Shown piece after piece: positions 1 to 64,000 of a DNA stretch of 64,000 bases; position 1 is the stretch's first letter, and each line of letters begins with the position of its first letter. The position numbers and the translations under genes are program-made. The stretch is from an uncultured Chloroflexia bacterium (GTDB lineage Bacteria > Chloroflexota > Limnocylindria > Limnocylindrales > CSP1-4), in NCBI GenBank assembly GCA_963749705.1, contig CAVVNQ010000008.1:288001-352000 (forward strand), in the 5' to 3' direction. The notes under the pieces are model-generated. The model ran no database searches, was not told where the DNA came from, and saw only the letters and a list, made by a program, of their open reading frames with translations.

Positions 1-1
1 G

Positions 2-388
2 GTCTCGAGCAACGACGCCTGGCCCGCGCCGGGTAGCGAGCCCGAGCCGCCAGTGAGCCGTCCATCGATCCAGGGCGCACCGCGCGCGGTGGCCGACCGC
101 GATCCCTACCCGTTCTGCGGCCGCGCAGAGATTGGTGAACCGTCCTCCGTTCTGGGCTGCTTTCGGGACGCCCTGCTCGCTGGGAACAAGGCGGAGATGA
201 TCAATCGCGTGTATGGAACCGAGGGCGGCGAGATCCTCTGGATCTACCGCTATGACGGTGCCGGCCGCCTCCGTCGCTTCCAGCAGGACGGCACCAACTG
301 GGCGATGAACGAAGGCGCGATGATCCTCGGGATCGCACCGCAGACATGGGACTTCGACCCTTGGTGGGGCACCGAGCGGCGGCTCTGA
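2..388 (+). CDS. hypothetical protein, 5'-truncated by window edge (probably secreted)
   Basis: Frame open from base 2 to TGA at 386-388; same orientation as neighbouring lipoproteins. Confidence 0.6.
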   Translation, partial: VSSNDAWPAPGSEPEPPVSRPSIQGAPRAVADRDPYPFCGRAEIGEPSSVLGCFRDALLAGNKAEMINRVYGTEGGEILWIYRYDGAGRLRRFQQDGTNWAMNEGAMILGIAPQTWDFDPWWGTERRL

Positions 389-518
389 ACCCGCCGATCA
401 AGACGCGACATGTCGCGCGTCGCGCCTTGCGAACGCAGCGCGGGATGATCACAATTCCGCTCCCTGAGCGTCTCGATCGCCACCGGGGCGGCCACATCCA
501 GGCCCGAAGGAGCGGAGC

Positions 519-1184
519 GTGAGGCGTTCGATCGCGATCCTGCTCATCTCGATCGCGGCGACCGGCTGCAGTGGCGCCGGGGCAGCGTCACGGGTACCGA
601 AATCCGAGCCACCCCCCACTCCCACGATGCCGGCCACGCCTGTCGCTCCACCCACGGCGGTGCCGTCGACCGCCGCAGTCGCTTCGGAGGCGCCGATCCC
701 GTCCATGCCGCCATTCACGGGCAACCCGACACTGCACGTCGGGAGCGGTCCGGCGGTCGAGCGAACCGGTGATGGTGGCTGCACCGACGTGTTCTATCTC
801 GCAGTCCAGGTCGGCGGATCAGACTGCGGTCCGAGCGCCTTCGGCCTCAACGCGCCGCCACAATCGGTCCAACGTGGTGAGCTGCTCACGATCACCGCAC
901 CGTCCGGCTGGTCGTTCTCCGGGGTGGCCGTCGGTGTTCCGGAGGCGTGGTCGATGACGATTGCCCCCGTCAGCGCGCTCGCGGACATCGGCGAGAACGA
1001 CCAGGCCGAGATCCCTGCCGAACTTGGGACGGTCCTGGGCAGCGGCCACGGGCCGGACGAGATGGCAACCGCGGCGGCGCCGACATCACCCGGCGAATAC
1101 CTCCTCCAGTTCCGGGACGAGCTCGCCGGGGACGGCTGGACGCTCGATGGCGCCACGTTCTTCTGGCGGCTCTCGATCAAGTAG
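519..1184 (+). CDS. putative lipoprotein
   Basis: GTG start after AGGAG; signal peptide with lipobox-like ATGC; P/T/A-rich linker then a globular domain. Confidence 0.75.
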   Translation: MRRSIAILLISIAATGCSGAGAASRVPKSEPPPTPTMPATPVAPPTAVPSTAAVASEAPIPSMPPFTGNPTLHVGSGPAVERTGDGGCTDVFYLAVQVGGSDCGPSAFGLNAPPQSVQRGELLTITAPSGWSFSGVAVGVPEAWSMTIAPVSALADIGENDQAEIPAELGTVLGSGHGPDEMATAAAPTSPGEYLLQFRDELAGDGWTLDGATFFWRLSIK

Positions 1185-1289
1185 GGATCGGAATGGGCAG
1201 CGGGTGACATTCGCGACATGCATTGCGAGGGACGTACCCGCCACTGGCGCCGTTGACCAACCAGAACGGACCGTGGAAGGCTATGGACG

Positions 1290-1673
1290 ATGCATCAGCT
1301 ACGCGTGCCGGCGGGCTCGGAGGTGTTCCTCGGGGCGCCCAGGGTGCCCATGGAGCCCGAGATCGTTACTGCCCTCGGCGGGCTCGTGGACAGCACACCG
1401 GAGGTGATCGAAGCCCATCTGCCGCAGGCGTTTGTGCCCGGCACCATGTCGAGCCCGATGCAGGTGCTGGTGATCGTCACCGAGGAATCGGACAGGCACG
1501 TGGCACTCGCGAAGCTTGGCACCGGTCTCGGGCGCATCCTGCCTGACGGCCGCCCCATCGATGTCTGGCCGTTGAGCCCAGGCGACCAACTCCTGCCGGC
1601 GGTGCGGGGAGCGAACTGTCGTATCGGGAAACGCTCTGGACGACGTGGGATTCTGGGGCGCCTGCGTCGATAG
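1290..1673 (+). CDS. SseB C-terminal-like domain protein
   Basis: VFLGAP...PEVIEAHL...VLVIV...IDVWPL pattern resembles SseB_C; start uncertain. Confidence 0.5.
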   Translation: MHQLRVPAGSEVFLGAPRVPMEPEIVTALGGLVDSTPEVIEAHLPQAFVPGTMSSPMQVLVIVTEESDRHVALAKLGTGLGRILPDGRPIDVWPLSPGDQLLPAVRGANCRIGKRSGRRGILGRLRR

Positions 1674-1985
1674 CGGGCCAGAAATGAGAGTGACGATGAG
1701 CGGCAACGGCCGTCGTGATTGGCGCCGATCGGGTGATCACGACGGATTCAGGCTTGTCGGGGCTTCCGGTCTCGGTCGACGACCTCGCTGCCGGCGGATA
1801 GCCTGCCCGGATCTGGCAGGCTCGACGCGGCCGGCGGGCCCTCGGTCAAGCACCCGCGCCCGTCTGGCCGCCGATGAGCGCTGGGCCAACGCTTGGCAGC
1901 CGAGCGCGAGGTTGGCGCAACTCGCTCGCGTTTGGTCTGGTCCTCACTTGTCCGGGGACGCGCGACCCACCATGCTCGCTGGCAC

Positions 1986-2735
1986 ATGAACCGTCGCCGG
2001 GCCGCTGTTGGGTCACGCTGCCAGTTGCTGTTGGCCGGTGTCGTGCTGGCCGTGGCGTCATGCACGTCCGTGCCACAGGCGACCATGGAAGCCGCCGCCT
2101 CGACGTCCGCGGGTGCATCGACCGCTCCTGCCCCATCGGCTCCCGCCGCCACCGATGCCGCCGCCACGCCGAGCCCGACCGAGATCGCGTCGTCCGCACC
2201 GCTGCCGAGTCCGGGCGGAACCTGTTCGGCGAGCCAGCTCGTGCCGGGCACGGCCACGAACGGGTACACGTTCAGCGCCGTCAACTACCGGCACGTGCAC
2301 CTCGATCAGCCGGTTCGCAATGCCGGCGGCGGGTGCGTGCTGGCTGTGCCGGCAATGATCGGGGTCGCGTCCGCGACCGGGCTCGTCCAGGCCGTCCAGG
2401 TCAACAACATCGGCTACGACGTCTGCGTCGACGACGCCTGCCAGTTCGTCAGTCCGCCGTCATACGAGATCCGGGCCGGGCAGTCGCTGGGGATCGCCCT
2501 TGACGCCTCGTGGTGGGTCGGCGGCTACGACGAGAATGGAGCGCCGATCGACACGCCGCCTCCGTGCCCCGGCGCGGTCAACGATGTGACCCGCGTCGAG
2601 ATCCCGCTCGCGTCCGGCGCCCTCACGATCGATCTCGAGACGGCCGTCCGCGTGCCCGAGTCAAGCGTCCCCTGGCAGGAGGTCTGCGCCGGCCGGGACA
2701 GCATCTCGCTCTCGATCACGACCGAGAGTCCGTGA
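1986..2735 (+). CDS. putative Cys-rich lipoprotein
   Basis: MNRRR n-region, lipobox LAVASC, S/A/P linker, six further Cys in the C-terminal domain. Confidence 0.7.
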   Translation: MNRRRAAVGSRCQLLLAGVVLAVASCTSVPQATMEAAASTSAGASTAPAPSAPAATDAAATPSPTEIASSAPLPSPGGTCSASQLVPGTATNGYTFSAVNYRHVHLDQPVRNAGGGCVLAVPAMIGVASATGLVQAVQVNNIGYDVCVDDACQFVSPPSYEIRAGQSLGIALDASWWVGGYDENGAPIDTPPPCPGAVNDVTRVEIPLASGALTIDLETAVRVPESSVPWQEVCAGRDSISLSITTESP

Positions 2736-2776
2736 ATGACAAGGCTGATCAGGTTGCGCGCCCGGCGGCCCGACGC

Positions 2777-3307
2777 ATGACTCCCGCGGTGACGATCCGG
2801 GAGGCGCTGCCGGGTGAGCTCGATGCGGCGGGTGAGGTCGTCGTGCGCGCCTACGGAACGCTGCCGGGACCGCGCCACCCCGAATACCTCGCCTTCATCC
2901 GCGACGCGGCGCGGCGAGCTCGCCATTGCTCGATCCTGGTTGCGATCGACGCTGCGTCCGGCGAGCTGGTGGGGAGCGTGAGCTACGTCCCGGACGCTCG
3001 GAACCCCTACGCGGAGCTGGAACGCGACGGCGAGGCAGGGTTTCGGATGCTCGGCGTGTCGCCTGAGGCGCGTGGACGCGGCGTCGGAGAGGCGCTGGTT
3101 CGCGCCTGCATCGCCCGCGCCAAGGCTGCCGGTCGGAGCGGCATCGCCATCTCCACGGTTCCCACCATGACGGCGGCGCACCGCCTCTACGAACGACTCG
3201 GGTTCCGGCGAGCGCCCGACCGGGACCACGAGCCGGTGCCCGGGGTCCGGCTGTGGGCGTATGTCCTATCGCTGGCCGGCGACCCGATGGAGGGAGGCGC
3301 GGGATGA
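2777..3307 (+). CDS. GNAT family N-acetyltransferase
   Basis: LGVSPEARGRGVGEAL acetyl-CoA motif A; AHRLYERLGF motif B; alternative GTG start at 2732. Confidence 0.9.
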   Translation: MTPAVTIREALPGELDAAGEVVVRAYGTLPGPRHPEYLAFIRDAARRARHCSILVAIDAASGELVGSVSYVPDARNPYAELERDGEAGFRMLGVSPEARGRGVGEALVRACIARAKAAGRSGIAISTVPTMTAAHRLYERLGFRRAPDRDHEPVPGVRLWAYVLSLAGDPMEGGAG

Positions 3308-4245
3308 CCGTCTCGAGGCTGAGACACCGTAGGGTAGGCCCGGCATTCGATCCGGCGGCGGGGCTGACGCGACTCCTGGCTCTCGTCATCGCCATTGCCG
3401 CGACGGCCGTGCTGGCCGGCTGCGTGGGCAGCCCCGACAACGTCGAGCGGCTCGAGCGCCAGGCGCACACCGCTCTGACCCGCTGGGCCGATGCCGTCGG
3501 CGCAGCTGGCGGACCGTCGCCGGTGGTCCTCGTCGGCGAGCTGACCGGCCAGATCGGCGACTGGGAGCTCGAGGTTGGAGACAACAACAAGCGCGCGCTC
3601 TACGCGGGCATGGTCGAGGCGCCCGACGGCCTTCCGGACGAGCAGCCGCCGGACGGCGAGGTCCGCTGGCCGGACGGCACCACCGCGACGGTGCCGGTGC
3701 TCTCCGCGCAGCAGGCCGTCACGGCGATCCGGGACACCGCGACGGCGCCCTGCGGCGACTGCACCATGATGCAGATCACGGCCGCGGCACTGACCAACGA
3801 GTCGATCGAGACGAGCCGCGGACCGGCCACAGGGCCGGTCTGGGAGTTCACCCTGCAGGGCACGGCGGTCAAGGTGACTCGCGCGGCCATCGCGCATCCG
3901 ATCACGGTCATGCCGCCCCAATGGGACGGCAGCGACCCGCCCGGCGGGCTCGCGATCAATTCGGCCACCGGGACCATCGGCGGATCGGAGCTCACCGTCG
4001 ACTTCGTCGGAGCTCCCGATCCCGGCGACGAGCCGTGCGGGGAGGACTACACGACCGAGGCGGTCGAGTCAGACCTGGCGGTCGTCGTGATCGTGATCCG
4101 GCACCCCAACATGCCGCTGTTCGGCGGATGCACCGCGGCCGGGGCCCGGCGGACGGCCACCGTCGAGCTGGCGGCACCCCTCGGAGACCGCGCCGTGCTC
4201 GAGGTCCAGCAGGGATTGCCCGTGCCGGTCGTGCTGACGCCGTGA
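3304..4245 (+). CDS. putative lipoprotein
   Basis: Hydrophobic signal ending VLAGC; ATGA overlap with the upstream stop. Confidence 0.75.
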   Translation: MTVSRLRHRRVGPAFDPAAGLTRLLALVIAIAATAVLAGCVGSPDNVERLERQAHTALTRWADAVGAAGGPSPVVLVGELTGQIGDWELEVGDNNKRALYAGMVEAPDGLPDEQPPDGEVRWPDGTTATVPVLSAQQAVTAIRDTATAPCGDCTMMQITAAALTNESIETSRGPATGPVWEFTLQGTAVKVTRAAIAHPITVMPPQWDGSDPPGGLAINSATGTIGGSELTVDFVGAPDPGDEPCGEDYTTEAVESDLAVVVIVIRHPNMPLFGGCTAAGARRTATVELAAPLGDRAVLEVQQGLPVPVVLTP

Positions 4246-4259
4246 ATGGGTGGGCTGCG

Positions 4260-4709
4260 ATGTCGCGGGTCGTGACCGCGCCCGCTCGCGTGGGACTCGT
4301 CGGGGCCATGCTGTTCGCGGCGCTGATCGTCGGTGGCTGCGACGCGCGCTCGCTGACCGACCCGCTCGGGCAGACCTGCTGCACGCACGGACCGACCGGT
4401 GCGCCGGGCGGACTCTCGCGTGACGCCGCCATCGCGCGGGCTCTCGAGGTGGCGCCGGTGTCGAGCGCCTTACCGGCGGTCATCTGGGCCGAGGTCGAAT
4501 CAGACCCGTTCGTCCCACGGGGCAACGCCACGCCGGGGCCCCTGGTGTGGATCGTCCGCCTGCAGGGCGCGCTGACCCCGTCGGCGTGCCCGACCGGGTT
4601 CCTGGACGTCCCGCCGGCGGCCACGTCGAGCGCCTGCCTCGACATGGATGGCGGACTCGACGTCGTGCTCGACTACTTCACGGGCGAGCTGTTGGGGTGG
4701 GTTCACTGA
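4260..4709 (+). CDS. putative small Cys-rich lipoprotein
   Basis: Signal peptide with IVGGC; C-terminal VVLDYFTGELL (PepSY-like ending). Confidence 0.65.
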   Translation: MSRVVTAPARVGLVGAMLFAALIVGGCDARSLTDPLGQTCCTHGPTGAPGGLSRDAAIARALEVAPVSSALPAVIWAEVESDPFVPRGNATPGPLVWIVRLQGALTPSACPTGFLDVPPAATSSACLDMDGGLDVVLDYFTGELLGWVH

Positions 4710-4777
4710 ACCCACCCCTGACCGTGTTTCCGGGCGCTCCGGCGCAGATCGCCGGCAATCGACCGCCGCCAGCCTGG

Positions 4778-5113
4778 TTACATCACGCCGACGACGTGAC
4801 CTTCGGGATCCGCGAACAGCGCGATGGTCGTCTCCGGCGCCACCTCGGTAAGCGGCATGATCACGCGCCCGCCGCCGGCGACCGCCCGATCGAGGATTCC
4901 CTGCGGGTCCTCGCCGTGGACGTAGAACGTGACGTGGCCGGCACCGCCGTCGCTGCTCGCGCCGACGCCGGCTGCGATGTCACCCAGCCGGGCCATCCCG
5001 TACCCGGTCGGGTTGTCGGTGTCGAACGTCCAGCCGAGGACGTCTGAGTAGAACCGCTGGAGCGCGGGACCGTCCTTGCCCACGACCTCGACGTGGATCA
5101 CGTGGTTGCCCAT
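4778..5113 (-). CDS. VOC/glyoxalase family protein
   Basis: HVEV...FYSDVLGW...FADPEGHVVG motifs; AGGAGG RBS upstream. Confidence 0.9.
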   Translation of the reverse strand: MGNHVIHVEVVGKDGPALQRFYSDVLGWTFDTDNPTGYGMARLGDIAAGVGASSDGGAGHVTFYVHGEDPQGILDRAVAGGGRVIMPLTEVAPETTIALFADPEGHVVGVM

Positions 5114-5326
5114 CGGGTTGTGCCTCCTGGCCAATTCGGGGCGGCTCTGGTACCGCTCTCAGGAGGACGACGTACGGCCGCCCACCGAATCGACAGGTCG
5201 TCGAGCTTCGCCGCGACGAGCCCCTGCAAATGGCGCGTCGCTGAGTGGTCGATCCCTGCCCCGGCCGCGTCGGCCCCCGGCGAGAACCTCGTGTCGGTCC
5301 AGCCGTCGCGTGCGACCCTGATACGC

Positions 5327-5713
5327 GTGACTGATCCCGGAGCAACCCCGGAGACACGCGTCGACCGCTGGCTGTGCGCGGTGCGGCTGGTGAAGACCCG
5401 CCCGCTTGCGATGCAGCTGTGCGAGGGCGGTCACGTCCGGATCAATGGAACGCCCGCGAAGCCCTCGACGAGGGTTCGCACCGGCGATCGCGTGGAGGCG
5501 CTCATCGCGGGCCGCGAGCGGATCGTCGAGGTCGTTCGGCCGATCGAGTCGCGCGTTGGAGCTGCCGTCGCCACGCAGTACTACGTGGACCACAGCCCGC
5601 CGCCGATCGTGACCGAGATTCGGCCGGGGATCATGGCTGTCCGGGGCGAAGGCCGGCCGAGCAAGCGTCTTCGGCGCGAGCTCGAGCGCCTGCGCCGGGC
5701 GGGCGACCGCTGA
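5327..5713 (+). CDS. S4-domain RNA-binding protein (Hsp15-like)
   Basis: RVDRWLCAVRLVKTR...GGHVRING...KPS; C-terminal GRPSKRLRR. Confidence 0.88.
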   Translation: MTDPGATPETRVDRWLCAVRLVKTRPLAMQLCEGGHVRINGTPAKPSTRVRTGDRVEALIAGRERIVEVVRPIESRVGAAVATQYYVDHSPPPIVTEIRPGIMAVRGEGRPSKRLRRELERLRRAGDR

Positions 5714-5755
5714 GCCGCGCGCTGGGGCCTGTCCGCGAGTCGGGAGCGCTGGTAC

Positions 5756-7381
5756 CTACCGCTTCGCGCCGCCGCCCTTCGTCGCCGCTCGTTCCCGGTC
5801 CTTCACGATCGCGGCCGCCGCCAGCTTCCCCGGCGCACCCGACACGCAGCCGCCCGGGTGCGTCCCCGAGCCGCACTGGTAGTAGCCGGTGATCGGCGTC
5901 CGGTAGTCGCTCCAGCCCGGCGCGGGTCGGAAGAAATACATCTGCGGCGCCAGGAACTCGCCCGCAAAGATGTTGCCCTCCGACAGCCCCACCACCCGCT
6001 CGATGTCGGCCGGCGTGACCACCTCGCGGTGGAGGATGAGTGACGAGAACCCCGGGAAGAACGACTCCAACGTCCGCTGCACCGTGTCCCCCAGACCGGC
6101 ACGCTCCGTCTCCCAGTCGCTCTCGCGGAGCTGGTAGGGCACGTACTGCACGAAGCAGGACATGATGTGCTTGCCGGGCGGGGCCATGTCGGGGTCGATC
6201 GTGGACTGGATCGCGCAGTCGAGGTACGGGCGCTGGCTGTACCAGCCGTACTTCGCGTCGTCGTAGGCGCGCTCGAGGTAGTCGAGCGAGGGCCCGATGT
6301 TGGTGAACCCCCGGTAGTGGTCCTCGCGATCGGCGAGGGCCGGGTAGACCGGCAGCCCGTCGAGCGCGAAGTTGACCTTGGCCGAGGTGCCCTGGAACCG
6401 GAACCGCCGGATCGCGTCGACGAGGTCCGACGGCAGCTCGCGCGGATCGACGAGCTCGGTGAACGTCCGCCGCGGGTCCAGCGCGGACACCACGATCGGC
6501 GCCTGGTACTCGCCACCGTCCTCGAGCGCCACGCCCGTGACACGCCCGTCGCGCGTGATCACCGAGGCGACCGGCGACTCCAGCCGGATCTCCGCGCCCA
6601 GCGCCGTCGCGGCCCGGGCCATGACCTGGGTCAGCCCGCCATTGCCGCCCTTGTGGAACGACCACGCCCCGAAGATGCCGTCGTGCTCGCCAAGCAGGTG
6701 GTACAGCAGCACCAGACCCGAGCCCTGCGACCGCGGCCCCACCTTGGTGCCGATGATCGCGGACGAGGCGAGGTACCCCTTCAGGATGTCCGACTCGAAG
6801 TAGTCGTCGAGGAAGTCCGCGGCGCTGCCGGTCAGCAGCCGGACCGCGTTGTGGAGGACCTCCTTGGGCAGCGCCCGGAAGCGCGCGCCCAGCCCGGCCA
6901 GGGCGAGCAGCTCCTCCGGATCGTCGCTGAACAGGTTGGGCGGCGGGGCGTCCATCAGCGGCTTGAGCGCCTGGAGCACCTTGTTGAGGTCGTGCTCGAA
7001 CTTGTCGTAGTTGTCGGCGTCGTGCCTCGAGTGGCGCGCGATCTCCCGCTGGTTGACGCCGTGGTCCTGGCCCAGCAGCAGGTAGTCGCCGTTCTCCATG
7101 GGCGCGAACGTCGACGACATGAGCAGCGGCATGAACCCGTGCTTGACGAGGTCGAGGTCCTGGACGATGTCCGGCCGCAACAGGCTCAGCGCGTAGGAGA
7201 AGGTCGTGAACGAGAAGCCCGGGTACAGCTCCTCGGTGATCGCGGCACCGCCTACGAACGGACGGCGCTCGAGGACCAGCGTCCGCAGCCCCGCCTTGGC
7301 GAGGTAGGCGCCGTTGACGAGGCCGTTGTGGCCGCCGCCGACGACGATGGCGTCATAGGTTCGATCGGTCGAGGTCGTCAT
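5756..7381 (-). CDS. phytoene dehydrogenase-like NAD(P)/FAD-dependent oxidoreductase
   Basis: GGGHNGL Rossmann motif, LERR..VGGA, C-terminal GSGTHPGGCVSGAPG. Confidence 0.9.
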   Translation of the reverse strand: MTTSTDRTYDAIVVGGGHNGLVNGAYLAKAGLRTLVLERRPFVGGAAITEELYPGFSFTTFSYALSLLRPDIVQDLDLVKHGFMPLLMSSTFAPMENGDYLLLGQDHGVNQREIARHSRHDADNYDKFEHDLNKVLQALKPLMDAPPPNLFSDDPEELLALAGLGARFRALPKEVLHNAVRLLTGSAADFLDDYFESDILKGYLASSAIIGTKVGPRSQGSGLVLLYHLLGEHDGIFGAWSFHKGGNGGLTQVMARAATALGAEIRLESPVASVITRDGRVTGVALEDGGEYQAPIVVSALDPRRTFTELVDPRELPSDLVDAIRRFRFQGTSAKVNFALDGLPVYPALADREDHYRGFTNIGPSLDYLERAYDDAKYGWYSQRPYLDCAIQSTIDPDMAPPGKHIMSCFVQYVPYQLRESDWETERAGLGDTVQRTLESFFPGFSSLILHREVVTPADIERVVGLSEGNIFAGEFLAPQMYFFRPAPGWSDYRTPITGYYQCGSGTHPGGCVSGAPGKLAAAAIVKDRERAATKGGGAKR

Positions 7382-7383
7382 CG

Positions 7384-8586
7384 TCAGGCCGTCTTTCGCT
7401 CGGGGTTCCAGAGGGGCGGGCGCGCGGTGTGCGCCGCGACGTGGACGTACCGGTGGCTGATCGGGATCTCGAGGTTGACCTTCGATCCCGGCGCCGCGAG
7501 CTCGACCGGCACCCGCACCAGCCCGATGTGCCGCTGGAGCATGGGCGAGTACATGAAGCTCGTCGCGTAGCCGACCTGGGTCCCGTCGTCGTCGTACACG
7601 AACATCTCCTCCTGGACGGGCGTGTGGTCCATGGGCGGGATGAAGCCGGCCTCGTCGTGGAGGCGGTTCCAGTCGCGCCAGTCCACGACAAGCCCGGTCA
7701 GCCGGAACCGCGAGGACTTCTCGGCCAGCTCGCGCCGGATCGCGTTGCGCCCGATGAACACCCGGTCGTCGGTGGTGACGCCCTTGAGCATCCAGCCCAG
7801 CCCCAGCTCGTGCGGGGTGGCCCGGTCCGCGTCCGTCCAGGCCAGGCGGCTGGACGCGAAGTCCACGTCGAGCAGCAGCAGCCCCGCCTCGATCCGGGTC
7901 ATGTACAGCGCCTGGAGCCCGAACGGCAGCACGCCGTGGCCGCGCGAGGCGGCCCACACGGCATCCCAGACCTCGAGCGCGCGGTCCGCCGCGACCCAGA
8001 TCTCGTAGCCCAGGTCCCCGGTGTAGCCGGTGCGCGAGATGGTGACCGGGCGGCCCGCGATCTTGCCGGTGGTGATGCCGAAGAACGGCAGCCCCTCGAC
8101 CGCCGGCACCAGCGTGGCCAGGATCGCCCGGGAGCGCGGGCCCTGGATCGACAGCACCGCGTGCTGGTCCGACACGTCCTCGATCGTCACCTGGTCGCGG
8201 GACCCGACCAGGTCGCGGAAGTAGCCGAGGTTGGGCTCGGCCGAGGTGAGCACGAACTCCTGCGCGCCGTGCCGCAGGAGGACGCCGTCCTCGACGATGA
8301 ACCCGCGGTCATCGCACCAGATCGTGTACTGGGCCTGCCCGGGGGCGAGCACGCGTGGATCGCGCGCCATGACACCCGCCAGGAAGCGCTCCGCGCCCGG
8401 CCCGGAGAACCGGTACTTGAACAGCGGCGAGGTGTCGAACACGCCGGCCGAGTTGCGGACGGCGAAGTACTCGAACTTCTCGGACAGCCCGTACTTCTCG
8501 GCCGCGAGATGGCCGGACCAGTGGCTCCACAGCCCGGTCTCGTTCAGCGCGGACGTACGCTCGTGGAACGGGGTCGTGCGGATCAT
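7384..8586 (-). CDS. aminomethyltransferase (GcvT-like) family protein
   Basis: RTTPFH, EYFAVR..AGVFDTS, QGPRS, SRTGYTGDLGYEIW, RIEAGL. Confidence 0.9.
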   Translation of the reverse strand: MIRTTPFHERTSALNETGLWSHWSGHLAAEKYGLSEKFEYFAVRNSAGVFDTSPLFKYRFSGPGAERFLAGVMARDPRVLAPGQAQYTIWCDDRGFIVEDGVLLRHGAQEFVLTSAEPNLGYFRDLVGSRDQVTIEDVSDQHAVLSIQGPRSRAILATLVPAVEGLPFFGITTGKIAGRPVTISRTGYTGDLGYEIWVAADRALEVWDAVWAASRGHGVLPFGLQALYMTRIEAGLLLLDVDFASSRLAWTDADRATPHELGLGWMLKGVTTDDRVFIGRNAIRRELAEKSSRFRLTGLVVDWRDWNRLHDEAGFIPPMDHTPVQEEMFVYDDDGTQVGYATSFMYSPMLQRHIGLVRVPVELAAPGSKVNLEIPISHRYVHVAAHTARPPLWNPERKTA

Positions 8587-8701
8587 GCGCGGGGCTCTGC
8601 CTCCCTTGGGAACCCGGACGGTAGCCGACGCAGGTCTCCGGAGGCAGGGGCGTTGCTTGGGGTGGGTCAGGTCCGCCGAGATCGGGCCGGATCCGGGGGC
8701 G

Positions 8702-9193
8702 TCAGGCCGTAACGGTCTCGCGCTCGTCCTCGCCCGGCGCCTCGGAGGTGATCCCCCAGCCGCCGAAGATGGCCGTGCCCTCGAGACGCAGCGTCGGCGC
8801 ATCGGCCGGTCGCTCGATGCTCGGGCGCCCGTCACCGGCACCGCCGATCCCGACGATCCGCGTCTCCACGTTCCAGGTCTCGGGCACGATCAGGTTGCCG
8901 CCGCCGAACAGCGCGCTGGAGTGGATCGTGGCGCCGGCCGGGTCCAGGGTGGCATCGCGCAGGTCGAGCGTGCCGCCACCGAACCAGGTCGTGACGGTGC
9001 CGCCCTTGAACGCGCCGGACTCGCTGTGGAACTCGAGCGGACCGAAGGTCGCGACAAGGTCGACCTCATCCGAGGCGGGGTCCTGCGGCACGGCTTCGCG
9101 CCGTCGCGTCGCGGCGTAGATCACGGATCCGATCATGAACACGAACCACGCGAACAGCAGCAGGCTGACCGCCCGCATGAGCTTTCCCAACAT
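8702..9193 (-). CDS. LiaF/DUF2154-like cell-envelope stress membrane protein
   Basis: One TM helix followed by FGGGTLDLRDA, ALFGG..LIVP..WNV, AIFGG repeats. Confidence 0.75.
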   Translation of the reverse strand: MLGKLMRAVSLLLFAWFVFMIGSVIYAATRRREAVPQDPASDEVDLVATFGPLEFHSESGAFKGGTVTTWFGGGTLDLRDATLDPAGATIHSSALFGGGNLIVPETWNVETRIVGIGGAGDGRPSIERPADAPTLRLEGTAIFGGWGITSEAPGEDERETVTA

Positions 9194-9518
9194 CGCTGTC
9201 CTCATCTGCTGTGGGTCGTTCCCCGACCCGGACGGCGCTCCACCCGCCGCCCTCACATGGTGCCCTCGGACACCGCTCGTGGTCCAGTGCCGTGTGACGG
9301 CACGCCGACGGCTATCGAGCCTGCACCGGGTCGCCGTGCGCACGACCGCCGCCCATCGGCGATCGGCACGAGCACCCGCGAGCCAGTCGCCGGCCGGAGG
9401 CTGATTCGCGTGATCGAGCCCCGGCCTGTATGGTGGCCGCCTTCTCGTGCTCGATGGGCGCGCCGGTCAGCGCCCCGGTCCAACGGACCGCCCGATCCCG
9501 AATCACCATCACCAGCGC

Positions 9519-9569
9519 CCTGACCGGGCCCCGCATGCGTGCGGGAAGGGCCCTCAGGAGCGTTCCTCC
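9519..9569 (+). promoter_or_regulatory. stem-loop covering the Shine-Dalgarno of the helicase gene
   Basis: CCTGA/TCAGG, GGGCCC/GGGCCC and CGCA/TGCG nested pairings; 3' arm includes AGGAG. Confidence 0.5.
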
Positions 9570-9571
9570 CC

Positions 9572-11263
9572 ATGTCCTTCGATGCTCTCGGGCTGACGCC
9601 CGAGCTCCTCCGTGCCGTGTCCGACGAGGGCTACACGGAGCCCACCCCCGTCCAGCGCGAGGCGATCCCGCTCGTGCTCGCCGGCCGGGACCTGCTCGCC
9701 GGCGCCCAGACCGGCACCGGCAAGACCGCGGCGTTCGTGCTGCCGATCATCCAGATCCTGCACGCGACGCGCGTCCCCGGCACCCCCGCCCCGGTCGCCG
9801 ACGTCCGGCGCGACGGGTCGCGACCCCGCCCCGGCCAGTCCTCGCGGTCGACGCCCGCCACGGCGCGACCGCCGGTCCGCGTCCTGGTCGTCGTTCCGAC
9901 ACGCGAGCTCGCGATCCAGGTCGAGGAGAGCGTTCGGACCTACGGCGCCCACAAGCCCATCCGATCGACCACCATCTACGGCGGCGTCGGCTTCGAGCCC
10001 CAGGTGTCGAAGCTGCGGGGCGGCCCCGAGATCGTCGTCGCGACCCCCGGCCGCCTGCTCGACCATGTCACCCAGCGGACCATCGACCTGTCCCGGGTCG
10101 AGATCCTCGTCCTCGACGAGGCGGATCGCCTGCTCGACATGGGCTTCATCCGCGACATCCGCCGGATCATCGCCCTGCTCCCGGAGCGCCGCCAGAACCT
10201 GCTGTTCTCGGCGACCTTCTCCGACGATGTGCGAGCGCTGTCGAGCCTGATCCTCCACGAGCCCGCTCGCGTCCAGGTCACCCCGCGCAACACCACCGCC
10301 GAGCTGATCGAGCAGGTCGTGATGCCCGTCGATCGTGAGCGCAAGCGAGAGCTGCTGTCCCACCTGGTCTCGTCCGGGCGGGTCAGCCAGGCCCTCGTGT
10401 TCACGCGCACCAAGCACGGGGCGAACCGGTTGGCCGAGCAGCTCGGGCGCGACGGCATCAACGCCTCGGCGATCCACGGCAACAAGAGCCAGTCCCAGCG
10501 CGTCCGCGCGCTCGACGACTTCAAGGCCGGGCGGGTCGGGATCCTGGTGGCGACCGACATCGCAGCGCGCGGGCTGGACATCGAGCAGCTGCCGCACGTC
10601 GTCAACTACGAGCTGCCGATGGTCCCCGAGGACTACATCCACCGCATCGGCCGGACCGGCCGGGCCGGCACCGACGGCCAGGCGATCTCGCTGGTGTGCG
10701 TGGACGAGACGCCGCTGCTGCGCGACATCCAGTCGCTGCTCCGGCGGACGATCCCGTCCGAGGTGATCGAGGGCTTCGAGCCGGACCGCTCCGTGCGCGC
10801 CGAGCCGATCCGCCTGCGGTCCACGCCGGCCGAGCGAGCGATGCATGCCGCGGCCCGCGGCGGATCCTCGTCCCGTGGCGGATCCTCGTCCCGTGGCGGC
10901 TCACCGTCCCGTGGCGGCGCGGTCCAGAACCGGGGCGGCGCGATGTCGCGCGGCCCTGCGGCCCGCGGCGGATCACCGTCCCGTGGCGGCGCGCCGTCAT
11001 CGGCGAGAGGCGGCTCCCCGTCCCGTGGTCACGGTCGCGGCCGCGACGGTCGCGGCTCCGGGTTCTCCGGCGCCCCGACTCCCGGCAGCACGATCGGTCG
11101 CGTGTTCCCCGTGGGCGGCCCCGGCCGCAACGGAGATGGGCGCCCCGCGCATCACGATGGGCGACCGACGCATCAGGCCGACAGCCGCCCGACGCACCAC
11201 GCCCCCAATCATTCCCGGGCCCTCCCCGGCGAGCGCATCCGGCGCCTCGAACCGCGGGGCTGA
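9572..11263 (+). CDS. DEAD-box RNA helicase (RhlE-like) with RGG-rich tail
   Basis: Q motif [34 protein letters not shown]. Confidence 0.95.
10856..11030 (+). repeat. imperfect 18-bp coding repeats (RGGS[S/P]S)
   Basis: Repeated cgtggcggatcctcgtcc-like units in the helicase tail. Confidence 0.8.
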
Positions 11264-11299
11264 TCGGACGGGCGGCCCCGGGTCGCTCCACCGGGGTCC

Positions 11300-11385
11300 G
11301 GCCCACGGCGTTCCCGCTCCACACGGGTTCCCGGTCCACGGCGTTCCGCCGCGGCCGACGGGGTTCCGCCGCGGCCGACGGGTCG
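11300..11385. repeat. short intergenic direct repeats
   Basis: ccacggcgttcc twice and ttccgccgcggccgacgggt twice. Confidence 0.6.
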
Positions 11386-11429
11386 CCTGCCAGCGGATCG
11401 CCGCCAGCGGCCACCTCCCGATGACGGCC

Positions 11430-11580
11430 GTTGACCCACAGGCCACGAATTCGCCCGATCGGCGCCTCTGGGAACCATTGTGGCTGGATCCGTGGTCTGT
11501 GCGGCCACGGACCTGGCCCAAATCGCGTCCCGCATCGACGAATTGGGACCCGAGGGCAATTTCGTGGCGCAGGAGTCAAC
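11430..11580. repeat. 151-bp imperfect palindrome (MITE/REP-like)
   Basis: Left end GTTGACCCACAGGCCACGAATTCGCCC vs reverse complement of right end GTTGACTCCTGCGCCACGAAATTGCCC; central ccgtgg/ccacgg hairpin. Confidence 0.6.
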
Positions 11581-11688
11581 AGAGGCCCCCAACGCGCCGC
11601 GGACAGCCGGCAATCGTGGCGGCTGAGGCCACGGTCGGAACGGACTCGCTCCCCGCCCGAGGACCGCGCCCCGATCAGACCGCGGCGA

Positions 11689-12650
11689 TCAGACCGCGGC
11701 GGGCCCCGGCATCCGGGACGACGGCATCCGGGACGACGCCAGCCGTTCCTCGAACCGCTTCGCCGCGGCATCGAGCTTGTCCAGGTGCTCGGCCAGGCGG
11801 CGGCGCGCCTCTTCGGCGGCGGCATCCAGCCCGCTGAGCTCGAAGATCCCCCAGTGCCGGATCACCGGTAGCAGCACCTCGTCCCGGTGGACGCGCAGGT
11901 CGTAGATCCCGGCCTTCGCGATGTCCGCCGCCTTGCGCAGGAAGTTGGGGATCCCGGCGCCCGGCATCTGGAACCGCAGCACCTCGTCGACGATCGCCCG
12001 CACGGCAGCCGACGGCTCGATCGCAGGGCGGCCTTGAGGATGTCGCGGTAGAACACCATGTGCAGGTTCTCGTCGGCGGCGATGCGGACCATGATCCGGT
12101 CCGCGACCGGGTCGTCCGAGTACCGCCCGGTGTTGCGATGCGCGATCCGCGTCGCCAGCTCCTGGAACGCCACGTACGCGAGGCCGTGGAGCGTGTCCGG
12201 TGAGTCGTGGTCGTATCCCTGCTGGAGCTGGCTCATCCGGCCGCGCTCGATGAGCACCGGGTCGATGTTGCGGGTGACCGTGAGGTAGTCGCGGAGCACG
12301 ATGGCGTGGCGACCCTCCTCGGCGGTCCATCGGCCGACCCACGTGAGCCACGCCCCGTCGCCCTTGCCGAACATCCCGTGGATCAGCCGGTGGTAGCTGG
12401 GCAGGTTGTCCTCGGTCAGCAGCCCGACCTCGAACGCGGTCTGGGCGACCCCCTCGAGCCGCGGCTGGTCCGGCGTCCAGGGCTCCTTGTCGAAGTCGCG
12501 GCCGAGCCGGTACGGGACGTACTCGTGCGGGAACCATTCCGCCGCGACCTTGAGGTGCCGGTCGAGGAGCCGTCCGGCCTCGGGCTCGAGCTCGGTGAGC
12601 AGGCGACGATCGAGGGCGGAGATCTCGGACGGATCGAGGGTGTCGGACAC
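11689..12650 (-). pseudogene. acyl-ACP desaturase (DesA-type), one-base frameshift near 12024 (probably a sequencing error)
   Basis: TEDNLPSYH, WTAEEGRH, FQELAT, DENLH di-iron motifs; the C-terminus (FQMPG...AGIYD) continues in another frame. Confidence 0.88.
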
Positions 12651-12839
12651 GGGTCACCAATGGTTGCGGTCGATGCGAGCCGGGACGCGGGTCGCACCGG
12701 AGAGCCGATGATGACCGCTGGGAACGCCCGCCCGATCGGCCGTGCGTGCAGCCCTGCAGGCACCGACGGCCCGGCGCTCTTGCGACGCGGTCCCGGGCGC
12801 GCCAACCCCCCAGGTTGGACCGCGCCGTATCCTTCGGCC

Positions 12840-13682
12840 ATGTCGCTGTACCGCCTCGACGGCCCGATCGCGATCGAGGCCCCGGTCATCATCGCCGCGT
12901 TCGACGGCTGGGTCGACGCGGGATCGGCGGCCACCACCGCCCTGTCGCTGCTGGCGCTCGAGGGTGTCAGGGTCGCGACCTTCGACGGCGACCAGCTGTT
13001 CGACTACCGCTCGCGCCGGCCGACGCTGGACATCCGCGACGGCCGCCTGTCATCGCTGGCATGGCCGGAGCTGACGCTCAAGCACGTGCGGTTCGGCACT
13101 CGCGACCTGCTGGTGCTGACCGGTGCCGAGCCCGACGATCGATGGCGGGCGCTGGGCGACGCGGTGACCGAGCTGGCGCAACGGCTCGACGTCCGCGGCT
13201 GGATCAGCCTGGGGGCGATCCCGGCAGCCGTTCCACACACCCGCCCGGTGCCGATCCTGGGCACCGAGAGCCAGCCGGGCCTGCTGCGGGGCGGCGTCGC
13301 GCCGGGCCCGATCGGCACCCTGCGCGTGCCGTCGGCGGCGCTGTCGATGCTCGAGATGGCCATCGGGGCCATCGGGATCCCGGCGGTCGGGTACTTCGCG
13401 CAGGTGCCGCACTACGTCACGGGCCCGTACGCGATCGCCGCCGTGGAGCTGCTGCGCGCCGTGGAGCAGCACCTCGACGTCGACCTGCCGCGCGGCGCGC
13501 TGGCCGAGGAGGCGCGACAGCTCCGGACCCGCCTCGACGCGGCGGCCGCCGCCGACGAAGCCACGCGCACGTACGTCGAGCGGCTCGAAGCGATGGTCGA
13601 TGAGTCGCGGCTGCCCGAGGGCGACGACCTGATCTCCGAGATCGAGCGGTTCCTGGCTGATCGGAACGCGAACGGCTCATAG
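12840..13682 (+). CDS. PAC2 (proteasome assembly chaperone) family protein
   Basis: FDGWVDAG, DYRSRRP, GAEPD..W, VPHTRP, VPHY. Confidence 0.9.
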   Translation: MSLYRLDGPIAIEAPVIIAAFDGWVDAGSAATTALSLLALEGVRVATFDGDQLFDYRSRRPTLDIRDGRLSSLAWPELTLKHVRFGTRDLLVLTGAEPDDRWRALGDAVTELAQRLDVRGWISLGAIPAAVPHTRPVPILGTESQPGLLRGGVAPGPIGTLRVPSAALSMLEMAIGAIGIPAVGYFAQVPHYVTGPYAIAAVELLRAVEQHLDVDLPRGALAEEARQLRTRLDAAAAADEATRTYVERLEAMVDESRLPEGDDLISEIERFLADRNANGS

Positions 13683-13754
13683 CCGTCCGCACGGCTCGCC
13701 GTCGGACGGCTCGCCGTCGGGCGCCGGTCCGCTCGCACCCGGTCCGGCGGCTCG

Positions 13755-15809
13755 CTAGTAGCGCTCGCGCCTGACCATCACCTTGAGGCCCTTGACCGTC
13801 GCCGCCCGGAGCGCGCGGATCACGTGGTCCGCGGCATCGTCGGGCACCTCGACCAGCGAGAACCCGTCGGCGATCTGGATCGCACCGATGTCGCCGCCAC
13901 GGAGCCCGGCCTCGTTGGTGATCGCGCCCACCAGGTCGCCGGGCCGGACGCCCGCCGCACGGCCCGCGCCCACGAACAGCCGCGTGACGCCCCCGCCCGA
14001 GCCTCGCTTCGGTGCCTGGAGCACGGGCCGCCCCTCGTTGTCGTGCCAGCCGCTCACGCGGAAGCCGCGCCGGGGTCCGGCGCCGGGACGCCCGGGTCCG
14101 GCGGCTGGACGTCCGGCTCGCGCCGGGTACGGGGCCGGGCGCCCGTCCCCATCGTTGCCGCCCGGCCGTGGCGCCCCACGAGATTGCGGCGGGCGCCCGC
14201 GACCGCGCGGTCCGGGACCCCAGCCAGGGCCACCCGGGCCACCTCGCGGATCCTGGAAGCCGGGCAGCCTGGCGGGTGCCAGCTCCTTCTCGTCCTCGGC
14301 GCCCCGCGCCTCCGTATCGGCGAGGCTGAGCGCGGCGAGCGCGATGTCGACGAGGTCGAACTCGGCCGACAGCGGCTCCACCGCGGCACGGTACCGGTCG
14401 AGGCCGCCGGCGACCAGCGTCTCGCGCAGCGTGCCCCGCAGCATGTCCAGCCGGTGCTCCCGCACGTCGGCCACCGTGGGCAGGCCCGCGATCTCGAGCG
14501 GGGTGCCGATCGTGCGCTCGATGTCCCGCAGCAACCGGTGCTCGCGTGGCTCGACGAGGGTGATCGCAACGCCCTCCCGGCCCGCACGACCGGTCCGCCC
14601 GGTCCGGTGCACGTACACGTCGGGCGAGGACGGCACGTCGTAGTTGACGACGTGGCTGATGTGCCCGATGTCGAGCCCGCGCGCGGCCACGTCCGTGGCC
14701 ACCAGGACGTCGAGCGCCCCGTCGCGGAAGCGGTTCATGATCCGGTCGCGCTGCTCCTGCGACAGACCGCCGTGGAGCGCCGCCGCATCGCGGCCGCGCC
14801 CGCTCAGCGCCTCGGCGAGGTCATCCACCTCGCCCCGGGTCCGTGCGAACACGAGCGTGGCGGCGCCGTCCTCGAGGTCGAGGATCCGGCCCAGGGCCGC
14901 GAGCTTGTCGGCCCGCCGCACGACGTAGGCGACCTGGCGGACCCGGGCGGCCTCACCCTCGGGCTGCGCCGCCTGCTCCACGCGGACGCGGACCGGCCGC
15001 TCGAGGTGTCGCTCGGCGAGGCGCGCGATCTGGCCCGCGATGGTCGCCGAGAACAGCGCGGTCTGGCGCTTCTTCGGCAGCGCCGACAGGATCTTGTCAA
15101 GATCGTCCGCGAAGCCCATGTCGAGCATCTCGTCCGCCTCGTCGAGGACGACGGTCTCGACCTCGTCGAACCGGAGCGTCCCCCGATCGAGATGGTCGAC
15201 CGCGCGACCCGGCGTGGCGACCACGACATCGACGCCGCGCGCCAGGCGGTGGAGCTGCGTGGTGATCGGCTGTCCGCCGTAGATCGGCACCACCCGAACG
15301 CCCAGCTCGCGTCCGTAGCGGTGGATCGCCTCGGCGACCTGCATCGCCAGCTCGCGCGTCGGGGTCAGGACCAGCGAGCTGGGCCGGCTCCCCCGACCGT
15401 CCTGCGGCACCCCGCGATTGCCCGCCGGCCGCCCGGCATCGCGATCCGCGTCCATGCGCGTCGCCAGGTGCTGGAGGATCGGCAGCGCGAACGCGGCCGT
15501 CTTGCCGGTCCCGGTGGGCGCCTCGGCGAGCAGATCCTGGCCCGCGAGGAGCGGCGGGATCGCCGCCAGCTGGACGGGTGTCGCCTCCTCGTACCCGAGC
15601 CCGGCCAGCGTTCGCAGCAGCCGGGGATCGAGGTCGAGGGCGGCAAAGCCCTCGCCGTCGGGCTCGGCCTGCGCGGGCGTGGATCGGGCGTCGGCAGCGG
15701 CGGAGTTGGCCGGCTCGAGATCCGGTGGGCCGGCGTCGACGTGGTCGCCGGCGGGCGTCGACACGGGTTCAGGATCGGCCGCGGCCGGATCATCGATTGG
15801 AGAGGTCAC
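13755..15809 (-). CDS. deaD: DEAD-box RNA helicase DeaD/CsdA-like with C-terminal DbpA RNA-binding domain
   Basis: Helicase motifs plus RLFVGAGR...RPGDLVGAITNEAG...IGAIQI..FSLVEVP. Confidence 0.9.
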   Translation of the reverse strand: MTSPIDDPAAADPEPVSTPAGDHVDAGPPDLEPANSAAADARSTPAQAEPDGEGFAALDLDPRLLRTLAGLGYEEATPVQLAAIPPLLAGQDLLAEAPTGTGKTAAFALPILQHLATRMDADRDAGRPAGNRGVPQDGRGSRPSSLVLTPTRELAMQVAEAIHRYGRELGVRVVPIYGGQPITTQLHRLARGVDVVVATPGRAVDHLDRGTLRFDEVETVVLDEADEMLDMGFADDLDKILSALPKKRQTALFSATIAGQIARLAERHLERPVRVRVEQAAQPEGEAARVRQVAYVVRRADKLAALGRILDLEDGAATLVFARTRGEVDDLAEALSGRGRDAAALHGGLSQEQRDRIMNRFRDGALDVLVATDVAARGLDIGHISHVVNYDVPSSPDVYVHRTGRTGRAGREGVAITLVEPREHRLLRDIERTIGTPLEIAGLPTVADVREHRLDMLRGTLRETLVAGGLDRYRAAVEPLSAEFDLVDIALAALSLADTEARGAEDEKELAPARLPGFQDPRGGPGGPGWGPGPRGRGRPPQSRGAPRPGGNDGDGRPAPYPARAGRPAAGPGRPGAGPRRGFRVSGWHDNEGRPVLQAPKRGSGGGVTRLFVGAGRAAGVRPGDLVGAITNEAGLRGGDIGAIQIADGFSLVEVPDDAADHVIRALRAATVKGLKVMVRRERY

Positions 15810-15870
15810 GAGGTGATGCTAGGCCGCATCGGATATCCGCGCCTCGAAACGGGCGCCTCCAACCCGCCGG

Positions 15871-16939
15871 CTACCGCGTCTCGGTCACCTTGCGCAGGCC
15901 GCGCGGCCGTTCGGGGTCGAGACCCCGGGCGAGCGCCAGGTGCATCGCGTGGAGCTGGGCGGGCACGATCGCGGCGATCGGGTTCAGCCACTCCGGCAGC
16001 CCGCCGGGCACGGCCATGGCCCATCGCCCGATGGATCGGGCGTCGGCGTCATCGGACAGCACGAGCACGTCCGCCTCGAGATCGCGGACGAGCGCTCGCA
16101 GCGACGTGGCCAGGGCGTCGCGCGCAGGCCCCGAGGAGACGCTCGCGAACACGGCATCGCCCGGCGCCAGCAGGGCGACCGGACCATGCGCGAAGTCGGC
16201 GGCGCTGTACGGATCGGCCCACAGCTGGGCGATCTCCTTGAGCTTGAGGCTCCACTCGCGGGCCGTTGCATATCCGAACCCGCGACCGAGCACGACGGCC
16301 CGGGCCAGACCGGCCTGGTCTGCCGCGATCCGCGATGCGTCCGGCTCCACCTCGAGTGCCCCGGCGATCGCCTGCGGGACGTGCTCGAGCTCGCCACGTG
16401 CCGGCCCCGGGTCGCCGTCGAGCGCCGCCGACAGCATCGCCACCGCCAGCAGCTCTGCGGTGTACGTCTTGGTTGCCGCGATCGAGCGCTCCTCGCCCGC
16501 GCCCAGGTCGAGGACATGGGCGGCAGCCGCGGCCAGCGGCGAGCCCGGCACGTTGGTGATCGCGAGGGTGAGCGCCCCCTGCTCGTCGCGCGGCCGCGAC
16601 GACGCCGACCACGTCCGGCGACTGTCCCGACTGGCTGACGCCGACCACGATGGCATCGCGGTAGCCCGGCGACGCGTCGTACAGGGTCGCGAGCGACGGC
16701 GCGGCGAGCGCGACCGGCAGCCCGTTGCGAGCCCCGAGGACGTACTGGGCGAACACGGCGGCGTGGTCGGACGTGCCGCGCGCCGCGATCACGACCAGCC
16801 CGGCCTCGCGCCGGCGCACCTCCGCGGCCACGGCGTCGACGACGGGCGCTGCCGAGCGGAGCAGGCGTGCCGCGACCTCCGGCTGCTGGCGGATCTCGTC
16901 GCGCAGGCGGCTCGCGGCTGGGGTGGACGGTGTGGTCAC
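15871..16939 (-). pseudogene. SIS-domain sugar-phosphate isomerase/deaminase (GlmS C-terminal-like), +1 frameshift in C5 run at 16575-16579
   Basis: EIRQQP, ARGTSDHA, SQSGQSPD in one frame; AITN, AATKTY, LKLKE, F.HGP, LRKVTET in the next. Confidence 0.88.
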
Positions 16940-17011
16940 CTGCCCATTGTCGCGGAACCCGCGCCGCGAGGGGGGTTCCCAGCGACCGGCCGGCGGCGGG
17001 ATACTCATGCC

Positions 17012-17461
17012 ATGCGGCGAGTCGAGGCCGAGGCGCTCGTGGGCGCGTCGCGCGAGGAGGTCTGGCAGCTCTACGACGACATCGCGGGCACGCCCCGCTG
17101 GGTGCCGTTCGTCGTGGACGTCGTGTACGTGTCGGGCCCGGCACGGGTCGGGACGGTCTACCGGGAGCGGACGCGGCTGGCCGGCGTGCTCGACACGGGA
17201 CAGTGGGAGATCGTGGAGCACCGCCGTCCCGTCCGCCAGGTGCACGTCTCGTCGGACAAGGGCCTCGACAGCACGCTGATCATCACCTTCGATGCGCGCG
17301 GAACCGGCACCTGGGTGACCGAGGTCGCCGAGCTCCGCTCGCGGCTGTGGGGCCCGCTCGGCTGGCTCCACGAGGCGATCGCCAGCATCCCGGCCGGCCG
17401 CGGCGTGCGGGGCGCGGTCGCCGGCGCCAAGCGCGTGTTCGAGGGCGATCCACCGCGCTGA
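17012..17461 (+). CDS. SRPBCC/polyketide cyclase family protein
   Basis: ASREEVWQLYDD....PRWVP...VGTVYRE pattern. Confidence 0.8.
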   Translation: MRRVEAEALVGASREEVWQLYDDIAGTPRWVPFVVDVVYVSGPARVGTVYRERTRLAGVLDTGQWEIVEHRRPVRQVHVSSDKGLDSTLIITFDARGTGTWVTEVAELRSRLWGPLGWLHEAIASIPAGRGVRGAVAGAKRVFEGDPPR

Positions 17462-17529
17462 CCGGGCGGGCGGCCGGGATGACCCGCGGCGCAACCAGGC
17501 AAACCCCGGGTCATCCGGCAGTGCGGCGG

Positions 17530-18183
17530 TCAGGGAACCTCGATCTCGCGGACCACGGCAAGGTGCCGGCCGGGCCCGGCGCCGTCGCGGGTCACGTGGT
17601 ACTCGATCTCGCGCGGCGACCCGTCACTGAACCGGAAGCGCAGGGTCGAATGCAGGGTCCCTACCGACCGAAGCACCGCCCACATCGCCAGCACATCGTC
17701 CGCCGCCGAGACGTCACCGGGGTTCGCGAACGCCTCGACCTGCTGCCCCCGGAGCACCTCCGCCGGCGCCTCGACGATCTCGGTCAGCGACGTCGACACC
17801 TCAACGAACCGGCGCTCGTCGTCGATGATCGCCCACGCATGGCCCGGCTCCTCCCACCAGCGATGTCCCGGGACGACGCTGCCGAAGCGGTACACGTACC
17901 ACACGGTCTCGGCCGTGCCGGGATCGGCGAGCGAGTCCCGCGGCCGGACGACCGCGGCCGGATACCGGTCGCGCAATCGCCACTGGAGGTCGTGCGCCTC
18001 GATGGGCTTGAGCCGGCGCGTCCGCGACCCCTTCGTCGCCGTCGCCTGCAGGTAGGCGAGCGCGTCCCCGACGTGTCGCCGGAACGCGATGTCCTCGGCG
18101 GGAAAGATCTGCAGGCGCAGGGTCGGGTCAGCGGGCAAGGGGGTACCGATCCGGACTTGTGTGGGACCACGGACATGGTCCAC
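17530..18183 (-). CDS. PAS-like domain protein with an unrecognised N-terminal domain
   Basis: C-terminal IIDDERRFVEVS..L..IV......LRGQ....F...RFSDGS.REIEY resembles PAS; start uncertain. Confidence 0.6.
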   Translation of the reverse strand: MDHVRGPTQVRIGTPLPADPTLRLQIFPAEDIAFRRHVGDALAYLQATATKGSRTRRLKPIEAHDLQWRLRDRYPAAVVRPRDSLADPGTAETVWYVYRFGSVVPGHRWWEEPGHAWAIIDDERRFVEVSTSLTEIVEAPAEVLRGQQVEAFANPGDVSAADDVLAMWAVLRSVGTLHSTLRFRFSDGSPREIEYHVTRDGAGPGRHLAVVREIEVP

Positions 18184-18262
18184 AGGCAACGCCCCGGCGT
18201 CACTCCGCAATGTGCCCTATTCGCGCCGGCCGCTCGGCCGCGGACGGCGGGCTGCCCGGGGA

Positions 18263-18375
18263 ATCAGAAACGGACCGCCTTGCGAACAGGATTTCCGACT
18301 CCGCCGCCGCCCGGCATCCCGCCGGAGGGTCGACGCGCCATCGGATTTGGTCCGAATGTTGGCGGTCCGTTTGAT
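18263..18375. repeat. intergenic inverted repeat element
   Basis: aaacggaccgcc (18268-18279) and ggcggtccgttt (18361-18372) form a perfect 12-bp inverted repeat. Confidence 0.6.
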
Positions 18376-18511
18376 GCGCCCACCCTAGCCCTGGCCGTGG
18401 CGGCGGGGCACCGGCCAGAGGTCAGGGCCGGAGGCAGACGAAGGTCAGGGAACCACCCGGCCAACCGGCCCCGCCCGGGCCGTGCCGGTCCTTCGCGATA
18501 CCCTTGTGGGG

Positions 18512-19225
18512 ATGCTCGCCGCCGACCGCCACCTGCCGCTCGAGGGCACCCGCAACCTCCGCGACGTCGGCGGCTACCCAGCGGCGAACGGCCGCATGAC
18601 CCGCTGGCGGACGCTGCTCCGGTCGGACGAGCTGACGACGCTCCCGGACCACGCGCGCCGGGAGCTGCTCGAGCTCGGTGTCCGCCAGGTCGTCGACCTG
18701 CGCTGGCCGGAGGAGCTCGAGCGATCCCCGAATGCGTTCCTGCGCTCCCCCGTCGTCCGATATCGCAGCGTGCCGCTGCTCGCCGACGATCCCACCCCGC
18801 ACGCCGGCCTCGCCGGCATGTACCGCCACGTGTTCGACGCCCGGGCGCCCCAGCTGGCCGAGGTGGTCAGGGCGCTGCTCGAGGACGAGGGCCTGCCCGC
18901 GATCATCGGCTGCGCCGCGGGCAAGGACCGGACGGGGGTCACGATCGCCCTGCTGCTGGACCTGGTCGGCGTCCCGACGGACGTCATCGTCGAGGACTAC
19001 GCGCTGTCGGCCGGCTACTTCGCGTCGCCCGTGGCACACGTGGCGCTCGATGACTGGCGGCACCACCCGCTCGTGGTCGACAGCCCGCCGGAGTTCATGG
19101 CCAGCGCCCTCGAGCACCTCGACCGGGTGCACGGCGGAGCGCAGGCGCTGCTCCGCCGCCAGGGGATTGCCCAGGCCGACATCGACCGCCTGGTCGACCT
19201 GCTCACCGAGCCGTCCGCCGCCTGA
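18512..19225 (+). CDS. tyrosine-protein phosphatase (PtpB/IphP-like)
   Basis: NLRDVGGY, LLRSD, VVDLR, CAAGKDRTG P-loop, DYALS. Confidence 0.9.
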   Translation: MLAADRHLPLEGTRNLRDVGGYPAANGRMTRWRTLLRSDELTTLPDHARRELLELGVRQVVDLRWPEELERSPNAFLRSPVVRYRSVPLLADDPTPHAGLAGMYRHVFDARAPQLAEVVRALLEDEGLPAIIGCAAGKDRTGVTIALLLDLVGVPTDVIVEDYALSAGYFASPVAHVALDDWRHHPLVVDSPPEFMASALEHLDRVHGGAQALLRRQGIAQADIDRLVDLLTEPSAA

Positions 19226-19286
19226 CCTCCCGGCGATCTCGCGGGCGCATCGTGCACCGGCCGCCCAGGAAGCCTACGATTCCCGC

Positions 19287-19730
19287 ATGGGCCGTGTCGG
19301 CGCCTCCCTCGAGCTCCCCCATCCTCCCGAGCGCGTGTTCGACGTGGCCACGAGGATCGAGGACCTGCCGCGCTGGCTGCCCGAGGTCATCGAGGCCGAG
19401 CTCATCGATGCCCCGCTGGCCCCAGGAAGCCGGGTCCGGCTCAAGCTGTCCGCCGCGGCGGCCGGGGTCGAGGTCACCGGCACCGTCCGGCAGCTGCGCG
19501 CCCCGTCGATCCTCGCCATCGGTGGATCCGGCGGCCCGCTCACCGTCGAGGTCCGGACGAGGCTGCAGCCGGTCGGCGAGGGCTCCACGCGGATCTCGCT
19601 CGAGATCGACCTGACCGCGTCGCCGCTGCTGGGGTTCGTCGCCCGCGAGGCCGAGCGCCGGATCAACGCGGAGCTGCCCGCCTCGCTGCAACGGTTCCGG
19701 GTGCTGCTGGACGCCGACCCGACAGCCTGA
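19287..19730 (+). CDS. SRPBCC family protein
   Basis: PPERVFDVAT..E.LPRWLP pattern. Confidence 0.8.
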   Translation: MGRVGASLELPHPPERVFDVATRIEDLPRWLPEVIEAELIDAPLAPGSRVRLKLSAAAAGVEVTGTVRQLRAPSILAIGGSGGPLTVEVRTRLQPVGEGSTRISLEIDLTASPLLGFVAREAERRINAELPASLQRFRVLLDADPTA

Positions 19731-19772
19731 GCTCCGGCGCGCAAGCGCGAGCGGGGTCGCCGGACCGCCGCC

Positions 19773-20168
19773 TCAGGCCGCGACCGGTGCGTCGCGGTAA
19801 CCGGGAACGCTCACCTCGATCAACGGGCTGTGCTCGACCATGACGTCCAGGTCCGTGCGATTCCAGTTGCGCGCGACGCCCGTCAGCAGCGCGCGACGCT
19901 CCGCCGGATCGGTGATCACGCGGGCGGTCGCCTCGACGTCGGCCTGGGCGAGCTCGTCCTTCAGATGGAGCGTGACCCGCGGGTTCGCGGCCACGTTGCG
20001 GAGCCAGGCCCGTACGCTGCCCGGGCGAGGCATGCCGCTGATGACGATCCGGCCGTCGAGGTTGTGCATGAAGATCTCGATCCGTCGCGGCTGGCCGGTG
20101 CGGCGGCCGGTGGTCGTGAGGTCGATGACCTGGTTGTGGTCGAGTGCGCTTCGCACGAGCTGGTCCAT
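19773..20168 (-). CDS. deazaflavin (F420)-dependent nitroreductase family protein (DUF385-like)
   Basis: LTTTGRRTGQPR...WLRNVAANPRV. Confidence 0.85.
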   Translation of the reverse strand: MDQLVRSALDHNQVIDLTTTGRRTGQPRRIEIFMHNLDGRIVISGMPRPGSVRAWLRNVAANPRVTLHLKDELAQADVEATARVITDPAERRALLTGVARNWNRTDLDVMVEHSPLIEVSVPGYRDAPVAA

Positions 20169-20210
20169 TGGTGCTCCGGGGGCCGTCGGCGCGACGGCTG
20201 GGTATTGGTA

Positions 20211-20224
20211 GTTGCATGTGCAAC
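20211..20224. promoter_or_regulatory. palindromic operator (MarR-like)
   Basis: GTTGCA-TG-TGCAAC about 45 bp upstream of the DUF385 gene, in an AT-richer patch. Confidence 0.5.
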
Positions 20225-20303
20225 GATACCGCACGCGGGAGGTGAACACAAGGCGGGGCCGCCGGGGCACAGCAACCAGTCGCACGGCCCTACACTCGCT
20301 CCG

Positions 20304-21082
20304 ATGCTGCGCACCGTGACCGCGACCCGATACGTGACCCCGCTGCGCGAGGGCGGGTCGGTCCCCGCGCTCGTCGAGGCCGACGACGACGGCCTGTACG
20401 TCACGAAGCTGCTGGGCGCGGGTCACGGCCGCAAGGCGCTGGTCGCGGAGCTGGTGGTGGGCGAGATCGGCTCGGCATCTCGGGCTGCCCGTCCCCGACC
20501 TCGTCCTGGTCGAGCTGGACGCCGCGCTCTCGAAGGCCGAGCCGGACCAGGAGATCCGCGAGATGCTGGCGCGGTCGGCGGGCACCAACTTCGGGCTCGA
20601 CTTCCTGCCCGGCGCGCTGGCGTTCGCGCCGCGGATCGAGCCCGCGCCCGAGGCGGACCTCGCCGCGGCCATCGTGTGGCTCGACGCGTTCACGACCAAC
20701 GTCGACCGCACCCCGCGCAACCCCAACCTCATCGTGTGGCACCGGCGGCTCCACCTCATCGACCACGGATCCGCGCTGTACATCCACCACACCTGGCGCG
20801 ACCCGGACGAGCACGCCCGGCGCCCGTTCGAGGCCATCCGGGACCACGTGCTGCTGCCGTTCGCGGGATCGATCGTCGGAGGCGGACGAGCGCCTGGCCG
20901 CGCAGCTGGACGCCGCTACGCTCGACGAGGTCGTCGCCTCGATCCCGGACGACTGGCTGCGCCCGGAGGCCGGGCTCGCCGACCCGGATGCGCACCGTCG
21001 GGCATATGTCCGCTACCTGCTTGCGCGGCTGGCCGGGCCGCGGGCATTCGTCGAGGAGGCCGAACGTGCCCGAGCAGCCTGA
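20304..21082 (+). pseudogene. HipA-like (HipA_2) kinase with two +1 frameshifts (about 20470 and 20879)
   Basis: LREGGS.P...ADDDG.YV.K, ELV.GEI; NVDRT.RNPN, LIDHG; third segment IPDDWL...YL..RL. Confidence 0.85.
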
Positions 21083-21500
21083 CCCCGCGCCGGCTGACGC
21101 CCGCGGGCCCGGAGACGCCGGCCGAAGCCCGTTCGAGTACGCGATCGTGCGCGTCGTGCCGCGCGTCGAGCGGGGCGAGGGGTTCAACGCCGGCATCGTC
21201 CTCGCGTCGCGCGTGCACCGCTACCTGGCCGCGAAGGTGCTGCTGGACGAGGCCGTGCTCGTCGCGCTCGCTCCCGACTGCGACCCGGAGATCGTCCGCG
21301 CGCACCTCGACGCGATCGTGCGGATCGCGGCCGGTGACCCGGAGGCGGGGCCGATCGCCGCCCTGTCGGCCCCCGAGCGGTTCCACTGGCTGGCATCGCC
21401 GTCGTCCACGATCATCCAGCCCTCGGACGTCCACACGGGCCTGACGTCCGACCCCGCGGCAACGCTCGAGCACCTGTTCCGGACGCTCGTCCAGCGCTGA
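21066..21500 (+). CDS. DUF3037 domain protein
   Basis: FEYAIVRVVPRVERGE..NAG, RFHWL..P.STIIQ.S.VHTG; overlaps the kinase 3' end. Confidence 0.9.
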   Translation: MPEQPDPAPADARGPGDAGRSPFEYAIVRVVPRVERGEGFNAGIVLASRVHRYLAAKVLLDEAVLVALAPDCDPEIVRAHLDAIVRIAAGDPEAGPIAALSAPERFHWLASPSSTIIQPSDVHTGLTSDPAATLEHLFRTLVQR

Positions 21501-21673
21501 TCCGGATGGAAGGGTCCGGCCCAGGGCAGGACCGTTGGCAGCCTTGCACGCATCGACGGACCACCGGACGATGAGCGCATGGTCGGTCGGATGTCGTGCT
21601 GTCGTCGCGACCCGCGTCGGCAGCTGCGTGGCAGCCCGCACGGTCGAGCGCCCACCAGAGGACGAGATCGGCA

Positions 21674-22486
21674 GTGACCCACGCGACTGACCGCCCGAAC
21701 ATCCGGCTCCGGCTCATCCGACTCCTCATCGTCGGCCTGACCGGTGTCGTGCTCGCCTTTGGCCTCTACTCGATCGGACGGGCGATCACGACGCCCCATC
21801 GCACGACGCCCGTGTACGACCCGCCGGTGCTGGCCGGCCAGATCATCCCGGGCTACTGCTCGGCGGGGGTCTACGCCCGGCTTGGCGACACGATCGTGCT
21901 CACCACCTCGCCCCACTGTGCCGGCGAGGGAACGCTCGAGACCTCGCCCGACGGCACGGTCCAGGGTGTCGTCGGCCCGACGGCCCTGGAAACCCCCTGC
22001 GCGCACCCCGATCACACGTGCAAGCCCTCGGACATGAACTACGTCATCGTTGCGCTCGACCGCATCCCGTGGGGCCACCTCAACGAGATCGACATGGGTG
22101 TCGGTGGCTACAGGATCCTGTCGGCTGGCACCGAGGCGCTGTCCTGCGGCGAGATCGCGGTCGGGGACCCGATCGAGATGGACGGGCGGAACGAGTACCG
22201 GACCGGAACGGTAGCCGCGAAGGGTCCATACCTGTTCTCGCCGAGCGAGGACGGCGACTACTTCTCGTGCATGATCGCCGCGCGCCTGCCGGTCGGCGGC
22301 GGCGACTCCGGCAGCGTCGTGCTCGTCCGCGGCATCCCGGCCGGGATCACCTCGCGCAGTCTCAACGGCGATCTCGGCTTCACGCCCCTTGCCGAGGGCC
22401 TGGACAACCTGGGCCTGGCGCTGTGTACCACGCCTGATTGCGGTCTCGTGCCGACCGCGGCATCGCCGACGGCAATCCAGCCTTGA
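21674..22486 (+). CDS. membrane-anchored/secreted trypsin-like (S1) serine protease
   Basis: N-terminal TM; CSAG, TSPHC (His), D, GGDSGS (Ser); several Cys. Confidence 0.7.
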   Translation: MTHATDRPNIRLRLIRLLIVGLTGVVLAFGLYSIGRAITTPHRTTPVYDPPVLAGQIIPGYCSAGVYARLGDTIVLTTSPHCAGEGTLETSPDGTVQGVVGPTALETPCAHPDHTCKPSDMNYVIVALDRIPWGHLNEIDMGVGGYRILSAGTEALSCGEIAVGDPIEMDGRNEYRTGTVAAKGPYLFSPSEDGDYFSCMIAARLPVGGGDSGSVVLVRGIPAGITSRSLNGDLGFTPLAEGLDNLGLALCTTPDCGLVPTAASPTAIQP

Positions 22487-22562
22487 ATGCCGGCCGGGGG
22501 TCATCGTTCGGCGGACGCCCGACCCGCCCGCACGCGCCGCGACCCGCGCCCTGCCTCGACGC

Positions 22563-22711
22563 CTAGCGCGGCGGCGCCGCGATCCCCGGCTCGGTGGCAG
22601 GATCGACTGCGGGTACCGGTCGCGCGTTGACAGGGTCAGCGGACGCCCGGTCCTGGCGCCGCCGGAACGACCAGGCGATGGCGATCGTGATCAGCATGAA
22701 CGTGAGCGACA
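22563..22711 (-). pseudogene. orphan 3' fragment of the SemiSWEET gene
   Basis: Translates SLTFMLITIAIAWSFRRRQDRASADPVNARPVPAVDPATEPGIAAPPR*, homologous to the C-terminus of 25979-26335. Confidence 0.85.
22642..22711. repeat. 70-bp perfect direct repeat, copy 1 (att-like)
   Basis: Identical to 26055-26124. Confidence 0.95.
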
Positions 22712-22717
22712 ATCCCC

Positions 22718-24094
22718 TCAGGGGTTCGGCGGCGGCAATGCCAGCTCAGGCGTCGAAGCGTCCGGCAGTGGCGTGCTGACCGCTCCCGAGACCGAGTCGC
22801 GTACGCCCCCCGTACCGAAGAAGCCGCCGTCGCCCCCGTCGACCACGATGCACGTTGGGTCGAGGTATGTCAGACCGCCCGGCAGGCGGATGTCACCCTG
22901 GAACTGCACGACCCAGGCTGGACGATCCGACTGAAGCTCCGGGTTCCGTGCACTCAGCCGCGCGTATCGGGGCGCGTCGCTCGCGTGCTCGATCCGACCG
23001 AGGCCCGTGATGGCCGCACTTCCGTAGCGCGAGACGATCTCCGGGACGAGGCAGACCTCGAAGGCCCGGGCTGCGTCGGCCGGCGGGTTTGACAGCGATA
23101 CAGGCGCAACCGTCGGGTCGATGGGCACGCCCTCGGTGGCGCCAGTCGGGTCAGACGCCGGGGTGGCGCTGGCCGACGGCGCCGGCGCAACAGACACGCT
23201 TGGCCCCGCTGACGGGATAGGCGAGCCCAGCGGTACGAAGCCGACGCCCGGCACCATGTGCCCCATCAACGTCGTAAGGTCGTCCGCGTAGACGGGCCGA
23301 GGCGCGTCCTGCGGAGGGTTCGACGGCGTCCCGGGGACGGGGTCGAAGGGCCCGATGAGGTACTGCTTGGGAACGTAGCCGGCGATCGTCACGCCATCGC
23401 GAGCCCAGGCTGAAACAAAGTCGGGCACCAGCGCCCCGTAGGTGGGGCCGCCCTCCGGCGGGCTTGCGTTGGCCGGGATCGGACCCTTGGTCGGCTTGCG
23501 CCAGGCGACCGCCTCGACGGTGAGCGTGGTCTCGCAGTCGCTGCACAGGCTTGGTCCGCTCGACCCTCCGGTGAACGTTTCGACGCGGACGACGGTAAGC
23601 GCGCCGGAGGTCCGGACGAAGCCAGGCGCAACCGTCATGCCGTTCAGCGCGAACTGCGGGCCTGATCCCGCGGCACCGGAGAGCTTCCACCACTCCCCGC
23701 AGGGCGCGCCCGAGGCCACCGTCGCGTCTGGGCAGGGGTCCGAGCCAAGCACGAGCGTCCCACCGGCGAGGAACGTTCCGGACGTCGCGCTCCGCGCTGT
23801 GATCTGGTCGCCGCGAAGGACCGGCTCGCCGCCAATCGAGACGGGAAGCCCATCCGACCCGATCTGGATCGCACCCGGTCCCGCCGATGTCGCGGGGAGG
23901 AGTCGCGGCCCAAAGACGACGGCGGCCACGACTGCGACCACCGCCAGGGCGACGCCGACCGGCAGCCGACGGCCGGACGGCCGCGGTGCCGGGCGCGGGA
24001 GAAACGGGAAATCACGCTCGGCCCGATCCAGCTCGGCGACCAGGTAGTCGCGCAGGCGGGGGTCGACCGACGTGCTGGACGGCAGGTCAGTCAT
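22718..24094 (-). CDS. membrane-anchored protein, putative anti-sigma factor
   Basis: Short cytoplasmic N-terminus (DPRLRDYL), one TM, large extracellular Cys/Pro-rich region; overlaps the ECF sigma stop. Confidence 0.7.
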   Translation of the reverse strand: MTDLPSSTSVDPRLRDYLVAELDRAERDFPFLPRPAPRPSGRRLPVGVALAVVAVVAAVVFGPRLLPATSAGPGAIQIGSDGLPVSIGGEPVLRGDQITARSATSGTFLAGGTLVLGSDPCPDATVASGAPCGEWWKLSGAAGSGPQFALNGMTVAPGFVRTSGALTVVRVETFTGGSSGPSLCSDCETTLTVEAVAWRKPTKGPIPANASPPEGGPTYGALVPDFVSAWARDGVTIAGYVPKQYLIGPFDPVPGTPSNPPQDAPRPVYADDLTTLMGHMVPGVGFVPLGSPIPSAGPSVSVAPAPSASATPASDPTGATEGVPIDPTVAPVSLSNPPADAARAFEVCLVPEIVSRYGSAAITGLGRIEHASDAPRYARLSARNPELQSDRPAWVVQFQGDIRLPGGLTYLDPTCIVVDGGDGGFFGTGGVRDSVSGAVSTPLPDASTPELALPPPNP

Positions 24095-24602
24095 CGTGGA
24101 GGTCCTCTCGTAGCCGGGCGAGGCCCGTCTTCAACTGGCTCTTGATCGTGTTCTCGCTCACGCCCAGCGCCAGGGCGGTCTCCGGCACGGACAGGCCGGC
24201 GAGGTGGTGCAGGGCGATCGCGGCCCGAATTCGTCGCGGCAGCCTGGCCAACCCGTCCCGGACGTCGATCCGCTGGGCGGCATCACTGCCTGCCGTCGGC
24301 ACCTCGCGGACATGACTGTCGAGACTGACGAGCCGACGGAGGCGGCGGACGACGCGGAACGCCTCGCGGGTCTGGACCCGAAGGAGCCACGCCCGGAGGG
24401 CCCGCGGTTCGCGCAGCCCATCGAGATGTCGGAGGGCTATCTCGAATGTCGTCTGGACGAGGTCCTGGGCTTCGTCGTCGTCCAGGGTGATCACTCGCGC
24501 TGCGGCCAATAGCACAGGCCCGTGCGTGTACAGCTCCTCGACCAGGGCGTCTCGGGTGCGCGCCTCCCCTGGGGCCAGTTCGGTCACCTGCGCTGTGTCC
24601 AT
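24087..24602 (-). CDS. ECF (sigma-70 family) RNA polymerase sigma factor
   Basis: EAQDLVQTTF region 2, AWLLRV, LARLP.R.R.AIAL...GLS..ETA..LGVSENTIKS region 4. Confidence 0.92.
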   Translation of the reverse strand: MDTAQVTELAPGEARTRDALVEELYTHGPVLLAAARVITLDDDEAQDLVQTTFEIALRHLDGLREPRALRAWLLRVQTREAFRVVRRLRRLVSLDSHVREVPTAGSDAAQRIDVRDGLARLPRRIRAAIALHHLAGLSVPETALALGVSENTIKSQLKTGLARLREDLHDD

Positions 24603-24794
24603 CCACCCTCTATTCCTGGCTGCTCGATAACCAAGAGGATGCAGCACGACGAACCGGGTGAGAGGCCAGCCCGGAGGCGTAGCCCAAACGGCCGAGACCA
24701 ATGACGCACTACCTTCGCCCCGGAGGCGGGACGCGGCCGCGCGACGCGATGCGCAGGCGACGACGAGGTTGGACGGGGTTAGACGCCAGACCGT

Positions 24795-25967
24795 CTACGC
24801 CTCGCTCGGCAGCCCGCGCAGGTAGCGGCCGAAGCCCGGGATGCTGAACTCGTACGGGCCGTAGGGTCGTTGCTGGAACACCAGCCCTGCCTTCATGAGG
24901 TCCTCACGGACCCGGTTCACGTTCACCTTCGTGGGCATCAGCCGGGCGGCGTCGGACAGCCGGACCCCGTTCTCGCCGGTTGTCGCCCTGGCCATCGCAA
25001 CCAGGAACGCCTGCTCGGTCGGGCTCACGAGCTGGAAGCGCGGCCTGTAGAACTGCTCCTGGAGCTGGAGCTCGTAGAGGCCCCGCACGCGCTCGACATC
25101 GTCGCTCGAGATGGGATTGCCGGATCGCGGCCACACAGCGTCACCGAGCTGGTGGATGAACTCCGGATACCCCGCCGTCATCGCGTACCCCGCCCCGAGC
25201 GCCTCGGTCGTGAACGCTCCGGATCCCATCGCCGCGATGCCGTCGAACGCCTCGGTGGTCTCGGCCTCGGTGAACCGGTCCAGCCGCTGGTAGTTGAACC
25301 GCTCCGCGAAGCCGCCGGCCTGGTGGCACAGGACCTGCGTCTGGGGCAGCCCGGCGGCCACCATCGTGATCGGGACGCCCTGGGCCATCACCTCCTCGAG
25401 CGCCGACACCAGGGCATGCAGCGCCGCGGCCGGGAGGAATTGGAGCTCGTCGACGAACAGGATGGCGCGGAACTCGGGCGCGATCACCTCGCCCAGCGAC
25501 ACGAGCACGCGCGTGAGGTCCTGCGTCAGGCCGCGTTCGCGCTCCGCCCTGGTGGCGCCGACCGAGAGCGAGATCCCGGCGAACCCGAGCGACACGCTGA
25601 ACGCCTTGAACCGGTCGAATGCCCGGCGCACCCGGGACGATGGGCCCTCGGCCGCAAGGATCTGCGCCTCGATCTGCTCGATGGCGTCGCCGAAGGTGAC
25701 CCGCAGGTTCTCGTCGTAGGTCATCTTGCGGCGCACGCCGACCAGCCAGCCACGTTCCACGACCAGCTCGGTGAGGTGGAACAGCAGCGCCGACTTGCCG
25801 ACCCCGCGCACGCCGTGGACGACGAGCGGCGGCGCGCTGTTGTCGGTCTCCCACTTCTCGACGAGGCGCCGGATGAAGTGCTCCTCGATCAGCTCCTGGC
25901 GACCGGCGAAGTAGCGGGGTCGAGGCGATCCCGGGGCGAACGGGTTGGCTCCCTTGGGCGATGCCAT
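24795..25967 (-). CDS. AAA/STAND-like ATP-binding protein with C-terminal winged helix
   Basis: NPF.PG, FAGR, Walker A GVRGVGKS, Walker B LFVDELQ, T.GYP.F, R..L...GL..F.IPGF. Confidence 0.85.
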   Translation of the reverse strand: MASPKGANPFAPGSPRPRYFAGRQELIEEHFIRRLVEKWETDNSAPPLVVHGVRGVGKSALLFHLTELVVERGWLVGVRRKMTYDENLRVTFGDAIEQIEAQILAAEGPSSRVRRAFDRFKAFSVSLGFAGISLSVGATRAERERGLTQDLTRVLVSLGEVIAPEFRAILFVDELQFLPAAALHALVSALEEVMAQGVPITMVAAGLPQTQVLCHQAGGFAERFNYQRLDRFTEAETTEAFDGIAAMGSGAFTTEALGAGYAMTAGYPEFIHQLGDAVWPRSGNPISSDDVERVRGLYELQLQEQFYRPRFQLVSPTEQAFLVAMARATTGENGVRLSDAARLMPTKVNVNRVREDLMKAGLVFQQRPYGPYEFSIPGFGRYLRGLPSEA

Positions 25968-25978
25968 GCGCTGCGTCC

Positions 25979-26335
25979 CTACGTCGGTGGCGACGCGGTC
26001 CCGGGCTCGGTCGCGTCGATCGCCGATGCCCGTCGGGGATCCGGCGGCCCGCCTGACGCCCGGTCCTGGCGCCGCCGGAACGACCAGGCGATGGCGATCG
26101 TGATCAGCATGAACGTGAGCGACACGGTGTTGGTGATCATGACCGGACCGTTGCCGATCGAGATCCCATAGGCCAGCCAGAGCACGAACCCCGGCGTCAG
26201 CAGGCCCAGGTAGCCCAGCGAGACATCCCGGCTGGACTGGGTCTGGAACATGCGCCGGATCTGCATCGTGGGCGCCAGCCCCATCACGAGGCCCCAGGCG
26301 GTTGCCGCGACGGCCAGGACGTCCTCGATCGACAT
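25979..26335 (-). CDS. SemiSWEET/PQ-loop family transporter
   Basis: Three TMs; Q...F.T.SSRDVSL, G..LWL.YG, PV..TN. Confidence 0.85.
   Translation of the reverse strand: MSIEDVLAVAATAWGLVMGLAPTMQIRRMFQTQSSRDVSLGYLGLLTPGFVLWLAYGISIGNGPVMITNTVSLTFMLITIAIAWSFRRRQDRASGGPPDPRRASAIDATEPGTASPPT
26055..26124. repeat. 70-bp perfect direct repeat, copy 2 (inside the SemiSWEET CDS)
   Basis: Identical to 22642-22711. Confidence 0.95.
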
Positions 26336-26913
26336 CAGGCCTTCGTCTGTGCGCGAAGCTCGGCCTTGCGGGCGCGCTTGCCGGCCTGGTACTCGGCCAG
26401 CGCCTCCGGGGAATCGACGTCGCCCAGCGTCGGGTGCGACGGGACGACGTCGTCCCAGCCGGCGGGCTTGATCCCGTAGCGCATGCCCAGCAGCGCGACG
26501 ATCGTGCCGGCCTTCATCTCGCCGATGCCGGGCAGCGCGATCAGCCGCGCGTGGAGGTCGCGCGCGTCCGACGCCTCGGACCAGATCCGGGTCGCATCGC
26601 CGGCGTACGCGTCCGCGATCGCCGCGCACAGGTCGCGAACCCGCTTGGCCATGTTGCCCGGGAAGCGATGGAGCGCGGGCGGCGTCCGGAACGCGGCGTC
26701 GAGCTGCTCGGGATCCATGGTCGCGATCGTCGCGGCATCGAGCGACCCGATCCGGCGGCGCAGCTCGTACGGGCCTGCGAACGCCTTCTGGACGGTCACC
26801 TGCTGGTCGAGCGCGAAGCCGATGAGCAGGGCTAGCGGGTCGGTCGCGATCAGCGCGTCGGCGTCGGCGTCGCCGGTGAACGGGAGGTGGTCAGGCGGGA
26901 CGGGGAGGCTCAT
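26335..26913 (-). CDS. HhH-GPD-type base excision DNA repair protein
   Basis: DPLALLIG..LDQQV...AF.GP, PALHRFP, LPG.G.MKA HhH motif. Confidence 0.9.
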   Translation of the reverse strand: MSLPVPPDHLPFTGDADADALIATDPLALLIGFALDQQVTVQKAFAGPYELRRRIGSLDAATIATMDPEQLDAAFRTPPALHRFPGNMAKRVRDLCAAIADAYAGDATRIWSEASDARDLHARLIALPGIGEMKAGTIVALLGMRYGIKPAGWDDVVPSHPTLGDVDSPEALAEYQAGKRARKAELRAQTKA

Positions 26914-26968
26914 GGGCCCATCGTACGGTGCATGCGGGCATCGCGGGCTCCGACGTACGATCAATTCG

Positions 26969-27748
26969 ATGCTGCTGGGGATCGACCATCTCGTCATCGC
27001 CGTCCGTGACCCGGACGCGGCCGCCGCCACCATCGAGCACGACCTCGGGCTGTCGTTCACGGGTGGCGGCCGGCACGAACACGCCGGCACGTTCAACCGG
27101 CTCGCCTTCCTGGGCGACAGCTACCTCGAGCTGATCGGCGTGTTCGACCGGTCGCTGGTCCTGGCATCGTCGTCGTTCGCCGTCGGGCGGGCAGCGCTGA
27201 CGGTGCTGGACGATGGCGGCGAAGGGCTGGCGACGTTCGCGCTCGCCGTCGACGACATCGGCGCCGAGGTGGCCCGCCTCCGGTCGACCGGGTCACGGAT
27301 CGGTGGACCGGTCCCGGGTGCGCGCACTCGTACCGACGGCGACATCGTGCGCTGGATCACCGCATTCCCGGCGCTCGGACCGGCGGAGCCACCGTTCCTC
27401 ATCGAGCATGACTACCGCGGCGCCGAGTGGGGCGATGCCGCGTTGGCGGAGCGAGCCGCGTTCCGCCACCCCGTCGGCGGATGCGTCCGGCTCGCCGGGC
27501 TGACGATCCCGGTTGCGGACCCGGCGGTGACTGCGGGCGAATGGGCCTCGACGATCGGGGTGACGTTCGACAACGGCCATCGCGCCGCGATCGGGGCGCA
27601 GGTCATCGAGCTTGGGCGCCAGGACGCCGGATCGCCCGGGTCATCGATCCCGGCCGTCCACCTCGTCGCGGACGCGGACACGCCGTCGATCGAGCTAGGC
27701 GGCTTCGGTGTTCGGTGGCATCGCCACGAGGCGCCGCCCGGGTCCTGA
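26969..27748 (+). CDS. VOC family (glyoxalase-like) protein
   Basis: IDHLVIAV, GGRH...GT.N.L......YLELI, PFLIE. Confidence 0.88.
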   Translation: MLLGIDHLVIAVRDPDAAAATIEHDLGLSFTGGGRHEHAGTFNRLAFLGDSYLELIGVFDRSLVLASSSFAVGRAALTVLDDGGEGLATFALAVDDIGAEVARLRSTGSRIGGPVPGARTRTDGDIVRWITAFPALGPAEPPFLIEHDYRGAEWGDAALAERAAFRHPVGGCVRLAGLTIPVADPAVTAGEWASTIGVTFDNGHRAAIGAQVIELGRQDAGSPGSSIPAVHLVADADTPSIELGGFGVRWHRHEAPPGS

Positions 27749-28456
27749 GCTCGCACCGGCCGCCCGAGCGGCAACTCCCGCATTGCGACGGCTCGCGATC
27801 GAGACCACGATCCGGTACGTGAGCAGGAAGCCCACGATCGCGGTCGATCCGAGGTACAGCCCCTGCGCCCAGCCCGCCCCGCTATCCGTCCCCGACGCGA
27901 TGCCGTGGACCGTCGCGCCCAAGAACGCGAGGAAGGTCAGGTAATGGAGCGTCCGCCAGGCGCGCTGCCCGATGTGGCGGCGGACGTAGAAGCTGGCGGT
28001 GACGATCGCCATCAGGTACAGCGCGACCTGCCCGATCCCGACGGCCAGCGGCGCATGCGGCGAGAGCCCCGGGACGAGGATCTGCGCGAGCGAGAACGGG
28101 ATCGTCCGGTCGAGACCGAGGAGGATGCCGTGGATCCCGGCCAGCCCGAGCCCGATCGCCGCCAGGTCCTGGTGGAGCGAGAAGCTGATCGGGCGGTGCG
28201 CGATCGCGTCGAGCAGCTTCGTGGACAGCAGCAGCCCGTACACCACCGAGCCGGTGGTCGCGAGGTAGGCGAGGAACCCGAACAGCCGCTCGAACAGCCA
28301 CGGCAGGCTCGCGGCGTTGGTCTCGACGACGGTCGCGATGCCCCGAACGGCACCCGGACCGGTGGCTCCGGCGACGATCCCCACGGCGACCGCGGCCAGG
28401 CCCCACCGGGCGAGCGCCGTACGCGGGTCGAGCCCGCGATACCTCACGCCAGCCAT
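27695..28456 (-). CDS. ferric reductase-like transmembrane (heme b) protein without FAD/NAD domain
   Basis: Hx13H and Hx12H heme-ligand pairs, WRTLHYL, HGI.SGTD. Confidence 0.88.
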   Translation of the reverse strand: MAGVRYRGLDPRTALARWGLAAVAVGIVAGATGPGAVRGIATVVETNAASLPWLFERLFGFLAYLATTGSVVYGLLLSTKLLDAIAHRPISFSLHQDLAAIGLGLAGIHGILLGLDRTIPFSLAQILVPGLSPHAPLAVGIGQVALYLMAIVTASFYVRRHIGQRAWRTLHYLTFLAFLGATVHGIASGTDSGAGWAQGLYLGSTAIVGFLLTYRIVVSIASRRNAGVAARAAGASSGPGRRLVAMPPNTEAA

Positions 28457-29394
28457 CGGACCATCCCCGGGGTCGCGCGAAGGTCGCCGTCGTCGGTCAG
28501 CAGGAGCAGGCCACGGACGCCCGGATGATCGAGCGCGGCGAACGCACCGGCGCTGCCGCGGATCACCGCGACCTTGGCCCAGGCCTCGGCCTCGCGCGCG
28601 GTGGCAGCGAGCACCGTGGCCTGGACGACATCGGTGTCGGCGGGGCGAAGCACGCGCGGATCGATCAGGTGGTGCGAGGGCCGGCCGCCGTGCATCCAGC
28701 GGTGGACGCTCGTGCCCGAGGTCGCGACACCCATCTCGACCGGCGCGTCACCGTCCGCTCGCAGGTCGAGGACCGCCAGCGTGTGACCCGGCATCCGCGG
28801 GTCAGCGATGCCGACCGGCCAGTGATCGCCGGGCGCGACGCGCACGGCGATGTCGCCGTCGCCGTCGACCATCGCGGAACGGGTCGATGCGAGCCCGAGG
28901 GCACGATCGGCGAGCCAGCCCTTGGCGACGCCATCGAGGTCGAACCGGACGCCCGGCTCGCGGCGGACGACGGCGCCTCGTGCACGCCGGTCGAGCGACC
29001 AGCGATGCGACGCCGGGACCGGCCGGCCGCCGGCGAGGTGCTCCGGCTCGCGGCCGGACTCGGCCGCCAGCCGCGCATCGAGCAGCGACGCGTCGACCAG
29101 CCCGTCGGTCAGGCCCTCTGCTCGGCGCGCCCAGTCGAGGACGGCGGTCAGCGTCGGGCCGATGGGGACCCGGGACCCGGGCGCATCGTTGAGGCGGCTC
29201 AGCTCGGAGGTCATCGTGAACCGGGTCAGGCGATCCGCCCACGCGGCCAGGCGGTCGAGGATGCGGTCCGCGGCAGCCGCCAGCCGAGCGGGGTCGCCGC
29301 GGTCGATGAGGTGGACCGAGACCCGACCGCCCATCATCGATGCCGCAGACGAGACGGGCTCGATCGTGGCCGGCACGGTGGCAACGGCGCTCAT
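28444..29394 (-). CDS. apbE: FAD:protein FMN transferase (ApbE family)
   Basis: MGG, RF...SELSRLN, DLDGVAKGW.AD, GDI, ATSG, HHLIDPR, ATV.A. Confidence 0.92.
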   Translation of the reverse strand: MSAVATVPATIEPVSSAASMMGGRVSVHLIDRGDPARLAAAADRILDRLAAWADRLTRFTMTSELSRLNDAPGSRVPIGPTLTAVLDWARRAEGLTDGLVDASLLDARLAAESGREPEHLAGGRPVPASHRWSLDRRARGAVVRREPGVRFDLDGVAKGWLADRALGLASTRSAMVDGDGDIAVRVAPGDHWPVGIADPRMPGHTLAVLDLRADGDAPVEMGVATSGTSVHRWMHGGRPSHHLIDPRVLRPADTDVVQATVLAATAREAEAWAKVAVIRGSAGAFAALDHPGVRGLLLLTDDGDLRATPGMVRWLA

Positions 29395-29765
29395 CGCACG
29401 GTTCCCGACTGGCGGGTCGTGGTCACGACCTTGACCCGCGGGGTCGGCGTCGGCGGGACCACGACCGATGCCTGCGGCGGTGCCGTCTGGCCCGGCTTGA
29501 GCATGACCACGCGCGTGACGTGGATCACGGACGGACCGGGCGTGGTCGCGTCGGTCAGGGCCGCGATGTCGGCGACGGTCGCCGGGGCCGGCGTGACGGA
29601 CGGGAGCATGGCGCTGGCGATCGCCGATGCCGAGGCGATCCCCGCCAGCCCGACGAGGAGCCGCAGCGGGTTGGCGTCGGGCTTCGCGCGCACCGGTCGC
29701 TCGCCGGGGACGGCCCGGGGTGGCCGGGCGGCGGGCATGGGCCGAGGCGTCGGCAGCTCGGGCAT
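29391..29765 (-). CDS. small membrane-anchored P/T-rich protein ending TTTRQSGTVR
   Basis: Coupled to apbE by an ATGA overlap; one hydrophobic segment. Confidence 0.7.
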   Translation of the reverse strand: MPELPTPRPMPAARPPRAVPGERPVRAKPDANPLRLLVGLAGIASASAIASAMLPSVTPAPATVADIAALTDATTPGPSVIHVTRVVMLKPGQTAPPQASVVVPPTPTPRVKVVTTTRQSGTVR

Positions 29766-30052
29766 CAGTCGTCGCCCCCGCGCTCGTGCTCTCCGTCGTC
29801 GTCGCCCCGGCGCGAGGCGGTCGCCGGCTGGGTGACCGTGACCTCCTGCGGCGCCACGGGGGGCGCGACGTAGACCAGGTCGACCTGGAAGGTCGGCCCG
29901 GGGGCGGGGATGTCGGCCGTTGCGGCGGCCGGGACGACGGGCTCGGCGGCGGCCGGACCGGCGCCGGGCGTAACGCCCGCGACCACGAGGCCGACCGCAA
30001 GGGTCAGCGCGGCGACGAGCGAGCCGGCAAAGAGCGCAACTCGATGGATCAT
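29765..30052 (-). CDS. small exported protein with acidic/His tail
   Basis: GGAGG RBS, N-terminal TM, ends DDDGEHERGGDD; TGATG overlap with the next gene. Confidence 0.7.
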   Translation of the reverse strand: MIHRVALFAGSLVAALTLAVGLVVAGVTPGAGPAAAEPVVPAAATADIPAPGPTFQVDLVYVAPPVAPQEVTVTQPATASRRGDDDGEHERGGDD

Positions 30053-30119
30053 GGCGTGAGGACCTCCGGGAGGTGGCGGTGACGTGCTGCGAGCATCGCC
30101 GCACAGGGCGCACCGAGCC

Positions 30120-30138
30120 GTGAGGTCCGGATGAGAAT
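30120..30138 (-). promoter_or_regulatory. putative OmpR-family binding site
   Basis: ttCTCAt-ccgg-acCTCAc, 11-bp period, 23 bp before a GATGCT -10-like hexamer. Confidence 0.55.
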
Positions 30139-30198
30139 GCCCACAGACAAGGCGTCCGGCCCTCGACCAACCACCGGATCGCCCGCACAATGCCGGCC

Positions 30199-30873
30199 AT
30201 GCGAGTCCTGGTGGTCGAAGACGAGCCCAAGATGGCGGCCCTCATCAAGCGGGTCCTCGTGGCCGAGCGCCACGTGGTGGACGTCGCGCCCGACGGGGTC
30301 GGCGCGATGGCGCTCGCCGAGACCGGGCCGCACGACGTCGTGATCCTCGACCGGATGCTCCCGGACATCGACGGGTTCACCGTGCTCCGGCTGCTGCGTG
30401 CCAAGGGGATCGAGACGCCCGTGCTCATGCTCACCGCGCTGGGGTCGGTGGACGACCGGGTGGCGGGCCTCGACGCCGGCGCCGACGACTACCTCGCCAA
30501 GCCGTTCGCGTTCTCGGAGCTGCTCGCCCGGATCCGCGCTCTCGCGCGCCGGCCCGCAGCCCCGGCCGACGCCCGCCTGGCCGCCGGCGACCTCGCCCTG
30601 GACGAGCTCCGGCACGTCGCGCTGGTGGGCGACCGGACGGTCGACCTGTCGGCCCGCGAGTTCGCGCTGCTGGGGTTCTTCATCCGCCACGCCGGCCAGG
30701 TCGTGACGCGCCAGCAGATCCTCGACCAGGTCTGGGGCGCGGAGCCGGACGTGTACTCCAACGTCGTCGACCTGTACGTGTCGTACCTGCGCAAGAAGCT
30801 GGGCGAGCTCGATCGCGCCGACCGGCTGCGAACCGTGCGCGGCGTCGGCTACACGCTGCGGGCGGCGGACTGA
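30199..30873 (+). CDS. OmpR-family response regulator
   Basis: VEDE, LDRMLP, LTA, GADDYLAKPF, winged helix with TVRGVGY. Confidence 0.95.
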   Translation: MRVLVVEDEPKMAALIKRVLVAERHVVDVAPDGVGAMALAETGPHDVVILDRMLPDIDGFTVLRLLRAKGIETPVLMLTALGSVDDRVAGLDAGADDYLAKPFAFSELLARIRALARRPAAPADARLAAGDLALDELRHVALVGDRTVDLSAREFALLGFFIRHAGQVVTRQQILDQVWGAEPDVYSNVVDLYVSYLRKKLGELDRADRLRTVRGVGYTLRAAD

Positions 30874-30878
30874 CCGGG

Positions 30879-32183
30879 GTGGCGATCAGCCCCACCGATC
30901 GGCTGCTGCGCGCCACGCGCCGCCGGCTGTTCGTCGTCACCCTGACGCTGCTCACGCTGCTGGTGGTGGGGGTCGGGGCGGCGACGGCCGTGATGGGCCT
31001 CAACGCGCTCGACGCGGACGTGGACCGGGCGCTCCAGGCGACCGTCGACGCGACCGTGGCCACGCTGTCCGGCGAGCTGCCGTCGAGCGATGAGGGCGGT
31101 GAGCCCGACGAGCAGCAGCCCGCCGCGGCGGACACCGTCCTGCTGGTCCTCGACCCGAACGGCGCGGTCGTCCAGAACCGCACGGGCAGCGCGGTCCCGG
31201 GTCTCCCCGATGCCGACGTCCTGCCCGCGGCGAGGACCGCGGGGCAGGACCTGCGGACGATCCGCGCGGGCGGCCACAGCCTGCGGCTGTTGACGGTGCC
31301 GCTGACGCACGACGGCGCGCTGGTCGGGTTCGTCCAGGGCGGGTTCATCCTCGACCTCCACGACAGCCAGTCGGACAGCCTCGTGCTCGCGGTGATCACG
31401 GTGGGCGCGATGGGCCTCGTCGCCGCGGCATTGATCACGCTCCTGGTCACCGGGCGGGCCCTGGTCCCGATCCGGGACGGCTTCGAGGCCCAGCGGCGGT
31501 TCGTCGCCGACGCCTCGCACGAGCTGCGGACCCCGGCCGCCCTGATCCGGGCCAACGCGGAGGTGCTCGAGCGCGAGCGCCTGGTGGCGGCGGACGGGGC
31601 CCCGCTCCTGTCCGACGTCATCGCCGAGGCCGATCGCCTGGGCGGCCTGGTCGGCGAGCTGCTCCAGCTGGCCGCCTGGGACGAGACGCGCACCACGCTG
31701 TCGCCCGTCTCACTGGATCTCGCGGCGCTGGCGGCCGAGGTCGTCCGTGGCGCGAGCGCGCTGGCCGCGGAGCGCGGCGTCCGGCTCGAGCTCGAGGCTC
31801 CCCGACCGGTGGCCGCGACCGCCGACCGGGGACGGCTCGTCCAGCTGCTGCTGATCCTGATCGACAACGCCATCGATCATTCGCCGGCCGATCACGTCGT
31901 CGGGGTCCGGGTCACGGGCGACGGCCGCAGCGCGGCCATCGAGGTGATGGACGACGGCCCAGGCATCCCCCAAGCCGAGCTGGAGCGGATCTTCGAGCCG
32001 TTCAAGCGCCTCACGGGCACGACGCGGCACGGCTCCGGCGGCACGGGCCTGGGGCTCGCGATCGCTCGCCGGATCGTGGCGGCACACGGCGGGTCGATCC
32101 GAGCAGAGTCACCTCCCGGTGGTGGCGCCCGGTTCACCGTGGTGCTGCCGGCTGAGGGATCTCACAAGGTCCCCACAGGCTGA
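30879..32183 (+). CDS. sensor histidine kinase
   Basis: Two TMs, ASHELRTP H-box, N, DDGPG, F and GTGLGL boxes. Confidence 0.95.
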   Translation: MAISPTDRLLRATRRRLFVVTLTLLTLLVVGVGAATAVMGLNALDADVDRALQATVDATVATLSGELPSSDEGGEPDEQQPAAADTVLLVLDPNGAVVQNRTGSAVPGLPDADVLPAARTAGQDLRTIRAGGHSLRLLTVPLTHDGALVGFVQGGFILDLHDSQSDSLVLAVITVGAMGLVAAALITLLVTGRALVPIRDGFEAQRRFVADASHELRTPAALIRANAEVLERERLVAADGAPLLSDVIAEADRLGGLVGELLQLAAWDETRTTLSPVSLDLAALAAEVVRGASALAAERGVRLELEAPRPVAATADRGRLVQLLLILIDNAIDHSPADHVVGVRVTGDGRSAAIEVMDDGPGIPQAELERIFEPFKRLTGTTRHGSGGTGLGLAIARRIVAAHGGSIRAESPPGGGARFTVVLPAEGSHKVPTG

Positions 32184-32188
32184 TCACA
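32160..32188 (+). promoter_or_regulatory. putative OmpR-family binding site upstream of ferredoxin
   Basis: ctcaca / cccaca / atcaca at 32161, 32172 and 32183 (11-bp period); GACGCT at 32200. Confidence 0.5.
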
Positions 32189-32248
32189 CGACCATCGACG
32201 ACGCTCGCCGCGGTGACCCGCCAGGGTCCCGTCTCGAGGAGATCCGTC

Positions 32249-32539
32249 ATGGCCTTCGTCATCGCCGCTCCGTGCGTCGACCATTCCGACCAGGCATGCG
32301 TGGACGTGTGCCCCGTCGACTGCATCTGGGGGGACCTGGCCGTCGACCGCAAGATGTACATCGATCCCGAGGGCTGCATCGACTGCGGCTCGTGCGAGAC
32401 CGCGTGTCCCAACGGCGCGATCATGGCCGCGAACCGGTTGCCGGCCGACCTGGCCGACTTCGCCTGGGTCGATGCGACCTGGTTCTCGGATCCGGCCGCG
32501 GCACGCTCCGTCGTCGACGAGCTCGTGCCGGCGGCGTGA
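32249..32539 (+). CDS. ferredoxin (7Fe/FdxA type)
   Basis: C..CVDVCPVDC and CIDCGSCETACP; GAGGAG RBS. Confidence 0.92.
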   Translation: MAFVIAAPCVDHSDQACVDVCPVDCIWGDLAVDRKMYIDPEGCIDCGSCETACPNGAIMAANRLPADLADFAWVDATWFSDPAAARSVVDELVPAA

Positions 32540-32540
32540 C

Positions 32541-33341
32541 ATGGTGGTCGAGACCGTGCGTCGCCTGCCGCCACCGCGGGGCGCCGCGGCGGACCCCGTC
32601 ACCCCCAACGCCACGCTGGTCGAGCGCGACGACCTGACGGGTTCGATCGTTCGGCTGCGGCTGCGACCGGACGACGGGGTGCCCGCGTTCCGGCCCGGCC
32701 AGTACCTGGCGCTCGGGTTGCCGACCGACGGGCGCCTCGTCCAGCGACCGTATTCGACGGCATCGGCCGCCGGCGAGTCCGATGCCCTCGAGTTCCTGGT
32801 CCGGCTCGTGTCCGGCGGGATGCTGACCCCGCGGCTGTGGCAGCTGGCCTCCGGCGCCAGGGCCCACGTCGGACGCCCGAAGGGTCGGTTCGTGCCGGAT
32901 GCGGCCGATCCCCGGCGTCCGCTGTACATCGCCACGGGCACCGGAATCGCACCCCTGATGGCCATGCTCGAGACCCGGCTGCGAGAACGGTTCGACGAGC
33001 CGTCCCGGCTGCCGATCGTCATCCACGGCGTGGCGCGGACGGATGAGCTTGCCTATCGCGACCGGCTTGCCGCCCTGGCCGCCGGGCGCCGGATCGCGTA
33101 CCTGCCGGTGATCTCGAGGCCGGCCGAACCCGTCAACGCGGGCTGGCGCGGCGCGACCGGGCGGATCGACGCGCGGCTCCCGCAGGTGCTCGCGGCGGCT
33201 GCGACCGACCCCCATGCGTCGATCGCGTACGTGTGCGGCAACCCCGGCATGGTCGACGCGGTCCGCGACGTCCTGGGTGCCGCGAGCTTCCCCGCCGAGG
33301 CGGTCCGGTTCGAGGCGTACTGGACGACCCGGGCAGCCTGA
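32541..33341 (+). CDS. ferredoxin-NAD(P) reductase-like FAD oxidoreductase
   Basis: F.PGQY, RPYS, G.LT..L, ATGTGIAP, YVCG.PGM, FEAYW. Confidence 0.9.
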   Translation: MVVETVRRLPPPRGAAADPVTPNATLVERDDLTGSIVRLRLRPDDGVPAFRPGQYLALGLPTDGRLVQRPYSTASAAGESDALEFLVRLVSGGMLTPRLWQLASGARAHVGRPKGRFVPDAADPRRPLYIATGTGIAPLMAMLETRLRERFDEPSRLPIVIHGVARTDELAYRDRLAALAAGRRIAYLPVISRPAEPVNAGWRGATGRIDARLPQVLAAAATDPHASIAYVCGNPGMVDAVRDVLGAASFPAEAVRFEAYWTTRAA

Positions 33342-33360
33342 CCACGGGACGGCCGACCGC

Positions 33361-34707
33361 TCAGGCGGCGCCCTCGGCCCGCTCCAGGATCGGGGCGGGT
33401 GCGTCGAACAGCTGCGGGAATCGGGCCGCCAACGCGCCAACGGTGGTCAGGAGCACCAGCGCGCCGGATCCGACGAACATGGCCGTGGCGTTGACGTCGA
33501 CGAGCGCGCCGGCCAGCCCGATCGAAAGCGGGGTGATCCCGAACGACATCAGCATCGCGAGGGCCATGACGCGCCCGACCATGCCCGGATCGACCCGGGC
33601 CTGCAGCCAGGAGATGGCGATGATGTTGGTGTACCCGATCGCGACGCCCATCACGGCCAGCATCACGATCACCCCCGGCAACCAGTACAGGACCCCGACG
33701 ACGGCCATCGCGCTGCCGGACACGGCAAGCCCGGCCAGGATGACGCGACCCTGGTGGTCCAGCCGGACGCTGCCCGCGGCCAGGATCCCGATCAGGGCAC
33801 CCGCCGCCCACCCGGCCTCCATCAACCCGAGCCCGGTCGGCCCGGCGGCAAACCGCTGGCTTGCCAGCCAGGGCGCACCGACCGCGCCGGGACCGCTGAA
33901 TGCGAGGTTGAGCACGAACGAGATCAGCATCGTGGTCCGGATGGCGGGATCGGCAGCGACATAGCGCAGCCCGCCGATGAGGGCGGCCCGAAACGACGCG
34001 GGCGGCTCGGACACCGCCGTGGTGGACGCCGCACCGTCTTCGGCTGCCGCGGCGGCGGCGTCGTCCGCGGTCGGGACGGCGGGTCCTGCCGTGGCGGCGC
34101 GGGCGGCGGTCGAGATGAGGGCGACGACCACGGCCGCCACCGCGAACGACACGGCATCGACGGCGAACGCCGCGCTGGTGCCGGCGATCGCGATCAGGAC
34201 GCCGGCGGCGGGTGGCCCGACGATCGCGGACAGCTGGAGCGTGCCCTGGAGCAGGGCGTTCGCCGACGGCAATCGCTCCGGCCCGACCGTTCGCGGCAGG
34301 AACGCCTGCTGCGCCGGCATGTACAGCGCGTCCGCGGCGCCGAACAGGACGCCGAGCACGGCGAGCGCGGGGATCGACGCGGCGCCGACCGCCGCGAGCA
34401 CGGCGATCACGCCCACGATCCCGCCGCGGGCGAGATGCGCCGTCAGCATCAGGCCGCGCGCGGGGCGACGATCGGCGAGCACGCCGAGGGGCACGATGAG
34501 CAGCGCCCGGGGCACCCCGACCGCGATGAGCACGGTGCCCAGCGCGAGGCCTGACCCGGTGAGCGAGATCACCAGCCAGGACAGTGCGATCAGGTGGAAC
34601 TGGTCCCCGACCACGGACACCGCCTCGCTGGCCCACAGCAGGCGGAAGTCCCGGACGGCGAGCGCGTGGAGGACCGGCATCCGGCGCGCGGCGGCGATGA
34701 CGCTCAT
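33361..34707 (-). CDS. MFS transporter (DHA3-like)
   Basis: RDFRLLW, G.LADR, about 12 hydrophobic helices, GRVMA. Confidence 0.9.
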   Translation of the reverse strand: MSVIAAARRMPVLHALAVRDFRLLWASEAVSVVGDQFHLIALSWLVISLTGSGLALGTVLIAVGVPRALLIVPLGVLADRRPARGLMLTAHLARGGIVGVIAVLAAVGAASIPALAVLGVLFGAADALYMPAQQAFLPRTVGPERLPSANALLQGTLQLSAIVGPPAAGVLIAIAGTSAAFAVDAVSFAVAAVVVALISTAARAATAGPAVPTADDAAAAAAEDGAASTTAVSEPPASFRAALIGGLRYVAADPAIRTTMLISFVLNLAFSGPGAVGAPWLASQRFAAGPTGLGLMEAGWAAGALIGILAAGSVRLDHQGRVILAGLAVSGSAMAVVGVLYWLPGVIVMLAVMGVAIGYTNIIAISWLQARVDPGMVGRVMALAMLMSFGITPLSIGLAGALVDVNATAMFVGSGALVLLTTVGALAARFPQLFDAPAPILERAEGAA

Positions 34708-35114
34708 TCGAGCACGATCCGCACGCTGTCGCCGTCATCGTCGACCTCGATGACGGGGCCCCGGGCGCCGGAGCCGAGGGCGTGACGGACGCGGGCGACC
34801 TGGTCGCCCGACAGGCCCGGGACGCGATCCAGGGCAAAGCGCCCGACCGCGATCGGCAGCCGCAGGTTGACGACCGACCGGCCGCGCTCGCGGACCTCGA
34901 TCCGGAGCGTGGTGGCGCCCGCCGTGCCAGCCGGCGACGCATCGGCGCGCGACCCGGGCGGTGGGTTGGGCCCGAACCCGCCGGGCGGCTCCGATGCCCC
35001 CGGGCGCGGCGTGCGGTCGGCCTCGAGGGCGGTCAGGATCGGGCCCGCCTCGTCAGCCGTGAGACGGCCTTCGGCGACCAGGCGCAGCACCTGCTCCAGC
35101 GCATCGGCATCCAT
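34704..35114 (-). CDS. SHOCT-like domain protein (YvlB-like)
   Basis: VLRLVAEGRLTADEA..IL.AL, then LRIEV...VNLRLP. Confidence 0.75.
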   Translation of the reverse strand: MDADALEQVLRLVAEGRLTADEAGPILTALEADRTPRPGASEPPGGFGPNPPPGSRADASPAGTAGATTLRIEVRERGRSVVNLRLPIAVGRFALDRVPGLSGDQVARVRHALGSGARGPVIEVDDDGDSVRIVLE

Positions 35115-36265
35115 CAGAACGATCCCTCGTCATGGCGCGGTCCGGCGTCCTCGAGCGCTGCGAGCCGGCTGGACGCCGTCTCGATGTCGAGGTCACCGCG
35201 CTCCAGCGCCCGCAGGATGTCGAGCCGGGCCGCCTCTCGGCGATCCGCCTCGGCCGCCGATCCGGACGGCGAGTCGGGCGCCGGCGGGCGCGCGCCGGCG
35301 CGGACCAGGTTGGGTGCCGCGGTCGCTTCCGCGACGACCACGCCCCGGTCCGGCGGGGGGCCCGGGTCCGGCGGCGGGCCCGGGTCCGGCGGCGTGCCGG
35401 GGTCCGGCGGCGTGCCGGGGTCGGCCGGGGCTGCGGGCGCACCGGCACGCGCGGGTTCGGGCGCCGGCTCCGGTGCCGTGGGACCTTCGCGCAACCGGAC
35501 GTCGCCCGACATCGTGCGCACGCTGACGCGCACGTGCCCGTCGCCGACGATGAGCGTCCGCCGGCCACGACCCCCTTCCGCGCGGTGCTTGACCGTGGAC
35601 CGGACGTCGCCGGTCAGCGTCTGGGCCTCGAGGCGCACCTCGCTGCCGGTCGCCAGCTGGACGTCGCCACTGACCGCGTTGACGCGGTGCTCGAACCCGC
35701 CCGCCAGCGCGCCCACGACGTCCACGTCACCGCTCGTCGTCGACACGCGAAGCCCGAGCAGCTCGGGTGCCCGGATGCGGACGTCTCCAGACACCGATAC
35801 CACCGAGACCTCGATCCTGGCCGCGCTGTCGACGGTGATGTCGCCGGACATCGATTCCGCGGCCACGGCGCCGCCCTCGATCCGGAGCCGGACGTCGCCC
35901 GACGCGGAAGCCCATTGGCTGGCGCCCTCGATCCCGGCGGCATCGACATCGCCGCTCAGCGTCCGGACGTTCACGCGCGCCGTTCGTGGGACCTCGATGT
36001 CCAGGTCCGCCGTACGACGGGTGGAGACGCGCAGCGGCCCCAGCTGGAAGTCGGCGCCGGCATCCCTGATCCGGATGCCATCGGTGTTCTGCTCGATGAC
36101 GACGTGGTCGTCGACGGCCTCGCCGCCGCGGGTGCGGACGACGACGCGCGGCGCGTCCGCGCCCCGCAGGCGCAGCTCGTTCGAGGTGAGCGTGATCTCG
36201 ACCGCGCCGCCCGGTGCCAGCGGCACCTCGCGGATCGCGCGGTCGGTACCGGTCGTCTCGGTCAC
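35114..36265 (-). CDS. DUF4097 (toastrack) beta-repeat protein with C-terminal SHOCT-like helix
   Basis: Repeated xSGDV units; RLDILRALERGDLDIETA..RL. Confidence 0.85.
   Translation of the reverse strand: MTETTGTDRAIREVPLAPGGAVEITLTSNELRLRGADAPRVVVRTRGGEAVDDHVVIEQNTDGIRIRDAGADFQLGPLRVSTRRTADLDIEVPRTARVNVRTLSGDVDAAGIEGASQWASASGDVRLRIEGGAVAAESMSGDITVDSAARIEVSVVSVSGDVRIRAPELLGLRVSTTSGDVDVVGALAGGFEHRVNAVSGDVQLATGSEVRLEAQTLTGDVRSTVKHRAEGGRGRRTLIVGDGHVRVSVRTMSGDVRLREGPTAPEPAPEPARAGAPAAPADPGTPPDPGTPPDPGPPPDPGPPPDRGVVVAEATAAPNLVRAGARPPAPDSPSGSAAEADRREAARLDILRALERGDLDIETASSRLAALEDAGPRHDEGSF
35347..35424. repeat. 18-bp tandem repeat (PPDPG[T/P]), about 4.5 copies
   Basis: ggtccggcgg at 35347, 35365, 35383 and 35401. 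Confidence 0.85.
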
Positions 36266-36690
36266 GATCCCGTCCCTCCGAGCGCCCGGATCGCCGCTGC
36301 GGCTTCCTCGGCGCTCATCTCGTGGCGCGACAGGCGCTCGAGGATCTCGCGCCGTCCGACCGCGGGGTCATCCCCCTCGGGCGCGGCGCCGTCCGTGGCC
36401 GGCGCGGGATCGGCCTCGTCGCGCGGCCCGAAGCCGAGCGCCCTGACGAGCGCCTCGACGCGGGCCCGCACGGTCGGGTAGCTGATGCTCAGCTCGCGCT
36501 CCATGTCCCGCAGGTTGCCGCGGCTGCGGAGGAAGCTCTCCAGGAGCGATGTCTGCTCGCGGTTCAGGTGGCCGAACCGGCCGACGCCGAACTCCCCCTC
36601 GATCGTGGTGCCGCATTCGCCGCAGCGAAGGCGGGTGACGCTCAGCTCGTGCGAGCAGACGGGACAGGTGGCGATGACGTCGTGTGCCAT
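36262..36690 (-). CDS. DUF2089 family Zn-ribbon/HTH regulator with SHOCT-like tail
   Basis: CPVC...L.C.EC.T.IEG.F, F...RGNLRDMERELSISYPTVR.R. Confidence 0.92.
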   Translation of the reverse strand: MAHDVIATCPVCSHELSVTRLRCGECGTTIEGEFGVGRFGHLNREQTSLLESFLRSRGNLRDMERELSISYPTVRARVEALVRALGFGPRDEADPAPATDGAAPEGDDPAVGRREILERLSRHEMSAEEAAAAIRALGGTGS

Positions 36691-36769
36691 GGTTGGTCGC
36701 GGCCTCGTTGCTGGGTTCGATGCAGGCTTGCGGGTTGGCTGGTGATCCGGCTGCTGGTCGGCGCGCCCG

Positions 36770-36973
36770 TCAGGCGAGCCGGCTCCAGCGTCCCTGCGAC
36801 CAGGTGCCGTCACCGGCGATCCGGTCGATGGGCCGGGAGTAGAGCTCCGGACCGGCCATCGAGGGCGCCTCGCCGTCCGGCGACGCCGTCGACGCCGGCG
36901 CCAGGATCCAGGTCGCGAGCCGCCCGAGCAGGCCGGTGCGGCGCTGCGCCTGGAGATTGATGGTCGTCGTCAT
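36770..36973 (-). CDS. small hypothetical protein (67 aa)
   Basis: First ORF after the sigma70-type promoter; GGAGGG further upstream. Confidence 0.5.
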   Translation of the reverse strand: MTTTINLQAQRRTGLLGRLATWILAPASTASPDGEAPSMAGPELYSRPIDRIAGDGTWSQGRWSRLA

Positions 36974-37053
36974 GTTGGTTCCGAACACTGGGTGATCCCT
37001 CCGCGACCGCGAATTCGGTCGTCCTCTGTGGTATGTCGATCTGTTGTTCCCTA

Positions 37054-37082
37054 TTTCTAATACTGGCTTTCTCTTTTGTCAA
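37054..37082 (-). promoter_or_regulatory. sigma70-type promoter
   Basis: TTGACA-17 bp-TAGAAA in a conspicuously AT-rich patch. Confidence 0.7.
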
Positions 37083-37238
37083 GCCTGATTCTCTAAAGTT
37101 GTCTGGATGATCACAGATCGTGCGGCGCGATCGTGTGGACGACCCCACGCTGGCCGGCTGGCGGTCGGGGGCGCCGCGCTTGTATCGTGGGTGGCGGTGC
37201 CGGCGCGGGAACCGGTCGCACACGCACGGGGAGACGAT

Positions 37239-38267
37239 GTGACGGACTCGAGCGGCGTGGCCCTCGCCACGCAGGGGCTCGCCAAGCGCTACGGCCCCCG
37301 GGTCGCCCTCGACGGGCTCGACCTCCGGGTGCCGACGGGCGTCGTGTATGGGTTCCTGGGACCCAACGGCGCAGGCAAGACGACCACGATGCGGATCCTC
37401 ACCGGGCTGATCCACGCGGACGCTGGCCAGGTCGAGCTGCTGGGTCGGCCGTACCGCCGCCGCGACCGCCAGCGGCTGTTCGAGATCGGGTCGCTGATCG
37501 AGTCGCCGTCGTTCTACCCGTTCCTGTCCGGGCGCGAGAACCTCCGCTCGCTGGCCGCCACGGGGGCCCCCGTGCCGCGGACGCGGATCGACGAGCTGCT
37601 GACCCTGGTCAACCTGCGCGACCGCGCGGGCGACAAGGTCTCCGGGTATTCGCTGGGCATGAAGCAGCGCCTCGGGATCGCGGGCGCGCTGTTGAGCGAC
37701 CCGAAGCTGTTGCTGCTCGACGAGCCGGCGAACGGCCTCGACCCCGCCGGGATCGTCGGCATGCGCGACACGCTCCGCGGGCTCGCGGCCGCCGGCAAGA
37801 CCGTGTTCGTGTCCAGCCACATCCTGTCGGAGGTCCAGGTGCTGGCCGACGTGGTGGGCATCATCGCCCGCGGCCGGCTCGTCCGCGAGGGAACGATCGA
37901 GACCCTGCTGCGCGAGGAGGGTGCGGTCCGGATCCGCGTCGGCGCCGACGAGGTGGCCACAGCGGCACCCGTCGTCGAGCGGATCGCGGGCGAGGGAGCC
38001 GTCGAGCTGGAGGTCGGCCCGGAGGCCGGCTGGCTGGCGATCCGGATCGACCCGGACCGGTCCGCAGAGCTCAACCGGGCGCTCGCCAACGCGGGCGTCT
38101 ACGCCTCGCGGATCGAGGGCGGGACCACGCTCGAATCGCTGTTCCTGGAGCTGACCGGATCCGGGCCGGATCTCGGGGCTGGCGCCGGCGGCTCGTCGCA
38201 GCCGCCGCCGGTCACCTGGGCGTCCGATCCGGGCGCCAAGCCTGAGCCCACCGGGTGGTCGTCATGA
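37239..38267 (+). CDS. ABC transporter ATP-binding protein (BcrA-like)
   Basis: GPNGAGKT, YSLGMKQR, LLDEP, SSH. Confidence 0.93.
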   Translation: MTDSSGVALATQGLAKRYGPRVALDGLDLRVPTGVVYGFLGPNGAGKTTTMRILTGLIHADAGQVELLGRPYRRRDRQRLFEIGSLIESPSFYPFLSGRENLRSLAATGAPVPRTRIDELLTLVNLRDRAGDKVSGYSLGMKQRLGIAGALLSDPKLLLLDEPANGLDPAGIVGMRDTLRGLAAAGKTVFVSSHILSEVQVLADVVGIIARGRLVREGTIETLLREEGAVRIRVGADEVATAAPVVERIAGEGAVELEVGPEAGWLAIRIDPDRSAELNRALANAGVYASRIEGGTTLESLFLELTGSGPDLGAGAGGSSQPPPVTWASDPGAKPEPTGWSS

Positions 38268-39076
38268 GGCTGTACCGGTCCAACCTGCGCAAGCTGTTCC
38301 GGCGCCCGGCGACCTGGGTCACGTTCCTGCTCCTGGCCGGGCTGCTGGTCCTGATCTTCGTGGCGGTCGGGGCGACCGCGGGACAGGTCAACGACCCGGA
38401 GGCGCGGGCTCAGTCGAAGCTGCTGGTCACGTTCCCGGGCGCCTACCGGTTCATCCTGTCCTTCATCCTGGGGCTGGGCGGGCTGCTCGCGGTCACCTAC
38501 GGCGGCGCGGTCGCCGGATCGGAGTGGTCGTGGGGCACGCTCAAGGCCGCCGTGGCGCGCGGTGAGAGCCGGACGCGGTACACGCTGGTGGGGTACGGCG
38601 CCGTGGGCACGTTCGCGATCCTGGGGATCGTCGCCGCGTTCGGAGTGGGGGTCATCGCGGCGGCGCTGGGCGCCACCGCGGCCGGCGTCCCGCTCGACGG
38701 CATGGGCGACAGCGCCGAGCTCGGCACGCTGCCCGAGCTGTTCCTCCGGGGCTCGCTGGGGATCGGCATGAACGTCGCGCTGGGCTTTGCCATCGCCACC
38801 ATCGCGCGCAGCCAGCTGGCGGGAATCGGGGTCGGCATCGGGCTCTACTTCGGCGAGCAGTTCGCGGGCATCTTCCTGCGCGAGTGGGTCCGCTGGCTGC
38901 CGTTCGACGCGGCCAGTGCGTTGATCTCGACGGGCAGCCTGGGCGTCGAGGGCGGTCAGCGAACCGGGACGGGGCCGCTGGACGCGAACACGGCCGTGAT
39001 CGTGGTCATCGCCTGGCTCGTCGGGGCGCTGCTCGTGTCGTCCCTGTGGACGGAGCGCGCGGAGATCAGCGGGTAG
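38264..39076 (+). CDS. ABC-2 type permease
   Basis: Six TMs, EWSWGT motif; overlaps the ATPase stop. Confidence 0.88.
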   Translation: MRLYRSNLRKLFRRPATWVTFLLLAGLLVLIFVAVGATAGQVNDPEARAQSKLLVTFPGAYRFILSFILGLGGLLAVTYGGAVAGSEWSWGTLKAAVARGESRTRYTLVGYGAVGTFAILGIVAAFGVGVIAAALGATAAGVPLDGMGDSAELGTLPELFLRGSLGIGMNVALGFAIATIARSQLAGIGVGIGLYFGEQFAGIFLREWVRWLPFDAASALISTGSLGVEGGQRTGTGPLDANTAVIVVIAWLVGALLVSSLWTERAEISG

Positions 39077-39109
39077 GTCCGGCGGTCCGGCATCGCCGGC
39101 CGCAAACCC

Positions 39110-39616
39110 TCAGCCGGGGCCGCGCCTCGCGATCGTCGCCACGCGAGCACCCGTCACGCGGACGAGGTCCGCGGCCGCGAGCTCGATCTCCAGGCCGCGC
39201 CGACCGGCCGACACATGGATCGTCGGGTGGTCCATTGCCGAGGCATCCAGCACGATCGGCATCGGCCGCCTGGTTCCCAGCGGGCTGATCCCGCCCAGCA
39301 CGTAACCGGTGGCCTTCTCCGCATCGGGGGCCGCCGCGACCGAGGCCCGTCGCCCGCCGAGCGCGGACGCGACCGCCTTGAGATCGACCTCGGTGTCCGC
39401 GGGCACGACCGCCAGCGACAGCCGTCCGTCGACGGCGACCACGATCGTCTTGAACACCTGGCCCGCGTCGAGGTTCAGGGCCTCGACGGCCTCGAGCGCG
39501 TAGCCGCGGCCGCCCGCCTGGAGCGCCGATCGGGAATCGTGCGCATATTCATGCAGCCGATACGGGATCGCGGCCCGCCGGGCCGCGTCCGTCGCGCGCG
39601 TCTCGTGTGCGCCCAT
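39110..39616 (-). CDS. ybaK: YbaK/EbsC aminoacyl-tRNA deacylase
   Basis: VFKTIV, TGYVLGGISPLG, SAGRRGLEIEL. Confidence 0.92.
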   Translation of the reverse strand: MGAHETRATDAARRAAIPYRLHEYAHDSRSALQAGGRGYALEAVEALNLDAGQVFKTIVVAVDGRLSLAVVPADTEVDLKAVASALGGRRASVAAAPDAEKATGYVLGGISPLGTRRPMPIVLDASAMDHPTIHVSAGRRGLEIELAAADLVRVTGARVATIARRGPG

Positions 39617-39755
39617 GCCCGGCATTGTCGGGTATGCTCGGGCCCGTCCGACGGTTGCCGCCGCCCTGGCTCACCCGCGAGGGCGCCGCGCCGGGCCACG
39701 CACGCACGAACGCCACCCGCCGCCCAGCGGGCGCCACCGGAGAACACGAGCAGCC

Positions 39756-41024
39756 TTGCAATTCGAAGAGCTGGGACTCTCCGACAGCCTCCTGCGCACC
39801 GTCGCAGAGGAAGGCTACGCGGAGCCGACACCGGTCCAGGAGCGAGCCATCCCGCTCGTCCTGGCCGGCCGGGACGTCCTCGCCGCCGCCCAGACCGGCA
39901 CCGGCAAGACGGCGGCGTTCACGCTGCCGATCCTCGACCGGCTCAAGGGCCACGTCAACGCCTCGTTCTCGCCCGCCCGCCACCCCGTCCGCTGCCTGGT
40001 GATCACGCCCACCCGCGAGCTGGCGGTCCAGGTCGCGGAGTCGGTGAGGACCTACAGCCGCCACGTCCCGCTCCGGTCCGCGGTCGTCTATGGCGGCGTG
40101 CCGCTCGACCCCCAGATCAAGGAGCTCCGCGCGGGCGTCGAGATCCTGGTCGCCACGCCCGGCCGCCTGCTGGACCTGGTCGGACAGCGCGCGGCCAATC
40201 TCGCCCAGGTCGAGATCCTGGTCCTCGACGAGGCCGACCGGATGCTGGACATGGGCTTCATGCCCGACATCCGCCGGATCCTGGACCTGGTGGTGGCGCG
40301 CAAGCAGACCCTGATGTTCTCGGCGACGTTCTCCGACGACATCAAGCGCCTCGCCGGGTCGATCCTCAACGACCCCGAGACGATCGAGGTGTCGCGGCAC
40401 GGAACGGCCGCGGAGACGGTCCGCCAGATGGTCTACCCGGTCGACCGGGACCGCAAGGAGGAGCTGCTCGCCCACCTCATCGTCGAGGGCGACTGGCGCC
40501 AGGTCCTGGTGTTCACGCGGACCAAGATCGCCGCGTCCCGGCTCGCGTCGTGGCTGGACCGCCACGGCGTGGAAGCCACGGCGATCCACTCCGACCGCGC
40601 GCAATCGGACCGGACCAGGGCGCTCGAGGCGTTCAAGGCCGGCGAGGTGCGGGTCCTGGTGGCGACGGACGTCGCCGCCCGCGGCCTGGACATCGAGGAC
40701 CTGCCCCACGTCGTCAACTTCGAGCTGCCGTGGAACCCCGAGGACTACGTCCATCGCGTCGGGCGCACAGGTCGGGCCGGATTGACGGGCGACGCGATCA
40801 GCCTCGTGTGCATCGACGAGGCGGACCTGCTGCGCGGGGTCCAGCGGCTCCTCCAGCGCGCGATCCCGTGGACCGTGGAGGAGGGCTTCGTGCCGCGACG
40901 CGACGTGGAGGCGCAGCCGCTGCGGGCGCCGCGCGGCGCCGGCGGCCCGTCGAGCGGCGGTCGCGGACGCGGCGGCCCGGCGGCTGCGGCGCGAGGCGGT
41001 CGGCGCAGGACCGGGGTCGCCTAG
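39756..41024 (+). CDS. DEAD-box RNA helicase (RhlE-like), TTG start
   Basis: [31 protein letters not shown]. Confidence 0.93.
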   Translation: MQFEELGLSDSLLRTVAEEGYAEPTPVQERAIPLVLAGRDVLAAAQTGTGKTAAFTLPILDRLKGHVNASFSPARHPVRCLVITPTRELAVQVAESVRTYSRHVPLRSAVVYGGVPLDPQIKELRAGVEILVATPGRLLDLVGQRAANLAQVEILVLDEADRMLDMGFMPDIRRILDLVVARKQTLMFSATFSDDIKRLAGSILNDPETIEVSRHGTAAETVRQMVYPVDRDRKEELLAHLIVEGDWRQVLVFTRTKIAASRLASWLDRHGVEATAIHSDRAQSDRTRALEAFKAGEVRVLVATDVAARGLDIEDLPHVVNFELPWNPEDYVHRVGRTGRAGLTGDAISLVCIDEADLLRGVQRLLQRAIPWTVEEGFVPRRDVEAQPLRAPRGAGGPSSGGRGRGGPAAAARGGRRRTGVA

Positions 41025-41048
41025 AACCTCGAGCCCGCGGGCCGACGC

Positions 41049-42470
41049 TCAGCCGCTGGGCGACGACGTGGGGGTTGGGGCGGCGGTCGGTGGCGATGTC
41101 GGGAGGGGCACCCGGGTGGGGATCACGAGCTTGAGCAGCGAGGTTGCCACGCGGGTCGGGTCGACGGTTCCCTGGTTGGTCAGCACGACGATCGTGATCC
41201 CCTCGTCGGGCAGGTAGCGAGCTACGGTGCGGAAGCCGAGGTAGCGCCCGGAGTGGCCCAGCGCCGGCCAGCCGGCCAGCGTCGTCACCTGGATCCCGAG
41301 CCCGTACGGGACCCTGGCGTGCAGCGCCGGCGTCCGCCCGGCGTCGGCCAGCATCGCCGCCTGCATCGTCCCGGATAGCACCCTGCCGCCGGCGAACGCC
41401 TCCATCCAGCGAGCGGTGTCGAGCGCCGTCGACGCGATCGAGCCCGCCCCGCCGGCGGCGGTGATCACCGAGCGGAAGGGCATGACCTCGTCGCCGGAGC
41501 TGACGCGGATCTGGCGCGTGCTGCCGCCGGTGGTGGCGGTCCGGTAGCCGAGCGTCGTCGTCGCGCGGGGCCGCTCCGCAACCTGGTACCAGGTGTCGGA
41601 CAGCCCCAGTGGGTCCAGCAGCCGGTCCCGGATCTCGGTGGCCAGCGGCCGACCCGTGACGGCGGTCACAAGCTCGCCCAGCAGCAGGTAGTTGGTGTTG
41701 GCGTAGATCCAGGTGCTGCCCGGCTTCGCGTGCTTCGGGGTCAGGTAGGTCCATGACCTGGTCGGGGTCCACGCGGCGTCCGGCGCAGACTGGAGCGGCT
41801 TGTCGATCTTCGGGTTGAGGAAGAAGTCGGGCAGCCCGCTGGTGTGGTCGAGCAGCATCCGGACGGTGATCCGGGTGTCGAGCCGGTATGCCGGGAGCAG
41901 CGGCGCAACCGGCTGGTCGAGCGCCAGTCGGCCCTCCTCCACCAGCTGGAGGACCACGGCGGCGGTGTAGGTCTTGGAGATCGATGCGAGCGCGAACCCG
42001 CTGTCCGGCGTCACCGGTCGCTTGGCGGCGACATCGGCCAGCCCGGCGGCGCCGACCCAGCTCCGACCGTCGGCCCACAGGATCGCCACCGAGACCCCGG
42101 GCAGCTCGAGCGTCGACTGGAGCGTGGTCAGCCGCGCCTGGAGGGCATCCGCCGGGATGATCGCCGGACCGCCATACGGGCCCGGGTTGCCCGACGGTGG
42201 CGCGGATGGCGCGGTCGATGGATCGGGCGCGACGAGGGTCGGCGGGGCCGTGGTCGAAGGCGCCGGCGTCGTCCCGATCGTCGAGGTCGGCGTTTCGGTG
42301 GCGGAGCTCGAGCTCCCCGTTGCCCGAGCAACATCGGTCGCAACGGGCAGCGCCGCTCCGGCAAGCCCGCTTCCGATCAGCAGCGCGATCAGCACAAGGG
42401 CCGCCGTCAGCGCCGCTCCGACGGCCAGGCGGCGCGACCTCGACCTGGCGCCGGGCGACGGGTTCGGCAT
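41049..42470 (-). CDS. secreted serine hydrolase, beta-lactamase/D-peptidase family
   Basis: SISK (SxxK), LL.HTSG, YAN (YxN), GHSG; N-terminal TM and P/T linker. Confidence 0.9.
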   Translation of the reverse strand: MPNPSPGARSRSRRLAVGAALTAALVLIALLIGSGLAGAALPVATDVARATGSSSSATETPTSTIGTTPAPSTTAPPTLVAPDPSTAPSAPPSGNPGPYGGPAIIPADALQARLTTLQSTLELPGVSVAILWADGRSWVGAAGLADVAAKRPVTPDSGFALASISKTYTAAVVLQLVEEGRLALDQPVAPLLPAYRLDTRITVRMLLDHTSGLPDFFLNPKIDKPLQSAPDAAWTPTRSWTYLTPKHAKPGSTWIYANTNYLLLGELVTAVTGRPLATEIRDRLLDPLGLSDTWYQVAERPRATTTLGYRTATTGGSTRQIRVSSGDEVMPFRSVITAAGGAGSIASTALDTARWMEAFAGGRVLSGTMQAAMLADAGRTPALHARVPYGLGIQVTTLAGWPALGHSGRYLGFRTVARYLPDEGITIVVLTNQGTVDPTRVATSLLKLVIPTRVPLPTSPPTAAPTPTSSPSG

Positions 42471-42552
42471 GATGGTGAGACCATAGCCCCCCGGCGCGAC
42501 GACCGCAGTTGCCGGCCGGCCCACTCCCCGAACCCGATGGTGTCACCCGCTC

Positions 42553-43770
42553 ATGCCCGACGACCGCAGCGCCGCCACCCTGCTCCGCGAGGTCGGCCTG
42601 ATGGCCGACGGCCCCGCCCTGTGGGGGAAGCCCGTGAGGCACGCCGGGCCGGGTGTCTACGTGGTGGAGCTCAACGACCCGGTCGCCGCCGCGCCGACCG
42701 ACCTTGCCGCGATCGGGAAGTGGCTGGAGCGAGTGCCTGACCTCCGCCTGGACGGCGTGCGGCCCACGTCGCGGGATCTCCAGCAGCGGCTGGGCGGGTG
42801 GTGGCTGCCGTCACAGCCGGTGCTGCTCATCGGGAGCACGGCGGGCTCGGTTGCGGGCCGGGTGGCCGCGATCACGAAGACCGTTCCCGGCAACCGCAAG
42901 CCCGCGGCGTCGGGGTTCTGGCTCCACTTCCTCCGCTCGTCCGCCGAGCTCCGCGTGTGGTGGGCATCGACCGACGCGCCGGAGGAGTACGAGGACGCCC
43001 TGGTCGACGCGTTCGCCGCTGGCGTGCCGGCCGCCGATCGCGCCGCGCTCCCCGACCCGTCGGTCGTCCTGCCCTGGGCCACCCTCCGCTCGCCGTCGGG
43101 CGTGCACAAGGCCACCGGGATCACCAACCCGCTGCTGCCCGAGGTCCGGGCTGCCGAACCGCAGCCCATCACCCGGATCGTCGATCTCCCTGCCGCGGAG
43201 GCCGACGGTGCCCGGGACGAGGCTCGGCGCGGTCGGCGCCCCGCTCCCGGCCGTGGCACCGGACGGGTAGCCGCGGCCGCCGCGTACGCGGCCCAGGGTT
43301 CGCCGCGCAGGGCCCCGGAGCCGATCTACCTGTCGCCCGAGGGGCTCGAGCGGATCGAGGCCGAGCTGGCCGAGCTGGTCGCCCAGCGACCCGAGGTCAT
43401 CAAGCGGATCGCCACCGCCCGCGAGCACGGCGACCTCAAGGAGAACGCCGAGTACCACGCCGCGCGGGAGGAGCAGGGGTTCCTCGAAGGCCGCATCAAG
43501 TCCATCGAGGCGAAGCTCAAGATCGCCGTGGTCGTCGCACCCACCGAGCGCGGTGCGCGGGTCGAGCTCGGTGCCCGGATCCGGGTCGAGGTCGACGGCG
43601 AGGAGGTCCGGATGCAGGTGGTGAGCTCGGCGGAGGCAAGCTCACGCGAGGGCCGGATCTCGAGCGCCTCGCCGGTCGGCGCGGCGTTGATGGGACGCAG
43701 CGTGGGCGACGTGGTCACGATCCGGACGCCCGGCGGCGAGATCCGGTACACGATCCTCGAGATCGAGTAG
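42553..43770 (+). CDS. greA: transcription elongation factor GreA with about 250-aa N-terminal extension (GIY-YIG-like)
   Basis: C-terminal AREHGDLKENAEYHAA...ISSASPVG.AL.G; N-terminal PGVYVV...VLLIG...R...E pattern. Confidence 0.85.
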   Translation: MPDDRSAATLLREVGLMADGPALWGKPVRHAGPGVYVVELNDPVAAAPTDLAAIGKWLERVPDLRLDGVRPTSRDLQQRLGGWWLPSQPVLLIGSTAGSVAGRVAAITKTVPGNRKPAASGFWLHFLRSSAELRVWWASTDAPEEYEDALVDAFAAGVPAADRAALPDPSVVLPWATLRSPSGVHKATGITNPLLPEVRAAEPQPITRIVDLPAAEADGARDEARRGRRPAPGRGTGRVAAAAAYAAQGSPRRAPEPIYLSPEGLERIEAELAELVAQRPEVIKRIATAREHGDLKENAEYHAAREEQGFLEGRIKSIEAKLKIAVVVAPTERGARVELGARIRVEVDGEEVRMQVVSSAEASSREGRISSASPVGAALMGRSVGDVVTIRTPGGEIRYTILEIE

Positions 43771-43777
43771 CCGACGT

Positions 43778-44458
43778 TCAGGCGCGCTGGCCGGGACGGC
43801 CGCGGACCAGCGACAGCACGACCATCACCGCGCCCAGCCCGATCACCACGAACGGCAGCGCCTCGTCGAGGCCCGCGAGCCGTTCGCCGGACAGGCCGAT
43901 CGCGCCCTCGAAGAACAGGGCGAAGCCGAGGAACAGCCCGAGGCCGATGAGCGTCAGCCGCAGCCCGTCGCCGACGAGCTCGCGATCGCCGCGGGCCAGC
44001 CCGTAGACCAGCATCCCGAGGCCCGGACCGGTCGGCGCGACGAGCGCCCAGGCGTAGGCCCACGTCTCGTACAGCCCGTAGCTCTCCTGGACCCACAGCA
44101 CGAGGCCGACCATGGTCACGATGGCGCCGGGGATCGCCAGCCCGACGCCGCCACGCGGCGGGATGAACAGCGATCCGGTCAGCATGGCCAGGCCGGGCAC
44201 GATGATCCACAGCGGCCAGGCGTGCGCACCGAGGGTGATGTCCAGGACCCGGCCGACCAGGAACAGGGTGCCGACGATGACCAGGATGATGCCGCCCACG
44301 AGGGCGAGCTGCGGCGACCCCGGCGTGTCGGTACGGAACGGGGGCGGTGCGGCCGGTGTCATCGGCGTGGCTGGCGGCACCGGCGTCGTGGGCGGTGGTG
44401 TCGGCGCTGCCGGGGTCGGCTCAACGGGCGGCGGGGCGAACGGATCGGGCGTGGTCAT
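43778..44458 (-). CDS. LiaI/LiaF-like (DUF5668-type) membrane protein
   Basis: Pro-rich N-terminus; G.ILV.VG..FL...WPL repeats. Confidence 0.7.
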   Translation of the reverse strand: MTTPDPFAPPPVEPTPAAPTPPPTTPVPPATPMTPAAPPPFRTDTPGSPQLALVGGIILVIVGTLFLVGRVLDITLGAHAWPLWIIVPGLAMLTGSLFIPPRGGVGLAIPGAIVTMVGLVLWVQESYGLYETWAYAWALVAPTGPGLGMLVYGLARGDRELVGDGLRLTLIGLGLFLGFALFFEGAIGLSGERLAGLDEALPFVVIGLGAVMVVLSLVRGRPGQRA

Positions 44459-44611
44459 CGACGGGCTCCCTCCTGCGGTTCGACGATGCTACTGCCCGCC
44501 ATCGCCCCGCTCAACGTCCGATGGGAGCGTTCGCAGCGGCCACCAGGCAGGTGTGCGACGGCGGCGCCGCGCGATCGTCAGCCGGGTTCGCGACGGCGGC
44601 GCCGCGCCACG

Positions 44612-45814
44612 TCAGCCGGCGCCCTCGCCCTGGACCTCGGACCAGCGGAAGCACCGCGTCACGTGGTCGTTGACGAGCCCGGCCGACTGCATCAGCGCGT
44701 AGCAGATCGTCGGTCCCACGAACCGGAAGCCCCGGGCGCGCAGCTCGCGGCTCATCGCGCGCGAGACGTCCGTCTCGGCCGGGATCTCGGCCATGCCGGC
44801 CGCGGCGTTGACCACCGGCCGATCGCCGACGAACGACCACAGGAGCGAGGTGAGCGTGGTCCCTGCGGCGTGCAGGGCCAGGGTCGCCCGGGCGTTGTCG
44901 ATCGCCGCCGCGACCTTGGCCCGGTTGCGCACGATGCCCGGGTCGTCCAGCAGCCGGGCGACATCGTTCGCGTCGAACGCGGCGACGGCCGCGGGATCGA
45001 AGCCCGCGAACGCGCGCCGGTAGCCATCGCGCTTGTGGAGGATGGTCGACCACGACAGCCCGGCCTGGGCACCCTCCAGGACGAGCAGCTCGAACAGGTG
45101 GCGCTCGTCGCGAACCGGCACGCCCCACTCCCGGTCGTGGTACGCGCGATACAGCGGATCCGGACCCTCCGCCCAGGCGCATCGGGTGGCGTCGCCGGCG
45201 GCCTCGCCGGGGGCATCGGGGCCGACCACGGGGGCGGCGTCGCGTGCGCCGGCATCCTCCGGGTCCGCGTGGTTGTCAATCGCTGCGTCGGGGGCCGCGT
45301 CATCGAGCCCGCGGAGGAAGGCTGCGATCCGGTCGAGCGCGTCATCGAGCACCGGCTTGAGCGAATGGCCGAGCTTCGGATACTCGACCAGGCTGCCGGC
45401 CGCCAACGTGGGCACGGCTGCCCGCAGCAGGTCGTGCCGGGCGAACGGATCCGAGGTGCCGGACAGGAGCAGGGCCGGGACGCGGATCCGGGACCAATGT
45501 TCCGTCCGTGCCGCCGCGGTCTCGGGCGCGCCTGGCCGGTGGAGCGGGTAGCTGAGGCAGACCAGGCCGGCGTATCGGCGGCTGCCGGCGGCGACGGCCA
45601 GCGATGCGACCCGACCGCCGTACGAATGCCCGCCGATCACGATCCCCGGCTCGTCGGGCACCTGGGCCTCGAACGCCGCAACCGCATCCTCGGCGCGACG
45701 TCGCGGGAGGTCGACGGCGTGGGCGTCGAAGCCGCGCGCTCGCAGGCCGTCGACCCAGGGCGCCATCGACGCCGCATTGCCCGATGCACCATGGCCGAGG
45801 TAGATCCGCGTCAT
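44612..45814 (-). CDS. tag: alpha/beta hydrolase fused to DNA-3-methyladenine glycosylase I
   Basis: GHSYGG nucleophile, YPLH, G..DPF; then RC.W, YHD.EWG, LEGAQAGLSW, VGPT..YA.MQ..G.VNDH...C. Confidence 0.85.
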   Translation of the reverse strand: MTRIYLGHGASGNAASMAPWVDGLRARGFDAHAVDLPRRRAEDAVAAFEAQVPDEPGIVIGGHSYGGRVASLAVAAGSRRYAGLVCLSYPLHRPGAPETAAARTEHWSRIRVPALLLSGTSDPFARHDLLRAAVPTLAAGSLVEYPKLGHSLKPVLDDALDRIAAFLRGLDDAAPDAAIDNHADPEDAGARDAAPVVGPDAPGEAAGDATRCAWAEGPDPLYRAYHDREWGVPVRDERHLFELLVLEGAQAGLSWSTILHKRDGYRRAFAGFDPAAVAAFDANDVARLLDDPGIVRNRAKVAAAIDNARATLALHAAGTTLTSLLWSFVGDRPVVNAAAGMAEIPAETDVSRAMSRELRARGFRFVGPTICYALMQSAGLVNDHVTRCFRWSEVQGEGAG

Positions 45815-45866
45815 CGGGCGACGGTACCCCGGCGGGCGGGTCGGGGTCGACCGGGCGCGAGCGCGG

Positions 45867-46733
45867 TCACAGCTCGCGGCGGCGGAACAGGGTCACCCCG
45901 GCGAGCAGGACGAGGGCGATCCAGGCCACGCTCCAGGCGACGAACGGCAGCGGCGGCGGCTCGCTCGCAAAGAACGGGTTCGCCTGCATCGCCTGGATGT
46001 TGCGGCCCGCCGCGGCCAGCAGCACCACCGGCGGCTCGAGGCCGTAGATCACGCCGCGCCACAGCCCATCGGTGGGGATCAGCACCCGGACGACGTCGGC
46101 ACCACCGGCCAGCGGCGCCGCGTCGAACGCGATCGCGATGTTGCCCAGCACGCCGGCGAACCAGCCGAGCCCGAACAGCACGACCGTGATGGCACCCGCG
46201 GCGATCGCCGGCAGCCGGGTGCCCAGGGTCAGCGCGACGGTCAGGACCGCGATCGACTGGAGCGCGAGGAAGCCGACCGCGACCATCGGCTGCGGCGGCA
46301 CGTGCCCGCTCACCAGTGCCACCACGGCGATCGCGAGCAGCCCGGACACGACGGCATACCCGGTGACCATGATCGAGAGCCCCAGCCAGCGGCCGACCAC
46401 GAGGTCGATCCGGCGCAGCGGCCGGGCCAGCATCGCGAGCACCGTCCCCGACTCCACGTCCGACGCGATGGCCGGCGCGGACAGGAACGCGGCCGACATC
46501 GCGAGCACGAAGCTGAACATGAATGCGATCAGGATCAGGACCTGGGACACGCCGATCCGGATCTCCAGCTCCTCGACGCCGTCGGCGCGGGCCGTGGTCA
46601 CCAGTCGCTCGACGCCCCAGCCGACGAGCACGACGCTGATCAGCGACAGCGCGAGCAGGACCCACAGGATCCGGCGCCGGACGATCTCGCGCAGGGTGAG
46701 GGCCGCGATCACCAGGACCAGCCGGGGGCTCAT
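45867..46733 (-). CDS. ABC transporter permease
   Basis: LT.RE..RRR, D.ESGT...LARP, six TMs, F.RREL. Confidence 0.88.
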   Translation of the reverse strand: MSPRLVLVIAALTLREIVRRRILWVLLALSLISVVLVGWGVERLVTTARADGVEELEIRIGVSQVLILIAFMFSFVLAMSAAFLSAPAIASDVESGTVLAMLARPLRRIDLVVGRWLGLSIMVTGYAVVSGLLAIAVVALVSGHVPPQPMVAVGFLALQSIAVLTVALTLGTRLPAIAAGAITVVLFGLGWFAGVLGNIAIAFDAAPLAGGADVVRVLIPTDGLWRGVIYGLEPPVVLLAAAGRNIQAMQANPFFASEPPPLPFVAWSVAWIALVLLAGVTLFRRREL

Positions 46734-47701
46734 CGGATCGTACCGTCGCTTGCGTGCCCGTCGCCGGCGTCCATGTCATCGCCGGGCGATCCGTCGCCCG
46801 CCCCGGCGGCGCGCACGACGTCGAGGAACGCGTCCTCGAGCGAGCGGCGCGCCGGATCGACGGCATGGACCCGACCGCCCGCGGCGACCACGGCCGCGAC
46901 GACGTCCGGGATGCGGGCCGGGTCCAGCGGCCGGATCGTCAGCCAGTCTCCCTCGCGGGCGAGCGGCCCGAACGGGCGCAGCGTCTCGTCGCCGATCGGC
47001 AGGTCGGTGACCCGGAGCCGCACGGCCGGCTCGCCCAGCAGGTCGCCCAGCGCGCCGGCGGCGACCACGCTGCCGCGGTTGACGATCGCGACCCGGTCGC
47101 ACAGGCGCTCCACCTCGCCCAGGAGGTGGGAGTTGAGCAGCACCGCGGAGCCGCGCTCGCGTGCCTCGCGGATGATCGCCCGTACGTCCTCGCGACCGAG
47201 CGGGTCCAGCGCGGACGTCGGCTCGTCGAGGATGACCAGCGCCGGGTCCCCGAGCAGGGCCGCAGCCAGGCCGAGCCGCTGCTGCATGCCCTTCGAGAAG
47301 CCGCCGATCCGGTCGCGGGCCCGCGCATCGAGCCCGGCGAGCGCGAGGACCCGCCCGATCTCGGGCTCGCGCGAGGCCCGCGGGAGGCCCGCGAGCTCGG
47401 CGTGCAGGGCGAGCACCTCGTGCGCGGACAGCCACGCCTGGTAGCGGAACATCTCGGGCAGGTAGCCGATCCGCCGGCGTGCCTCGCGGTCGCCGAGCGG
47501 GCGTCCGAGCACGCGGCCGGACCCCGAGGTGGGCCGCGCCAGTCCCAGCAGGAGCTTGACCGCGGTCGTCTTGCCGGCGCCGTTGGGACCGAGGAACCCG
47601 AACACCTCGCCCGGCTCCACGCGCAGGTCGAGCGCGTCGAGCGCCAGCGTCTGCCCGTAGACCTTGCGCAGGCCGTGGGTCTCGATCGCGGGCGGGATCA
47701 T
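46730..47701 (-). CDS. ABC transporter ATP-binding protein
   Basis: GPNGAGKT, FSKGMQQR, ILDEP, NSH. Confidence 0.93.
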   Translation of the reverse strand: MIPPAIETHGLRKVYGQTLALDALDLRVEPGEVFGFLGPNGAGKTTAVKLLLGLARPTSGSGRVLGRPLGDREARRRIGYLPEMFRYQAWLSAHEVLALHAELAGLPRASREPEIGRVLALAGLDARARDRIGGFSKGMQQRLGLAAALLGDPALVILDEPTSALDPLGREDVRAIIREARERGSAVLLNSHLLGEVERLCDRVAIVNRGSVVAAGALGDLLGEPAVRLRVTDLPIGDETLRPFGPLAREGDWLTIRPLDPARIPDVVAAVVAAGGRVHAVDPARRSLEDAFLDVVRAAGAGDGSPGDDMDAGDGHASDGTIR

Positions 47702-47740
47702 GGGCCAATTCTCCGGCTTGCGGACGGATCCGTCCGGGTT

Positions 47741-47761
47741 CGTGACAGGCTAGGTGTCACG
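47741..47761. promoter_or_regulatory. palindromic operator candidate between divergent genes
   Basis: CGTGACA-N7-TGTCACG. Confidence 0.4.
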
Positions 47762-47813
47762 GGACGCGCCCAGTCTGGCGATCGTGACGACCAACCAGCC
47801 GGAGGCCCGAATC

Positions 47814-47951
47814 ATGATCTTCGTCGATTGCCCGCTGTGCGACCGGGCAGCCCCGCTCGACACGGCCGGCGACGCGCTGGACTGCCCCACCTGCGGGGTC
47901 CACCTCGACCTGGCCCCGGACGACGTGCCGGTCCTCGCCGCGGCCGCCTGA
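47814..47951 (+). CDS. 45-aa zinc-ribbon protein
   Basis: CPLC...CPTC; GGAGG RBS. Confidence 0.7.
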   Translation: MIFVDCPLCDRAAPLDTAGDALDCPTCGVHLDLAPDDVPVLAAAA

Positions 47952-48031
47952 TCGGACGGCAACGCACGGACCTGCCGCGACGCGAACCACCCGCCGCGAC
48001 GCGGATCCGTGGGTGCACCGGCGTTGCCGGG

Positions 48032-49102
48032 TCAGGCGGCCGGCGGCTCACCCGAGGTCGCGACCACCGATGCGTCGAGCACCGGAAGTCCCGGGGCACC
48101 CTGCTCGACGAGCCAGCAGGCCGCACTCTGGCCACCGCCGACATCGAGCAGCGGCGGCTCCTCGACCTTGCACCGGTCGAACGCCAGCGGACACCGCGGG
48201 TGAAACCGGCAACCCGTCGGGACGTGCGCGGCGTCGGGCGTCTCGCCCACCAGGATCGTGCGGGTCGCACGGACGCCCTCGTCGGGCGGGTCCGGCGACG
48301 GGCTGACCGAGACCAGCGCCTGCGTGTACGGATTGCGAGGCGCCTTGATGATCCGCTGCGCCGGGCCGATCTCCATGATCTTGCCCAGGTACATCACGGC
48401 GATCCGGTCGGCAAGCACCCAGGCCAGCGACAGGTCGTGGGTGATGAACAGGTAGGTCAGCCCGCGCTCCTCGCGCAGGTCGAGCATCAGGTGCAGGAGC
48501 TCGGTGCGGATCGAGACGTCGAGCATCGACACGGGCTCGTCCGCGACCACCAGCTGCGGGTCGAGCACCAGCGACCCGGCGATCACGACGCGCTGGCGCT
48601 GGCCTCCGGACAGCTCGTGCGGGTACCGGTTGGCGAAGTCCGAGGCCGGGCGCAGGCCGGATGACTCGAGCGCGGACATGACCCGCTCCTCGAGCGCCGC
48701 CCGCCCGCGCACGATCCGGTTGACCTCGAGCGGCTCGGCCACGAAGTCGCGGATCGTCTGCTTCGGGTTGAGCGTCTCGTACGGGTCCTGGAAGATCATC
48801 TGGACTCGGCGGCGATACGGCCGCAGCGCGCCGACGCCCCACAGGTCGGTGACATCCTGCCCATCGAACACGACCCGGCCGCCGGTCTGCCGGGTCAGCT
48901 TGACGATCACCCGGCCGGTCGTCGTCTTGCCGCTGCCGGACTCGCCGACCAGCGCCAGCACCTCGCCGGCACGGATCGCGATGTCGATCCCGTCGACCGC
49001 GCGGACGAACCCCCGGGGTCGACGGCGCGCCGCGTCGAGCAGGCTGCCGCGAATGGGGAAGTGGACCTCCAGCCCCTCGAGCCGGAGCAGCTCGTCGCTC
49101 AT
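48032..49102 (-). CDS. oligopeptide ABC ATP-binding protein (OppF/DppF)
   Basis: GESGSGKT, LSGGQRQR, ADEP, GCRFHPRC. Confidence 0.93.
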   Translation of the reverse strand: MSDELLRLEGLEVHFPIRGSLLDAARRRPRGFVRAVDGIDIAIRAGEVLALVGESGSGKTTTGRVIVKLTRQTGGRVVFDGQDVTDLWGVGALRPYRRRVQMIFQDPYETLNPKQTIRDFVAEPLEVNRIVRGRAALEERVMSALESSGLRPASDFANRYPHELSGGQRQRVVIAGSLVLDPQLVVADEPVSMLDVSIRTELLHLMLDLREERGLTYLFITHDLSLAWVLADRIAVMYLGKIMEIGPAQRIIKAPRNPYTQALVSVSPSPDPPDEGVRATRTILVGETPDAAHVPTGCRFHPRCPLAFDRCKVEEPPLLDVGGGQSAACWLVEQGAPGLPVLDASVVATSGEPPAA

Positions 49103-50247
49103 GAGGCAGCCTCGGCACCGGTCGCCGTCGACGGGGCTGTGGCGCGGCTCGGTTCAACGGCGGGCGTCGCCTCCGTCGGCGGGTACAGGTGGCAGGCCAC
49201 CCGGACGCCGTCGGCGAGGCGGACCTCGGGCGGCACGACCTCTGAGCACACCGCCATCGCGTGCTCGCAGCGCGGCGCGAACCGGCAGCCGGGCGGCGGG
49301 TTGCGCAGGTCCGGGATGGTGCCCGGGATCACGTCGAGGTTGCGCCGGTCGGTTCGGATGCTGGGGAACGCGGCCAGCAGCTTGCGCGTGTAGGGATGGT
49401 GCGGCTCGCGGAACACCTGTGACACGGGCCCTTCCTCGGCGACCCGGCCGGCGTACATGACCAGGACCCGGTCACACGTCTCGGCGATCACGGACAGGTC
49501 ATGGGTGATCAGCATCAGCGACAGGCCGAGGTCGCGCCGGAGGCGCTCGAGGAGCTCCAGGATCTGGGCCTGGACCATGACGTCCAGCGCGGTCGTGGGC
49601 TCGTCGCCGATGACCAGCGCGGGATCGCACGCGAGGGCCATCGCGATCATGGCGCGCTGGCGCATCCCACCCGACAGCTCGTGCGGGTAGGCGGACCCCC
49701 GCTTCTTGGGGATCCCGACCAGCTCGAGCAGCTCAGCGGCGCGCGCGAGCGACGCCTTCCGCGTCTGGCCCAGCCGGATCTCGACCGGCTCGGCGATCTG
49801 GTCGCCCACCCGCCTGACCGGGTTGAGCGCGTTCATCGCGCCCTGGAACACGATGCTGATCTCGCGCCACCGGTAGCGCAGCAGCTGGCGCTCCGTCTTG
49901 GGCACGAGATCGATCCCGAACAGCTTGACGCTGCCGGACCTGATGCGCGCATTGGGCGGCAGCAGCCGGACCAGCGACAGCGCGGTGGTGGTCTTGCCGC
50001 AGCCGGACTCTCCGGCGATACCCAGGGCCTCACCGTCGTTGACGCGGAACGAGACACCGTCCACCGCCTTGACGCTGCCGCTGGCCAGCCGGAAGTGGAC
50101 CCGCAGGTCCTCGACCTCGAGCAGCGGGGCGTCGGGATCGGCCTGCCTGGGCAGCGGCCACTGGCGCCGCTCGCGCAGCGGGACGAGGCGGGCGGCGGCC
50201 TCGCCCGGATCGGTGGCCTCGGGGCGCGGGGCGATCAGATCGGTCAC
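49099..50247 (-). CDS. oligopeptide ABC ATP-binding protein (OppD/DppD)
   Basis: GESGCGKT, LSGGMRQR, DEPTTALD, GCRFAPRC. Confidence 0.93.
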   Translation of the reverse strand: MTDLIAPRPEATDPGEAAARLVPLRERRQWPLPRQADPDAPLLEVEDLRVHFRLASGSVKAVDGVSFRVNDGEALGIAGESGCGKTTTALSLVRLLPPNARIRSGSVKLFGIDLVPKTERQLLRYRWREISIVFQGAMNALNPVRRVGDQIAEPVEIRLGQTRKASLARAAELLELVGIPKKRGSAYPHELSGGMRQRAMIAMALACDPALVIGDEPTTALDVMVQAQILELLERLRRDLGLSLMLITHDLSVIAETCDRVLVMYAGRVAEEGPVSQVFREPHHPYTRKLLAAFPSIRTDRRNLDVIPGTIPDLRNPPPGCRFAPRCEHAMAVCSEVVPPEVRLADGVRVACHLYPPTEATPAVEPSRATAPSTATGAEAAS

Positions 50248-51194
50248 TGGCGGGTCCGCAGCTTCGGGTTGAGGACGTCGTCGAGGGCGTTGCCGAGCAA
50301 CGTGAACGCGAGCACGACGAGGATGATCGAGACCGCCGGCGGGGCGAGATACCACCAGGCGCCCAGCCCGGGCGCCCCGGCGCCCTGCGCGGCGTTGAGG
50401 ATCTGGCCCCACGACGGCTGGAACGGATCGCCGAGCCCGATGAACGAGAGCGTGGTCTCGGTCAGGACGGCACCGGCGAACGTGAGCACGGCATTGGCCA
50501 CGATCAGGCTCATCACGTTGGGCAGGATGTGCCGCCACATGATGTGGGCCTGGCTGCTGCCGATGACCCGCGCCCGATCGACGAACGCCCGCTCGCGCAG
50601 GGACAGCGTCTGGCTGCGGATGATCCGCGCGGTCGAGGCCCAGCTGGTGATCCCGATCACGACCACGATCACGACCAGCGTCATGCGCATGCCCAGGAAC
50701 TCCGCCTGGGCGCCGATGACATCGAGCAGGACCGGCGCCAGGATGAGCGCGAGCACGAACGTCGGCAGCACCAGGAAGAAGTCCGAGATGCGCATCAGGA
50801 TCGTGTCCGTCACCCCACCGACGAACCCGGCGACGATGCCGATCACGGCGCCGATGAGGACCGTGATCAGGGTCGCCAGCAGGCCGATCGCCATGGATGT
50901 CCGCGTCCCGTGGATCGTCAGGTTGAGCACGTCGCGACCGAGCGCGTCGGTCCCGAACAGGTGCGCGGCATCCGGGGCCGCAAGGCGCCCCCCGCTCGCG
51001 GTCACCGCGGTCTCGAGCGGGCCCACCAGCAGCTGGGGTGCGAGCGCGAGCACCGTGAAGAACGCGAGGATCAGCACGCCCAGCACGCCGTCGCGGCGGG
51101 CCACGAAGCGGACGGCGAACGATCGCAGGTTGCGCATCGGCGGACCCACCCCGCCGGCCCGCCCATCCATGAGGGTGGTGACCTCGGCGCTCAT
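50244..51194 (-). CDS. oligopeptide ABC permease (OppC/DppC)
   Basis: FGTD.LGRD, HILPN, LSFIGLG, SWG, DVLNP. Confidence 0.93.
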   Translation of the reverse strand: MSAEVTTLMDGRAGGVGPPMRNLRSFAVRFVARRDGVLGVLILAFFTVLALAPQLLVGPLETAVTASGGRLAAPDAAHLFGTDALGRDVLNLTIHGTRTSMAIGLLATLITVLIGAVIGIVAGFVGGVTDTILMRISDFFLVLPTFVLALILAPVLLDVIGAQAEFLGMRMTLVVIVVVIGITSWASTARIIRSQTLSLRERAFVDRARVIGSSQAHIMWRHILPNVMSLIVANAVLTFAGAVLTETTLSFIGLGDPFQPSWGQILNAAQGAGAPGLGAWWYLAPPAVSIILVVLAFTLLGNALDDVLNPKLRTRQ

Positions 51195-52165
51195 GCCCGC
51201 ACCCGCGGATCGAGCAGGCCGTAGACGAGATCGGCGGCCAGGTTGGCAAGCACGACCGAGACGGCCAGGAGCAGGAACACGCCCTGGAGGACCGGGTAGT
51301 CGCGAGCGGACAGCGCGTCGACGGTGAGCGTTCCCAGCCCGGGCCAGTTGAACACGATCTCCGCGGTGATCGCGCCCGCGATCACGTATCCCAGCTGGAG
51401 GGCCACGATCGTGACCGCGGGCAGCAGCGCGTTGGGCAGCGCATGGACGCGCAGGACGCGCCCGTCACGCAGGCCCTTGGCGCGGGCGGTCTGGACATAG
51501 TCCTCGGCCAGGGTCTCGATGATCGACGACCGCATCAGGATCGAGTACAGCCCGATCAGCCCGAACGAGACCGTCACGAGGGGCAGGAACAGGTGGCTGC
51601 CGAAGTCCCACAGCCGGTCGAATACCGAGTTGTAGGTCGCGCCGACCGTCAGCATCCCGTTGGTCGGGAACCAGTGCAGGCCGGTCGCAAAGATGACCAG
51701 CAGGAACATGCCCAGCACGAAATAGGGCGTCGAATACAGGACGAGCGAGACCCCGTTCCCGACATAGTCCACCGATCCCCCGCGTCTCCAGCCCGCGTAC
51801 GCGCCGAGCCCCAGCCCCAGGACCACGGCGATGACCTCGCCCGTCCCGAACAGGATGATCGTCGGCCACACGCGGTCGCCGAGGACCTCGGTGACGGGCT
51901 CGCCGCGGTACTTGAACGAGAGGCCCAGGTCGCCCTGGACCGTGGACTCGACGTAGGCGATGAACTGGTCCGGGATCAGCGGCTTGTCGAGGCCCCACTT
52001 CGCCTTGAGGGCCGCCTTGGTCTCGGCCGAGATGTTGGGGTTGCGAGTGAGGATCCGCTCCGGTGACCCGGGCATCAGCCGGAACAGGAAGAAGTTGAGG
52101 ACGAGGATGAACAGGATCGTCAGGGTCGCCTGCAGGATGCGACGTCCGAGATACCTGGTGCCCAC
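51191..52165 (-). CDS. oligopeptide ABC permease (OppB/DppB)
   Basis: GLDKP, GDLG.S, DYV.TARAKG, F.WPGLG, RDYPVLQG, LDPRVR. Confidence 0.93.
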   Translation of the reverse strand: MGTRYLGRRILQATLTILFILVLNFFLFRLMPGSPERILTRNPNISAETKAALKAKWGLDKPLIPDQFIAYVESTVQGDLGLSFKYRGEPVTEVLGDRVWPTIILFGTGEVIAVVLGLGLGAYAGWRRGGSVDYVGNGVSLVLYSTPYFVLGMFLLVIFATGLHWFPTNGMLTVGATYNSVFDRLWDFGSHLFLPLVTVSFGLIGLYSILMRSSIIETLAEDYVQTARAKGLRDGRVLRVHALPNALLPAVTIVALQLGYVIAGAITAEIVFNWPGLGTLTVDALSARDYPVLQGVFLLLAVSVVLANLAADLVYGLLDPRVRA

Positions 52166-52265
52166 GCCTCGCCCTCTCTAGGGGTGGATGCCGGCCGGGA
52201 CCGGTCGGCTGGCGGAGACGCGGTCGCGCTCCGCCAGCATCGGGTCAGCCCGGGGTTGCCGGTGC

Positions 52266-54179
52266 CTACTCCTCCTCGATCGTTGGACGGCGCCGGCGCG
52301 CAAGGACGAGGCCTCCGGCGACGATCACCACCACGAGGACGACAGCCCCGATGAGCAGGGTGTTGTCGCCACCACCCGAGGCAGGCGTGCCCGAATCCGC
52401 GCTGGGCGCCGGGGTGGCTGCCTGGGATGACACGGCGTCCGGGCTCGAGGCGCTCGGGCTTGCCTCGGCGCCGGCCACCGTGAGCACGGTGTAGCCGAAC
52501 GAGCCATAGCCGAACAGCGGCGTGCCGTTCTCCGCAGGCTGGAGCTGCCAGCCCGAGAACTTGTCGGTCCGCCACGCATCGAGGTTGGCGTCATAGAACA
52601 GGATGTGGTACGGGGCCTCGTTGTAGATGAGGTCCTGCATCTGGTCCATGTAGCCCTTCCGCTCCTCGTACGAGGTGGCGGCGTTCTGCTTCTGGAACAG
52701 GTCGTCGTAGGTCGGGTTGCAGTACAGGCTGTCGGACGAGCCACCGATCTGGTCGCAGGTGAAGATCTCGAGCAGGGAGTTGGGATCGACGTCCCCGCCC
52801 CAGCCCCAGATGAACATGTCGTAGGTGGCCGTGTACTGACCCGGGTCGCCCGCCTCGGGCGGGAGCATCTTGTCGATCAGGGTGTCCGAGTCGAACTGCG
52901 CCGGCGTGACGGTGATGCCCAGCTCCTTGAACCAGGCCTGGATGAACTGCGCCGACTGCGGGTAGGTGCTCTCGGTGTCCGGGAACACGAGGCTCAGGCT
53001 GATCGGCTTGCCTTCCTTGTCGAGGCGGTTGCCCGAGCCGTCGAGCTTGTAGCCCGCCGTATCGAGCTTCTGCTTGGCGAGCTCGATGTCGAAGGTTCGC
53101 GGCGTGGCCGGTTCCTTGTGCCAGCGGGTCTGGAACGGGGGAACCTCGGTCGTTCCGGGGTCGCCGTAGCCGCCGAGCACCTTCTCGACGAGCAGGTTCT
53201 TGTCGATCGCATAGCCCAGGGCGTCGCGGAACGCCGCGTCCTGGAGGGCCTTCGTCGACGGACCGCCGTCCTTGATCGTGTTCCCCGTGCCGGTCCCGTA
53301 GGTGTTGAACCCGAGCTCGGTGTAGCCGTTGGCGGTTCCGTCGTTCTGCTCGATGTTGGGCTGGCCCTTGAGGGCATCGAACTGGTCGGCGTTGACGCCG
53401 TGCGCGTAGTCCAGCTCACCCGAGCGCAGGGCCTGGGTCATCGTGTCCGAGCTCTTGAAGATCTGGAGCACGACCTGGTCCGCGGCGAGCGGGCTGCCCT
53501 GCCAGTTCGGGTTCTTGGTGAAGTTGACGAACTGGCCGGTCTGCCACTGCTGCGCCTGGTACGGGCCGGTGCCCACCACCGGCGGCTCGTTCTGGAAGTC
53601 GCAGATCGTGTCGATCGTCTGGGTGCCCCAGATGTGCTTGGGCAGGATCGGCACGTAGGCCTGCAGGATCCGCTCGTCCGGCCGGTCGAGGGTCAGCACG
53701 ACCGTCTGGGGGTCGGGCGCCGTCACGGAGTTCAGGCTGGCGTTGATGAGGTACGGATCCAGGTAGCCGAGACAGGTCGCCCCGGCGTCGGTGTTGGCCG
53801 CGTCGAGGATGAACTGGTAGGTCCAGACCACGTCATCGGCCGTTGCCGGCGTCCCATCCGACCATTTCTTGTCCGGGTTGATCTTGAACGTGTACGTCAG
53901 CCCGTCGTCGGACTTGGTCCACGAGTCGGCGAACTCGGGCTTCGGCTCGAGGTTGCCGTCGAAGCCCAGCAGCAGCTGGTAGTTGAGGGTGAACGCCTCA
54001 AACCCGACGACCAGCGCCGTCTGGAACGGGTTCATCGAATCGAGGTCCTGGGTCGTGCCGACGCGCAGGACAAGGGGATCCGCAGCCGCGGCCGGCGCAG
54101 CCGCGGGCAGCAGCACCGACAGGGCCAGGAACAGGGCGGCTGCAGAGCGTGCCATGCGAAGGCGCGCAGAGGTTTGCAT
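52266..54179 (-). CDS. family 5 substrate-binding protein (OppA/DppA) with C-terminal TM anchor
   Basis: KWSDG.P.TADDV, VGTGPY, FR.AL.YAIDK; Sec signal and a C-terminal hydrophobic helix followed by RRRR. Confidence 0.92.
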   Translation of the reverse strand: MQTSARLRMARSAAALFLALSVLLPAAAPAAAADPLVLRVGTTQDLDSMNPFQTALVVGFEAFTLNYQLLLGFDGNLEPKPEFADSWTKSDDGLTYTFKINPDKKWSDGTPATADDVVWTYQFILDAANTDAGATCLGYLDPYLINASLNSVTAPDPQTVVLTLDRPDERILQAYVPILPKHIWGTQTIDTICDFQNEPPVVGTGPYQAQQWQTGQFVNFTKNPNWQGSPLAADQVVLQIFKSSDTMTQALRSGELDYAHGVNADQFDALKGQPNIEQNDGTANGYTELGFNTYGTGTGNTIKDGGPSTKALQDAAFRDALGYAIDKNLLVEKVLGGYGDPGTTEVPPFQTRWHKEPATPRTFDIELAKQKLDTAGYKLDGSGNRLDKEGKPISLSLVFPDTESTYPQSAQFIQAWFKELGITVTPAQFDSDTLIDKMLPPEAGDPGQYTATYDMFIWGWGGDVDPNSLLEIFTCDQIGGSSDSLYCNPTYDDLFQKQNAATSYEERKGYMDQMQDLIYNEAPYHILFYDANLDAWRTDKFSGWQLQPAENGTPLFGYGSFGYTVLTVAGAEASPSASSPDAVSSQAATPAPSADSGTPASGGGDNTLLIGAVVLVVVIVAGGLVLARRRRPTIEEE

Positions 54180-54184
54180 GCTGG

Positions 54185-54299
54185 GTCTCCTCCTCCAGTT
54201 CTCGACCTGTTGACGCTGCGGACACGGGTCGAGGGCGCCGGACGCGCCCGACGGTGTGCTGGAGGGTTGCACAGTGAATAGGGCGTATGCAACTTCCAG
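54185..54299 (-). promoter_or_regulatory. structured 5' leader of oppA, candidate cis-regulatory RNA
   Basis: 7-bp stem 54259-65/54192-98 closing two hairpins and covering the SD; alternative stem 54259-71/54288-99. Confidence 0.45.
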
Positions 54300-54361
54300 T
54301 TGGCACGGACCACGGCACGGGACGGCCCCCTACCCCGCGCGCAGGCCCTGACGCGTCCCGA

Positions 54362-55552
54362 TCAGATGATGAACGTCCGTACCGGTCCGGGTTCGCGCAG
54401 CACCGGGCGATCCATCCGGAAGCCGGCAATCTCGGGCGCCGACGGGGTCGCGCCGTCGACCACGAGCTCGGCCAGGATCCGGCCCAGGACCGATGCGAAC
54501 TTGAACGCATGCGCGGAGCCGAGCACGACGTGCACGGCCGCATGACCGGGCACCGCGTCGACCACGAAGTCGCGATCCGGGGTCAGCGTGTACAGGCAGG
54601 TCTTGGTCAGGAACGGCTCCACCGCCATGCCCGGCAGCCGGGCGGCCAGGAAGGCCATCACGCGGCCGTGCGCGTCCTCGTCGCGCTCGAAGGTGCGGGT
54701 CGCGTTGGTGACCTCGCGCCCGCCGACGTCCTGGCCGATCTTCGGCCCCGGGTGACCGTGCGTGGGGAATCCGTAGAACGACGGCTCGTCCATCCAGATC
54801 CAGATCGGGAACCGCTGCGGGGAGAACAGGCCCGGATCCGCGCGCGGCGTGAACCAGCTGACCTGCTCCTGGGTGATGGTGAGCGGCAGGGACACGCCCA
54901 GCGGTTCCAGCAGGTCGTTGGTCCACGAATCGGCCGCGATCACCACCCGGCCCGCGGTGATCCGCTCGCCGCCCTCGAGGACCAGGGTCAGCTCGCCGCC
55001 CAGGTCCTCGATCCTGGCCACCGGCGACCGGTCGCGCAGCACAGCCCCCTGGGCGGTTGCCAGCGTGCGGTGGGCGACGTTGCCGCGCGACGGGTCGGCG
55101 AGCCCGGCGTCCGGCTGGAACAGGCCGACGTGGCGCTCGTCCAGGCGCCAGGCCGGATGACGGCGCATGATCTCGGCCGCGTCGAGGTCCTCGAACGGGA
55201 CGCCTTCAGCGGACATCGCCCGGCGGTACTCGGCGATGTCGATGGCCACGTCCTGGCCCGCCTGCCGCGGCCCGATGTCGAGCCCGCCGGTCCGAAACAC
55301 GATCTGCGTCCCGCTGGCACGCTCGACCTCGGCCCAGCTCTCGTAGGCGCGTCTCGCGAGCCGGATGTAGTCGCCCCGGTGGTACGACAGCCGGATGATC
55401 CGGCTGACGTCCTCGGACGCGCCCAGCGAGTGCCCGATCTGGTACCGCTCGAGCCCCAGCACGCGGACGCCGGGACGTCCGGACAGCCAGTACGCCGCCG
55501 CCGAGCCGAGCGCGCCCAGGCCGACGACGACGACATCCCAGTCGCGCCTCAC
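54362..55552 (-). CDS. solA: monomeric sarcosine oxidase / N-methyl-L-tryptophan oxidase family
   Basis: VVGLGALGSAAAY, SRIIR, CLYT.TPD.DF, H.FKF. Confidence 0.88.
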   Translation of the reverse strand: MRRDWDVVVVGLGALGSAAAYWLSGRPGVRVLGLERYQIGHSLGASEDVSRIIRLSYHRGDYIRLARRAYESWAEVERASGTQIVFRTGGLDIGPRQAGQDVAIDIAEYRRAMSAEGVPFEDLDAAEIMRRHPAWRLDERHVGLFQPDAGLADPSRGNVAHRTLATAQGAVLRDRSPVARIEDLGGELTLVLEGGERITAGRVVIAADSWTNDLLEPLGVSLPLTITQEQVSWFTPRADPGLFSPQRFPIWIWMDEPSFYGFPTHGHPGPKIGQDVGGREVTNATRTFERDEDAHGRVMAFLAARLPGMAVEPFLTKTCLYTLTPDRDFVVDAVPGHAAVHVVLGSAHAFKFASVLGRILAELVVDGATPSAPEIAGFRMDRPVLREPGPVRTFII

Positions 55553-56772
55553 CCGCGGCCGCCCCCGTCCGGCGCGTGCCGCGGAGCCGGCGTCGCAACC
55601 GCATCCTCGCCAAGCCTCGCCGCCAGGTAGCGACGGATGTCCAGGCTCATGTCCTCCATCGGCGCGTACCAGCCGGACTCGAACCGGCGCGAGGTCATGC
55701 CGTCCTGCACGCCTTCGCACACGGCCCAGTCCTGGCGATTGACGAGGTCCCAGAAGTCGACGGCGTCCGAGGGGTCGAATCCCGGCCGGGCGACCTCGTC
55801 GGGGTGGAACAGGAAGTCGACCACGACCAGCGTCCGATCCGGGGCACGGGGAACGAGCATGAACGACGCGACGTGGTCGGCCGACAGGCTGAGCATCAGG
55901 TTCGGGTACACCAGCTCGCCCTTGTGGCGCACCCGCTCGCTCGCATCCAGCCCGGGGAACGGCTCGCGGTTGCTCGTCCCGCTGAGGGTGAACGTGAACG
56001 TGCCGTCCGCCTGGGGCACGCCGGCGTCCCAGTCGAGGTTGGCGCCGCCGCGATCCCTGAACGCGGGCACGATCCGGCACAGCTCGGGATGCACGCCCGC
56101 GCAGTGATAGCACTCGTTGTAGTTCTCGACGATGACCTTCCAGTTGGCACGCACGTCGTACACGATCCGCCGCACGGCTCGGAGGTCGGCCAGCGGGTAG
56201 CGCGCGATCCGCCCGGGGATCTCGCCCAGCTGGGTTGCCAGCGTGTGTCCCGCCGCAACGCGCTCCGGCGACAGGTTGACGAACAGCCAGCCGCCCCAGT
56301 CATCGATCGCCACCGGGTGGAGGCCGAACGCATCTGGTTCGAAGGCGTCCGACTCGCCCAGGAACGGTGCGTTGCGGACGCGCCCGTCGAGCTCATAGCA
56401 CCACGAGTGGTAGCTGCAGCGGATGATCCCCTTGAACGTGCCCGATGGTCCGGGCGCCTCGCCGCTGGCCGGATCGGGGCGCTGGTCGGCGGTCGTGAGC
56501 CGCGAGCCCCGGTGACGGCACAGGTCGTAGTGGGCGCGGAGCGTGCCGGCACGGTCGCGGACCACGATCACGCGCTCGCCGGCGACGTCGAAGGCCAGGA
56601 AGTCGCCCGCGCCTGGGAGCTGCTCGACCCGGCCGACCGCCACCCACTCGGACCACCAGATCGCGTCGCGTTCCAGGTCCAGGAACTCCGGGGTGACGTA
56701 CGCGGCGCCGGGCAGCGAGGCCTCGAACGCGCCGCGCGCCATCCGGTTCAGGGTGTCGGGCTCGACGGACAC
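55549..56772 (-). CDS. Rieske non-heme iron oxygenase alpha subunit (GbcA/CntA-like group)
   Basis: CRHRG and CSYH Rieske ligands; ANWK...ENYNECYHC..VH and QD...CE..Q mononuclear site. Confidence 0.92.
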   Translation of the reverse strand: MSVEPDTLNRMARGAFEASLPGAAYVTPEFLDLERDAIWWSEWVAVGRVEQLPGAGDFLAFDVAGERVIVVRDRAGTLRAHYDLCRHRGSRLTTADQRPDPASGEAPGPSGTFKGIIRCSYHSWCYELDGRVRNAPFLGESDAFEPDAFGLHPVAIDDWGGWLFVNLSPERVAAGHTLATQLGEIPGRIARYPLADLRAVRRIVYDVRANWKVIVENYNECYHCAGVHPELCRIVPAFRDRGGANLDWDAGVPQADGTFTFTLSGTSNREPFPGLDASERVRHKGELVYPNLMLSLSADHVASFMLVPRAPDRTLVVVDFLFHPDEVARPGFDPSDAVDFWDLVNRQDWAVCEGVQDGMTSRRFESGWYAPMEDMSLDIRRYLAARLGEDAVATPAPRHAPDGGGRG

Positions 56773-56925
56773 GGGACCACCTCGATCGTCGGGAACGCTG
56801 GCCGCGCAATGCTACGGCGCCGCGGGCGTGTCGCGGATGGCCCGTTGCGGGGCGTGGCCGCCTCCCCAGTGGCCTCGGGCCGGCCGATGTCCGACGCCGG
56901 TGGGCGCCTGGTCACTTGGCCCGGG

Positions 56926-57579
56926 TCAGGCGCCGCGGACCTCGAGCGCGTACCGGCAGACGCCCGCGATCGTGATCAGGTCGTGGATCTCGCCCGCATC
57001 GATCTCCGCGATGACCTCGTCCAGGGTCGCCCACCGGATCGCGAGATCCTCGGTCCCGTCCGGCGTCGCCGCCCCCGCGTGGAGGCCGGTCGCGACGAAG
57101 ATCGCGCCGCGCTCGTCGGTGACCGAGTTGGACACCGTGATGCGACACAGCTGGCGCCACCGGTCGGCCTCGTAGCCGGTCTCCTCGCGCAGCTCGCGTC
57201 GTGCGCCGGCCTCGAGCGCCTCGCCCGCCCCGACGCCGCCTTCGGGGATCTCCCAGCTGTACTCGTCGAGCGCGTAGCGGTGCTGGCCGACCAGGAGCAG
57301 CCGCCCGGCGTCATCGGTCGCGACCACGCCCACGGCCGCGCTCAGGAAGTGGACGACGCCGTAGATGCCGGCGCTGCCGTCGGGACGATCCACCTCGTCA
57401 TGGAACAGCTCGATCCACGGGTTCGAATACGCTCGCTCCCGCGATCGTCGCCGCCACGGGCCTACCACCTGCGGGGCCGCGTCGCCGGGCCCGGCGGCCG
57501 GCGCGGGCTCGGTCGGCGCGGGCTCGGCCGTCGGCGCCGGCTCGACGGCTGGTCGCTGCGCGTGGTCGTCGTGCGTCAC
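56926..57579 (-). CDS. NUDIX hydrolase (ADP-ribose pyrophosphatase-like)
   Basis: Q.RY, WEIPEGG, ARRELREETG Nudix box. Confidence 0.9.
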   Translation of the reverse strand: MTHDDHAQRPAVEPAPTAEPAPTEPAPAAGPGDAAPQVVGPWRRRSRERAYSNPWIELFHDEVDRPDGSAGIYGVVHFLSAAVGVVATDDAGRLLLVGQHRYALDEYSWEIPEGGVGAGEALEAGARRELREETGYEADRWRQLCRITVSNSVTDERGAIFVATGLHAGAATPDGTEDLAIRWATLDEVIAEIDAGEIHDLITIAGVCRYALEVRGA

Positions 57580-57640
57580 CCGCACACGGTAGCGGTTGGT
57601 GGCAGGCACACGCCGGGACGCCGCCGGTATCCTGCCCGCG

Positions 57641-59689
57641 ATGAGCATCGACGCCGCCGACGCGAGCCCACCCGACCACGAGGTCGAGGTCCGCTGGGAC
57701 GTCCGGATCCCGGTCCGCGACGGCCTCGAGCTGTCGGCCAACCTGTGGCTCCCCCGCCCGCGCGCGGACGAGCCGGATGCGCGGTTCCCGGCGATCCTCG
57801 AGATGATCCCGTACGGCAAGGACAACTGGCGCCGGAACTCGGACGTCGCGCGCGGGGAGTGGCTCGCGGCACGGGGGTTCGCCCTGTGCCGGGTCGACGT
57901 CCGCGGCACGGGCAGCTCGCCCGGCGTGGCCGATGACGAGTACACCGAGGCCGAGACCCGTGATGGCTACGAAGCCGTCGAGTGGCTTGCCGCCCGGTCG
58001 TGGTGCAACGAAAACGTGGGCATGTGGGGCATCAGCTACGGGGGCTTCACCTCGATTCAGGTCGCGAAGCTCCGTCCGCCGCACCTGCGCGCGATCCTGC
58101 CGATGTACGCCACCGACGACCGGTATCGCGACGACGTCCATGTTCGCGGCGGTTGCGTCACCGCGAGCGAGAAGAGCCAGTACGCCGTGAGCCAGCTGGG
58201 CATGAACGCGATGCCGGCGCTGCCTGCGTTCCGCGGCCCGGGATGGCGCGACGAGTGGCGGGCACGCCTCGAGCGGACGCCGCCCTGGCTGTTCCCCTGG
58301 ATCCGCGAGCAGACCGACGGCCCCTACTGGCGGCGCGGGTCGCTGGCCCCCGACTACGACGCCCTCGAGTGCGCGGTGTTCCAGGTCGCCGGCTGGAACG
58401 ACTCGTACGTCGACCCGGCGTTCCGGATCCAGGAGCGATGCGCCAACGCCAGCGTGCGGACGCTGGTCGGCAACTGGGTGCACTCGTTCCCCGACGACGC
58501 CTACCCGGGTCCCAACCTGAACTGGTACCACGAGATGGTCCGGTTCTTCGACCGCTACCTCAAGGGCATCGACAACGGCTGGGAGCACGAGCCGGCGGTC
58601 GTCTGGTTCGAGCGCACGTGGGCCGAGCCCGTGGCGTTCCCGGTCGCCTGGCCGGGCCGCTGGCGAGCGGCGACGTCGCTGCCGGTGCCGGGCATCGCGC
58701 CGCTCGAGCTGGAGCTCGGCGCGGGGTCGCTGGGTCATGGTGCGGGAGCAAACGTCGGGGTGACCTCGATCCGCCACCGCGCGACGGCGGGCACGAGCGG
58801 GGCGCTGTCCTGGGGCGCCGGCTGGCATCCCAACGGCCTGGCACGCGACCTCCGCCCGGATGAGGCACGCGGCGCGACCTGGACCTCGGAGCCGCTCACC
58901 GAGGCCATCTCGGTGATCGGGATCCCGGTCGCCGTGATCCACGTCTCGACGACGATGCCCATCGCGACGTGCGTCGTGCGGCTGTCCGAGGTCTCGCCCG
59001 ACGGCACGTCCGCGCTGGTCGCGACCGGGGTCCTCAACCTCACCCACCGCGACTCGGACACCGACCCCAGCCCGATGCCGCCGGAGCAGGCGGTGGAGGT
59101 GCGCGTCCCGCTGCGCGCCACGGGCTACCGGTTCTCGCCCGGGCACCGGATCCGCCTGACCGTCCTGAGCGGATACTGGCCGGTGCTGTGGCCGTCCCCG
59201 CAGCCGGGCGAGCTGCGCGTCCACCGGGGTCCATCGAGCCCGTCGAGGCTCGTGCTGCCGGTCCTGGCGGAGGGCGTCACGAGTCCCCCGGTCCCCGCGT
59301 TCCGCACCGATCCCGCGGGCCTGCGCGAGGTCGGCCGGAGCGAGGACGAGCCGCCCGTGTGGCGGATCGAGGAGGACGTCATCGGCGGCAGCGTCGCGGT
59401 GACCATCGGCGAGGGCGGGGCGAGCATCCTCGAGGACGGCTCGCGCGTGTACAGCTCGGAGCACCTGGTCCTGACGGCCTCGGACGCCGACCCCGCGCAC
59501 GCGCGGCTGGACACCGACGTGGCCTATCGCTGGACGGCCGACGGCTTCGATGTCGACATCCGGGCAACCGGCGCGATCGTGTCCGACGAGTCGGCATTCG
59601 ACGTTCGCGTGAACCTGGACGTACGCCTTGATGGCGAGCCGTTCTTCGAGCGGGCCTGGTCGGAGCGGATTCCCCGGCGACTGGTGTAG
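57641..59689 (+). CDS. CocE/NonD family hydrolase (peptidase S15)
   Basis: RDG..L, PY.K, DVRGTG.S.G, GMWGISYGG, GW.D.Y, G.W.H; C-terminal PepX-like domain. Confidence 0.92.
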   Translation: MSIDAADASPPDHEVEVRWDVRIPVRDGLELSANLWLPRPRADEPDARFPAILEMIPYGKDNWRRNSDVARGEWLAARGFALCRVDVRGTGSSPGVADDEYTEAETRDGYEAVEWLAARSWCNENVGMWGISYGGFTSIQVAKLRPPHLRAILPMYATDDRYRDDVHVRGGCVTASEKSQYAVSQLGMNAMPALPAFRGPGWRDEWRARLERTPPWLFPWIREQTDGPYWRRGSLAPDYDALECAVFQVAGWNDSYVDPAFRIQERCANASVRTLVGNWVHSFPDDAYPGPNLNWYHEMVRFFDRYLKGIDNGWEHEPAVVWFERTWAEPVAFPVAWPGRWRAATSLPVPGIAPLELELGAGSLGHGAGANVGVTSIRHRATAGTSGALSWGAGWHPNGLARDLRPDEARGATWTSEPLTEAISVIGIPVAVIHVSTTMPIATCVVRLSEVSPDGTSALVATGVLNLTHRDSDTDPSPMPPEQAVEVRVPLRATGYRFSPGHRIRLTVLSGYWPVLWPSPQPGELRVHRGPSSPSRLVLPVLAEGVTSPPVPAFRTDPAGLREVGRSEDEPPVWRIEEDVIGGSVAVTIGEGGASILEDGSRVYSSEHLVLTASDADPAHARLDTDVAYRWTADGFDVDIRATGAIVSDESAFDVRVNLDVRLDGEPFFERAWSERIPRRLV

Positions 59690-59740
59690 GCGGGCGGGCC
59701 CGGCCGACCGAGGGCCCCGAGCGACCCTGGCCCGGCGCGG

Positions 59741-60655
59741 TCAGCCGAGCGACGCGAGCGCCGCCTGCGCGATCATGCCGCTGCCGATCGCGACGAACAG
59801 GCTGGCAAACGAGCCCAGCAGGTGGAACTCGACATAGGCCCGGTCGTCGAGCTGGCGGAAGCGGGCCACCGTGTCCACCAGGATGACGAACCCGATCACG
59901 ATCGGAGCGCCCGCGAGCAGCAGGGCGACGATCAGCATCCGTTCCAGGGCGGCAATGGTCGTACCCACCCTGGCCGCCGTGCCGGCCGGCAGGGTCGACG
60001 GGCTGCCCGGTTGGCCGGCGACCGGGACCTGGTTCTCGGGCAGCTCGCGCGGCGTCACCAGCGAGGCCACGAAGTAGAACGCACCCCGGGTGTTGACCAC
60101 GAACAGGCCGATCGCCACGACGCCGGTCAACATGGTCGCGTGAACCGCGGACCGGTCCCAGTCGCGGAGCACCGCGTTCGCGAAGTCCACGAACTGCGGG
60201 AGCAGCGCGGTTCCCTCGAGGATCACCAGCCAGCCGACGATCGCGATGGTCAGGTGGAGCACCTGGTCGGCCAGGAACAGCAGGCCCGGGATCGGGGTCC
60301 ATGCGACGCCCAGCTGCGACCGGCCCGGATCGCCGGCGGGGGCCGCCGCAGCTCCCCTCCGGCGCGCGAGGTCCTGCGCGTTGGCAACGGCGCGCCGCGT
60401 CGCGACGACCTTCCAGCGGTCCACCGCCATGTGGGAACCGACGACGAGCACCAGGTACACGAGCCCGGGCAGCCCGAACGCGAGCACCGCCGGGATGAGG
60501 CAGAAGCCGACGTGCGCGCCGTGGACCGCCAGCGCCGAAAATCCCGTTCGATCCGCCCTGCCCTTGTTGAGCGCGATCCAGTCGTTCTGGAGCACGAAGT
60601 CGGCGATCAGGTGCGCGAGCACCAGCATCGCGACCATGAGCACGGAATCCGTCAT
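59741..60655 (-). CDS. DUF3307 domain membrane protein
   Basis: AHL.ADF.LQ, H..VD..K, F.ADQ..H, G..I..LER, E..L.G. Confidence 0.88.
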   Translation of the reverse strand: MTDSVLMVAMLVLAHLIADFVLQNDWIALNKGRADRTGFSALAVHGAHVGFCLIPAVLAFGLPGLVYLVLVVGSHMAVDRWKVVATRRAVANAQDLARRRGAAAAPAGDPGRSQLGVAWTPIPGLLFLADQVLHLTIAIVGWLVILEGTALLPQFVDFANAVLRDWDRSAVHATMLTGVVAIGLFVVNTRGAFYFVASLVTPRELPENQVPVAGQPGSPSTLPAGTAARVGTTIAALERMLIVALLLAGAPIVIGFVILVDTVARFRQLDDRAYVEFHLLGSFASLFVAIGSGMIAQAALASLG

Positions 60656-60756
60656 CCGGACACGCGGGCGGGATGGCCGACGCCCACGGCGAGGCTGCGG
60701 CAGGCGCGTTCGATGGCATCCGTTGCGGCGTTGGAGCGAGCGATCTCGGCAGTCAC
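60652..60756 (-). CDS. possible 34-aa leader ORF or gene remnant
   Basis: TAGGCT 7 nt before GTG; stop overlaps the DUF3307 start (ATGA). Confidence 0.35.
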   Translation of the reverse strand: MTAEIARSNAATDAIERACRSLAVGVGHPARVSG

Positions 60757-60912
60757 GCGCGGCAGCCTACCCGATGCGAATCCGTCATCGTCCAAGGTTG
60801 CCGCATCCACGGGCCGAATCCGGGCGGGCGGCGCTGTCAATCTGCCGACACCATGACGGCGGGCCAGGCGCGCAGCCGGCCCCGGCGTCCTCCGGCCGGT
60901 CGCCGGAGCAGC

Positions 60913-62439
60913 TCATCCCCCGTGGCCATACCCCGGCAGCAGACCGCTCAGGGCACCGGCGAGGGCCGCCCGATGCTCGGCGGTGGCGAAGTCGAGCAGT
61001 GGATGCGATGGCAGGTCGTGCTCGACCAGGTGTCCGTCCTTGCGCACGTAGACGACCGGATAGATCTGCCCGGTGCCATCGGCCTCGACCGTCATCGCGA
61101 CGAGGTCCCTGGTCATCCCGTCGAGTGCGTGGACGAGGGGCACGATCCCCTCATCTCGGATCCCGGCCTCGGGGCTGACCGACACGACGCGGGCGAGGTA
61201 CGCCTTCTGGTGCCACAGCTCGGGGGCACAGGTCGCCTCGCGCAGGAGGTAGCCGAGGACGTCGGCAGCGGGCAGCTCCGGCCGGTCCGGGACAACGCCG
61301 AAGTGCACCTCGGCGATGTGGCGGGCCAGGATCACGCTGTTGTAGCGGTGACCCTGGACCGCGCCCGAGTAGGACGGGATGCCGTGCTTCTTGAGACCGG
61401 CGGCCGCCGAGCTGATCGTGCCGCCGAAGTAGATGCCCGGCACCGAGGTGCTCTCCCACATCGGCGTGAGGGCGGGCAGCCGGGCCGTGCCGAAGGTGGC
61501 GACACCCAGCTCGGGCAGGTCCAGGAGCGGGCACGAGAAGCCGGTCGCGGCGATGACCTCGTCGGCCTCGACGGTCATCTGGGCGCCGGTATCGGTGCGC
61601 TTGAGGTCGACGCGATAGGCATCCCCGGCGGGCACGATCCCGTCGATCGACGCGTCCAGGATCGAGACGCCCAGGCCCAGGAAGTTGTCCTCGAACGGTT
61701 GCACGTAGCGCGCTCGGACGCCGACCAGCGACCGGGTCTGCACCGAGAGCTTGGCCGGCGACGGGGAGGCAAGCACGATCTGCGACGCCCAGGAGGCGAG
61801 GCCGGAGGCCAGCTCGAACCCGGAATTCTGCTTGCCGATGATGAACAGGCGCTTGCCCGCATAGCTGGACGCCACCCGAGTGTCCGCATAGTGCCGGGCG
61901 TGCTCGATCCCGGGCTTGCTGGGCGTCAACGGCTCGGAGATCCCCACCGCGAGCACCAGGATCCGGCAGCGGTACTCGCCGTCGCTGGTCTCGAGCACGA
62001 ACGTCGGGCCCTGGGGGCCATCCTCGCGGCGCGTCCGCTCCCACCGGCAGTCGTAGCGGATATCGAGCGCCGCCCGCTCGGCGAAGGCAACCAGGTTGGC
62101 CTCCATCTCCTGGCGCGACGGGAAGTACGACGACCCGCTCATGACCTCGGCCTGGAGCGAGCGCAGCTCCGGTTCGTCGGCGATCAGGCTGTTCCAGTCG
62201 AAGCGCTGGTACTCCCTGGCCGTCCGTTCCTCCGGCGCATACGGCTTGGTCCACGACAGCAGCCGCTGGAACAGCGGCCATCGCCGGAACATGCCGCCGG
62301 GCGCCGGGTCCGCGGACAGCACCGCGTGCGGCACACCCCGCCGGCGCAACCCGTAGCTCAGCTGGAGGCCGCCCGGGCCGCTGCCGATGACGATGACCGG
62401 GTACTCCCCCGGCGGGAACGGGCGGGTGTCCACCGCCAT
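60913..62439 (-). CDS. FAD/NAD(P)-dependent oxidoreductase (pyridine nucleotide-disulfide/FMO-like)
   Basis: IGSGPGG, PGGMF, IIGKQNSGFE, IAATGF, PGIYF.G. Confidence 0.85.
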   Translation of the reverse strand: MAVDTRPFPPGEYPVIVIGSGPGGLQLSYGLRRRGVPHAVLSADPAPGGMFRRWPLFQRLLSWTKPYAPEERTAREYQRFDWNSLIADEPELRSLQAEVMSGSSYFPSRQEMEANLVAFAERAALDIRYDCRWERTRREDGPQGPTFVLETSDGEYRCRILVLAVGISEPLTPSKPGIEHARHYADTRVASSYAGKRLFIIGKQNSGFELASGLASWASQIVLASPSPAKLSVQTRSLVGVRARYVQPFEDNFLGLGVSILDASIDGIVPAGDAYRVDLKRTDTGAQMTVEADEVIAATGFSCPLLDLPELGVATFGTARLPALTPMWESTSVPGIYFGGTISSAAAGLKKHGIPSYSGAVQGHRYNSVILARHIAEVHFGVVPDRPELPAADVLGYLLREATCAPELWHQKAYLARVVSVSPEAGIRDEGIVPLVHALDGMTRDLVAMTVEADGTGQIYPVVYVRKDGHLVEHDLPSHPLLDFATAEHRAALAGALSGLLPGYGHGG

Positions 62440-62441
62440 GC

Positions 62442-62864
62442 CTAGCTCCGCCAGCGGTTCGCGTTCCGGAGGCGGCGGGCCTGGGCCTGGAGCATCCGGT
62501 ACATGATCTTCGGATACCCGACCAGGAACGGCTCCACGGCCGGCCCGGCGATCACCAGGCAGCGCATCGCCGAGGTCGCGACGACATCGGCGGTCGGAGG
62601 CTCGCCGAGCAGGATCGACACCTCGCCGAAGAAGTCGCCGCGGTGGAGGGTCGCCCGCTTCTGGCCGTCGACGATGACGTCGGCCGCACCCTCGAGGATC
62701 ACGTAGAAGCCGGACCCGGTGAGCCCCTGGCGGAGGATGCGATCCCCTTCCGGGAAGAACACCTCCTCGAAGGCGCTCGCGACGCCGATCAGCTGCGGTG
62801 TCTGGAGGTCTCCGAAGATCGCAAACCCCGCGAGGACATCCGCGATCTCCTCTCGCGTGGCCAT
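62442..62864 (-). CDS. stand-alone cyclic nucleotide-binding domain protein
   Basis: ILRQG..G.GFYVI.EG, GDFFGE.S.L...P.TADV. Confidence 0.92.
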   Translation of the reverse strand: MATREEIADVLAGFAIFGDLQTPQLIGVASAFEEVFFPEGDRILRQGLTGSGFYVILEGAADVIVDGQKRATLHRGDFFGEVSILLGEPPTADVVATSAMRCLVIAGPAVEPFLVGYPKIMYRMLQAQARRLRNANRWRS

Positions 62865-63060
62865 CGCCGAACCCTCCTGTCAACCGTCGCCCGTGATCGC
62901 TCCCGTCGCCAGCATGCTCGCACAACCGGCGGGGAGGCGGGCGCGGCGTCCCGGAACACCGCGGGGATGCCCGCCGCGGACCCTCTGTCGCCACCGGATC
63001 CGCGTTGACGCGAGCCTGCGCGCAGGGCACCATGACCCACTCACGGAACCGGAGGGACCG

Positions 63061-63489
63061 ATGCCCCTGACCCAGGACCGGCGCGCGGAGCTCATCGGCG
63101 GCTGCCGGCTCTTTCACGGCCTTGACGAGCGGGGTCTGGCCGCCATCGCAGCGGCCGCGGTCGAGGTCGACTTTCCGGCCGACCGGGTGATCGCCCGCCA
63201 GGGGGAGATCGGCACCGGCTTCTTCGTCATCGTTGAGGGCGGCGTCAGGATCGTGCGCGACGGCGCCGTGGTGGCCACGCTCGGGCCGGGCGAGTTCTTC
63301 GGCGAGCTGTCGGTGCTCGATGGTGGGCCACGGGTCGCCCAGGTCGTCGCCGACGGTTCGACCAGGTGCCTCGCGCTGCCGTCATGGGACATGGAGCGGG
63401 TGCTCCACGATGAGCCGGGGGTCGCGCTGTCGGTGCTGCGGGTGGTCGCGGGCCGGCTGCGCGAGGTCACCACCGACCACCGGACGTAG
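63061..63489 (+). CDS. stand-alone cyclic nucleotide-binding domain protein
   Basis: RQGE.G.GFFVI.EG, GEFFGELS.LDGGPRVA phosphate-binding cassette. Confidence 0.92.
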   Translation: MPLTQDRRAELIGGCRLFHGLDERGLAAIAAAAVEVDFPADRVIARQGEIGTGFFVIVEGGVRIVRDGAVVATLGPGEFFGELSVLDGGPRVAQVVADGSTRCLALPSWDMERVLHDEPGVALSVLRVVAGRLREVTTDHRT

Positions 63490-63505
63490 GCACGAGCGAG
63501 GAGCG

Positions 63506-64000
63506 GTGACGGTGGCGTCCCCCGACCGCCCGACGGGTCAGATCGCGTTCCTGTTCACGGACATCGAGGGCTCGACGCGGCTGGTCGAGTCGCTTGGCAC
63601 CGCCGCCTGGGGGTCCGTCCTCGCGCGGCACCGCGCGATCATCCGGGCAGCGCTTGCCCGGCACGGCGGCCACGAGGTCGGGACGGAGGGTGACGGCTTC
63701 TTCGCCGTGTTCGGGGATCCGCTCGCGGCGGTGCGCGCGGCGGCCGACGCCCAGCGCGGGCTCGCGGACGAACCCTGGCCGTCCGGGGCGGTCCTCCGGG
63801 TCCGGATGGGGATCCACGCCGGCATCGGGGAGCTGGATCCGGACGGCGGCTACGTCGGCCACGATGTCCACCGCGCCGCGCGCGTCGCGGCGGCGGGTCA
63901 TGGCGGCCAGGTCCTGCTGTCCGAACCCGCGACGGACGCGATCACCGGGCGGGTGCCGGATGACCTCGGCATTCGGCCGCTCGGCGCCCACCGTCTCAAG
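63506..64000 (+). CDS. class III adenylate/guanylate cyclase domain protein, 3'-truncated by window edge
   Basis: Manual translation: PTGQIAFLFTDIEGSTRL, TEGDGFF, VRMGIH.G, YVG.DVHRAARV, GQVLLS, G.HRLK. Confidence 0.92.
   Translation, partial: MTVASPDRPTGQIAFLFTDIEGSTRLVESLGTAAWGSVLARHRAIIRAALARHGGHEVGTEGDGFFAVFGDPLAAVRAAADAQRGLADEPWPSGAVLRVRMGIHAGIGELDPDGGYVGHDVHRAARVAAAGHGGQVLLSEPATDAITGRVPDDLGIRPLGAHRLK

Follow-up and report, generated by a model that had tools for sequence, protein, structure and literature searches.

The four genes described here lie on the minus strand of a 64,000-nucleotide stretch of Chloroflexota DNA (the window), and we favour, with moderate confidence, the reading that they encode a split, MsrQ-like trans-membrane electron conduit with its flavin on a domain-less C-terminal tag. 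Two small membrane-anchored proteins, sp2 and sp1, are followed by apbE and a gene for a ferric-reductase-like (FRD) membrane protein. From sequence comparisons, the FMN carrier is probably the strictly conserved tail of sp1 rather than a folded domain, with Ser120 as the probable acceptor. To our knowledge, no ApbE substrate of this domain-less kind has been described before.

The four genes are translationally coupled (Table 1). The start codon of sp2 is preceded by GGAGG 10 nt upstream, an ATGA overlap joins sp2 to sp1 and sp1 to apbE, the apbE start thereby overlapping the sp1 stop codon, and 13 nt are shared between apbE and the FRD gene. A response regulator, a kinase, a 7Fe ferredoxin and a stand-alone FNR lie divergently on the plus strand, and both groups of genes were found where an earlier note on this DNA had placed them. 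The ferredoxin matched the FdxA_Actino profile NF045480 over residues 13-96 with 89.9 bits, which is under the cut-off of 125. The region between the two units (30053..30189) contained a single 10-nt direct repeat, present twice, with no excess over chance.

Table 1. Coordinates of the features in the window
Feature	Position	Strand	Length	Basis
sp2	30052..29765	-	95 aa	ORF and RBS
sp2 acidic tail GDDDGEHERGGDD, residues 83-95	29768..29806	-		conserved composition
sp1	29765..29391	-	124 aa	ORF
sp1 tail T115-T-T-R-Q-S120-G121	29403..29423	-		conservation; alignment with TTGASG of the paralogous family
ApbE	29394..28444	-	316 aa	PF02424
FRD-like membrane protein	28456..27695	-	253 aa	invariant His, SpNOX profile hit, fold
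Divergent intergenic (promoter) region, sp2 / response regulator	30053..30189	.		position only
OmpR-family response regulator	30190..30873	+		PF00072 and PF00486
Sensor histidine kinase	30879..32183	+		HisKA and HATPase_c
FdxA-type 7Fe ferredoxin	ORF opens 32213, probable start 32249, end 32539	+		Fer4 families
Stand-alone FNR-type NAD(P)H:flavin reductase	ORF opens 32472, probable start 32541, end 33341	+		PF00970 and PF00175

The gene content is conserved among relatives. At 79 sp1 loci, which come from related genomes and are hence not independent samples, sp1 was linked to ApbE (as the downstream gene) in 77, to the response regulator in 75, to the FRD gene in 74, to the kinase in 73, to the ferredoxin in 59 and to the FNR in 51. 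The ferredoxin and FNR were still linked in loci with an altered gene order, and the FNR gene was colinear downstream of the FRD gene in four of them (L055, L060, L062 and L077). This conserved linkage supports the proposal of the earlier note that FNR and ferredoxin supply electrons in trans. An sp2-like ORF was present upstream of sp1 in 68/79 loci, by a criterion that was set after the data had been seen.

sp1, predicted to be single-pass, carries an N-terminal hydrophobic anchor and ends in the tail KVVTTTRQSGTVR. From the N-terminus, it consists of a variable Arg/Pro-rich part, a conserved RPDxNPLR, a Gly/Ala/Ser-rich helix, the segment HVTRYVxLxPGQTAPP and the tail. The family (138 homologues, none of them annotated, and 208 cluster representatives) is nearly confined to the class Limnocylindria, and sp1 had no match in Pfam, NCBIfam or PDB and no named match in the Atlas. 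Conservation of the tail among apbE neighbours had been suggested as a check. In an alignment of 38 sequences (A2) with a mean column identity of 32%, T117, Q119, S120 and G121 were invariant, and the T-x-Q-S-G tail was present in 120/120 homologues, as matched by the pattern T.{0,1}QSG.{0,5}$, and at 78/79 genome loci. A further 147 cluster representatives included 134 with a QSG-type tail, the other 13 being fragments or near variants. The spacer ahead of the tail ranges from 19 to 115 residues, which fits the flexible tether that had been proposed.

The motif [S/T]GA[S/T] is absent from both sp1 and sp2, as the earlier note had observed, and the tail T-R-Q-S-G, with no Asp, differs from the canonical substrate motif D-x-x-[S/T]-G-A-[S/T]. 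Both middle positions are changed, Gly to Arg, Lys or Thr and Ala to Gln. According to the results drawn on here from PMC12052999, milder changes (Gly to Ala, Ala to Val) halve the flavinylation of a model substrate, and 7-residue tags are flavinylated by ApbE best when they stand at the end of a protein, with only a minor effect of an Asp-to-Ala change.

The assignment of Ser120 is suggested by comparison with paralogues. The genome carries three ApbE genes, all of them in like modules in which a small anchored protein that ends in an S/T-G tail is followed by apbE and an FRD gene. In one paralogous module the small protein ends in TTTGASG, which has the canonical motif at the same place, so that Ser120 falls in the alignment on the residue known to accept FMN; this supports, at the level of sequence, the earlier claim of a non-canonical flavinylation site in the tail. 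In the type-B family, which has apbE downstream in 23/30 loci, the small protein ends in [ST]GASG with zero to three further residues in 19/30, and nine loci have bridging variants (TTRASGG, TSASGKP, TAASGG, TTASGKPC and TGGSAVP); the T-R-Q-S-G of the window thus lines up with canonical T-G-A-S-G. Phylum-wide, small ORFs with S/T-x-x-S tails precede signal-less apbE genes: such an ORF, recognised by a pattern that was devised once tails had been seen, lay upstream of apbE at 23/40 loci in the class and at 23/40 in other classes, against a background of 228/12,992 ORFs (1.75%). The same class also has the canonical form, in which a fused FRD-FAD-NAD protein occurs with an anchored FMN_bind protein and ApbE, and by analogy sp1 would occupy the place of the FMN_bind protein.

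A canonical substrate elsewhere, which could have explained ApbE, was not found in the genome assembly, which is 88% complete. Across the assembly FMN_bind (PF04205) had no match at E<=1, DUF2271, DUF3570 and Flavodoxin_4 gave none, NqrB/RnfD gave no match over the cut-off, and the single FMN_red is separated by about 178 kb from the closest apbE on its contig. As the assembly is incomplete, a canonical substrate could sit in the missing part. Alternatively, sp1 and sp2 could be no more than subunits of the FRD cytochrome, with a role in its structure or assembly and with the tail as a docking or sorting motif, and ApbE would flavinylate something else, either an unlinked protein missing from the assembly or Thr32 of FRD (in G-A-T, at the outer end of the first helix). 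Besides the incomplete genome and the non-canonical tail motif, this could be argued from the conservation of G30 and T32 of FRD (at least 90%) and from NqrB/RnfD, which show that flavinylation of membrane subunits is possible (PMC8238504, in the part cited here). However, the middle residue of this G-x-T is not fixed (A, I, G or L), and G-x-T is missing in the two paralogous FRD proteins, the modules of which nonetheless have apbE and a tailed small protein. The canonical TGAS in type-B tails and the number of tailed ORFs upstream of apbE, far above background, also speak against it, and we regard this explanation as unlikely.

The window ApbE scored 130.6 bits against PF02424 (cut-off 25.6), the domain beginning 20 residues in, and matched ApbE/FmnB structures in the PDB with E about 1e-11. 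The segments FDLxGxxKGW, TSG and HHLIDP aligned with those of 4xdt and 7esa and were kept throughout 74 orthologues. With a profile match over the threshold and the FAD/Mg and catalytic Ser/His motifs, the protein has the sequence features of an FAD:protein FMN transferase. One Asp that is aligned in the solved enzymes is Glu in this ApbE, and Ftp, the ApbE homologue from Treponema, hydrolyses FAD (as described in the cited parts of PMC4436053 and PMC4767422), which could suggest that the protein is not a transferase and acts as a FAD pyrophosphatase or in flavin trafficking or as a chaperone, with sp1 and sp2 as non-covalent binders of flavin or heme, or with no such ligand. We find this highly improbable: the orthologues keep the Ser and His motifs and those for FAD binding, a cytoplasmic pyrophosphatase would have no evident role, and it would be left unexplained why all three apbE copies are each coupled to a tailed gene of their own.

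For the membrane protein, the description in the earlier note as a heme-b ferric-reductase protein lacking the FAD/NAD domain held in part. The PF01794 score was 18.4 bits, under the Pfam cut-off of 28, and its identity therefore rests on the histidines, a profile hit and the fold. His95/109 and His171/184 are invariant, with NOX-like spacings of 14 and 13, and the profile hit was to the Streptococcus pneumoniae NADPH oxidase SpNOX (8qt6, E 2e-4). The AF2 model (pLDDT 89.7) gave VIA Z values of 14.0 with SpNOX 8qt6 and 13.4 with STEAP1 6y9b, which at 13-14 come close to the values attained by helical bundles by chance, and its Foldseek E-values were weak (0.014 to 0.4). PF01794 scores of 31.1 and 32.9 bits were obtained for the FRD proteins of the paralogous modules, and these align with that of the window (A3). 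A fused FAD/NAD(P)H dehydrogenase domain was not found in the 253 residues, as had been noted, PF00970 and PF00175 being in the separate FNR gene. On this sequence and model evidence, FRD is predicted to be an MsrQ-like six-helix membrane protein of the PF01794 type with two heme-b sites.

sp2 has an N-terminal hydrophobic anchor and is predicted to be single-pass, with a short N-terminus inside and the C-terminus outside. It had no match in Pfam or NCBIfam. Its strand motif VQVDxVYV is conserved, and its tail is acidic, with Gly, Asp, Glu and His. In its homologues (n=19) M1, R4, D58 and Y61 were invariant and the acidic tail was present, its composition being kept and its sequence not. The metal binding attributed to this tail in the earlier note is still a hypothesis.

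A complex of FRD residues 1-228, sp2 and sp1 residues 25-124 was modelled with two hemes, together with three controls. The ipSAE was 0.78 against 0.01 for the best control, a score that expresses only the model's own confidence; this mark was attained by 116/157 solved complexes and 2/215 mismatched pairs, figures that apply only roughly here because our own alignments were used and a ligand was present. At least 76% of contacts agreed between runs, with a partner pLDDT of at least 66. In the model, the sp1 helix (residues 37-59) lies against FRD at residues 18-65, 87-98 and 190-197 and runs parallel to the first helix of FRD, and sp2 residues 53-77 contact sp1 residues 79-116. Residues 117-124 of sp1 were outside the confident interface and the tail was not placed, again fitting a flexible tether. 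We infer that the sp1 helix sits on the FRD protein, leaving the tail free on the outer side.

The window ApbE and all 74 aligned orthologues have no hydrophobic N-terminal segment, in agreement with the absence of an obvious signal peptide reported earlier. The largest 15-residue Kyte-Doolittle mean among the orthologues was 1.66, compared with 2.08 and 2.54 for the anchors of sp1 and sp2. As ApbE is apparently signal-less and the positive-inside rule and the complex model predict the sp1 tail to be outside the cell, enzyme and tail are apparently on opposite sides of the membrane. Alternatively, the flavinylated tail could be cytoplasmic, where its FMN would connect the inner heme with FNR, ferredoxin or NuoF in place of a NOX-type FAD domain. 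Cytosolic ApbE enzymes do exist (PMC12052999, in the part used), no ApbE orthologue has an evident signal peptide, FRD is without the FAD/NAD domain, and some apbE-linked tailed proteins of the class, with TSASGH tails, have no membrane helix (L158, L160 and L162). However, sp1 is rich in Arg on its N-terminal side, and in sp2 this side is basic and very short, so that both anchors should put the C-terminus outside. The modelled sp1 helix is also parallel to the first FRD helix, which has its N-terminus in the cytoplasm, residues 49 and 52 of sp1 are in contact with the outer FRD loop 196-197, and the Pro/Thr-rich spacers of variable length resemble extracellular stalks; a cytoplasmic tail thus appears quite unlikely.

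Another possibility, which we put forward only tentatively and consider doubtful, is that flavinylation precedes export, a cytoplasmic signal-less ApbE modifying the C-terminal tails of anchored stalk proteins across Chloroflexota. As the C-terminal tail is the last part to leave the cytoplasm, it could receive FMN just before passage through the translocon. If so, bacteria could have tethered extracellular flavin shuttles without a flavin-binding domain or a FAD exporter, and the T-x-Q-S-G, TGASG and [ST]GGS-COOH tails would be variants of one natural flavin tag.

In the split conduit that we favour, the cognate ApbE would link FMN by an ester to Ser120 of the sp1 tail and not to an FMN_bind domain. 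Electrons from NAD(P)H would pass through the stand-alone FNR and the 7Fe ferredoxin to the inner heme b (His95/His171) and the outer heme b (His109/His184) of FRD, then to the FMN on the sp1 tail and on to an acceptor outside the cell, which may be a metal ion. sp1 would be anchored to FRD by its membrane helix, and its short ectodomain would pair with that of sp2, with the acidic sp2 tail nearby. The two-component system would control the unit. As a whole, the interpretation in the earlier note is partly supported: its main inference withstood each computational check that the note had named as a possible refutation, with the flavinylation of sp1 still a prediction.

The closest known systems are the MsrQ-like clusters (Meheust et al. 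2021, PMC8238504), in which, according to the part of the study drawn on here, apbE also adjoins a PF01794-type two-heme membrane protein. Both have a cytosolic NAD(P)H module and a presumed role in electron export. This module is FNR at the locus described here, whereas the paralogous module L005 has a NuoF-like one, a variant represented by 31 clusters in that study. MsrQ-like clusters normally hold apbE and an FMN_bind gene, and genomes with an orphan apbE remain unexplained there. The window differs from them in that the FMN_bind gene is missing, the proposed carrier being the domain-less tail of an anchored protein, and the FAD/NAD module is a separate gene accompanied by a ferredoxin. 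Its ApbE is apparently signal-less, whereas clusters without a signal peptide were dropped in that study, and the host is a member of the Chloroflexota, compared with an Actinobacterium for the MsrQ-like clusters.

FRD shares the six-helix fold and the two His pairs, with their spacings, with NOX, STEAP and SpNOX, but has no fused FAD/NADPH dehydrogenase domain, and its first helix binds sp1 in the model. Listeria, also a monoderm, has in PplA a membrane-anchored extracellular carrier flavinylated by an ApbE-type enzyme, as is proposed for sp1. PplA, however, contains a pair of FMN_bind domains, FmnB is secreted as a lipoprotein and an ECF transporter exports FAD (PMC9973259, as far as cited here), and none of these three was seen at the window locus. 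In flavinylated FMN reductases (Huang et al. 2024, PMC11334425) the modified Ser is likewise in a C-terminal extension, but this folds back on an FMN-binding FMN_red domain, whereas sp1 has no recognisable flavin-binding domain. The engineered flavin-tag (Tong et al. 2021, as cited in the part of PMC12052999 used here) resembles the sp1 tail in that a short unstructured terminal peptide, working best at the N or C terminus, suffices for ApbE. That tag is artificial and has the motif D-x-x-[S/T]-G-A-[S/T], whereas the sp1 tail would be a natural counterpart with T-x-Q-S-G, and with TGASG or [ST]GGS in its paralogues.

Two small anchored proteins (sp2 and sp1), ApbE and a two-heme membrane protein resembling ferric-reductase domains (FRD) are encoded in the window, which has a G+C content of 72% and is assigned to Chloroflexota, class Limnocylindria, by the names that homologues and related contigs bear, by a translationally coupled set of four genes on the minus strand. 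ATGA overlaps were found at both the sp2/sp1 and sp1/apbE junctions, apbE and the FRD gene overlap by 13 nt, and a GGAGG sequence is located 10 nt 5' of the sp2 start. Divergent to this operon are genes for a response regulator, a histidine kinase, a 7Fe FdxA-type ferredoxin and a stand-alone NAD(P)H:flavin reductase (FNR), the start of which is most likely at 32541, one base past the ferredoxin stop codon. The gene content and layout described in the earlier note were correct in all points, as judged from gene positions and family matches. In the intergenic region between sp2 and the regulator no inverted repeat was found, and the one direct repeat, two copies of 10 nt, is no more than would be expected by chance. 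In a single metatranscriptome run from sediment (X1), contigs with 92-99% identity to the window tile 27602-30038, and one of 448 nt bridges the sp1/apbE junction; stretches that lack cover are uninformative. The run was picked using the same stretch, its records are contigs and DNA carry-over is possible; it offers at most a weak hint that the operon is transcribed in a relative.

Location of the operon, of neighbouring genes and of the two other apbE modules of the source genome (window numbering unless a contig, C3 or C8, is named)
Feature	Location	Strand	Length	Description
sp2	30052..29765	-	95 aa	
sp1	29765..29391	-	124 aa	
apbE	29394..28444	-	316 aa	
FRD-like membrane protein	28456..27695	-	253 aa	
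MFS transporter	33361-34707	-		EntS/MFS_3-type, convergent with FNR
Three-gene group	34704-36813	-		DUF2089 zinc-ribbon/HTH protein, DUF4097 'toastrack' protein with Pro-rich tail, SHOCT-like small protein
Gene pair	22718-24701	-		ECF sigma factor, then 458-aa Pro-rich protein with one membrane helix, without Pfam match
Small membrane protein	25979-26293	-	104 aa	MtN3/SemiSWEET-like (PF03083, 29.3 bits)
L006 module	C3:257391-260070 (L006 6287-9069)			FRD (32.9 bits, PF01794), sp2-like, sp1-like, then apbE
L005 module	C8:250195-254020 (L005 4195-9020), 34 kb before window start			anchored protein, apbE, FRD (31.1 bits)

Among the neighbouring genes, the transporter beside FNR may point to the transport of siderophores or metals, and the ECF sigma factor and the Pro-rich protein have the layout of a sigma/anti-sigma pair.

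Linkage was counted by tblastn at 1e-5 in 79 loci of public genomes, several of which end at contig ends. sp1 was accompanied by ApbE in 77 loci, the response regulator in 75, FRD in 74, the kinase in 73, the ferredoxin in 59, FNR in 51 and the MFS transporter in 19. The gene order differs in L055, L060, L062 and L077, in which ferredoxin, FNR, regulator and kinase lie 3' of the FRD gene in the same orientation; as they are still found with FRD, the unit persists through rearrangement. BLAST detected sp2 in only 40/79 loci, and an ORF scan, using a criterion drawn up with the data already in view, found, upstream of sp1 in 68/79, an sp2-like ORF that encodes an anchor, a [VI]Y[VL] strand motif and an acidic tail.

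The ApbE protein clearly belongs to its family (PF02424, 130.6 bits). When aligned to solved ApbE and FmnB structures, it has the FDLxGxxKGW, TSG and HHLIDP motifs in place, with a Glu at the site of an Asp in the solved enzymes, and the three motifs are kept in 74 orthologues, none of which was found to have a hydrophobic N-terminal segment. The FRD protein scores below the Pfam cut-off (18.4 bits versus 28), matches the SpNOX membrane domain by profile (E 2e-4) and carries two invariant histidine pairs, His95/His109 and His171/His184, with spacings of 14 and 13. Its AF2 model is confident (pLDDT 89.7), and the top structural matches obtained with VIA were NOX and STEAP proteins (8qt6, Z 14.0, rmsd 3.4 over 154 residues; STEAP1, Z 13.4). 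Foldseek returned the expected STEAP/NOX matches at E 0.014 to 0.4 and none at E<=0.001. No FAD or NAD domain was found in the protein.

Neither sp1 nor sp2 matched a family in Pfam or NCBIfam; the best hit of a profile search of the PDB (E 0.58) was not meaningful, and the ESM Atlas returned solely unnamed Chloroflexota clusters. Compared by hhalign as possible paralogues, the two alignments gave a probability of 36.6% (E 3.7e-4). The homologues of sp1, in 138 clusters at 90% identity and as 208 cluster representatives at E<=1e-3 among 1.84 billion, are all unannotated. Two public clusters, P0169 (613 aa) and P0204 (464 aa), were considered as true fusions and rejected. Their gene calls cross sp2, sp1, apbE and FRD, contain out-of-frame stretches rich in Arg and look like frameshifted read-throughs; they are probably frameshifted assemblies, which could mislead annotation of the sp1 family.

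The C-terminal tail of sp1 (T115-T-T-R-Q-S120-G121) is strongly conserved among apbE neighbours. In an alignment of 38 sequences averaging 32% column identity, T117, Q119, S120 and G121 do not vary, and T.{0,1}QSG followed by 0-5 residues ends all 120 of the listed homologues. The tail type is present in 78/79 genome loci, including L084, which reads ASG; the sole exception, L085, is unreadable in frame. Among 147 further representatives, 94 end in T[RKQH]QSG, 31 in TTQSG and 9 in close variants, the remaining 13 being fragments, frameshifted read-throughs or near variants (TKQSA, RTRTSG). The spacer between a PGQTAPP motif and the tail, measurable in 163/267 sequences, is rich in Pro and Thr and has a median length of 21 residues (19 to 115). 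A scan of the whole source genome (G000) for T[TS]x?[AQG]SG tails matched 10/11,481 open frames, two of them apbE-linked. The other matches look like alternative-frame artefacts, such as the one inspected (C3:119910-120812, antisense to a metallophosphoesterase gene), and the short motif by itself is therefore not diagnostic.

The search for other ApbE substrates covered the G000 assembly, which is 88% complete and contains three apbE genes. There was no FMN_bind match at E<=1, no DUF2271, DUF3570 or Flavodoxin_4, and no NqrB/RnfD above cut-off, and so no canonical substrate of these families turned up elsewhere that could account for ApbE, as the earlier note had allowed for. One FMN_red gene was found, about 178 kb from the nearest apbE of its contig. 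Both other apbE genes sit in modules of like design. In the L005 module, the anchored protein is Ser/Thr-rich and ends HVSTGGS, and the locus also holds a response regulator and a NuoF-like protein (PF01512 + PF10589). The combination with a NuoF-like protein is reported for 31 MsrQ-like clusters by Meheust et al. (PMC8238504). In the L006 module, the sp2-like protein is an anchored coiled-coil ending GGEHDDD, and the sp1-like anchored protein ends TTTGASGVP. This module adjoins a metal ABC-transporter-like binding protein and permease.

The sp1-like L006 protein belongs to a paralogous family (type B), which was found in 29/151 sampled genomes of the class Limnocylindria (30 loci) and is followed by apbE in 23 of these loci. 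Nineteen of the 30 end in [ST]GASG plus 0-3 residues, so that the canonical [S/T]GA[S/T] motif forms the extreme C-terminus; nine have variant tails (TTRASGG, TSASGKP, TAASGG, TTGSGKPC, TTASGKPC, TGGSAVP) and two are unreadable. The variant tails bridge to the window TTRQSG and to the L084 TTASG, and an alignment on the shared T-x-x-S-G puts sp1 Ser120 at the place of the residue known to be flavinylated by ApbE. According to the review PMC12052999, ApbE needs only seven residues, flavin tags work best at a protein terminus, an Asp-to-Ala change in the motif has little effect, and Gly-to-Ala or Ala-to-Val changes reduce the yield to about half. On these grounds a tail substrate is mechanistically plausible, although the window motif does differ substantively from the canonical motif.

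FRD 1-228, sp2, sp1 25-124 and two hemes were modelled jointly. The ipSAE, which expresses the model's confidence in itself and is no experimental value, was 0.78 (runs 0.71, 0.80 and 0.78), compared with 0.01 for the best of three controls. This mark is reached by 116/157 solved complexes and 2/215 mismatched pairs, a calibration that is only rough here because our own alignments were used and a ligand was included. The runs share at least 76% of contacts, with a partner pLDDT of at least 66. In the model, sp1 37-59 packs against FRD 18-65, 87-98 and 190-197, its helix parallel to the first FRD helix, the Arg-rich N-terminus of which should be cytoplasmic. The interface includes sp1 29-35 (conserved PDxNP motif) and FRD 87 and 89-90 of the conserved AHRP loop, sp1 79-116 pairs with sp2 53-77, and sp1 117-124 lies outside the confident interface. 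At face value, the model would have the sp1 tail on the external side, close to the loop past the outer-heme ligand His184.

ApbE and the tail site seem to lie across the membrane from each other. An alternative in which a programmed -1 frameshift joins ApbE to sp1, and would so carry the enzyme out of the cell, was rejected, as no slippery heptamer was seen at the junction and a stop codon always follows 0-5 residues past the tail. The mismatch is not peculiar to the window: canonical modules of the class, in which FRD, FAD and NAD parts are fused in one protein and FMN_bind is carried by an anchored protein (with DTISGATYTSEG some 20 residues before its end), likewise have an ApbE without a signal peptide. 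On one reading, the segment that leaves the cytoplasm last would be flavinylated while still inside; an adduct as large as FMN should be tolerated by the Sec channel.

We surveyed 900 nt 5' of 80 apbE genes, 40 from the class (L125-L164) and 40 from other classes of the phylum Chloroflexota (L165-L204), each half being the top of an E-value-sorted ApbE table, leaving out G000, rows already typed B and genomes flagged unpublished. A candidate tailed ORF ending just before apbE was present in 23/40 loci of each half, with a tail pattern that was drawn up after tails were seen and in related genomes that are not independent samples; the background of the pattern in G000 is 228/12,992 open frames (1.75%). 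Examples are …VVRTGAS, …TTRAS, …AHATTGGS, …GHSGSGVS, …AVTRSS and …RTSGS, and [ST]GGS-COOH tails were the commonest type in the class. A Tat or lipoprotein signal was present on 7/80 apbE genes, all from other classes, and the tailed ORF preceded 0/7 of these versus 46/73 signal-less genes.

Other upstream ORFs were also seen. Directly 5' of apbE in L158, L160 and L162 are small ORFs that end …TSASGH and lack a membrane helix; they may be cytoplasmic tail-tagged substrates. Other recurrent types in the class (L155, L159, L161; L138, L143, L146) include one ending …T[HR]VS and one ending …LELQLLLTHA, the latter, at a guess, YceI-like. In L165-L167, L170 and L171, apbE has a twin-arginine signal (…RRDFIRISAVGAG…) and is preceded by an ORF with an HYLCPVGATMD motif and without a tail.

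The proposal of the earlier note that the sp1 tail is a non-canonical flavinylation site is the best-supported reading, and one that we regard as fairly probable. The tail is a candidate for a new class of ApbE substrate, apparently widespread in Chloroflexota. The substrates described in PMC8238504, PMC11334425 and PMC12052999 all have a folded domain as the flavinylated part (FMN_bind, NqrB/RnfD, DUF2271, DUF3570, Flavodoxin_4, FMN_red and the fumarate/urocanate reductases), and genomes with 'orphan' apbE still lack an explanation (PMC8238504). In our samples, ApbE was found in 99/151 and FMN_bind in 45/151 genomes of the class, and ApbE in 72/121 of the phylum, tallies that include genomes flagged unpublished (G067 and G106; G185) and on which nothing else here relies. 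In the literature searched on ApbE, flavinylation, MsrQ-like systems, Chloroflexota and Limnocylindria, which included few subscription journals, neither the sp1 family nor any natural C-terminal flavinylation tail lacking a domain was found described.

If the proposal is true, some of the orphan-apbE genomes would be accounted for by natural C-terminal flavin tags that need no domain, and the recognised ApbE motif would become wider. Such a tag would also give protein engineers naturally evolved tag/enzyme pairs, of which the three in G000 could be orthogonal, and would represent a minimal electron-export design, with a leashed flavin above a two-heme wire. A signal-less enzyme facing an external site raises the directly testable question of whether a flavinylated chain can be exported. 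Although MsrQ-like systems have an FMN_bind substrate, a feature that the window locus lacks, the ApbE and FRD components place the locus among them, and it would work like an MsrQ-like flavinylation system.
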